A stretch of DNA of 64,000 nt. It comes from Paraphysomonas bandaiensis (lineage: Eukaryota > Protista > Chrysophyceae). Of the stretch, positions 1-64,000 are shown piece after piece (position 1 is the stretch's first letter; each line of letters opens with the position of its first letter). The position numbers and the translations under genes are program-made. The stretch spans positions 1 through 64,000 of the forward strand of contig CBFFRP010000329.1 in the NCBI GenBank assembly GCA_965644295.1. The letters run 5' to 3'. The notes beneath the pieces were generated by a model that saw only the letters and a program-made list of their open reading frames with translations, was not told the origin of the DNA and ran no database searches.

Positions 1-846
1 TGCATATTCTATGTTATACTTATTAAGATGGGGTAACGAGCTATGATGTACCTACACACTGAATCAACGTTCAGGTGTGATGTCCACTTTATCTGCTGAT
101 GGTGACTTCACGCAATGTGAAACCTGCCACAAATTTATAATAAAGTTATGTGGGTCAGTATTCCAGTGTAGCAGTTGCAGTGTATACTTCCATAGGAATA
201 CGTACTGGTATTACCCATACTACCCTATAGGGGGGCAAGTACATATCACATCAAGGGTGAATGGATATTATATACTCGAGGTGCACGAGAGTTCATACCA
301 GACTCAGTGGGGAATCAATTGTGACATGCAATACCTGGTATTCAGGGTTGTATTTACGTATAATCTGGATATTAGGGATTTTGGGTTCTTGAATGCTAAA
401 ATACACCAAAGTGGCGGTATACTGTTTTTGTAAGGGAATTTAGGTAGAAAGTAAAACGTAGGATGTAGTGTACTATTAGTATGCGGTTATACGTTGCTCC
501 TAGGTTGCTGTGTGTATTCAGTTTATAGAATAAACACGTTTCTGTGGGTAGTGATGACGTTGCAGGGTGTTGTGATGTTGTTGAGGAGTAGGAGTGGGTG
601 TAACATGTATGCTATGGTGTTATGCACTTGTTTAGGCTTAACCGAAGTGCTTGGTGCCAACGATCTTGTTGCACTGGCGGTGTTCCTTGCGTGGTGATAC
701 TTGGCGGGTATCATTTACTGAGCATTAGGTTTTTCCTAGAGCAGTCAAAACATAATTAATTATACATTGTTTTCACACTTGCGTGTTTGTGTGCTATACC
801 TGTACTGCGAGCCGTGGTTCTGGTTATCAAACCGGGTTACGTCATA
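1..846 (+). repeat. 5' LTR of element A (first ~145 bp lie outside the window)
   Basis: Matches 7318-8163; ends ...GTCATA. Confidence 0.95.
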
Positions 847-1205
847 GTAAATATTTACTTATTTGCTCGCACAAGAATTCTTGTGATTAATTCTTGATAC
901 ACATCATTTAGATAGACCTGTCTGTGTGCCTTGCTTGTGTGCGTTGTGCAGGGGTGTCTTGTGTCAGTGTGTTGAGTGGTGTCTTGGTGTCTTGGTGGAT
1001 TCTTACGCAGGGCTGTGGATTTGTCAGTTTCTTCCGGGGGACTTGGGACTGGATTTGAGTTATTTCATTGAGACCTGTGAGCGAATTTAAATTCCCTCCT
1101 TGTCGATCTTTGTTAGTCTCTGAAGCCAAGGGAGCTGCGTAACTCTGAGGTGAAAAATCGTGTGGGTATATAAACTAAAGAGTGTAACAGCAACTAAGGT
1201 GGAAG

Positions 1206-3014
1206 ATGCAAACTCCCGTTGGTAGGAGTAGCCCTAAGAGCCACTCTGGTTCTGAAGGCAGTGTTAAGGAGGATCTAGAGCCTTCAATGCTCGAAATCAT
1301 TCTTGCACGTTTCGATGCCTTGGAAAGGAAATTCGATACGAGAATAGATGACTTAACGTTCAGAGTCACGCGACTCGAAGAGCGAGCCTCACGTAGAGGT
1401 ACACCTGTCGGCTCTAGAGCGCCGAGCCCCACGATTTTAAGGGAAGATCAAAATATCCCAGGGGCAGATGAATCAGTTACGAAAGGAACACCTACTGTTC
1501 CTGACACGTTGCCGAAACCGGTAAAGAAACGTGATACAAGGAGATACTCTACTCTGCATAATTTAGCGGAGCACTATCGCACTCCTTGGCGGGATGAGTC
1601 TGTAAGAGAATTGTTGGAGGAGGAAGATACTTCTACTGCTCAGTCAAATGGCAATGCTGAGGAAGATGGTGATCAGCAGGTGGCTTCTGAATTCCCTACT
1701 AGAACTCAAGCTTTGTTAGGAGGCAAGAAACCTGGGAAGCTGTTCAGGGAATTGAAAAAGAATGCCAACCTTCCAAATGTGCAACAGACTGTTGTAATGC
1801 GTGAGGAAAGGACTTGCAAAGTTCGTATCAATGAACTAAAGCTTTCTAAAGTGGCTAGAGCTGTCAAACAAATCTTGGATTTTCAAGAAGAGGAACAGAC
1901 CACTGTGCGTCTACAAAAGGTTGTTTCTGGTGAACTAAGAGATCATCTAAGAGAAGTGTATCATCTCGGTCATGCGGAGATTTCAGAGATGGATTTGTCC
2001 GACCTACTGCGTGTAATAGCCAAGGAAACTCGGGTTTTTAATTGTGTGGGATTCTATGAGGAGCTACGAGATTCTCTTAGACACATAAAGATTATGGAGT
2101 GGAGGAAAGTGACAACTGTCACGTTCGAACAGTTTTACTTCCAACAGTTGAAACTTATTGATTTGTTTCGAACCATGTTATCCATAATGCTGGAGTTTAA
2201 TAAGGATTGGTGTCCCAGAGTAGATGACAAAGAATATGGGCTCGTAAGACTATTCAAAAACTTGAACGATAGGGATTATGTTCGTTATGTCTTTGGGTGC
2301 ATGAATAAACTACAGTTTGACACGATGAACGAGTTCTTTGATGAATTTACGGCCATTTTAGTAGATCATTATCAGATTTGCTTAGCAGCTCGTCAGTTAC
2401 CGTTTGAGGCTAACATTGAGGCTAAAAACAAACTTGATGAGTACAACAAACGGAAAAGGGATTTGTTTTCCAAGAATAATGAGAAACTTCCGTCTCCGAT
2501 GCGGTCTACTTCTTACAAGGACTATGATCATCGGAATAACAGAGATTCACATGCTCTCACTCACATTGATGGATATGTTTCTGATGATTCGGATTTTGAT
2601 CGAGGTCCGGAGCAGATAAATCTCGAATACCCTAGTTCTTCAGATGATGAAGAGGGTAACGTGGATTTACGTCGTGGCTCAGCCAAGGACGTTACTTCAT
2701 CGCAGGATCTGGAACCTGATCCTACAGCAGTTGTTAATGAGCAAGAGGTTTCTTTTATGGCTTCTTCTCAGGATAAACCTGCTGGTGATACGGGTTCGAG
2801 AGTTGAGAAATTCGGTTGCCTGAGGCAGATGTTGTATGGAAAATGCAACAAGCCACAGTGCAAATACAACCACAATTCTCAGTGCTTGAGAACCTCGGCT
2901 GTTGAGATGAGGGATAAGCTCAATGCTTTCCTGAAGGCTGAGGATGGTTCCACTGGTAGAACCAATCCAACTTCTATCTTGAGAAGGGATCGCTTCGGCG
3001 ATTCCCGACCTTGA
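1206..3014 (+). CDS. gag: Gag of element A, with N-terminal coiled coil and C-terminal CCCH zinc finger
   Basis: 602-aa ORF between LTR and pol; CLRQMLYGKCNKPQCKYNH. Confidence 0.88.
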   Translation: MQTPVGRSSPKSHSGSEGSVKEDLEPSMLEIILARFDALERKFDTRIDDLTFRVTRLEERASRRGTPVGSRAPSPTILREDQNIPGADESVTKGTPTVPDTLPKPVKKRDTRRYSTLHNLAEHYRTPWRDESVRELLEEEDTSTAQSNGNAEEDGDQQVASEFPTRTQALLGGKKPGKLFRELKKNANLPNVQQTVVMREERTCKVRINELKLSKVARAVKQILDFQEEEQTTVRLQKVVSGELRDHLREVYHLGHAEISEMDLSDLLRVIAKETRVFNCVGFYEELRDSLRHIKIMEWRKVTTVTFEQFYFQQLKLIDLFRTMLSIMLEFNKDWCPRVDDKEYGLVRLFKNLNDRDYVRYVFGCMNKLQFDTMNEFFDEFTAILVDHYQICLAARQLPFEANIEAKNKLDEYNKRKRDLFSKNNEKLPSPMRSTSYKDYDHRNNRDSHALTHIDGYVSDDSDFDRGPEQINLEYPSSSDDEEGNVDLRRGSAKDVTSSQDLEPDPTAVVNEQEVSFMASSQDKPAGDTGSRVEKFGCLRQMLYGKCNKPQCKYNHNSQCLRTSAVEMRDKLNAFLKAEDGSTGRTNPTSILRRDRFGDSRP

Positions 3015-6000
3015 TGGAAGGACCATTGCGTGCGGGGAGCGCAGGATGTCAGTGTAGTTAATGGGTGTGACGGGGATGACGATTGTTGCTTACAATTTGA
3101 AGAGTCTACATTCACGGCGGCATTGTGTTCTGTGCAAACCGAGGGGCAAGCTAAGCTGTATGCTTGTTTTCCTAGTACGCGAAAAATGACATCAGCACAT
3201 ACTGTAGCAAGGCTAATAATGAACAATAATTTGAGAGAGAATTCGGAAAAATTGATCACCGTACTTTGCGATACGGGAGCGCTTTCAGCCAACTACGTGT
3301 CTAGGGGTCTGGTTGAGAGTTTAATGCCAGAGCTAAACCCCGAATTTTTATACGATGCGAATCATAGAGTAGTATTGGCGGATAGTACTACTATAAAAAC
3401 AGTCACACAAGGAGTCAGACTCAATCTTTTGTTGGCTGACCCTTATGGAAAACAGTATCAGTTCAAAGGGGATTTCCTAATTATTGACATGAAACATAAT
3501 GATGTCATACTTGGATTGCCGGCACTTACTGGTACTTTGTATCCCTTTATGTGTGAATTGATGAGGCATGCTTTTGAACAAACATCTTATGAGATAGAAA
3601 GCGATACCAAGAAGATTTCGAGTCATGATTTGTCTGGCTTAGAGCATGGACAAATAGTGGAACCATGGTCTAAAGCGAGTACTCAAATTGCACCGGAGGA
3701 AGAGGATTCCGAATTGCCGGTTCAATTTAAAGAAGCTTTGGTATTCTTAGGAAAGACTAGAGCGGAAGCTTTGAAAGACTATGAGCAGTTGTTGGAGACC
3801 CATGTTAGTAGTGAGATGAAGGAACAAACAAATGTGATGCATCTCCTACGAACTAAAGCGGTTAAAGTCTTTGTACCAGATGAGTGGTCTGGTGTAAAGG
3901 GTGTTGAACCTTTAAAAATTAAGTGGAAAGATACACTTCCGGATCGGATCAAACCCAAAGCGAGGCCTATTAACCCGAAGCTATGGGAAGCATCAGAGAA
4001 AGAATTTCGTCGTCTGTGTGGGTATTTTTACCGGAAGAGTAGATCGCCATGGGCTTCTTGCCTTGTAGTAGCGCCCAAGGCTACACCTCCTTACATTCGA
4101 TTTTGTGGGGACTACGTTAAGATAAATGATCATATGCATGTGGGAAACTACACTATTCCCAATGTCAAACATGAACTTGACAAGATCATTAATTTTCCAT
4201 ATTATTTGGATATAGATCTTACAAATGCGTTTCATCAAATACCTTTGGATGAGGAAACTTCCGAGAAATTGTCCATTCAAACGCCATGGGGACAGTTTGC
4301 ACCTAATTTCATGCCAGAGGGTATAGCACCTGCTACTGGTGTACTGCAAGAGGTTGTTCGGGAGATATTTGCTGATTTTTCAGACTGGGCCATCGTCATT
4401 TTTGATAATATGCTAATACTAGCCAACGATCCCCAGGATGCTTATGAAAAGTTGGAACGAGTTATTGACAGATGTCTGGAGAGAAACATAAAGTTGAAAA
4501 TGGCTAAGAGCTGGCTTGGTTTTAAAAAGGTTAATTTTTTTGGATATGTGTGCAAACACAAATCGTATGAAGTGTGTCCGGATAAAAAGGAAGCGCTGGC
4601 AAACATACCCATGCCATCATCGACTAAACAAGCTAGATCTCTGCTAGGCAAGGGAGTTTTCTTTTCCAGCTTCACGCCAAAGTACTCTGACTTAGTAGGT
4701 CATCTAACGGACCTCACCAAGAAATCTTTCAATTGGAATAAATCTACTTGGCGTCATGATTATGAAGCTGAGTACAAACGTTTCATAAAAGGTTTACAAG
4801 ATGCTTGTGAGCTCTTCTACCCTGATTATGAGTTAGAGTGGATTTTACGGACTGATGCAAGTGAGCTAGGTATAGGTTCTGTACTACTACAACGGAAGAT
4901 ATTACCGTCAGGAGAAGCTCAATTGCAACCTATTGCCTTTATCTCTAAAAAGTTTTCAGAGCAAGCAATGAAATGGGCTACTATAGAGCAGGAGGGCTAT
5001 GGTATCTACTATTCGGTTAAACAGCTAGCGTATTACTTAGTTGGAAAGCAGTTTACAATAGAAACAGACCATAACAATTTGCTCTGGATGGAAGCGTCTG
5101 AGGTACCAAAAATTGTTAGATGGAGAATATTCTTGCAATCATTCAATTTTAAAATCCGACATATTTCGGGAGCACAGAATTGGTTAGCAGACTGGTTATC
5201 CAGGGAACACCAACTGGCTTATCTGTCGGGCATGTTCTTGGATGATTCTATGTGGGATGATGCCTATTTTCTGGGAGAGGACTGTCAGGATTCTGAGTAT
5301 TTCTCATTCCTAGGAAATTTTATGGACCCGTCGGATCTCAGTGACCAAGAACAACCTTCCATGAATATATCTCGTGAGGAATGCTTGCGTGAGGTACACA
5401 ACTCTCGCGTGGGTCATCTTGGAGGGAAAGCTACTTGGATTCGTCTCAATAAACGTTTTCCAGGGCATGGAATACCATATCAGGTGGTAGCAGAATATAT
5501 ATCCAACTGTCCAACTTGCGTAAAAACCCGGTTAGCCATGAAGGAAGCACTTATTCCCATAGTGCGCAACCTAAAACCACCGGGGGCTCGCAGTGCTATT
5601 GGAATTGATGCAGTGGAGATTACTCCACATGGCAAGGACGGTTACACTCATATCAATGTGATAGTGAACCTTCACACAAAGCTCGTTTTTCTGGAACCAG
5701 TAAAAGGAGTAACGGCTTTGAATTTAGCGAATACTGTGTGGAAGTATTGGTCCTATTACGGTCACACGGATGTCGTGATTTCAGACCAGGGTCCGGATTT
5801 AACTTCGGATCTATTCCAACAGCTAACGGAATACATGGGAATGCGCCATACGTTCAGTATAGCCAACCGGCATGCGAATGGCTCAGAACGTATCATAGGT
5901 GAGGTAGTACGTCACCTACGAGCTCTAGTATATGATGCTAGCGAGCGTCAAGAGCGCACAGATGTTTTTGAAGATCCTAGCTGGATCGCCAGTGTCCAAC

Positions 6001-7001
6001 ACATTCTTAACTCTGAAGTGTCATCTGAGACGGGTTTCTCACCATTCGAGTTGACTTTTGGATCGGAGGATAAGCGTTATTTTAACGTGGACACCGACTC
6101 TCTTTCCCAGGATGCGCATGCACGACTTAAACGTTTTAATGATAACCTTCGTGAGCTCAGGGCAGCTTCGCATGCTTATCAACAGCGTCTTGTGCAAGAG
6201 CGGGCTAGCCAAGGTATACCGGCCGACAAGCAGAACAGATATCAGCCGGGAGATCTTGTTTTGTTCGACAAGGGTGCTAAAGTACATCCTAAGATGTCTC
6301 ACCGTTATATGGGTCCTTTCAAAGTCATATCTCAATATAAAAATGACATTGATTGCAGACATTTGGTGACAGGACAAGTTGTGAAAGTCGATGTGCGGGA
6401 GGTTAAACTTTTTGCGGGTGATCAAGACACAGCGTATAACATGGCTTGTAGAGACCATGAACAGCATGTGATTGACACGATTCTATACTACAGAGGTGAT
6501 AGAGACACCAGAACCTCTCTAGTTTTCACTGTGAAATTTCAGGATGGTGATGTTCGTGACATTCCATTCAGTAAGGATATTTTTGACTCTATTCCATATG
6601 CCGATTTCTGTTCTAAGAAAAGATATTTATATCATCTTATTTATCCGGTTAAAGAGGCAAAGGAATATATTGCAAAAATCCGTAAGCAGCCTATCACTAG
6701 TTTTCAGCCAGGTGATGAGGCTTATGTTGACTTAAGAGTTTTCGGGGACCTGTGGTATGAAAGCCTGGAGTTACCGGATTCTCATTTTATTACTTATGTT
6801 GCACGTTTTGTCTTCACACATTGGTATCATAAAAGTTCCAAACGGATACTCTCAACTAAAAATGTGATGACTAAACAAACTTTCCGACTTGATAATTACC
6901 ATATCCATTGTTTTGCCCATAAAGATTTTGATTCTTCTACAATGGTCTTGGTAGACGAGGAATTTGCCAGCAAATTTCCACAAGTTAATCAGTCGGTATA
7001 A
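3015..7001 (+). CDS. pol: Pol of element A (protease, RT, RNase H, integrase, GPF, degenerate chromodomain), in frame with gag after one TGA
   Basis: LCDTGA (PR); DIDLTNAFHQI and IFDN (RT); TDAS/EQE/TDHNNL/ADWLSR (RH); H-H-CPTC plus IGID/SDQG/SERII (INT); YMGPF; VIDTILYYRG...FTVKF. Confidence 0.96.
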   Translation, partial: WKDHCVRGAQDVSVVNGCDGDDDCCLQFEESTFTAALCSVQTEGQAKLYACFPSTRKMTSAHTVARLIMNNNLRENSEKLITVLCDTGALSANYVSRGLVESLMPELNPEFLYDANHRVVLADSTTIKTVTQGVRLNLLLADPYGKQYQFKGDFLIIDMKHNDVILGLPALTGTLYPFMCELMRHAFEQTSYEIESDTKKISSHDLSGLEHGQIVEPWSKASTQIAPEEEDSELPVQFKEALVFLGKTRAEALKDYEQLLETHVSSEMKEQTNVMHLLRTKAVKVFVPDEWSGVKGVEPLKIKWKDTLPDRIKPKARPINPKLWEASEKEFRRLCGYFYRKSRSPWASCLVVAPKATPPYIRFCGDYVKINDHMHVGNYTIPNVKHELDKIINFPYYLDIDLTNAFHQIPLDEETSEKLSIQTPWGQFAPNFMPEGIAPATGVLQEVVREIFADFSDWAIVIFDNMLILANDPQDAYEKLERVIDRCLERNIKLKMAKSWLGFKKVNFFGYVCKHKSYEVCPDKKEALANIPMPSSTKQARSLLGKGVFFSSFTPKYSDLVGHLTDLTKKSFNWNKSTWRHDYEAEYKRFIKGLQDACELFYPDYELEWILRTDASELGIGSVLLQRKILPSGEAQLQPIAFISKKFSEQAMKWATIEQEGYGIYYSVKQLAYYLVGKQFTIETDHNNLLWMEASEVPKIVRWRIFLQSFNFKIRHISGAQNWLADWLSREHQLAYLSGMFLDDSMWDDAYFLGEDCQDSEYFSFLGNFMDPSDLSDQEQPSMNISREECLREVHNSRVGHLGGKATWIRLNKRFPGHGIPYQVVAEYISNCPTCVKTRLAMKEALIPIVRNLKPPGARSAIGIDAVEITPHGKDGYTHINVIVNLHTKLVFLEPVKGVTALNLANTVWKYWSYYGHTDVVISDQGPDLTSDLFQQLTEYMGMRHTFSIANRHANGSERIIGEVVRHLRALVYDASERQERTDVFEDPSWIASVQHILNSEVSSETGFSPFELTFGSEDKRYFNVDTDSLSQDAHARLKRFNDNLRELRAASHAYQQRLVQERASQGIPADKQNRYQPGDLVLFDKGAKVHPKMSHRYMGPFKVISQYKNDIDCRHLVTGQVVKVDVREVKLFAGDQDTAYNMACRDHEQHVIDTILYYRGDRDTRTSLVFTVKFQDGDVRDIPFSKDIFDSIPYADFCSKKRYLYHLIYPVKEAKEYIAKIRKQPITSFQPGDEAYVDLRVFGDLWYESLELPDSHFITYVARFVFTHWYHKSSKRILSTKNVMTKQTFRLDNYHIHCFAHKDFDSSTMVLVDEEFASKFPQVNQSV

Positions 7002-7151
7002 AGTGTTCCTACTCTACAATTTACGATGTGAAATTTTTCAGTATTCTCCGAATTACATCTATAATATGATAATAATACTCCATGGTGGTTCGTTTGGATG
7101 GCTATTTCAAACCTAGTCCCATTGACATGTGTGCGACCATGGATTTCTCAC

Positions 7152-7172
7152 AAAAACGAGGGGGGGAGGCAG
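7152..7172 (+). promoter_or_regulatory. Polypurine tract of element A
   Basis: AAAAACGAGGGGGGGAGGCAG directly before the TGTGAC LTR start. Confidence 0.9.
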
Positions 7173-8163
7173 TGTGACCACGTGGCATTTCCTATGCCCT
7201 ATCTACGTGGCTATAGTACCAGAACTGCATGCATTGCCCATTCAGGACCCTGTGATATTAGTTTAGGACCCTATATCAAGAACATTATATCATCAGGACC
7301 CTATACCATGTCTAGGATGCATATTCTATGTTATACTTATTAAGATGGGGTAACGAGCTATGATGTACCTACACACTGAATCAACGTTCAGGTGTGATGT
7401 CCACTTTATCTGCTGATGGTGACTTCACGCAATGTGAAACCTGCCACAAATTTATAATAAAGTTATGTGGGTCAGTATTCCAGTGTAGCAGTTGCAGTGT
7501 ATACTTCCATAGGAATACGTACTGGTATTACCCATACTACCCTATAGGGGGGCAAGTACATATCACATCAAGGGTGAATGGATATTATATACTCGAGGTG
7601 CACGAGAGTTCATACCAGACTCAGTGGGGAATCAATTGTGACATGCAATACCTGGTATTCAGGGTTGTATTTACGTATAATCTGGATATTAGGGATTTTG
7701 GGTTCTTGAATGCTAAAATACACCAAAGTGGCGGTATACTGTTTTTGTAAGGGAATTTAGGTAGAAAGTAAAACGTAGGATGTAGTGTACTATTAGTATG
7801 CGGTTATACGTTGCTCCTAGGTTGCTGTGTGTATTCAGTTTATAGAATAAACACGTTTCTGTGGGTAGTGATGACGTTGCAGGGTGTTGTGATGTTGTTG
7901 AGGAGTAGGAGTGGGTGTAACATGTATGCTATGGTGTTATGCACTTGTTTAGGCTTAACCGAAGTGCTTGGTGCCAACGATCTTGTTGCACTGGCGGTGT
8001 TCCTTGCGTGGTGATACTTGGCGGGTATCATTTACTGAGCATTAGGTTTTTCCTAGAGCAGTCAAAACATAATTAATTATACATTGTTTTCACACTTGCG
8101 TGTTTGTGTGCTATACCTGTACTGCGAGCCGTGGTTCTGGTTATCAAACCGGGTTACGTCATA
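7173..8163 (+). repeat. 3' LTR of element A (991 bp, TGTGAC...GTCATA)
   Basis: Starts after the PPT; imperfect 6-bp terminal inverted repeat; duplicates 1-846. Confidence 0.93.
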
Positions 8164-9293
8164 GCCCATGCACAGGTTTTGCGGGTGCAGTCACCTTTAT
8201 GAAGATTACCGCATATCCAACATGCTTCCTTAGTATCAGTTGTTGCTTTAGTACTTGAGGATGAGCTGGAGGATGAAGTTTTTGTAGTCTTAGACTTGTT
8301 AGACTTAGACGTTTCTTTGGAATCCAATTTAGTTTCCATCCTCTTTACTTTTCTCACAGCTTGACTATAGTCATTGTTAAGCTCTCGCACCTTTCTACAG
8401 AATGCTCCGAAATCTTTTGGTGCAGATTGACCTTGGCCTATATCCGCTATAAATTTCTCTTTGGCATCCTTTCTGAAGGAATGTCCGCCCACAAGTTTAA
8501 TGTTTTTCTTGAGGGTTTTGACTATGGTATCCGAGGCTACCTCTGTGAGACTTGCCTCCGGAATGAGCTTATAAAGCTCATTCAGACGTCCATATTCTTT
8601 TAAGAATACTTTAGGAACATGAATATCCACCTTAACCTTTGGTCCAATGATATTATCTATGAACCTAGGAAGAGGCTCCAATGTATCAGAGTATCGCTCC
8701 TCTTCCTCTAGAAAGGCTTGCTTTAACCACTGAATCAATTCCTCAGTAGTTACAATGTTTGGATCTAGCCAGTCCTCGTCAGACTCATCTCCAAAATCCT
8801 GCTGTCGCTGAAACTGAAGCATATCACGCACTGTTGGTGCCATGATTTCTGACCTTATGAATTTTGTCCCTTTAGGATCTCTTTTCGAGAGATTTTCACA
8901 AAATTCGATGATATCCTCATCTTGCACACTACCTAAGTAGGGAATAGAGTCGGTATTGATTACTTCATGTGGAGTGGATTCCGTCGCAATGACTTCATTC
9001 AAGTCAATACGCTCACTCCTGTTGGGGTGCGGATCTCCACTCCTTTGCTTCTTTCTCTTTGGTTGAGAAGAAGAGAGCTCACGAAATGATACTCCACTCA
9101 ATTCTCCTTCCGCCTCTACTGATGTTTCAGTTTGAGGAGAAGATTGCATTTGAGATGATGTTGTTGCATCTCTTGCTCGTTTCCGAGAGGATTCTCTCTC
9201 TCTTTTCGTCTTTTTAGACGAAGAACCCGAAGCAGCTAACAATTCCTCTATTTGAGGAGCTGCTTTTATTTTGCTTCTCTTACTTTCCCCCAT
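8164..9293 (-). pseudogene. Gag-like ORF of element B, truncated by insertion of A
   Basis: Basic N-terminus, helical core, CWICGNLHKGDC knuckle, then runs into LTR A. Confidence 0.75.
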
Positions 9294-9437
9294 AATATTG
9301 TTATATCACAGAGATTGAGTACTACTTATTAAGTAATATTACTGTGGGCTTGCATACATATGTGTATGTGTGCAAAGCAATACCCAAGTACAGAAGTACA
9401 AAATAATGATTATTATCGTATAATGAATCATGAATAC

Positions 9438-9520
9438 TAATACTGTCTACAATATCAACGGCTAATAATACTGTCTACAATATCAACGGCTAATAATACT
9501 GTCTACAATATCAACGGCTA
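9438..9520. repeat. 3 x 28-bp tandem repeat within LTR B
   Basis: TAATACTGTCTACAATATCAACGGCTAA x3 (last copy 1 nt short). Confidence 0.95.
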
Positions 9521-9665
9521 TTGCTAATCCCAACAACAATCACATTCCCTACAGTTTGTATTCCTAACTACATGGTACACGTATACAATACAGTACTGTA
9601 CTACTAATCATATAATACAGGACATGTACACGTATATATTCTATATGTAAGTGGATAGTCCTACA

Positions 9666-12124
9666 AGCCCATCTTTCGCATCAGTCTTCTGTAGCAATGG
9701 TGTCATATCGTCTCTTCCACTGCTATTATCACACGTCTTTGCTGCATTGTTCATTGCGTCTATTATGAGCTGTGTTGTTCGCATCTTTACCCAGTTAGTT
9801 CTTCTAATTCTCTTCTGTGTCTTGATATTGAAGAATACCCAACTACCGTTAGCATTGCCAGTAGGATACAATGCTATGCATGGCTCCGTACGATCCTGCT
9901 CGGCATTATTACTCCTCACCTTAGGATTGTAGCACTCCACGTAGTCTCCGAATGCCATATCTAGTTCCTTTCTGTAGTTCGGCTTTCTCCCAGTGAAAGC
10001 TACTCGTGGAGCGACGATGGAATGACTTGTCGATGGTCTTCTCAGATTCATGCGACTGTTGGCATATTTCACTAAGTCTTCCACGTTCGCATTAGGCAAT
10101 TTCCACGGTAGACCTGCATTCACACTTCTTATGATCTCCTTCAGCCTTCTTATCTTGCTATCGACCCTATCCATATGATCTCCAGCACCGCTGATGTCTA
10201 TCTCCACCCCTGTAATCTTTCCTCGCAGTGGTTGAAATCCCGGCTGTGGATCCAGGTATGCTATCTTCGGTGTAAATCCATGGCTGCGCAATAGACTCAC
10301 TTGCTCTTGCAGAGCTAGTCCAAGATCGTCTGTTCTCTCACTCGGTAGCGCCGCCACCAAAGTTAGTCCAAGAGGCTCCGACAATGTGATCATGAAAGGT
10401 TGCTTCCTCACATAGAATAAGTCCGTATATAACCGCTGACTCTTTTGCTGCGACGCCTTCAATTCAATATCCACGTGCTGTCTGCGTACCTTCTTTTTGG
10501 TGTGTTTTCCTCTGATAGCCTCACACGGTTTGCCTTATATATCGAACGACCTTCTGATATCATTTGCAGTCAGCTGCACCCCTGTGATGTTGCCGTCACT
10601 CACGAGGTTTATCGCGTCTTGTTCTGAGTCAAAACCAGAATTGCGTATTAGTTCTCGAGCTTCTCTCGCCCTAGCAACTTCGCCTCTTGTGTATTTTTGT
10701 TCTTCCATGCTTGTTGTTGTAACATTAACATTGCCTTCTGCCCAGTCTCTCATATCAGCTACATACATTTTGTTCCGCCTTCTGAACACTAGTTCTTTGT
10801 TTTGTAGATACACAGTGTACGATACACCCGGTTCATAAGCCACTGGATACATATCTTCCACATCGGCCTGGCATAATACACTCACACTTAGGTCTTCAGC
10901 CGTCTTACACGTGAAGAAATGATCCAGCTCTCCCACGTCCGGTAGTTCTACGGCGTGTCCAGATAGACCGGCTACCGTGCACTTTCTGCTTGCTGGCCTC
11001 ACGTCCTTCAGCAACCACGGGTGTACAACTGATACGTCCGCCTGGTTGTCTAGAAGCACCTCGTACCACTCAAAACGCTCACCGCTCGATGCATATGCGT
11101 TCATTGTTGTGACCGAGCACTGTTTTTCCTCCGGCTCTACATTATCGGGACAATCACTCAGTTTGTGTCCGGGCTCTCCACAACCCCAGCACACCACGGG
11201 TTTCCTCGGCCTATTACCGCGACGTCTCGGCTCCTGGTCATCATTGGCCTTCTGTTTTCTGTCCATTTCACTCGCACGCCTTTGCTTGGTGGATTGTTCC
11301 TTCTGGCTGACAAATGCTACTCCACCATTCGATTTTGCTCCTCTCCTCGGGGTAAGATACTTCGATGCTTTAGTGTAGATATCGTTGACGTGCTCAGGTG
11401 GCTTCTGCGTGCCCATCATCAGATCATTTAGATAATTTGTCTTGAATTCCCCATAACGGGCATCATCCAATCCCCTAAAGAAATCCATGGCTATGTCCTC
11501 ATCATCCAGTCTCGGATTGTCGGCGTCATTGTACGCATCTAATAGGAAATCGAATCTCTCCTTGTAGCCCACTATGCTCTCGAAGGGACCTTGTTTTGCG
11601 TCTTGATATTTCTTCCTAGTCTCTGCACGGACGACCGCTTCGACATTTGAGCTCGTTGCTGACTTATGAGTCTCCTTTACAGCCAACCACAGCAGCAGAG
11701 GGTCCTTGGTCGAGTTGATTTTGTCGTATTCTGGTGTGAGCTTTATTGCGTCAATTGATTCATTGCTCAGATGATTGTAGATGAATGCATAGAAAGCAGT
11801 CCGATTCGCCTTCATTTCATTAATCAATTTCGCCCTTGCCTTCCTGGCATCCTTCATATCTTCAGCGTTAAATCCGTGGGGGTCGTTTTTTAAGTTATAT
11901 TCTGCAGGGTTTACACGCGGCGGTTCATAGTACTTGTCCAGTTCGATTAGCCTTGCCAGGTCTCCATATCTCTCCATTCCCTCGGCCACAAGCTTCTGCT
12001 TGAACGTCGCCAAGTTGGTATTGGCACCATATTTCAGTATTGGCACAGACGTGGACGCACTGTTGCTCGCCGAACCCCTAGCCCTTTGTTCAAATCGCTT
12101 CTGAAACTTCTTGTTGGATCTCAT
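9666..12124 (-). pseudogene. Copia gag-pol with an in-frame nonsense codon at 10535-10537, truncated after integrase
   Basis: ORFs 10535-12124 and 9641-10474 share a frame; ...FDI*GKPCEAIRGK looks like DIYGKP with TAY>TAA. Confidence 0.85.
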
Positions 12125-12491
12125 TCTAATTTCTTGTCACGAAGAGAAAAAATGTACGGATCACTCTACTGTCGTCAGTACTACAGGCTGGCAATGACAC
12201 GGATCCAATACTCCCGTTGTTCTTTATCGGTCTACACTACAGGTAGGCAAAGAAACAAGTCTCTTGACAGATACTACAGAAATTGTTAGTGACAAGAAAT
12301 TATGAGACTCCCCTACAGTCATAATACTGTTCTCGTGTACTCATTCATATTTCGGTGTACATTCTAGACCGTATCCTACAGAGCTACAAAAATGCACTAA
12401 ACTGAAAAATACAGCCGTCAGGGGAACAAAAATAACGACACTCTTGTCACTCGCACTTTCTCGTACCAACGTATCACTTTGCTCTTCGACA
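9666..12491 (-). mobile_element. 5' part of Ty1/copia-like element C (LTR ~12328-12491, gag-PR-INT), interrupted by element B
   Basis: Gag knuckle CWGCGEPGHKLSDC; protease LLDNQAD; integrase directly after PR (LYTDLFY, YLDPQ; third catalytic residue not evident), i.e. copia order; minus-strand LTR TGTCGAAG...GAGAACA. Confidence 0.88.
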
Positions 12492-12619
12492 TACATACAT
12501 ACATACATACATACATACATACATACATACATACATACATACATACATACATACATACATACATACATACATACATACATACATACATACATACATACAT
12601 ACATACATACATACATACA

Positions 12620-12648
<29 letters not shown>
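12492..12648. repeat. (TACA)n microsatellite, about 39 units
   Basis: Direct reading. Confidence 0.99.
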
Positions 12649-12651
<3 letters not shown>

Positions 12652-14540
12652 CAGCGGAATATGGACACCGCAAGTTGGACGTACAGTACTCTGTACATAT
12701 AGCTACGGTATACCGCATACACCGCATCAATCAAGTGTTTGAGTGTATCTGCAGTATCTTCCCGTCATTCCTCGTAATATATAGTGACAGCAATCACATC
12801 GGAAACACATCGAGCAGTGAACCACACAGAGGTAGATGTGTACAGATATTTGCTCAGAGACGTATCTTTGTGTGAGCTCACTGCACTGGTATATCCATAC
12901 TGGTATCCACTCCTGTGCATGCATCTGGTATAGATGGTCGCACATGTGAGGTTCATTGTTACTGTGTGTAGTTCGCCACATCTTCAGGAGTTGCGTTAAT
13001 GTTTATACAGTTGCTGCTACTGGACTTTATATTCATGGAACACCACATGCTTGAGCTGGATGTGCTGGAAACTGTCCTCAGTGTTCATATCTCTAGGTGC
13101 TAGTGCTGGTGAGAACTAAGTCCACCAGTTACGGAGAACTTCTTATAGCCTAGTGCGTTTTGAAATCTTTAATGTAGGTGTTGTGTATACTCTTATCATG
13201 CTGTGCCTTGTCATGAACCTCACTGATTGGGACCAATCAGGTGAGGACCAACATACCAAATAGGCGACAAAAGTATATGGATGTAATTCGTTTCTCCATG
13301 GTCGTGTATTGGGATATATCATATTGTTTCACAGTTTAGAGTATTTACGAGAGGTTTTTGCGATCTACAGTCAAGAATTGCATAGGATTTCGTCATTTCA
13401 ATCTGTAAATTGTCAGAAACAGTTTCACGGGAAGTTTAAATTTATCAGAATACGCTTCGTATATGATTTGTGAGGGTTTTATCTGCATGGGTTATATTGC
13501 TTACAATAATCGTTGTATCGTACCCGCACAAGTTTCTCTTTCAGCGAAATTGTTTTTGTGTGGTCCATATTAGTAGCACTATATCAAACCACTCCTTGTG
13601 GTGTATACACTTATTGGTGTGACTAAATGAAACTTTTAAGTTGGTGTGTGTCAGCTCCATCTTACATGTTACGAAATGCATTTGAAGTATTGCATAAAGT
13701 TAAGCTTATAATTAACCTCGTTGGTGAAAATGTGTGATTGGGTGTTGTGATTGAGTGTTGGAATTTAAAGTGCTATTATAAGTAACAATATCATGGGATT
13801 TTTTTATAGTTGAAATGAAATCATACCAACTAATTATTGGGATGCAGTCGAATGGTTGAATTTTTTCGTCTCACTCACTTTGGTGTCATTACCTTGCCAA
13901 GTGTATGAAAATGCCGGCATAAACTATTTAAGTTTTTGAGTTCAATATTGACTTACTTGAACGGCGTGTTATAAATGACATAACTGAACTGTACTTTCAA
14001 TCAATGCTGAGATTATAAAGTAGAGACTTATAGTATCATTTTATAAACTTATAATCAATATCACTTGTCCTTCACCGTCAATCGCCGATTTCACGTTATC
14101 TCAACGCACGTCTCAACTACCAATTTTATCCATAGATATATCACGATCTTATACGGTCAATATATTTCAGTTTCACAACTACTGAACACGGCGGACTCCT
14201 GCACTTGTCGATATCTCTTTTCATTCTACTATTCTTGTAGAAAAGCATAATTTTGATTGACTGTTAAACTAAATACTGACTAGTTTGAGTAATTTATTAT
14301 TATATTTTGTGATAATAATTCAACCATACTGACTATGTTTAATAATATACCTCTTAAACTGAAATCTAGTGACTGTCTAATATCTTGTCCCTTCAAGTTT
14401 GTATAAGATTGATTAGCTCAAACGTAATGAGCTAATGTAACAGAATTAATATGGAGGATTAATGGGATTTGTCACATAATTGTTAATAGCTTTCTGCATT
14501 GAAATAGGCTATGAGACTCTAAATAATGTCGACTTGTACA

Positions 14541-14900
14541 TTTCGGTGTTCTGGGTTCTGGGGGGTAGGTACCGCAGAGATTTCTCCAGGAAAATAACGT
14601 GAGCCGCATGTATAGTCAGCAGATAATTTTCTACCCTATCATAGCCAAATGCTTGTGTGGTACAAGGGACACAAATACGTGTCACTTGTGTAGGCGCCTT
14701 TGGGCCCTGACATGTAAAAAGGCATCCGGGAATAGGCCTACCTCAAGGACAGCCGGGGTATTTTGGGCTGCCTGCTGAAGCCAAGCATCCGGGATGTTCA
14801 CCTTAAGGACAGAGAGCGAAAGTGATTGCACCTTGGTGCTCACGGTAACGCACAAGCACCTTTCGTAGCGTTAAATATTAGGATATTATCAGAGTTAAGC
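14541..14900 (+). repeat. Dispersed structured repeat family R1, copy 1
   Basis: Shares TGTTCTGGG..., TACAAGGGAC, GGCATCC, CTGCCTGCTGAAG and GCACCTTGGTGCT...CGCACAAGC blocks with the 26125 and 36527 copies. Confidence 0.85.
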
Positions 14901-14931
14901 ACTAGTTAGTTAAATTGTTTTGCTACATTAG

Positions 14932-15190
14932 TTCTTTGGGCATTGGAGGACAAACAGGCATCCAGGAATGGGCCCACCTGAAGGGCATGGGGTATTGGCC
15001 TGCATGATGAAGTCAAGCATCTATACTGTTTACCTTAAGGACTCAAAAATCCTAAAGTCAGCTGATGTCAAGCATATATCAACATTCTGCTTGCTCACTG
15101 TGTTTTCGTTGAGTGATAGAGCGAAAGTAGTTGCACCTTGGTGCTTGCGGTGACGCACAAGCACCTTCGTAGTGTTGGAATTGGACATTC
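14932..15190 (+). repeat. R1 partial tandem copy
   Basis: AAACAGGCATCC...GAAGTCAAGCATC...GCACCTTGGTGCTTGCGGTGACGCACAAGC. Confidence 0.8.
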
Positions 15191-15261
15191 CACTGAAGTT
15201 AACTTTGCTCTACACGTAAACCCTAATCTTACTTGTTGAACATAATGCACCTTCAAGTAAG

Positions 15262-15712
15262 AAATTATAATTATTAATCTGAGTACTTCACTACATGAAA
15301 CATCTGTTCTCAGCAACATCTGTTTATCATATGGTCACCAGCAAGTCTTATATCTTATATATTGAATGTCTTTTTATTTAGCAATAGGCGTTAAAAACTC
15401 GTTCCGATATAGCGGCTAGTTGAATACTAGTCTACTAGTAAGCCTCTACCCATAACTAATCAGCACAAACTCTATTATCCTACTATTTAACGCTACAGAA
15501 GCTGCTTGTGCGTCGCCGCAAGCACCAAGGTGCAACCACTTCCGTCTTATATCTTATATAGTCACACATCAGTAACTCAATTTAATTCCTTTGTAGCTAT
15601 AGTCACCCGCTACACCTATGAGTTGACTTCATCTATTGCACACTAACTAACTAACTAACTAACTAACTCACTTCAATTGCACAATATATATCACATTATA
15701 TTGCAGAACTCA
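15262..15712. repeat. Dispersed repeat family R2, copy carrying an R1 insertion
   Basis: Colinear with 29339-29594 apart from the insert. Confidence 0.85.
15362..15543 (-). mobile_element. Short R1 3'-module insertion flanked by a 17-bp direct repeat
   Basis: Reverse complement of ~37945-38130; GTCTTATATCTTATATA at 15345-15361 and 15544-15560. Confidence 0.8.
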
Positions 15713-16242
15713 ACACGTAACGTTAACAATTAGGATATAAGAGTCAGTTCCTGACTCTTATACGTCTATTGCTAATAATAAGACATTCACTACATAGTAC
15801 ATAGGCTATGAGATAGTTTAAACAAACAGATATATCGTGACTATAGTAGATCGGAAAATATTGATGGTAATTGAGTTTATATAAATCTAGTGAATAGTAC
15901 AATATGAAAAGTAACGATACTGATTATAATTTTACTAATTGATTATTGAGGAAGTAAGTTTAACATTCAGTAACTTAAGTTTAAACCATCCTAATGTCAA
16001 TTATTGATAATGAGCTTCATATGAAACGGGCTTACTCTGAATACAATTATAGTGCTAGTTGTGTGTAGTGTGTAGTTTATTCTCAAGGAAGGTATGTATT
16101 GACAATAGAACTCAGATCTGAAGACTACTAACCAATAGATTTCAATAACATCGACACTTGGACTTTGTGTTAAAGAGGTAAAAAGGTATACCATTATACA
16201 CTGTGGGAAATATGCCACACCATAAACAATTTACAAATAATT

Positions 16243-17226
16243 TCATGTCGCGGATGTGTTGTAGCACATAGCGTCAGTGTGGCTTATCGAAGAAGCCATG
16301 TGCCATAACAAAGTGGAACAAAACAGTTGAGATTGAAATATCGCCTTCACTTCTTCAAGTACACTAGGACGCATTTTTTGTTTGGATTTGTTGCTTAATT
16401 TCGATGCCGAATGACTAGTCACAGCGCTTACGTCCAATGCAGCCTCGGTTCGCAGGAAGAAAACCTTGTAAAATTCCTCCAGTCGCTCCAGCACACCTAC
16501 TGCCGAGTATCTTCGTAGCAAAAGTACAGCTACGTTCAAGAAATCGACGCACCTGTATTGCTCGGGCATGGCAGCGGTGTAGCGTACATACAACTGCGCA
16601 CTTAAACCGTCTATCCACATTTTAACATTCTTTTTCTCGGTAGACATCTTCTGTACAACAAGCCACTGATCATACGAAGATATAGTGGACGTTATATTGG
16701 TGATGGTGGACACAAACTGCCTCAAAAATATTTGATTCATATGGTCCCATATGTCACTATCTTTGGCCCATTTTACTGGGTCCGTTTTAAAAGTTTTTAA
16801 CCATATCCGATTATTTTTTAAATGTGCCGGAATCTTTCTACGTCCATTAGCATAATTGTAAAAACTAACTGCGAGGTCGACAGGGTTACGAAACAAAGTG
16901 GCAAAAATAGGGTCACCGTTGGTGTTATTGAATGGGGTATCAAGGGCCACAAGGAAGTGTGTGTGACCATCATTACGATGTCTCCTCCTGTAGTGTTTGT
17001 TAAGTACAGAGAGGACATTACTTCCTCCCGCTTTCGGAATATGAGTGAATACAACGCGACGTTTAGCTAAGTTAGGGATACTATTAAATGAGCAGCGGCT
17101 GGAGAGTAAGCGAAGGAAGTTAGTGTGATTGAGATGAACATCTAAACAACTCTCTTTATCAGTGCATACACTTCCCACTACACTACCGCTAAAATACACC
17201 ACTACTAGAATTAATTGAAGGTGCAT
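16243..17226 (-). CDS. Golgi-type sulfotransferase (Sulfotransfer_2-like), single exon
   Basis: N-terminal hydrophobic segment; FTHIPKAGGSNV (5'-PSB); TLFRNPVDLAVSFYNY (3'-PB); VGVLERLEE. Confidence 0.88.
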   Translation of the reverse strand: MHLQLILVVVYFSGSVVGSVCTDKESCLDVHLNHTNFLRLLSSRCSFNSIPNLAKRRVVFTHIPKAGGSNVLSVLNKHYRRRHRNDGHTHFLVALDTPFNNTNGDPIFATLFRNPVDLAVSFYNYANGRRKIPAHLKNNRIWLKTFKTDPVKWAKDSDIWDHMNQIFLRQFVSTITNITSTISSYDQWLVVQKMSTEKKNVKMWIDGLSAQLYVRYTAAMPEQYRCVDFLNVAVLLLRRYSAVGVLERLEEFYKVFFLRTEAALDVSAVTSHSASKLSNKSKQKMRPSVLEEVKAIFQSQLFCSTLLWHMASSISHTDAMCYNTSAT

Positions 17227-17753
17227 TTGCACTCATCCAAGTTAGATTTCTTCGACACCTACAAGTATCTCGGCTACTTACAGTGGCAGATAGCCCCCTG
17301 CCTGGATCATACTGCTGTACTAGTACACCTTATTCAGCTCATACTACGAGTACACTGCTGCATGCTGCTGTCGTTATACTGCCGTAGTATTCCGTAGTAT
17401 TGGAGATATGTGTTTTTTGAAAGGTCTGGTATACACTGTATATACACTGTATTCTATCTTGTATTTTATATGTACAGAGAGTGTATATATTGTACTTGTT
17501 GTAGATAATTTTGGCTGTATAAACGCCAATTTTTTTCATTGTCAGCACTTTCTCATGAAGATTTTGGCCAAGATATAGACCGAATCTTGCGGAAATCTTC
17601 TCAGTGGACTAATTTATGCGGATAATTGTGCACAACTAAAGGCGAAAACCAGGGAGATATAGTCATAATTCCAGTTCTTCGAGTGGAAAAACAAGTTCAG
17701 TCAACAGTCCAACTTACTTACTTCTTCCTTGCGTTGTGAGTACACAGCAGTTT

Positions 17754-19038
17754 ATGTTCAGTGGTACACACCTCAATGAAATTCACGTCAGAGCAACACC
17801 CGTGCGCTCACTTTCAGTCGTCGCGACCCCAATTCCTGAAGAAGATGAGTATGACTCTGCGAGGACCTATATGAGGTCTCAGGGATGGCCTCTAGGGCTG
17901 CAGAATACTCTTATCCAGAGTCTTAATAAATTCCCCGTGAGGTTCGTTGTGGTCGACAACTCTGGTTCAATGCGAACGAATGACGGCCATCGTCTCGTTG
18001 ATACGACCAATGGACCCAGGTAGATAGCCTATGAATAATGTTATCTGTTCTAACAGCTGTGTAGATCTTTGGAGTGCAGCCGATGGACAGAGCTTTCTGA
18101 AACGCTGCGATTTCATGGAAACCTTGCCTACAGACTACACGCACACACGGAGTTCCTTTTTCTTAATGGTGTATCTTCAATAGTAATTGGAGATTCAGAT
18201 GATGCATCTTACGTGAGGACACTCGAGTCAGTTCTGGATGATGTGAGTTTAGCATTCTAATGTTGAACATAATGTAATGTGTAACAACTTAGGCACCTCG
18301 TGGCAAAACTCCTCTGTGCCGGCGAATAAGCGAAGTAGTGGAGAAGATTCAAGTAATGAAATCTTATCTACTGGCGAATAATCAGCGAGCTGTTGTGGTG
18401 GTCGCATCTGATGGCGAGGCCACTGATGGCAATCTAGCTGACGCTATGCGACCTCTACAGGTGTGTATTGAGAATTTTAAACTGTTAAGTTCTGAGACCA
18501 GACATTGTTGTAGAATTTGCCGGTGTGGGTGGTAGTTCGTCTGTGCACCGACGACGAAAACGTCGTGTCGTACTGGAACAATATCGACAGACAATTGGAG
18601 ATTGATATGGATGTTCTTGACGATCTATTTGGAGAGGCTGCGGAGGTCAAATCTGGTAACCAGTGGCTAACATATGGTCAACCACTCCACCGACTGAGAG
18701 AGTGGGGTGTTCATTTGAGGGAGCTAGATTTAATCGATCAGTGCTCGCTATCACTGCAAGATATGTGGACTGTATGTGCCACTCTGTAAGTACAGGAGCC
18801 TGTGTTTATTACTACCTGTGACCTACCTTTCAGGTTAGCATGTGATCTTCCTCATCCTGAGTTGCAGTGGGAAGAGTTTATTACCCAGCTTCGATCCGCC
18901 ATTGAGAGTGACAACGGCACATTTGATCCTATTAAGCGTCGCCATTCTCCTTGGGTTAAAGTGAATAAAGTGATCAAGACATATCGCCATATGAGAACTA
19001 CGAACTGGCTTCGACGAATTATGGCTTCCGTATTATGA
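17754..19038 (+). CDS. vWA-domain protein, 5 exons (start approximate)
   Basis: MIDAS motif [16 protein letters not shown]; GT-AG introns near 18020, 18243, 18461, 18786. Confidence 0.85.
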
Positions 19039-20443
19039 AATGAAATGTCCAATCAATGTGATATGTGACAGCCACATCATACGGCAAATGCATGTCAACA
19101 GGTTTACGACCGCTCTTATCGCAGCTATGCGAAATCATGATTTGATATGATTATTTTTTCTAATTGATTACGAATTTAAGGTTATGATTTACGATTGCTA
19201 TTTTTAAAAGTTCCAATTTATACCTGAACTTACTGATGCTCTATTATGCTTAATTAATATATTTTTCTTGAGGTACCAGATGACAATACGACGAATGCCG
19301 AGCATATTTTGTTTTCAGTTAGTCGCATATAAAAGTTAAAACACACATGTATAGTGCTGATCTAGCAAGGGCTTGATTAGCAACGCACTCTAAAAACCCG
19401 TCAAGGGTGGTCTAGTAATTATATAAGCGTTTCTTTTTTTTTAATCGACAGAATTACTACCACTACAGGAAACAACACTTGAACATTCCGCCGGGATAGA
19501 GAAGTTTCGTTACCGCCGTAGAAAAATAATCTGTGCTACTATAATCTAAATTCATGCTATCATTATACGAGGTCTCAGCGAAGTGAGAGGAACCAAATGG
19601 CAAATAAAATATTCCTTTGGATCTGTGGTATCATATTTTGATGAGACAGAATATTTCTAATCTGGTTCGTATATTCGCCCATATTCGAGGTAAAGCAAGC
19701 ACCAAAGTTTTGCTAGATCTTATCTTTAAATATAGTTTTTAGGCAGTGTCACTTTTGTCAATGAACTTATTGTGTCCACAACACTGCAGAGGGCTGACCT
19801 ATACATACTCAATTTCTATAGATCATCACCTTGGCGCCACTGACGTCATTCTTATATAGTACAGGAAATAAAAAATCCAGTCAAGTGGCGCAAACACTAT
19901 CAATACATGGGGTGGGTTGGGTTCCAACAAAGGAAGTTACATCATGCATTGCTAACCCAACGAGGACTACAAGCTCATTCGTGCAATGCTCCCTCGTCCA
20001 TGATAATGCCTACATTTTGTTGGCCGGTCATCGCACTGGTCATGTAAATAATCTTCGAGTACCTACACCATATCTGCATACTCTGCGTACCCATGTTGGG
20101 AGTTATTGGGAGTAACGGACCGCGCAGTGTATATGTGTGTATGGCCTATAGAGTGTATGGCTGCGGTGTAGCTTCATATGTACGCACAGATCATATACAG
20201 CAGTATGTCACGAAGTATGTACAGTATATGGCGTAGTACAGCCGAGTACTGTAGGAAAGTGCATACAGTGGTATGAGGATGGCGCATAGAGGCAGTGGCT
20301 GTATGGGCGATACAAGTTTCTATTTGATCACACTGTCCCACATACGGCCCTGCACTCGTTCACCAACACATAGTGGTTGTTCCTGAAGCCCTACTATACT
20401 TGAATTAGCACCTGTCGCTGAGGTTGGCAGCTATCTGTAGAGG

Positions 20444-21803
20444 ATGTTTAGACGACATGTAGTGAGGTCTGCAGGTGCTTTAATTGAGCTACATCCCTCT
20501 CATTTTATGTGTAGAAATGGATTGAGACTGCTATCCAATGACAGGAGACAGTTTTCCAGTAAAGCGACAGAGAGAATGAATCTCTTCACTGCTGTGAATG
20601 ATGCAATGAGGGTTGCAATGCAGACAGATGATTCGGCTGTAGTGTTTGGAGAGGATGTTGCTTTTGGTGGCGTGTTTAGGTGTACGGTTGGACTGAAGGA
20701 AGAGTTTGGGGCATCTAGAGTCTTTAATACGCCTCTATGCGAGCAAGGAATAGCCGGGTTCGCCATTGGTTACGCCTCAATGGGAAAAACGGCTATTGCA
20801 GAGATACAATTTGCCGATTATATATTTCCAGCCTTTGACCAAATAGTTAATGAAGCAGCAAAATTCCGGTACCGATCAGGAAATCAATTTGACTGTGGGA
20901 AGCTTACTTTCCGTGCGCCATGCGGTGCGGTGGGACACGGTGCGCACTACCACTCGCAGTCACCCGAGGCATACTTTACACATACACCGGGCCTGAAGGT
21001 AATTCCCATAAACAAGTAACTCAGCGATCAATGCTCTGTAGTTTGTGTGAAATTATGTTTCTAACTTTCGGTGAGCCAGGTTGTTATGCCAAGTGGACCT
21101 GCTGATGCCAAGGGCCTGTTGTTGGCATCTATCAGAGACCCTAACCCCGTGGTGTTCTTCGAACCGAAGGCTCTCTATCGTGCAGCTGTTGAGGATGTGA
21201 GTATTTCCTTCCTGTCCTGTCTTCTTGTAACACATACTTTTGTTGTACATCGAATAACACGATATGATTAATAGGTACCCACTGGGGATTATGTTGTTCC
21301 GCTGGGCGTGGCCAAGACAGTCCGTACGGGCACTGATATCACTCTTGTCGGGTGGGGAGGCCAGGTTCATGTCCTCAACAAGGCGTGTGATATGGCGGAG
21401 AAGGCGGGCATTTCCTGTGAGCTTATTGATCTCCGCTCTCTGCTGCCATGGGACGTCGAAGCCGTCACATCATCTGTCATGAAGACAGGTCGGCTCATAG
21501 TCAGTCACGAGGCACCGGTATGCCATCGAGCATCGCATGTACACAAAAACTAATTCGCTTTATGCAGAGAACTAGTGGGTTTGCGGCGGAGATATCATCT
21601 ACCGTACAGGAAGAGTGCTTTCTATCCCTTGAGAGCCCTGTGGATCGGGTTTGCGGATACGACACACCTTTCCCTCTTGCTTTTGAGAAGGTTATTATTA
21701 TTGCTATCTGTTAGTTACAATGTCTAAGTTTGCGTTTGTGCAGCAATATGTACCAGATATGTACAAGGTCTTCGAAGCGATCAAGCGGTCCGTTAACTAC
21801 TAG
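20444..21803 (+). CDS. BCKDHB: Branched-chain 2-oxoacid dehydrogenase E1 beta subunit, mitochondrial, multi-exon
   Basis: [66 protein letters not shown]; transit peptide. Confidence 0.97.
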
Positions 21804-36252: not shown

Positions 36253-36526
36253 TTAAGTTGGATAGGGTGGTAATCGCACACCGAGAGTATTGCATGCAAC
36301 AGTAACTTCAACCTCTTCTGTGTTTTATGTTATAATTCATGGAAGTGGCGAGGGACGGCAGTTTCTTCGTCTAATATTTTAAGTATGGAAGTTTTATATT
36401 GTATGTTTTTCTAAAGTAACTAGATGGCTGCATGAATCACAATTAGTCACAGCTAATAACGCTATGTCGCCCTGTAGTACTAGAATTCAATATCCAACCT
36501 AATCAAAACGGCTCATTACACCCAAT

Positions 36527-36940
36527 ATATATAGTCAGCAGATATAGTTCTGCTCACTCATAGCCAAATGCTTGTGTGGTACAAGGGACGCTAAGTAGTG
36601 CAACCTATGTAGACGTCTTTGGGCCTTGACGAATAAACAATAAACAGGCATCCGTGGGGCCACCTTAAGGGCATTCGGGGTTATGGCTGCCTGCTGAAGT
36701 CAATTATTGGGAATGAGTTCACCTTAAGAACTCAAAACTCCTGAAGTCAGCAGATGTGAAGTATACCAGCATTCTTGTTGCTCACTGCGTTTGCTTTGAG
36801 GGATAGAGCAAGAGTTGTTGCCCCTTGGGTGCTTGCGGTGACGAACAAGCACCTTTGGTAGCGTTGAATAGTAGGATATCAAACTTAAGTGCTGACTCTT
36901 AAACGTCTATTGCTAATAATAAGAATATGACATTCACTAC
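36527..36940 (+). repeat. R1 copy
   Basis: Same conserved blocks; 3' end shared with 15731-15793. Confidence 0.85.
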
Positions 36941-37071
36941 TGTTACGCTGACCTCATTGCTCTGTATATGTAGCTATACGCGAGTATATTTTTTGACAAG
37001 GGTTTAAAAATAAAGCTATCTTATTTAAACAATTTATATTGGCTAGATTTAAAAATATGCTTCATATGGTG

Positions 37072-37857
37072 CAGGGCTAGGAAACAATACATTTCAATAC
37101 TATTGTTAGAGAGCGTTCAATCAATACTATTGTTGGAGATTTTAAACAGGCCCAACAATACAATTACAATATATTGCCAATGTATTGCAATATATTAGTA
37201 TGACTAATCAGTGGGTAAACACATCCGTAGATTCCATTTTTAGTATTAGTCATTAAGATCACATAGACATGACAACTAAACCAACTATTGCTTATAGCTA
37301 ATAAAAATCCACCTCGTCCTCATCCTCTGAGCCATCATCGGTGACGTCAACATTACCGTATTCATTCACAAAATTTATTGAAATGTGTTAGTATTCGGCC
37401 ACAACTGTCGAATCGCTTTCAGAAACAACAGACAGCATATTAAGTAGGATGGATACTTTTGCGAAACACTGATATAATATGTTTAGCTGCGCGAACAGAC
37501 GCTCCCATGTATTGGAAGTACATACCAGGGCCTGGTAACCGTTAATTACTCGTGTACCTGTACGTTTCTTAAGTTTTTGAGCTGACTGAAGATTTTCAGT
37601 CGCATAGTCAACATCAGCTTCATCATCCTCTGTAAGGTTGTAATCAATTTCTCGGTTATTTATATCCATTTTGCACCCTACAGTTGAGAATCTTCTCCTA
37701 TATGACTATCATAATATTGATTGCAATATATTGTGAGATACTTTAACAAAAACAATATTGATGGGATTTTTGGTCGGTCGACCAATAAATATATTTTACA
37801 AATATTGCAATATATTGTACAATGTATTGCAATTCAATATATTGTTTCCTAGCCCTG
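37072..37857. mobile_element. Non-autonomous hAT DNA transposon (786 bp)
   Basis: Perfect 18-bp TIR CAGGGCTAGGAAACAATA; 8-bp TSD ATATGGTG (37064-37071, 37858-37865); subterminal ATATATTGC-like repeats; minus-strand remnant TSNTWERLFAQ like the hAT dimerisation motif. Confidence 0.92.
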
Positions 37858-37944
37858 ATATGGTGCAGCCATATAAGCGATACGACACGCGCCAGTGAGT
37901 CCTCAGACACACGAGCAGGGCGAAACTCACAAACAACATTAAGA

Positions 37945-38130
37945 ACGGAAGTGGTTGCACCTTGGTGCTTGCGGCGACGCACAAGCAGCTTCTGTAGCGC
38001 TAAATAGTAGGATAATAGAATTTGTGCTGATTAGTTATGGGTAGAGGTCTAACTAGTAGATCTAGTATTCAACTAGCCACTATATCGGAACGAGTTTTTA
38101 ACGCCTATTGCTAAATAAAAAGACCTTCAA
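37945..38130 (+). repeat. R1 3'-module copy
   Basis: Near-identical reverse complement of 15362-15543. Confidence 0.85.
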
Positions 38131-38411
38131 TATACGACATGTCTCACAAAATCTAGAGATTATAAGTCGGTTTGATGAACAATGATGCTCAACCTCATAC
38201 AGAGTAGTGTAATGATATATTAGGCGACGTAAGATATCAAGAGCCACGAAGAGCACAGTGAAATGATAAAAAAAATAGCACAATTATATCGACGACATAC
38301 CGATACTCGTGATGGAAATTATCAACTGTCACAATATAATTCACACAATACTTTTCTAAAACAATATATATGTACTACAATGTTGAATCAAAATCATTGC
38401 CTACTATATTT

Positions 38412-39319
38412 CTAATCTGCTGACTCCGATGTACTTGCACTCCTACTACGCCCCTTTTCACTGCCTTCTCTTTCACTCTTCTTAGACTTCTTCTTTTTCG
38501 ACTTCTACAACACGTAATTTCTCCAATAAGGTAAAAGCTTAAGGTGCAACAACACAAGGTTGGCATTGCACCCAAGTGAATAGTGGCAAATAGCACAGTA
38601 CACGATATTGTTGGGGAGGGCACACGCTATAAACGAACTTCAATTCCTACCTTGTGTTTTTTTTTATCTTTCTTACTTTTCTTGTCTTTCTTATTCCTTT
38701 TCTTTTTATGCTCTGAGGAGCTCTCGTCGCTGCTGCTATCATCAGAGTCGCTATACAACTGCCGCTTCCTCGCTTGCGCGTTGCTCTGTTCATGGGTACA
38801 AATTATAAAGAATGACTGACGAAAAACATTGAGGACTATAAACACGAAGACAACATGTACATGTTAAATGTTACAATGGCGCAACCTGTGCGAGTTTCCT
38901 CTCTCGCTCTGCATCTAGCTCTGCTCTGTATTCACTCATTCGCCTCATTTCCGCACCAGCCATATCCAATTTGTCTTCATTATCTTTCTTATACTGTTCC
39001 CAGGAGGGCCGATTGGGGTCTATTAATGATATCAATGCAACATCATCATCAGACAGCCCGCAGATCTACCTGCAATCTTTTCAGCTAAAGTGCGCGCTTC
39101 ACGACCAGTCGCCATGCGCTGAAACGCATCAAATGTTGAACTCGCAGATAACTGTGTAGTGACTGTATGAGTGCTCTGTGTCTGTGCAGTGGTCTTATAG
39201 GCCTTCTCCCTCTCATGTCGCTTATCATCCATACGCCTATCAAGAACTGCATTGTAATTCACACCACACCCGCCCTTCTTAAACCCATCATCTCGATCAT
39301 CTTTCCTTGACTTCTTCAT
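38412..39319 (-). CDS. FAM133-like Lys/Ser-rich nuclear protein, multi-exon
   Basis: DPNRPSWEQYKK...EYRAELDAERERKL followed by SD-rich and K-rich tracts. Confidence 0.7.
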
Positions 39320-39911
39320 TCTATTATTGTTCTTATTACGATCAATTGAACTGCAGAGGGTGCAGTGCATGCATGAGGCGTGCTGTTGAGTGCACAGCAG
39401 ACTCGACTATTGAGCTTCACGTACAGCAGTACACAGCCGTTTATGCAGAAATATGTCACTTTTATGCCCTGTGGGTTCAAATATTGGGAGTTTTTAGTAT
39501 TTCCTGGTCCGAATAGTGAGGAAATAGAGAATTTCGAGAAACCTTCTTCGCAAATTACAAATAGTGGATAGTGCGTGTTCTAAAAATCAAGGTTATTAAT
39601 AGTAAATTTAGGGTTTTAAAACTACGAAAAGTTATGTGAATATTTTATATGTGAGGACATACTGCTGTATACCTACCATATACAGTCCGTATATTTAGTC
39701 CCCTTCTGTACACCAACTGCACTGTAGTTGGGTGTATTCCGCTGTATACATCAGTTTAAGGCTATGGCTGGAACAGCACACACACATACATACATACATA
39801 CATAACACACAGAGACACACAGAGACGCAGAGACGCAGAGAGGCGACTGCTCTCTTATCCACACTCTCCACTCAACACCAAACATCCCAATCCCTGTGCC
39901 TGTATGGTCCT

Positions 39912-41288
39912 ATGAGCATCAGTCGCATGAGACGGTGTACATCATCATCAGCAGTGTCATTATTAGGGAGTCGTCGGCTCTCATCTCACACTCCCATCGA
40001 CCCCACCAGAGACACAGACACAGACAGAGACACAGACAGAGACAGGGACACAGACAGGGACAGAGACACAGACAGAGACAGAGACAGGGACAGGGACAGG
40101 GTCAGCTCATTCAGCATAGCTCCTATGATGGACTATACGAACAAACATCAGCGCTCTCTCATGAGACTCATCACTAAACGATCTGTGCTGTACACTGAGA
40201 TGGTTGTGTGCAATGCTCTCATTCGACGAGACGACAAAGAAAGGAGTCTTCACGCTGATTTTGATGTGGAGGATCCCCTCGTGCTGCAGTTGGGAGGATC
40301 AGACCCGAAGCAGATGGAAGAAGCATCCAAGATTGCTTTTGATTATGGCTATCGTGCGTTCAATATCAATGTTGGGTGTCCGAGTCAAAAAGTTTCAGGT
40401 ACAACTATCATCATACACTGTTCTCTGTACATACTGTAATGAATGGTATATATTAGGTGCAGGGTGCTTTGGTGCTGTACTTATGAAGGATCCACACCTC
40501 GTCTCTGACCTCTGCCAGGCTATCAGCAATACAACAGGGTGTTCACCTAGTGTTAAGTGTCGAATTGGTATTGATAATGACGATCAGTATGAATATGTTG
40601 CCTCGTTTGTAGATACTGTGATGCGAAATGGAAGTGTAAATGAGTTCATCATTCATGCCAGAAAGGCGATTTTAGGCGTGAAAATGACTCCTGCTGACAA
40701 CCGCAAAATTCCGCCACTAAAATATGACTACGTCTACCGCTTAGTAAAAGACTTTCCTACAGCTGAATTCACTATCAATGGTGGAATTACTAGTTATGAT
40801 GAGATGTCAGATCATATTAAGAGTGGTGTGCATGGCGTAATGGTGGGTCGTGGTGTCGTAGCATCACCGTACTACTACAGGCATGTAGACAGCTGGTTGG
40901 ATGGCAACGTCATTAATTTTGAAAATGGAGAGGTAGAGAAGAATACTAAAGGCGAAGGTCAGTGCCATATCGTTGCGTCAGTGGATGTGTATATTGTAGC
41001 GCTACGTTTATATATGTCAAGTGAAACTAATATAATTGAATAGGTTTTACTCGACGACAGATAGTTGATGCATATGCTGAATATGCAGATAGATCAGAGA
41101 AGTCTGGAGAGGTTTGTAATAGAGCTTTATTGCTGAAGCCACTGCATAATTTATTCAATGGTGCGAAGAATGCTAGGGTGTATAGGCGTATGCTTTCAGA
41201 GTATACGATAGATAGAACGCTATGTGTCAAAGACGTCATACTTAAATCATGTTCTGTTATTTCAGATGACGATATGGATTACTATTAA
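39912..41288 (+). CDS. dusA: tRNA-dihydrouridine synthase, DusA type, probably organelle-targeted, 3 exons
   Basis: FSIAPMMDYT, LYTEMV, LQLGGSDP, NINVGCPS, VKCRIGID, IIHARKA, NRKIPPLKY, INGGI, GVMVGR. Confidence 0.92.
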
Positions 41289-42394
41289 TATATAGAATTT
41301 GCTTGTAATTCATTCAGACCGTGTTGCTGTTTATACTTTCTAACGACTTCAGGTGTTAATTGTCTACCTTGCTCCTTACGCTTATATATTTCAGAAACTG
41401 AATTTAAATGCCGCATACTGTTCATTGTTTAAGATGATTCCTTTTGGGCACAAATAAAGTATCACCAACATAATTTTAGCTTTCTTTTATACTAACCACT
41501 AATAAACATCTGTATCTTGAAACGTCACGATACTTCAGTTTAACAGTTCTATAACTGTTTTTCATATATTGAACATATATTACATTCTACAGTTCTATCT
41601 CGGAAACATATGTACTCCAACAATCTTACAAACCCTAATTATTAATTTTATTCTACAATTTTTGCAACAATTTTATAATATATATTAAGAGAAATTGGTT
41701 ATGCTCTATTGTACTGAACAAAATTATGACGTGATATATATTATTACATAACACATCTGAAATAGACGAGTGATCATCACATCGATCATCACACAAAATC
41801 GAAGTGATGATAGTATTGAACAATGGGCAATTGCAATTGTACTTACGCAGGCACACCTGTCTACAAGTAAAACGTGATATCCTTTTTAGCTTCTGGGGTT
41901 GATTAAAGATGTGGCATGTATACATGTGAACCTGCATTCCTATTATCCAAATATGTAATTCTCTAACTCCTTGCAGTGTTGCTCCGAATTTCAGTGAGTG
42001 CCTCGGCGTCTCGCTGAGTGAGCTTCATTTCCGTCGTGTACCAAGAGATAGCAGCCTTGTTGATTTCGCCAGTAGATTTTAAAACAAGTCGATAAAAATT
42101 TGATGGTTATTGCTTATTGCACAGTACAGACGTATGAAAGAGTGAAACTAGAATGAAATAAAGCTGGGATGCTGGGAAGATAGTATGAATAGGAGTTACT
42201 GAATAAGGATCCTTAGATGTGCATAAACAACTGAAGATTACCTAGCTATGTCTTCAAGACCTATTGAATAAGAGTAGCGTACACAAAGCGAATATGCTAC
42301 TCAAAAACCAAAATTGGAGTTTCATTAGTAACTCTTAAAAATGTATCCAGAAATCACAGAAGGAGGACGTTTCTAAATTCTCGTTTCTAGATAG

Positions 42395-45183
42395 CTACTC
42401 ATACTTATTGGCATACCGCGCCAAGGCCCATATAGGAAACACGTTGCGATAAGCAGTGTAGGTGATTCCACAGGATCTGTTGAAAACACCCGTTATCCCT
42501 TCCTGAGCCCAGTCACCAGATGGAAGCTGCACATAAAATATTAGTGAAGACTTTCTTGTAAAAAGTACACCGATAAGCTTGCAAAATAAGCATGTGACTC
42601 GGAGACAACAACGTCATATGTAACGTATATATATACTACGTAATGAATCACCTGTTTGGCGCGCAAATAATTGATGCCCCTATCAATAGCAGCCTTGTTA
42701 TCACATTCCCCTGCCAGCAGTGCTAGCAGCGCCCACGCCGTCTGGACAACCCCACTGTTGTCCTCCCCATAGGTACCAGTACCATCATATGGGTAGGCCT
42801 TGTCCACACAGGCAACGTAACTCTCGCCCCAACCGCCATTAGGGTTTTGTTTCGAGAGAATGAACCGGATCGCCCTACCAATGTGCGGAGAGTCCAACGG
42901 TTCGCCAGCAGACACTAGACCCTCAATGCCAAACCAAGTGCCGTATGTAAAACACACACCCCACGACCCATACCACGATCCATCCCCACGCTGGATAGAC
43001 TTTAAAAATCTTCTTCCTGCCTGAATGGCATTCATTACCTCCGCCGCTCGGTGACTAGGATGATTCTTGTGGAATGATCGCAGAGCTGTAATACAGGCTG
43101 AAGTGCACTCCACATAGCTGTAATCAATCATAATATCTCCGAAAACCTCACTCGGATTCAACATCTCGTACCAACGATACCCACGGTTATTTTCGTACGT
43201 TGCCCATCCTCCATCCGCATTGTGCAGTTCCAAAATGACATTCACAGCATCGAACAAGCGGTCTCTAGGAATTCTCTCTTCCTCTGTCAGCAGACCACCA
43301 ATCGTAGAATTGTGGATTGCGAGAACACCTTTAAGGCCTTCTGCAGTACAATCCGAAATGGGCCACCCGTGGGCAGCGGTCGAAAACGGCCAACCACCTT
43401 TCGACTTTTGACGAAACCACTTTTCGCGATCCACTTCATCGTCAGCAATCTGGGTACGCTTTAGATAGGAGTATATTTTTTTGGAGCACTGAGGAAACAT
43501 GTCCGTAAACCCACCCTCGACGATGGCTTGGATACAAAAAGAAGTGTCCCAGCACTGGGATCCGTTATAGCCCTGCATCTTCATACCATCTTCTGCAACC
43601 CACAGATAATCATCAATTCGAAGTAGGTGTCTCTGGAAATTCTCGCAGGTAATATCATGACCTTCGTGCACATATGTACAAAGCATATTTAAGCTCTTGT
43701 TGACGGGACCAATATCTACGAAGTTGGTTTGAATGTCTTCTGCATGCATATACTCGGCAACATATTGCAGCGCCTGCCCACGGAGCTTAACCAGAAACGG
43801 TACATGGGGAAGAATTCGCTCATATATTGACAAAACGTCCTGGGCAATTTTCATGACGGGATTCAAAGGACTGTACGCGTCGATCTCAGCACACGTCTGA
43901 CGATAATTGTCCTGTATACATTTCACAATTAGGGATTATATTCCACACATATAAGCTATGCAGAAGGGCTACTTGTAGATAGATTAAAAAAAGGACTGCT
44001 ACGTACCCAGTTCAGTGTATCGTAGTCAAACCCTTCAGGATACAACTCACGACGGAGCGCAGATAGAGTCTCGTCGCCAGCGACATCAGGAGTAAACCTG
44101 GCACCATACAAGTAGCACATAGGAAGATAAACCATTCTCGCATGACACCACATTTTCCCAGGGTGAAGAGGCATCCAACGAGGCAAAAACCACATCTCTG
44201 GTGGAACCGAATTTATCCCATCCCAGTGATAAACTCCAATCATGGCCAGAAAGAACTTCGCCCAAGATGGGGCGTACAACGCCCCTCCGTGCTTAAGGAT
44301 AAACTCCCGGCCTGCAAGCATATACTGCTCCGAGGGATCCACACCGAGAAGTCTCAGAGTTGTATAACTTAGCACCGAGCCGAACATTGTTGAGGCACAC
44401 TCAATGTGTGTTCCCCATCCACCATCAGCCTGTTGGTGATTCTTTAGGTATGCGATCATTGCATCTTTGCGAGCTTGAGGGAACGGAGCCTTGGTAACAT
44501 AAAGAGTGCACACCAAACCGGGCATGAGGAACATTGGGCCACCATAATCTCCAGCCCAATGTCCATCATCACACTGAATCATCTGATAAAACGAAAGGCC
44601 TTTGATCGCAGTGTCTCGGGCAGTAGCTGGCGTCTCTTCTGTTGGCATCGATCCTCGCCTATAGCATATCATGAGAGGGTATAAAGGAGAACATACGCAC
44701 GACAGTCCTCACCACTTGCTGAGCATAATATCTCTAAATATCTTATCCGATGCATTGGGGTTCACAGAGGGATTAAACACATGCTCCTGCTGGAACTCCT
44801 GGTCCTCTCCTTCCCCCTCCTCGTCCTCCTCCAGGTACCATATCTGTCTCCCGGCTGATTCTCCAGTTAGAGTAATACCCTCTGAGCCGTAACTGCTGCT
44901 GCTCCTTTCTGTTATCTCATGAGATTTTTTGTCCTCTGCAAATCTCCAGTTTCCCTTTAAACGAGTCTCGCGGTTCCTCCACTCTCCTCGACGAAGCAAT
45001 GGCTTCTTCCTGGGACCTTCAGGGGTATGTTAGATTATCATATAAGGGGTGACGGTGCGTACCTCCCGGGTATGAGCAGGGCTGACCGCATATTATGTTA
45101 GTGAATATATAACCCAACACAGCCCATACAGCAGACACCACTGCAGGGATATAGGCGACTATGCGTGCGATAGAACCGGACAT
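42395..45183 (-). CDS. CAS1: Oxidosqualene cyclase with the cycloartenol synthase signature, multi-exon
   Basis: SDCTAEG; QW repeats; MQGYNGSQ (Tyr) and HGWPISDC (His/Ile) typical of cycloartenol synthases; start ATG 45183 inferred by splicing. Confidence 0.95.
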
Positions 45184-45755
45184 GGTGATAGGGGATACTG
45201 TTAGTGCCTGCCTACTATATGACTATGTTAGAGCAGGGGGTAGAGGGCCCACTCGATGTGATGGATCTGATCTAGCTATGGAAACACTGTACTGGCTCAT
45301 GCACATGGATGTATGTATGTATGTGTGTGTGTGTGTGTGTGTGTATGCACGGACACCCCCCACCACATCCTACAGACAGAAGAGGTTGACGTATACCTAC
45401 AGCTGTATACCGTATACAGTACTGTATACTGACTTCTAGATCACTCACTTTGGAATACGGAATATACATACTGTATACTTGTGTAATGTAAATACAGCAT
45501 ATACGGCAGTATATACAGTAGAATACCAATGTACCTGACGATTGTTCTTGGACGAGTGTACAGGTACACTATATATATACACAGAGAGGAGTGTATGTGT
45601 ACCTATAAAGACGAGTGTACTGTTGTAGTTGTACTGCAGCTGCACATGGATTGGTGCTATTGAGGCCATCTATTGCTGTAGCTATGCATGCACACTCCGG
45701 ACAACCAACAACAACCTTGTCACATCATAACCACACTCGTTTCAAGACCACAACA

Positions 45756-47891
45756 ATGAGCGACGACTCTGATTCTGATTCTGATTATTCCCCAGAGGCT
45801 GATGCTGAGGAAGAGCAGCAACAAGTACGTGCAATAGTATAGTGCAAGTGTGATATGCTACAGTTATATGATTACAGTATAGTGCAAGTGTGATATGCTA
45901 CAGTTATATGATTACAGTATAGTGCAAGTGTGATATGCTACAGTTATATGATTATAGTATAGTGCAAGTGTGATATGCTACAGTTATATGATTATAGTAT
46001 AGTGCAAGTGTGATATGCTACAGTTATATGATTATAGTATAGTGCAAGTGTGATATGCTACAGTTATATGATTATAGTATAGTGCAAGTGTGATATGCTA
46101 CAGTTATATGATTATAGTATAGTGCAAGTGTGATATGCTACAGTTATATGATTATAGTATAGTGCAAGTGTGATATGCTACAGTTATATGATTATAGTAT
46201 AGTGCAAGTGTGATATGCTACAGTTATATGATTATAGTATAGTGCAAGTGTGATATGCTACAGTTATATGATTATAGTATAGTGCAAGTGTGATATGCTA
46301 CAGTTATATGATTATAGTATAGTGCAAGTGTGATATGCTACAGTTATATGATTATAGTATAGTGCAAGTGTGATATGCTACAGTTATATGATTATAGTAT
46401 AGTGCAAGTGTGATATGCTACAGTTATATGATTATAGTATAGTGCAAGTGTGATATGCTACAGTTATATGATTATAGTATAGTGCAAGTGTGATATGCTA
46501 CAGTTATATGATTATAGTATAGTGCAAGTGTGATATGCTACAGTTATATGATTATAGTATAGTGCAAGTGTGATATGCTACAGTTATATGATTATAGTAT
46601 AGTTGTCACACGAAAATATGTTTTTATTTTTGTTGTGTTTGTAAAATAGGACTCATCCAAAGCCCTCTCGGGATTGACCTTCTCTCGAAAACGAAAGGCT
46701 GAAGAGGCTTGGGCCAGTATGGTGGAAGAAGATAATGCAGCTGTTAGGGATAGAATGGACAAATGCTTACGGCCTACTAACATTAACCGAGGCAAGAAAT
46801 CCAAGAGAAAAAGGAGAAAGATTCAAAATGTAGGCACAACTAAAGTCCAATGAACCCATTGCGGTTTAATATTTTGTGTAGCTAATGAGTCAAATATTTG
46901 GGTCTGGCATAAAGATGTCTACTGAAAGGTCTGAACTAGAATACCTACAAGATGTGTATGCTGATATTTCTACGATATATAGCACAGAGAAGATGCAAAG
47001 TTCATCTGAAAGGGATGGCAAAAGCGATGTGGGAGGTGGTATAGCATTGTTAGAGTAGTTGTATTCTAATATATATCGTTATTTCAGTCGATCAGGCGAG
47101 ATCCATCGTACAGAAGCTTCAACGAAACACGAAAGTTGTTGAAACGAAGAAGTTTGCAGGACAATCTATCCAGTAAGTATTCTTGATATAAAATCATATC
47201 AGTGTTATCAATGTCTGCTATGCTAATGTGAGTTTGCGTGTCTTCCAGAATTGAGAGAACGGTGAAAGTTGGCGAATCAAAGCCCGTCCCTACACCCAGT
47301 GAACCGTCGTCTTCTCTTGATAAGGTAGAGAATCCATTTGGACATTTTGATTTTATCATTTCGTATCTTAACACACTGCCTTACCGGTGAACTCCTTGCA
47401 TAGCATTCAATCTACTGATGCCTCTTTCGTATTTGTTTATATCCTATGCTGATCACTACTGAACTATCAGGTTATTGGTGAGCTCAAAGGCCCTCAAGTA
47501 GTTTCTACAGTGACCAAATCGTCCATGGACTGGGATGGGTACAAGGACAAGGAGGGACTTGAAGAGGATCTTGCACAAGCATCTAAAGAGGGGTAAGTTG
47601 ACTTTAATGTGCTCAGAATGACCTCTCTTCAGTATTCGCTTTGGGTAATTTTGTTATTGGTGTATTAATATGACGATGGTGTTGTGTAGTCGAAGCTTAA
47701 TGTTGTATTGTTTATGTTGACCTCTGTTTTGGCGACACTACATAGCCGTAGTGTGACATTAACTCTTATGTCATAATGATCAATTCCTGAGCAGATATCT
47801 TACGAGAAAAGATTTCCTCGAACGTTGTGATGTGCGCGAATTTGAGAAAGAGAGGGACCAGAGACTCTTGAATGCCTCGAAAAAGAAGTAA
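45756..47891 (+). CDS. CFDP1: CFDP1/BCNT (Swc5) family protein, multi-exon
   Basis: Acidic N-term SDSDYSPE; BCNT-C STVTKSSMDWDGYKDKEGLEEDL...GYLTRKDFLERCDVREFEKERD. Confidence 0.9.
45835..46603. repeat. Minisatellite, 19 x 40 bp, in CFDP1 intron 1
   Basis: Unit AGTGCAAGTGTGATATGCTACAGTTATATGATTATAGTAT at exact 40-bp spacing from 45841 to 46561. Confidence 0.98.
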
Positions 47892-48706
47892 AAAAGAGAT
47901 ACTGTATTCCTGTTTTAAGTTGTAGATTATTTTGTAAGTGATTGATAGTGGAAGTTATGTACTTCTGATAGTCATGTATAAATAATACTAGTAGTATAAT
48001 TTTACTCGGATATTATGATACTGCGATGTCTTGTCATATCTCATTGAATCCATAGATTTTACCCACGATCCTAATCTTGTCTATTAATTGACACTGGTTG
48101 TAGTCAATTGTCTCTGGAAGCCATGTCCATCAAACAATATAATATTGAATATCGACCTATTTACCAAGAGATTCGCTCCTCTTGCAACTCCTTTGGTTTG
48201 TAGTTCATGAAATAGTATTTGCAATGAATGCCTATCTGACTACATAGCTATAAGCTACAAGCAGCTTCTCAATTAAAGAAATTGAATGTTGTTATCATCA
48301 ATTTATAATTGTTACCTACATTTCTCCCGCTCTAAGGAAAGCCGTTCATCCAAAATTATTCTTTATCTTGCCGATACTTAAAAATTGCTAGTATATGTAC
48401 TTACGACAGTGAAGGCTTTGGGTACCACCACAGATATCAAAAACGCGTGGGAAGTTTTATTGTAAATGGTTATTGTTATCAAAGCATAAAACGGCTCCAT
48501 ACTGTGGGATTATCTTAATTATAAATATAGATCCTCGATGCGATGAAGGTTATTCGAAGTAAACAGTACGTTGCAACCAAACTGACGGTGAGGCAAAGTA
48601 TGCAACTATAATTCTCAATATCTTTTCACATGATAAATGTCATTGTACATGACGGACTATCGGTTTGGTAGGCAAATATATAACTTTTCTTGCTGCAACC
48701 GCACTA

Positions 48707-49796
48707 TTACACCTTAGGCTTAGCAACCGCAAAGATGATACCAATTATCACACCAAGAACAACAATGCAAATACCGACCAAGCAGCATTGCCTTCCACGA
48801 ATGGCTTTTTGATATTCGATGGCTTGTGTCATATCTACATTAGCCTCCTGTATATAGTCGGCGGCAGACTTAACTTGGAACTCAATTTGGTCCAATAACT
48901 CTCCTTGCTGCTCTGTTAGCACGGCGAAGTCCAGAAACATTTGGTGAAGCTCAGCCACTGACGCCTCCAAAGCCAACACATCCTGGTATTTGTCCGCCAC
49001 ATTCATATAAGCGTTGCGAATTGGATCCGCGGCATCACCCTAAAATCCATCGCAATATATCATCCATACAGTACAAATAAATATAACATGGACACTACTG
49101 TGAATTATAGACATGTGCCAAATGTGTGAATGGGGTTGTGTTGAGCCATTCAACTCACGTTTAAAATCGCATTACGAAGGACCCCTCCAGATCCCCCACC
49201 CGACTTCAATACAGCATCTATCTCTTCAGTTGTGGCATCAGGCTTTACAATATGAACTTGTCGCTTCACTTTCTTCCGGATGTCCGTTTTATATTTTTGC
49301 TGCGCATTCTGGTATTCTTTCATCACATCAACGAACTTTCTAGTTAGAGTGTTAACTAAATTTTCTCGAATTCTCAGCTCTGACATCTTAGGGTTGCTAT
49401 CTTTAAGTGAGTTTGTCTCCTCTCCCAATCTGTATCGAAAACACAGTGAAGACATTCAACTGTAATACTGAAAGTAAACCTTTGGAGTATCTGTTTACTC
49501 AGTGCAGCCCTTTTATTTGTCTCAGCTAAGAGTGGAGTCAATTCTGCGCTCAATTCACTTTCTTTCTCAGATGTTGTGGCGAGAATAACATCTTGATTGA
49601 TTTGCGCGATACGTTTCGTTGCAACACGAATAGACATAATGTTCTGCTTCACTAACTCTACACCACTAAAAAAATCCTGCATGAAATTAGACTCTTTTGG
49701 AATCAAAGAATCGGTTCCTGTGGGAGTCATGTCGATCCCGACGTTCTCTGGTGATGCTGCTGCACCTTTCTTGAGCTCAGTGAGTCGATCGTTCAT
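48707..49796 (-). CDS. Syntaxin (Qa-SNARE, syntaxin-1/SYP1-like), 3 exons
   Basis: MNDRLTEL N-peptide; Habc domain; ELHQMFLDFAVLTEQQGELLDQIE; C-terminal TM. Confidence 0.95.
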
Positions 49797-51332
49797 AGTG
49801 TTGACAGATACACAGATATATATATATATAACGATATGAGACTACTAACAAACAACACAAACACTCACTGCTCGTTAATTAACACTAACAACAGATGTGC
49901 TCATAGGGATAGAAGGCGATATGGCGGGTGTTGAGGATAGTAATACACGATCAGGCTCTATGTGTGTGTATACTGTACCGTACATGCTATTGCTATGTGT
50001 ATGCGGGTGACTGCCATACCCTGCCTGCATATGAGATATGCGGAGATATCATACCTAACTGACTACGCCCCTACTGTATTCCACGTACATTTACCACACT
50101 GGCGATCATACCATATGTATACACACATAATACCAACAGTATTTTTTTTCAGTTTGTCGTTTGAAGATACATATATGGTATTAATGGTGCAGGAGAAATG
50201 AGATGTTTTCTTAACAACTCAACGAGTTTGGTGGAGCCTCAGTGTCGCAACTGTACTGGAGACAGTACAGGAAGAGTTAGCTGAAGGGAGGTTTCGAGCC
50301 AAACGGAGTATATGTTTGATTTCTATCATGCATGCTCAATGTAGTTGCTAAAGGCTTGGGGAAATTCCCCGGATATTAAGGCAGAAAGTGCCATCCAGAA
50401 ATGGAATGCACCCCGATGATGCTGGATGCGAAGAAGGAGTAGTACTCTGGAGCTTACTGGTGAATTGGGCCTATTTATCAAAACAAAGTTATACCTCCCA
50501 CGCGTACGCGTGAACTCAACGGGGATTACTCTTAGCTGCTTTTCAGCGGCACCATATATGGAAACATTGACTTAATGATTCGAAGGAACAGATGACGCCG
50601 GTGTTGAGACTGGTATTCATGAAGTTGATACTCTTGTAATATTACTATCTTTTAGTTTATGGTGTTATTTCCTGTAAGCTGATCAGCATGAGCCTCGCAC
50701 CTAGAGTATTTTCTTGCGAACAAGAAGTGTTGCTGGCTAGATATCTTGCCGTTTCTTGAACGATGCATACTAGTATATAGGTTCCATTGTATAGGTTTCT
50801 AGTAGCTGTAGATTAGTAACAGAAGTAGCCTGAAGTAAGTAAGTAAGTTGTGACACACCGTTCTTCAACCTAACTAAACAAGCACCTCCATTGGAGAACA
50901 CTATACAATCAACTTTCCAAAACTGCGAAGGATATATTAGTCTCGGGTATAGGGTATAACTTCACAATTTTACTTTCTAGAATAGTAATGATACTTTTTT
51001 CTCCTTTCGTATTCCTTCATTAACGGTGTGGTGATCTAAGCTCTAAGCCCTGGTGCGAACCACGCGGCCTTGGGAGGCATAATGTTCCTACTCATGCAAA
51101 AGCTTTCGCACTTGACAACTGAGTTTAATTGTAGCATTTACGACACTTAATTAAAGATGTAATAAAATTGCTAAATAATTTACACAAGATCAGGTATAAG
51201 CTATAGCACAACCGACGCTTTTAGCCAACACGAATAGCCATTGTTCTGATACCTGTCAACGTATGCCACATTCTATTGTTATTCACAATTCCCTCTAAGT
51301 ATGTTACAAGCGACGTAGTAATCACCATTCAA

Positions 51333-52835
51333 TTACCACCTTCCTCCACTTCCTCCTCCGGACGACCCTCCTCCAAATCCCCTACTCGCCCCGCTTGAAC
51401 CACGGTGAGCCATCTCCCTCCTATGCTGAATATCAGCCAATGTCCGTGTAACTTGCTGCGAACGAGCTTCAGCAGCTCTAACAAATTCACTTGTAGAACC
51501 TGTGTTGACAGCCGTTTGCATATTGTTGTATACATCAGCAGTCATGACTGACGGATAGAGATAACGCATCCGATTCATGCGGAACAGCACTTCCGGTGCA
51601 GACCGATGCATCGGGTTGTAACGAAAACGAGGATTTGAGGGCGGGGCGGAAGATGCTTGACAGCTAGGGCCCGCACAATCATCGTAGCTAGGTGGACTAT
51701 CCCTATATCCAGGAGAATTAAAAGGCCCGGTATTACTCCCGCTAGAGCTATCAGGCGGTCCACCAGAGGTACCTGGTGGTGCGCCCATATTATTTGGCGT
51801 GGCGTTGTTTGGTCGGGGTGGCCGGGGAGCGGTGGGATCGACAGGTTCTCTGCATATAGGACACGTTTTATCTGCGCGCCTGTCTCTTAAATACTCCTCC
51901 AAGCATTTATAGCAAAACGTGTGACCGCAGTGGAGGGCCATTGGACGGGTCGGAAGCCCACTACTGCTAGAACTTCCACCATCCGGAGGGTTTAGTGGGG
52001 TGCTTCCAGTTCCTTCCAGTGTATCATCAGATCCATTTTGTCGGATTGGTGGATTAAAATCTTCTAGACATATAGGGCACGAGGAAAAGTGAAATCTGTT
52101 GTCATCCTCATTTTGCACGTCTTGCATTAGTTGGGAAAGAGCTACTTGACCACGTCGAAGTCCACGCTCATGTCGAGATTGGCGGTAACTTATTACAGCA
52201 AAACCAGCGACACACAAGACCAACACCACAACAACTCCCATATCTTCATAACTCTTTGTTTCCACCTGACGGGGTATATGACTCTTCCCATGAACAATGA
52301 GATCAATCTCAACAATAGCTGCTTCAATAGCACCTCCATAATCACCATCACGTAGATATGGCTTCATATGTTCAATCAGTGTGTCTAGTATGGGTTTTGA
52401 CAAGAGACCGGCAAGTCCATTGCCGCGAGATATGAACACCGCACGGTCCTTAAGAGAGAGAAATATAAGCACTCCATTGAGCTTTTCCTTGTCCCCCACT
52501 CCCCATGCATCGTGAAGCTGCATCGCGAAGGCTTTTGCACTGTCATCAATGCTGCTAATTCCCTCAGGAGGGATCATACGGTCCACTACAGCTACACCAA
52601 TCTCCAGTCCCTCTGCGTGCATGACCCGGCCTTCTATCACATCCTTGCTCTCTTTTGACAGCGCACCGGACAGATCGCATATCACAGACATCTTCACAGT
52701 CTCCCGTCCACATTTCTCAGGGTGAGTGATGGGATTGGGAATGTCTGCTATACGGACTCCACTAGAGGGATAGGCGTGAGTATACACTGCTACGTGTATA
52801 CTGTACAACACCGTACACAACACGGCCCGCATCAT
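51333..52835 (-). CDS. TPM-domain/TM/RING-HC fusion protein, single exon
   Basis: Signal peptide; PNP...CGR...ICD; EIGVAVV...LHDAWGVG...GVLIFLS (TPM); TM; CPIC...CGHTFCYKC...CPIC; Gly-rich GGGSGGRW end. Confidence 0.85.
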   Translation of the reverse strand: MMRAVLCTVLYSIHVAVYTHAYPSSGVRIADIPNPITHPEKCGRETVKMSVICDLSGALSKESKDVIEGRVMHAEGLEIGVAVVDRMIPPEGISSIDDSAKAFAMQLHDAWGVGDKEKLNGVLIFLSLKDRAVFISRGNGLAGLLSKPILDTLIEHMKPYLRDGDYGGAIEAAIVEIDLIVHGKSHIPRQVETKSYEDMGVVVVLVLCVAGFAVISYRQSRHERGLRRGQVALSQLMQDVQNEDDNRFHFSSCPICLEDFNPPIRQNGSDDTLEGTGSTPLNPPDGGSSSSSGLPTRPMALHCGHTFCYKCLEEYLRDRRADKTCPICREPVDPTAPRPPRPNNATPNNMGAPPGTSGGPPDSSSGSNTGPFNSPGYRDSPPSYDDCAGPSCQASSAPPSNPRFRYNPMHRSAPEVLFRMNRMRYLYPSVMTADVYNNMQTAVNTGSTSEFVRAAEARSQQVTRTLADIQHRREMAHRGSSGASRGFGGGSSGGGSGGRW

Positions 52836-53256
52836 ATGAAAACACTAGAGGATGAGAGACTTCACTTGATGGTCTGTATATGAATACCACTCACTTCACC
52901 TCACTTCACCTCCTAGAGACACCGGCCCGATATAGTACTACACAGCAGGACCCGTATAGGTATGTATGTACAGGCAGTGGACTATGGAAGAGATGTGTGT
53001 TGTATGGTACACCAAAATATGCCACTTGGCAGTGATGTACCAGAGCTGTATACGTATGTATATATGTATGTATTTGCTGTAAGTCTAGAATGAGGTGTGT
53101 ATACTGTATTATGGTTGTATACAGGGCGGTATGATGTGTGGCAGGTGAGGTATGTATGTGTATGTATGTGTGTATGTGTATGTATGCTCTGCTGAGAGGA
53201 TGCGTCTCGTCTCTTAACTCTGAGCTACTGGAACCACATCATCAATAGAGGACACA

Positions 53257-56186
53257 ATGAAGAGAGGACGAGTGGATGGACAGATATCGAAACAAGAGTA
53301 TGAGATGGGGTCGCAGGAGTCTCATTCACCTGTAAGTTATACTCATATCACTACACACACACACACACACACATCTCTCTATATCTCACTGTATATACAG
53401 GGAACATTCCTGCGGGCCACTCCAGGGACACTAGCGAATAGACGCATGCTGGTCCCTAAAGTATCAAACAAGAAAAAGGAGTTCGTCAAGCACATCAAAG
53501 AATTGAATCGAAGTTTTTATGATTATTTTCGTGAGTGTGTTGAGGAGGACCCCAATCAGCATATGACGACTGTGGTTCAAGACTATATTGATTATGTTTC
53601 ACAGCTTGAGGATCGATATTTGAGATCATATGGTGAGGTTATGACATTTGGATCTGGTGACTGTGGTCAACTGGCTCATGGTGTGGAGGAAGATGATGAT
53701 CTCATGGTTAAATTCCCACGGATTGTTTACTCTCTAAGGTAGGGTGGGTTATCTTGTGTAGTTTGTATGTTGCAGAGAGTACTAAAATATTATTCGTCCA
53801 GTTAAAGCATATTGCAAGTTAATGTAAACATTTGCTATGTATGGTTTAGGAATAAGAAAGTGGTTGGTATTGCTTGTGGAGGACTGCACAATGCAGTTTT
53901 TACTGAGGACGGACAGGTCTATACATGGGGGTGTGCTGATGATGGATCCCTAGGAAGGTGTGTACTCTGCCTAATAGACTTTTGCTGCACATGATAGTTT
54001 ACGTAAACGTATTGTGTTTAGCTGATTTCTTGCTTGCGTGCATCTGTGCCATCATTTATTATCACGGCTAATGCTTTTATCCAGGGAGGGCGATGAAAAC
54101 ATGCCTATCCTTGTGGAGGTAAGGATTGATATGTTAATGCTATGCGTATCGTATTACTTACGTTAATACACGTAGGGGTTAGCTCATGAAACTATAATTG
54201 GCGTAGCATGCGGAGATGGGCAGACCCTTGCAGTTGCTGTGTCTGGTGATGTGTATGGATGGGGCTGTTACAAGGACAAAGAAGGCAAGAAGTGGTTCAA
54301 CCCACAGCCAGGATCCAGCGCCATTAGACGGCAACAGAATGAACCACTAAAAATCCAGGTCCATTTATTTCGTAGTTAGTCGGCGCGGTCTTCGATTTTC
54401 TGATAAATTATCATTATGTAGGGCTTTGCATCAGATTGTCAGGTTGTAGAAATTGCATGCGGCAGTACTTTCAACGTCGCAAGGTGTGCTAATGGGACTA
54501 TATATTCATGGGGACTCGGCGAATGCGGAGAGCTCGGCCGGAGTGTACCGGCAATGAAATCTGACGGAGAGTACGACGAGGCTAGTATACTTAGGTAAGA
54601 TACAGTAATGATGTATGTGGACGCGTTAAATGGAAGTAGGATGCATATTACTCCCGGGAAGATGTTTCTTACGGCAAACAACACTAAGGTGGGTGCACAG
54701 CACGTATTGCTAATTTAAATGTCTAATTTTATCATAGGAGGCCGTCAATCCAAAGGCGATTGGCTGTGGGGCGTACCACACTCTTGTTGTTATCGGAAAT
54801 TCAGTATATGTGTGTGGTTTGAATAACTATGGGCAGGTATTTATTTTAGCACATCGCACTTGCAGCCATTCAGTATATATGTAATATACACTACATGCAG
54901 TATTGATTTAGGGAAGTACTGTGTATCGCCTACAGTAGCCTATCACATAATATATTTCTCTCATAACAACTGATATTCCTATGATTAAATGCAACATTTC
55001 ATTCATTTTGTTGCAGTTGGGTATTGGTAGTACAGAGTCGTCGGACTTTCTTACTGAAGTAGAAGATCTTAGGGGACTGGGTGTGGTAGCCGTTAAAGGG
55101 GGTGAGTTACGTCTTTATATTTTGTTGCCATATGGTCCCTTCCAACTTTACTTACGGTAATACTGTCTTTTTCTGACTAACAGGAATGCACCATTCCCTT
55201 GTCTTAACCTCAAATGGCGTGATGTTTTCCTTTGGTAGAGGTGACTCTGGGCAGGTGTGTTTGTTTACATGCTTCAGTAACAACGGATATAATTGACTGT
55301 AATATGAAGATACATTAGTCATGTATTCACATGAGTGTACACGGTCTGATATAGTTCTGCATCGAACTTCATTCTGGCATACGTATTTATATTTTTTGTG
55401 TAGTTGGGTGTAGCGGGATATGCAGATGGGGCAGCTGGAGACTTCGCAGATAGGCCACAGGAAATAGTTCTTCCAGCATTGGTATTTTTTTGTCTGATTT
55501 GCATTTTTGTTTTGTGTAGCGAACACATTTTGATATTCTCTTCGAAAGTATATATCTTTATATGCAATGATATTCATACACTCGGATTCTCATGAATATC
55601 TGGTAGGCCGGTAGTGACACGAAAGTGGCTGCCATATCGTGCGGTGCCAACCACAATCTCGCCGTTCTCAAGAATAACAAAGATGTATGTATAATGCACG
55701 CTCTGAATGCACCAGATTGCATTCGTTACTTCGTATTGTAGCGTGGGATTTAGAATATTATTCTCGCACCATAGGTGGAGTATTATATATTAACTGTCAC
55801 TCACCAAGTATGTGTTTGCACAGGTCTTTTCTTGGGGTTATGGGGACATGCTCGCGTTAGGCCATGGTAAAGAGAGAGACGAAACCACACCTAAGGTATG
55901 ATATTTGCTTTGATCTTATATATATGTCTTCCTGTGAGACTGAAACTAGATATTCATGAAACTACCTTATTGATGAAACTTGACTTATATTTTTTAGCGT
56001 CTCAACTTTGAAAAAGTGGTGTCCGGAGGAGGCATGGTAGAGAAAGTGGTACAGGTAGAGATATGGTGTCTGATGCTGTTATATGCCGTGTTAATAAACA
56101 CTACATGGTGATTGTAACTGTATTCTTAATAGGTTGATGGAGGTGGGCAACATTCTGCGATTATTGCAGTGGTGCGAACTACTTAA
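53257..56186 (+). CDS. RCC1: RCC1 beta-propeller protein with N-terminal Nup50-like segments, many short exons
   Basis: RCC1 repeats (TFGSGDCGQL, ACGGLHN, YTWGCADDGSLGR, YSWGLGECGELGR, GGMHHS, CGANHN, GGGQHS); N-term Nup50-like motifs. Confidence 0.85.
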
Positions 56187-57529
56187 GGCTTGCTATTGGG
56201 AAGCTTTCGAAGGGCATATTCTGATACAATTGGGTTTAAAATCGTAGCGGCAGATATAATAGGTGCTATTAGATTGCACAGTTTGTTTGTCTACACTCTT
56301 AATTGTAACCACAATAATTTGTTCACACTGTGATGTATTATTACTACAGTTGTCACCGACCAGGAGGGGGGCGATACTACCATAGATCGCAAAATTATCA
56401 TAAGATTTCATACATGTCAGACTATTGTGATTATTCATAGCATAATTTGTACGAGATACTGTATTAGCATGTAGCTGGTATATAATAGACGACCACTTTC
56501 TACAGCTGTTCACTACTATTGTTAAAGGCTTCAACTTGAAGCCAACAAGTATTGGTCAGTTCTGCCTGTTGAGTTCTGTAGTATGATGCGATATATAATA
56601 TATATAGTAGTGAATGATCCTCCACCTACTAGTAATGTGCCCCCAACGGCTGTTGCCGCTTTACCAGGCTTTGATATTATTACATCTTTCTCTGCCCTAC
56701 GGTGGCAAATACCGTTCAACACAAAGTTTCACCTTATTAACCAGCTTTAAGCTCAATGTCCCTATTAAGGGTATGGATGAGTCATGTCAGTGTGCCTAGG
56801 GCCTCTTCTCCCTCTCTTCGGCCACATTTTGCTGATCACCTCGTCTCCGACAAATCTCTTGTTTTACCACGTTGTACACGTTCCAAGCCTCACTGCCTGG
56901 CTTTGCGACTTCCACCCAACCTAACGGCTTCGGCTAAACCACGTGCCTGCACTAATGCAGCGCTTACCGCATTCATATGCCATCACATCAGTAGACATCA
57001 TAGTCTCACCTATCGAATTCTACGGTTACAACCACTCAAAACGTGGCTCGTGCGAGCAGGTCCACGCAAAAGATCCTCTGGTGCTCTCCATATGGTCACA
57101 GAATACTCTCGAACCCTCACAACTGAGCTACAGGGCTGCCTCCTGATGTCCACACAAAACAACCCAACATGGTTTCTCTGTGGTCTATGCATCCAGCAGG
57201 TTACCCCCTCATTCTGTTCACCTATCACTCCCTCAGCCCATTCCTCTTATTGGACAGACACTGTATTCCGCATACGGTATATTCGGCTACTGTACTACAG
57301 TGCCCTACAGGATGTATACCACACAAAAACGGTGCTAGCATGCGGTACACTACGTAGCCCCGGACCCCATCAATACCCTACCAACACACACCCACTCAAT
57401 CTTGCTGGTTATGAGTATATCACCTATGCAAGGCCCCAAAGTTCACGCTTAAGTCTCTTGCGCAACAACACTCGGTTCACATACAGATATACACCAACAC
57501 TCTCTAGAAGCAACTTCGACACAATTTCA

Positions 57530-59296
57530 ATGAAACGTGAAACAAATTCCAACACTTCCAGAACCTTCACTCCAAAGTTTGTTCTTCCCCCCTCCTATCA
57601 ACCAACCAACATTGATGCGCAGATCAAAAATGCTATCAGAGAACAGAAGAAAGCCAAAGCTGACACTCCCCAGCTAGAGCTCCCATCGGTACGCACCTTT
57701 CTGGGATGGGAAAATGACCTACCTGTGGGAGAGTACAAAACACTCGTCCTTACAAACATAAAAGCTGCTGATGATGCCACCTTCCTGGGGATAACACACT
57801 ACCTTATCCATGAGTTGGGGTTTCCCATTCAACCCCCTACCCCCCAAGACATCGCTACCTTCAGGGCAGCCAAGGATGCACGAACGTGTTCAGACTTACC
57901 CGCTCCCACAGCGAGTAGGGTAGTCCGAGCGTTCGACCTAGGCAGACCTGGGTACGAAGTCCGACAGGGCATGGGAGCGAATGTTACCGCTGACTCATGT
58001 ATGTACTCCTCCCCTCTATGCTTTGACCTCCATGTAGAAACGGGCACATCAGTCGATGACAAAGGCCTCCTTCGGACCGAACGCCGACATGTCCAGATAT
58101 CACTTTTCCGAACGCCACGAGAACTCTTCGTGGGTCGCACCAAGGATGAGCCCTCGCTGATACCAGTGGCGGCTATATATGGGCTACATGCAGACTCAGC
58201 GCACACCAGACCTGCACATGCCTTTAGGTTACGAAACACGCTGGATATGCTTCTCCGAACGGGAGGTTTCCCCACGCCACCTCTATACGAAGTATTCTGG
58301 ACTCTAACACACTATAGAGGCAAGACTCGAGCCACTGATAAAACATATAGGTTCTATCAGATTCTATTACTCCACGATCCCATTCACGATCAGGATCTAA
58401 GAGCTAAATTCTATAAAGCACTCTTCAATAATGAAATAGGAGGACATGTCGAAATCAACCTCGGCTCACTCTGTTGTAGAATGGTCAGCACTGAAACACC
58501 CACGCAAAAGCAGTCCAACTGGACACCGTCTCAAGAACTCTTCCGCATCGCTGTCTGCTCTGAAACACTCCTATCTCCCATCCAAGTCTGACAAGCCTGT
58601 GAGGCTATAGGTATCCCATCCACGGACATAGAGGACATCATTTGGACCGCCCGCAACCCACTCACAAGCGGGCGCAAAGAAAAAGAACGCTTAGTTGAAC
58701 AAACCTACATTTACCTGGACGACAGGAATACCAAGATCAAACTCTGTTGGGAAATCTCACGCACAGGTATCGTGCCTTTACTGCGCAAAGCTCTGGGTGA
58801 CGAAACTCTAAGGCTTCTCTATCACACCATAGCAGTCCCCCCTGGCCTCCCTACTCAGCGGTTTCTATACGGCCTCCATAAGGCCACAGACACAGCAACA
58901 AACGCCCCTCCCATAATACCGCCTCCAACGTCCCTTCAACCCTTCGGTCCAACTGTTGCTCCACAAATGCAGACCGATACACCGCGATCGTACACTCCCA
59001 AACGACAGCGACAGATGGACACATCCCCATCAACAGAGCCAGCACCAGCTCCCACCTGCCCAGAGCTCTGCGAAATAGCTCTACACATCGCTTCAGATCT
59101 TGTACCTCTGTCAAAAATCCATGCCATCCTCGCGCAAATGGAAAACGCGGTTGCAGCTCTCTATGAGATCGATGCTGGGGCGACTCTCACGGTACTTGAT
59201 TACTATAAAAACAAGGTAGATCACAGTATCCCAGAAAGGTCCTCAGAAGAACACTCTCGGGTGGACTCGGACATCTTCGGCTCCGACTCCAACTGA
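57530..59296 (+). CDS. ORF1-like protein of the LINE-like element, with one in-frame TGA at 58589-58591
   Basis: ORFs 56756-58591 and 58772-59296 share a frame that stays open across the TGA; ATG 57530 chosen by inference. Confidence 0.55.
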
Positions 59297-59443
59297 CTCC
59301 TACTGGACTGGGACACAACGAACATCAAACGTACACTCATAGAAGTGTCCGCAGCTGCTCACACGTGGTTATCCCCCAGTCCACACTTACATATCCATAG
59401 TTGGCCCTCACCTGACACAACGACCTTCGCCTGTAGCACCCAC

Positions 59444-61888
59444 ATGCGTCCACCACGTAAACCGCCAGACAAACAGTCGAGATCCACCAGTGTACATCCC
59501 ACGAAAAGGCACCAAGGACCGCACTTTTCCTGTGATAATAGTGGTGATGGACCACGAAAACGGCCGGCCTCGACACAACGTAAGCGAAACAACCTCCGGC
59601 GGCTCAGTCGCAAACGAACTCTGCAACAATTTCGTGAAGGAACAATCCAGTCCCTCCCTCCACACATACAACGTCAACAGACACGAAACAAGCTCCGCAT
59701 CCGTGCCCACAACAAGCAAGCATGGCGAGAGCATTTACAACACCTGGCACAACAGTGTGTAGACACACACAACATCGTGACCACTCCTATACCTGACACA
59801 GCACCCACAGCTGTTACAGCACCCCCCCGTCCAGAAGACTCCACACATACTATTTGCCTCCCTCCGCCCACAGTGGAGGACGAACAAGAGAGAACAATCA
59901 CTGACACAAGTGTACTGCCTCAACTATTTGTGCCGCACCCTCTGCCAGCTGCCTTCACGGACCCCGGACTGCAGAATTGGTCCTTCTACTCGCCCAGCGG
60001 TCTGTTAGCCATTGCCATACACGAAGAGGTGGTTCACAGTGTCATGTCCATGCTACAATCGAGGCACGCTTTAGAACGCATAGAACAGCACCTCAGATGT
60101 TCGCTTGAGGAGGGGAAAATGCTGGTTGCACGTCACTACACACACACAGAATACAACAACACACCAATGGAGGGCTTCTGCGGACTAGCTGCTATTGCCG
60201 CAATATACCACAAACAACCGGAGGAGGACCACTACCCGTATTTAAATCCCGATGATCCAGCCTCGAAAGCAAAACTGCTCCAAGTCATTCAGACAAGCAG
60301 GACGGTACTTAGTACCTACACGCTCGCTGAAGCCAAGATGCTTAACTTTGCATGCATCCGGAAGAAGCTCCGACAGCAGCTAACAACGTACAACAAAGCA
60401 CTACGCCGCAAACGACCAACTGCTGTCGGAATACCCCCAGAGCAATGGGGCTACACAGACATCATAGCCCTCCTGGCAGAAACCCTGAGTATACGAATTC
60501 GTATCTGGCAAGATTCACCAGTGGACCTTGGCCACAACTGGGCGTACTGGTCTACCCACCATTCCTCCTTCCTTCCACAAACTCAATTCCTTCCATCTTA
60601 TGATGTGTTTTGCTCCAACGACCACTTCTTCCTGGACACCAAATACCCGGTGGAGTTGGAACTACACGCGCTACTCGAGAGAATTCCTGACCTCGTCATC
60701 ATGCGTCTCCAAAATGTGTTGCAATATCATTCCAAGGGAATGCAAGGAGTACATCGTGCCAGGTCCATCAACCATCCCTCCCACGCCCTTCAGGGGAAGG
60801 AATTCTCTTCCGATAACAGCGGTGACGGACCCAGCAAATCCACCCACACATTACCCTTACCCACTAAGGATGCCACCACACCGTATGCAACTCTATTTGA
60901 CTATTTCCCAGTCAAACGGAGGCCACCTACCACCAACCCTACTCAACTGAACACCATGGGAACTCCAGCATTAGCCCCAGACGGCCCATCCTCACACTCC
61001 ACTACCACTCCTGACATCAGGCCGGATGCACTGCCCAAGGACATTGCCACACACCCCCGACACTACACAGAGGGCTGGGGTCACACGCCCTTTCACTCCG
61101 ATCTGCTGATGAACAACTGGGTTAGATATGATGAAACCCAAACCATTGCTGCCTCCCCACAGGGAAACCTTTTAAAAGAAATATATGCACACATGCTATC
61201 CCCTGCCTGTACAGACATATGGGAAGGATTCATAGCCAAGGCTTCCAGGACGGACAACTATGATCTCATGATATCATTCACGCTACCAGAGCACAAATTG
61301 GATACCACGCACAGCGCCCTACTAGTTGCCCAGCATCTCGCGAATGGCAACAAACCCTGGGCAGACTCCACTCATGTTGTATCTAGGCATGTGCGGACCC
61401 TTTGCCTGACAAAGGGTATTCCCTCAACAGCCACTGTTAGTCTCCGTAAGACACTCATGCAATATGAATCCTCGACTCCACACACAGGACTACATCTAGA
61501 CACGGAGGATTTCCAACTGCTACTCGATCTTCTCTCCATACCATACAGACTATGGGACGCTGTTCAACCGCACCTGGCGCCTGGTTGGGCACAGCTGTCA
61601 CCATTCTCCAGACAGGCACTAACAGTGCACGCTTCTACCAACACTGTGGTAACCCATGACATCATACGCAGCCAGCATGGGTTTCACATACTCAATGCAA
61701 CAAATATCCCCACCTGCATCATGCACGCTCTAACACGGACTCAGGAGCGGCTATCCTGTTTTCTACAACACCAGACCTCCAGACAGAGCACCAATATCCT
61801 CTGGACTTCTGAGCCGTCAACTGTACCACCTATGCTACATGAGCACAGAGAGCAACAGGAACAGAGGGAAGTAATTGCAGTCTCCTAA
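59444..61888 (+). CDS. ORF2 N-terminal part: OTU-like protease plus a degenerate OTU-like repeat
   Basis: MRPPRKPPD start; TPMEGFCGLAAIA...WGYTDIIALLAETLSIRIRIW...VFCSNDHFF. Confidence 0.7.
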   Translation: MRPPRKPPDKQSRSTSVHPTKRHQGPHFSCDNSGDGPRKRPASTQRKRNNLRRLSRKRTLQQFREGTIQSLPPHIQRQQTRNKLRIRAHNKQAWREHLQHLAQQCVDTHNIVTTPIPDTAPTAVTAPPRPEDSTHTICLPPPTVEDEQERTITDTSVLPQLFVPHPLPAAFTDPGLQNWSFYSPSGLLAIAIHEEVVHSVMSMLQSRHALERIEQHLRCSLEEGKMLVARHYTHTEYNNTPMEGFCGLAAIAAIYHKQPEEDHYPYLNPDDPASKAKLLQVIQTSRTVLSTYTLAEAKMLNFACIRKKLRQQLTTYNKALRRKRPTAVGIPPEQWGYTDIIALLAETLSIRIRIWQDSPVDLGHNWAYWSTHHSSFLPQTQFLPSYDVFCSNDHFFLDTKYPVELELHALLERIPDLVIMRLQNVLQYHSKGMQGVHRARSINHPSHALQGKEFSSDNSGDGPSKSTHTLPLPTKDATTPYATLFDYFPVKRRPPTTNPTQLNTMGTPALAPDGPSSHSTTTPDIRPDALPKDIATHPRHYTEGWGHTPFHSDLLMNNWVRYDETQTIAASPQGNLLKEIYAHMLSPACTDIWEGFIAKASRTDNYDLMISFTLPEHKLDTTHSALLVAQHLANGNKPWADSTHVVSRHVRTLCLTKGIPSTATVSLRKTLMQYESSTPHTGLHLDTEDFQLLLDLLSIPYRLWDAVQPHLAPGWAQLSPFSRQALTVHASTNTVVTHDIIRSQHGFHILNATNIPTCIMHALTRTQERLSCFLQHQTSRQSTNILWTSEPSTVPPMLHEHREQQEQREVIAVS

Positions 61889-62210
61889 GGAGTAATTCAG
61901 TAATTGATGATAACTGCAAAATGAAAAAAGAAATTAACCGTTTGCGTTTCTTGCAATCGTAAGTTTAATGAGTATTGTCTATTGTATTTTGCATGCAGCA
62001 ATAACAATAAAGTAATAAACATGTTAAGAACCTAAAAACAGCTTGATAATATTACCTTACTTTTATCAACATTCAAGCTGCTGTATAACTTTTCTTAAAA
62101 TATGTATATTCAACTAGAAATCATTAATGAAAATATTTGGGAAAAATTTTTTCCCAAGTTTGAAAATAGTTTGCTTCTTGTCACCGAGAGCTCGACGTCA
62201 ACTACCACAG

Positions 62211-64000
62211 ATGAACCCCACGGACCGTCGACAACTCAGGCTCCATATGTGCGACATGAGCAGAGTCTACCGCCTCACCCTCAGACCCTCAGCCCTTCGC
62301 ACACAACAACATATCCCTAGTGATGGGTACTGCGCATACAGCACACTCTATCATCTGCACATTCTTGCTTCAAGCAGGCGACACACTCGCTCCTGTCTGA
62401 AATTAGACCTCAAACAACGCAAGGACCGTCACACGCTAGCATCTTTCATAAATACATTAGGCACCCAAGCGTTCGACATAATGCAACGGGAGTGCATGGC
62501 CCATCACACACTTCAGCCACTACGACATAAGTTAGATCACGCACAGGCCGCACTTTTAATACCTACTAAAACAACATACACTACGGAAGACGACATAACT
62601 CACTGGCTCTCAGTGCGAGAAGTCCACCTTTTAGCCTCTACTATCAACCCCTGCACGACGTGGGCGCAAAATGGTAATTACCTCAGCATTGTAGGCATCC
62701 CTACTGACAAAGTAGCTTATAACATCGCATGGAAGGTGGACGAACTTAGGGACGCTATTCGTGATAACTACTACCATGTCATACTACAAGATGCTCACTA
62801 CTTCCTCTTAGACCCTGCCGGTCTTTCTACTGCCCTAGACAACGCCCTACTATCTCTTGAAAACACCTTGGCCACCAGTATACTCTCAACGGCTGACCCC
62901 ATCGCTCCACCTACACTCCCCGCGGACTCAATCACGAACAACAATAGGACATCAAAGATGACCAGCACCAGAACAACCTCGTCAAGCAGCACCAAGTTAG
63001 CACGAACAAATCGACAGATTCTGCAGGCTTCAACCCCTGGAGCACTACCATCGCACAAGAAGATGCAGTTGAAACACGCCCAAACTGCGTTGACAAGTCG
63101 ATGCCAGCCAACCCGGAAAGCCAAAAAGGTCGTAAATTACGATGAAAGTGACCAACCAACGAACCTTCACAACTCACACCCAACCACGACCACACGAACG
63201 ATCAGACCAACTCCAGCACTAGATACCACCGGCTGGGACAGGGACTGGTCAAGAAAGTTCTACATTGCGTACGCCGATAACACTGCCAAAGGACTATCCC
63301 TTTATGCGAAGAACACATTCCCAGCAGACGTCATCATTGCTGAGTACAAAGGCAAACGCTATCCACTAACAAAGATGAGTCAGTCTACAAGGCGTTCTGA
63401 TTACATAGTTCAAGACAGTACTGGTACCTTCGCAATAGATGGCTTTGACCAAGTCCGACAATGTGTAACATGCGAAGCTGGGTATATTAATGACCCCCTA
63501 GCCACAAATATGGCTAATGTCAAGTTTGTCACGAAAAATAAACGCCTCTATGTCCGTACAATACGTTCCATTGCTAAGGATGAAGAACTTCTCATCAACT
63601 ACGGACATCATTATTGGTGTGATCAACGCTGGCCACTTGAGATATTAATCCAAGCCAGGGCTGCGTACGACAGCGACATAGGCGGTGCCAATATAGCAGT
63701 ATGGGACAGACTCCTTGCAGACAAGAGTGGAACTCCTACAGAGACCTCCAGCAGCATCCCCAAGGATCCCTCGGGAGCAGCCATGGGACTCCGACTCTCC
63801 ACATGGAACACAAATGGCAATCCGGCATCACACACAGGTAAAGCCCAAGCTATCATCCGACACTTTAAGCGGCAAAAATTGGACGTGCTCCTATTACAGG
63901 ATGTCCGTCTAACAGAAACTCAGGCCAACTTCTTCACGCGTATCATCGAAGATGCACTCCAGGGAACAAGAATATGCCTCTTCCTCAGCAAGCAGCCAAA
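62211..64000 (+). CDS. ORF2 continuation: OTU-like domain, SET domain and APE endonuclease N-terminus (open to window end)
   Basis: Hand translation finds no stop from 62211 to 64000: IPSDGYCAYSTL...WLSVREVHLLAS...ILQDAHYF; KGLSLYAK...IAEYKG...AIDG...GYINDP...NVKF...LYVRTIRSIAKDEELLINYGHHYW; LRLSTWNTNG...LLLQDVR. Confidence 0.88.
   Translation, partial: MNPTDRRQLRLHMCDMSRVYRLTLRPSALRTQQHIPSDGYCAYSTLYHLHILASSRRHTRSCLKLDLKQRKDRHTLASFINTLGTQAFDIMQRECMAHHTLQPLRHKLDHAQAALLIPTKTTYTTEDDITHWLSVREVHLLASTINPCTTWAQNGNYLSIVGIPTDKVAYNIAWKVDELRDAIRDNYYHVILQDAHYFLLDPAGLSTALDNALLSLENTLATSILSTADPIAPPTLPADSITNNNRTSKMTSTRTTSSSSTKLARTNRQILQASTPGALPSHKKMQLKHAQTALTSRCQPTRKAKKVVNYDESDQPTNLHNSHPTTTTRTIRPTPALDTTGWDRDWSRKFYIAYADNTAKGLSLYAKNTFPADVIIAEYKGKRYPLTKMSQSTRRSDYIVQDSTGTFAIDGFDQVRQCVTCEAGYINDPLATNMANVKFVTKNKRLYVRTIRSIAKDEELLINYGHHYWCDQRWPLEILIQARAAYDSDIGGANIAVWDRLLADKSGTPTETSSSIPKDPSGAAMGLRLSTWNTNGNPASHTGKAQAIIRHFKRQKLDVLLLQDVRLTETQANFFTRIIEDALQGTRICLFLSKQP

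Follow-up and report, generated by a model that had tools for sequence, protein, structure and literature searches.

A LINE retrotransposon of Paraphysomonas bandaiensis encodes a conserved SET domain, probably an active lysine methyltransferase, in frame with its AP endonuclease

Histone methylation is usually viewed as something done to transposons and not by them, and the locus described here raises the question of whether a retrotransposon can carry a lysine methyltransferase of its own, and what such an enzyme would do there. The window that we analysed, the first 64,000 nucleotides of a Paraphysomonas bandaiensis contig (CBFFRP010000329.1, forward strand; assembly GCA_965644295.1), closes in a frame at 62211-64000 that is fully open (596 codons, zero stops). 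A preliminary description, made from the letters alone, had assigned this frame to a LINE-like retrotransposon encoding a SET domain fused to an AP endonuclease (APE), and had remarked on its absence from the list of open reading frames; the list does omit it, only because the frame runs past the window end. Its supposed start at 62211 proved wrong: in all other copies of the element that we examined, an ORF2 that starts after 59296 runs on into this frame.

We found that the element is an autonomous, recently active APE-type non-LTR retrotransposon (LINE) of ~12.35 kb (Table 1). This identification, which upholds the earlier reading, rests on the APE together with a downstream reverse transcriptase (RT) that carries a FADD box, target-site duplications, a common 5′ end, 5′ truncations, the lack of terminal repeats and near-identical copies. 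The family is young, with at least 40 copies at 97-100% identity; its fixed 5′ end, at window position 56684, is common to at least 12 copies, 5′-truncated copies begin at window-equivalent positions 57811, 61230 and 61751, and two full copies are flanked by target-site duplications of ~11 and 10 bp (overall range 10-12 bp). No terminal repeats (LTR or TIR) were found when the two element ends were compared, the ends having no similarity to each other. Of the 3′ tail and target-site duplication that the preliminary description proposed to look for beyond the window, only the duplication was present; no A-run was found, all four 3′ ends that we read stopping at ...CATTCACTACT, and several LINE groups are without poly(A), hence the missing tail does not exclude membership. 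A telomere-associated element, considered because many copies sit at contig ends and face the same way, was rejected, as the contigs merely break inside the repeat.

That this contig ends within the element, and that many other copies are found at contig ends, might also point to an artefact, namely a mis-assembly, a LINE inserted into a SET gene of the host, or a fragment of a Helentron or another Rep/helicase element. We give this virtually no weight: the same junctions recur at 40 or more places, where flanks differ and target-site duplications are present, the same domain order is present in independent metagenome assemblies, and Pfam matched only SET, APE and RT in the element ORFs, with no Rep or helicase domain. 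Neither a Rep/helicase context nor a missing RT, either of which would have refuted the LINE assignment, was seen.

The copy in the window is nevertheless damaged, by a private stop codon, a 292-bp insertion and the contig break. The private TGA (58589-58591), where two other copies have a sense codon, shortens ORF1; the insertion brings a stop codon and a frame shift that split ORF2; and the break, at 65059, falls within the repeat, in the APE-to-RT spacer just beyond the APE domain. The inserted segment is missing from all other copies examined, in which its flanks abut, RNA-library and DNA contigs join 61884 directly to 62177, and at least 13 separate copies of the 292-bp repeat lie elsewhere (83-100% identity). 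An intron could be ruled out, as the segment lacks GT-AG boundaries and is a dispersed repeat in its own right. Pieces of the element, including SET and the uninterrupted junction, are contained in marine polyA metatranscriptome contigs at 95-99% identity; this RNA evidence consists of assembled contigs, which can contain DNA.

Table 1. Features of the LINE copy, in window coordinates
Feature	Position	Strand	Remarks
LINE copy	56684..64000	+	from element 5′ end to window end; runs on to contig end at 65059
ORF1	56756..59296	+	846 codons in other copies; closed by conserved TGA at 59294-59296
ORF2, N-terminal part	59297..61885	+	OTU-like modules 1 and 2 inside; no Pfam match
OTU-like module 1	59942-60688	+	EGFCG...NDHFFL
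OTU-like module 2	61052-61732	+	degenerate, Cys lost; Cys missing in 3/4 families
Insertion	61886..62177	.	292 bp, AT-rich; unrelated small dispersed repeat, private to window copy
OTU-like module 3	62229..62849	+	SDGYCAYSTL...DAHYFLL; conserved in 4/4 family representatives (alignment)
SET domain	63291..63605	+	Pfam core, aa 361-465 of frame; folded unit 63213-63680
SET-APE linker	63606..63788	+	~60 aa; poorly conserved, 29-43% aa identity between families
AP endonuclease, N-terminus	63789..64000	+	STWNTNG, LLQDV; domain continues past window

The conserved TGA that ends ORF1 is in frame with ORF2. ORF1 is homologous in families A and C (E 8e-11) and matched no Pfam family; its language-model neighbours (tyrosine-recombinase SAM-like, NDC10_II and DUF3435; score <=0.87) provide a lead only. 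ORF2 is a single ORF of ~3,150 aa in all other copies examined, and its intact order is three OTU-like modules (two with Cys/His, one degenerate), SET, a linker of ~60 aa, APE, RT, an RNase H-like region and a Cys/His knuckle. A linker peptide, QGxxFxSDxSGDGP, is also conserved. The peptide LRLSTWNTNG...LLLQDVRL, read earlier as an APE start ~57 aa after the SET domain, is indeed the N-terminus of an Exo_endo_phos domain, whose match scores poorly in the window (E 0.047), since the window end truncates the domain there, and reaches E 7.4e-10 in a full copy. Reading past 64000 supplied the remaining APE motifs, full copies having STWN, GDFN, SRIDH and FDHRPV, with the QE glutamate replaced by Asp (QD), as well as the RT itself (RVT_1, E 5e-15), in which the FADD box reads ISFADDLN and for which human L1 ORF2p is the best PDB match (1.4e-8). 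The RNase H-like call is putative: no Pfam or PDB profile match was obtained, the hhalign alignment with a true RNase H covered the TDGSY motif alone, and the only support is homology to a protein (P0166) that itself has a sub-threshold RNase_H match.

The SET domain is genuine and probably an active SAM-dependent lysine methyltransferase, an activity that we infer without enzymatic data. PF00856 matched at E 3e-9 (37.7 bits vs. a cut-off of 22.4; 55 bits for the SET of family C), a profile search of the PDB returned MLL3 (2e-11) and SETD7 (2e-9), with EZH2 and vSET also matched, and an AF2 model (pLDDT 87.5) had 365 PDB matches in Foldseek at E<=1e-3, being closest to SET7/9, SETD8 and MLL3, with SET7/9 at the top (E 6e-8, TM 0.66-0.69). 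Profile and predicted fold therefore confirm the SET domain that had been placed by eye at 63258-63617, in agreement with the Pfam core. Across 34 SET sequences there is no variation at N93, N102, Y130, Y134 or W135, and conservation reaches 90% or more at G27, Y45 and G47 (G-x-G-like and EYxG motifs nearly invariant); among the invariant residues, the cofactor or catalytic ones are the Asn of NH, the second Asn and the EELxxxY tyrosine (Y130), the last already noted as intact. The change of NH to ND, likewise noted, turns out to characterise the whole subfamily, in which the His is Asp or Glu, and IND is paired with the INH of MLL3 in the HMM alignment. No Cys clusters flank the domain on either side, leaving it compact and, as described, without pre- or post-SET zinc. 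On sequence grounds, the SET is a distinct compact subfamily (IND for NHS, no Zn clusters), the nearest relative in the host or databases reaching 39% identity in an exhaustive search of representatives; a word-based search for long proteins with the same SET returned nothing.

Three diverged families of the P. bandaiensis genome, at 68% and 50% aa identity, retain the SET-APE-RT arrangement, as do metagenome relatives; the SETs of the LINEs group together in a single clade (support 99/95). The dN/dS of SET, proposed in the preliminary description as a test, could not be relied upon between families because synonymous sites are saturated (pS 0.64-0.80; pN 0.16-0.36), and we compared amino acid conservation across domains instead; here SET equals APE (69, 49 and 73% identity for SET, 74, 49 and 77% for APE, and 74, 53 and 84% for RT in the three family comparisons). 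SET has descended vertically in three or more diverged LINE families, and purifying selection holds it as tightly as it holds APE. A SET confined to one copy and evolving neutrally, which would have undermined the whole proposal, can thus be set aside: the domain is in every copy. LINEs can pick up host sequence, and this SET is without a close host or database relative, so that one might suspect a transduced host exon, a decaying passenger with no role in the element. We regard that as highly improbable, since SET stays in frame in dozens of copies, across three synonymous-saturated families and in metagenome relatives, and is conserved to the same degree as APE.

Among the relatives from other metagenome assemblies, one has SET-APE-RT (P0165) and another has two OTU-like modules, SET and APE with RT in an adjacent gene (P0163). 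A different order, RNH-APE-RT-SET-OTU-Ulp1, is seen in two further proteins, P0025 and P0044. In the same genome as the LINE, Ty3/gypsy elements read RT-RNH-SET-INT, with the same SET subtype. Placement of SET beside an integration enzyme hence recurs, with APE in the LINE and with integrase in Ty3/gypsy. Targeting domains occupy a position comparable to this one beside APE or INT, and the SET might be a non-catalytic binder of chromatin or peptides that holds ORF2p or integrase to certain chromatin, thereby directing integration, a targeting role analogous to that of the chromodomain in chromoviruses. The H-to-D change in the NH motif would fit such a binder, as would the likeness to the PR domain, which is the best Pfam alternative for SET and whose members are often weak or inactive enzymes. 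However, the invariant columns are cofactor or catalytic ones (N93, Y130) and not only structural, ND/NE is constant in a subfamily that otherwise retains all SAM-site motifs, and no common target was obvious among the few insertion sites that we read; we consider a purely binding SET decidedly unlikely.

The OTU-like domain of the preliminary description, our module 3, rests on its predicted fold and its Cys/His motifs alone, and is supported by no sequence-profile test. Its AF2 model (pLDDT 77.7) retrieved only OTU proteases among the top 50 matches of a structure search (VIA; best Z 7.9, rmsd 3.6, 138 residues aligned), nairovirus vOTUs being the best; a Z under 8 can be a common arrangement, and Foldseek E values were weak (0.05-0.5). 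There was no Pfam OTU match (PF02338) at E<=1, no OTU was matched by the module profile in the PDB, and hhalign against true OTU domains aligned only the Cys motif (probability 2.8%). The modules are accordingly called OTU-like here at the level of modelled fold and Cys/His motif only.

We reasoned that these observations are best explained by a LINE that carries a working SET methyltransferase acting at the integration site, a function that is inferred, not demonstrated, and to which we assign a probability of roughly 0.6. The SET would be a SAM-dependent protein-lysine methyltransferase and, because it is fused to the endonuclease and reverse transcriptase, would presumably reach, as part of the RNP, the chromatin that is nicked, where its substrate may be a histone tail, or some other protein of the chromatin, at the integration site or nearby. 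Such methylation could aid access or repair during target-primed reverse transcription or, alternatively, set a chromatin state that shields the new copy from silencing, and the OTU-like modules may cut the polyprotein or remove ubiquitin-like modifiers. Several points count against this reading: it is without data from enzyme assays, on substrates or on chromatin; Asp takes the place of the His of NH, and the PR domain comes next in Pfam; SET7/9, to which the fold is closest, methylates mainly non-histone proteins; SET could be cleaved off rather than stay attached to APE-RT (for which we have no data); the QE glutamate of APE is Asp; and the RNA support comes from metatranscriptome contigs, in which DNA is possible.

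An active SET may also have a non-histone substrate, either ORF1p or ORF2p or a host restriction, repair or RNA-binding factor, and regulate RNP assembly, stability or nuclear entry. It has not escaped our attention that the closest solved folds, SET7/9 and SETD8, have many non-histone substrates, that the compact SET has no histone-tail-reading accessory domains or Zn clusters, and that its catalytic residues are conserved. While this cannot be dismissed, we find it unlikely; in two retroelement classes that are unrelated to each other, SET directly adjoins the enzyme that works on DNA in chromatin (APE or integrase), a placement that a chromatin role fits better, and among its profile matches are the histone enzymes MLL3, EZH2 and vSET. 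A wider form of the preferred reading, in which SET acts at the integration site, is offered as a tentative conjecture at somewhat less than even odds: marine-protist LINEs and Ty3/gypsy elements may have recruited one IND SET subtype beside APE or integrase, with the element writing a histone-lysine mark at its own insertion site, guiding integration or pre-empting silencing, and with OTU/Ulp1 proteases stripping ubiquitin-like marks.

The element resembles APE-type LINEs with RNase H (such as the L1, I or Tad-like groups) in its ORF1 followed by ORF2, its APE, FADD RT, putative RNase H-like region and C-terminal Cys/His knuckle, and its variable target-site duplications, 5′ truncation and lack of terminal repeats. 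Unlike usual LINEs, it is roughly twice the usual size, has ORF1 and ORF2 in the same frame with one conserved TGA between them, carries ~1,390 extra residues before APE (three OTU-like modules and SET), lacks a poly(A) tail and has QD for QE in its APE. Among SET proteins, SET7/9 (SETD7), SETD8 and PR domains share the compact fold without pre- or post-SET Zn clusters, and SET7/9 shares the EELxxxYG C-terminal motif; the LINE domain differs in its 17-24% identity to them, in IND for NHS, in an invariant YW after the catalytic Tyr and in lying within a 3,000-aa polyprotein. Chlorovirus vSET and giant-virus SETs are minimal-SET analogues, and viral SETs are no closer than cellular ones.

We found no description, in the literature searched, of a LINE or LTR element with a SET domain or of a LINE with OTU modules. 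The Phytophthora infestans proto-Helentron and animal Helentrons are rolling-circle DNA transposons with Rep/helicase, and the SET of the Helentron group is a separate small ORF similar to Clr4 (PMC4067079); they too combine an APE-type endonuclease with SET and/or an OTU-like protease in a mobile element, whereas the LINE has RT, no Rep/helicase, and SET fused in frame upstream of APE. OTU and Ulp1 domains occur in Ginger1, Helitron and Mutator transposons (PMC2836005). The modules may have in common with these transposon OTUs, and with the nairovirus viral OTU proteases, a papain-like OTU fold that bears Cys and His motifs and is embedded in the polyprotein of a mobile element or virus; in contrast, they have no Pfam OTU match and are three tandem, highly diverged modules, one without its Cys. 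DNMT-bearing retroelements are known from dinoflagellates and charophytes (PMC5890265), and LTR elements with an adenine methyltransferase have been described (bioRxiv 10.64898/2026.05.21.726589). In those elements, as here, a polyprotein has acquired a methyltransferase and keeps it under selection, and this recurs across element classes; they methylate DNA, whereas here the domain is of the protein-lysine SET type, in a LINE, and fused to an endonuclease.

With its giant ORF2, a stop codon in frame between ORF1 and ORF2, and tandem OTU-like modules, the element broadens the range of architectures known for LINEs. The DNMT retroelements showed that elements can bring their own epigenetic writers, and a SET kept by selection beside an integration enzyme, in a LINE and in gypsy elements of one genome, would extend this idea to histone or protein lysine methylation. 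Since the family is young and multi-copy, with pieces in marine metatranscriptome assemblies, test material should exist, and one domain that can be assayed for its substrate and mutated in a retrotransposition test would allow us to ask whether mobile elements edit the chromatin of their insertion sites. The element may deliver its own chromatin-marking enzyme to the insertion site and, if so, would represent a histone writer encoded by a transposon, either steering integration or forestalling silencing by the host.

The open frame at the end of the window, positions 62211-64000, translated without interruption (596 codons, no stops), and it was missing from the ORF list only because it exceeds the window end. 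Pfam placed a SET domain in this frame well above its cut-off (E 3e-9, 37.7 bits; cut-off 22.4 bits), with the PR-domain model as a second, weaker match, and an AP-endonuclease (APE, Exo_endo_phos) match starting at aa 531; the stop-free translation and these placements bear out the SET and APE coordinates and motifs of the preliminary description. In the eukaryotic assembly searched (62.5 Mb, 669 contigs) we found no fewer than 40 occurrences of this 1.8-kb stretch, 97-100% identical. The window's own contig, CBFFRP010000329.1, stops at 65059, within the spacer immediately beyond the APE domain, and we read on in a copy on another contig, C352, where SET is followed by a ~60-aa linker, APE (E 7.4e-10; STWNTNG, LLQDV, GDFN, SRIDH, FDHRPV), reverse transcriptase (RT; RVT_1 E 5e-15, FADD box), a stretch bearing RNase H-like motifs, and a Cys/His knuckle ahead of the stop codon; the motifs and RT sought past 64000 are thus present. 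The RNase H-like region is homologous to a metagenome relative (hhalign E 2e-45) whose own Pfam RNase_H match is sub-threshold.

The 5' end at window position 56684 is common to at least 12 copies. Target-site duplications of ~11 and 10 bp border two full copies, other copies are 5' truncated at differing points, and an end-to-end comparison revealed no direct or inverted repeat between the two ends. Together these features are the signature of target-primed reverse transcription and identify the element as a LINE of the APE type, ~12.35 kb long (family A). The stop codon is followed by a 243-nt 3' UTR ending in ...CACTACT, without poly(A) in the copy ends inspected, so that of the 3' features looked for the duplications were found and a poly(A) tail was not.

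The window copy itself is damaged by an insertion, a private TGA and the contig end (see table). The inserted sequence is missing from every other LINE copy examined and has at least 13 other copies of its own (83-100% identity); it lacks GT-AG ends and shows a duplication of at most 1 bp (SINE/MITE class not determined). When its 292 bases were deleted in silico, 62211 fell in frame with the ORF starting after 59296, and the frame is therefore the continuation of a single ORF2 of ~3,150 aa. The TGA closing ORF1 is in frame with ORF2, and its conservation, with the layout repeated in family C, suggests by inference that ORF2 is expressed through read-through or reinitiation. In a SET-bearing gypsy element a single stop likewise divides the upstream ORF from pol, and read-through may be a strategy common to both. 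ORF1 matched no Pfam family; its language-model neighbours (DUF3435, NDC10_II, DUF3504 and phage-integrase SAM-like clusters; scores ≤0.87) provide only a weak lead towards a DNA-binding fold unlike that of usual LINE ORF1 proteins.

Features of the window and of related loci
Feature	Position	Remarks
ORF1	56756-59296	846 codons; closing TGA also in other copies
Private TGA	58589-58591	sense codon in two other copies
Single in-frame stop, ORF1/ORF2	59294-59296; L026:2111-2113 (family C1 locus)	TGA in families A and C
Single stop, 1,051-aa upstream ORF/pol	L038:3156-3158	SET-bearing gypsy element
QGxx[FY]xSD[NDS]SGDGP	59534-59551; 60812-60829	ahead of OTU-like modules 1 and 2
OTU-like module 1	59942-60688	EGFCG...NDHFFL
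OTU-like module 2	61052-61732	Cys lost in 3/4 families
OTU-like module 3	62229-62849	SDGYCAY...DAHYFLL
292-bp AT-rich insertion	61886-62177	copy of separate small dispersed repeat
SET	63291-63605	aa 361-465 of the frame
Partial second SET-like stretch	L026:3914-4045	family C1 ORF2 aa 601-644; C-terminal half only, iE 5e-4
Retrotransposon-like ORFs	1206-7001	gag-like 602 aa and pol-like 1,323 aa, + strand; by eye only
Retrotransposon-like ORF	10535-12124	gag-like with CCHC knuckle, - strand; by eye only
Long tandem array	32240-34042	translation a MYVC... repeat; GC skew 0.62 (strong), GC 0.33 (low)

The SET assignment was upheld by profile matches to solved lysine methyltransferases (MLL3 2e-11, PRDM12, LegAS4, SETD7 2e-9, EZH2, KMT5A, vSET 1e-7), in which the IND of the LINE SET aligned to INH, and by an AlphaFold model (pLDDT 87.5) nearest to SET7/9 (E 6e-8, TMq 0.66-0.69), followed by SETD8, MLL3 and PR domains. 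Searched exhaustively, 1.84 billion representatives yielded only 238 matches at E≤1e-3, the best at 39% identity, and giant-virus SETs, when compared, were not closer. Across an alignment of 34 of these sequences there is no variation at N93 (N of the NH motif), N102, Y130 (Tyr of EELxxxY), Y134 or W135, and conservation is ≥90% at G27, Y45 and G47. NH is replaced by ND or NE throughout and is therefore a subfamily trait rather than decay.

A six-frame genome search with the SET peptide recovered, in open frames reaching 3,731 aa, family A (93-100% identity) and two diverged LINE families, B (68%) and C (about 50%), and Pfam confirmed SET-APE-RT in each. Amino acid identities for SET, APE and RT, respectively, were 69%, 74% and 74% (A vs. 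B), 49%, 49% and 53% (A vs. C1) and 73%, 77% and 84% (C1 vs. C2). Since synonymous sites are saturated between families (pS 0.64-0.80), SET pN is 0.16-0.36 and the SET-APE linker is merely 29-43% identical, SET is constrained as strongly as the endonuclease. The SETs of the LINEs group together in a single clade (support 99/95), which fits one acquisition predating the family split. The partial second SET-like stretch of C1 lies upstream of module 1 and is not in family A. The proposal that this is a LINE whose SET is fused ahead of its APE is thus supported and extended by the downstream RT, the duplications, the 5' truncations and families A-C.

Three paralogous modules lie N-terminal to SET, and the OTU-like domain of the preliminary description rests on predicted fold and motifs only, as no sequence method tried recognised any of them as OTU. 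For module 3 (model pLDDT 77.7), all top 50 VIA-align matches are OTU proteases, with nairovirus vOTUs best (Z 7.9, rmsd 3.6, 138 aa aligned), and Foldseek E values are weak (0.05-0.5); we regard an OTU identity as likely, but unproven. The QGxx[FY]xSD[NDS]SGDGP motif is conserved in all LINE families and may serve for cleavage or docking.

Beyond this genome, the APE-RT search found two metagenome proteins: P0163 (OTU-like modules 2 and 3, SET and APE, with RT as the next called gene) and P0165 (2,472 aa; SET-APE-RT, 35% identity), in which OTU-like modules were not detectable. Two metagenome polyproteins of 3,500-3,900 aa, P0025 (locus L035) and P0044, are ordered RNase H-APE(weak)-RT-SET-OTU-Ulp1, with strong Pfam matches for OTU and Ulp1, and constitute a second retroelement architecture uniting SET with ubiquitin-like proteases. 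APE/RT elements have therefore combined the two repeatedly, and not always in the same domain order. Within the genome, at least four Ty3/gypsy-type families (loci L030, L033, L034 and L038 on contigs C476, C339, C654 and C210) carry SET between RNase H and integrase (RT-RNase H-SET-integrase), one of which has a 1,526-aa pol in at least nine copies. The gypsy SETs are of the same 'ND' subtype, 25-37% identical to the LINE SET, and form a separate clade of their own.

Of the element's sampled words, 72-80% were found in marine and seawater metagenomes, and for a host protein the nearest clusters come from green algae and diatoms. PolyA metatranscriptome contigs contain pieces at 95-99% identity covering the insert-free junction, SET parts (63187-63383 and 63275-63537) and the APE start, which is consistent with transcription though no proof of it. 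Contigs of several runs fuse 60840 or 61411 straight to the 3' tail, and word depth over 60537-61411 is 10-30 times that of the rest, which suggests internally deleted, high-copy non-autonomous derivatives.

In our full-text literature search (Repbase and Dfam outside its scope) we found no description of SET in either a LINE or a gypsy element; Helentrons and proto-Helentrons (PMC4067079) were the only elements in which SET and OTU turned up, and for OTU and Ulp1 these were DNA transposons (PMC2836005). Closest in concept were retrotransposons bearing DNMTs (PMC5890265) or adenine methyltransferases (bioRxiv 10.64898/2026.05.21.726589). In LINE and gypsy elements alike, SET adjoins the enzyme acting on target DNA, and it is mainly from this placement that we infer a role at the integration site; by inference, too, SET is a methyltransferase of chromatin or protein that travels with the integration machinery.
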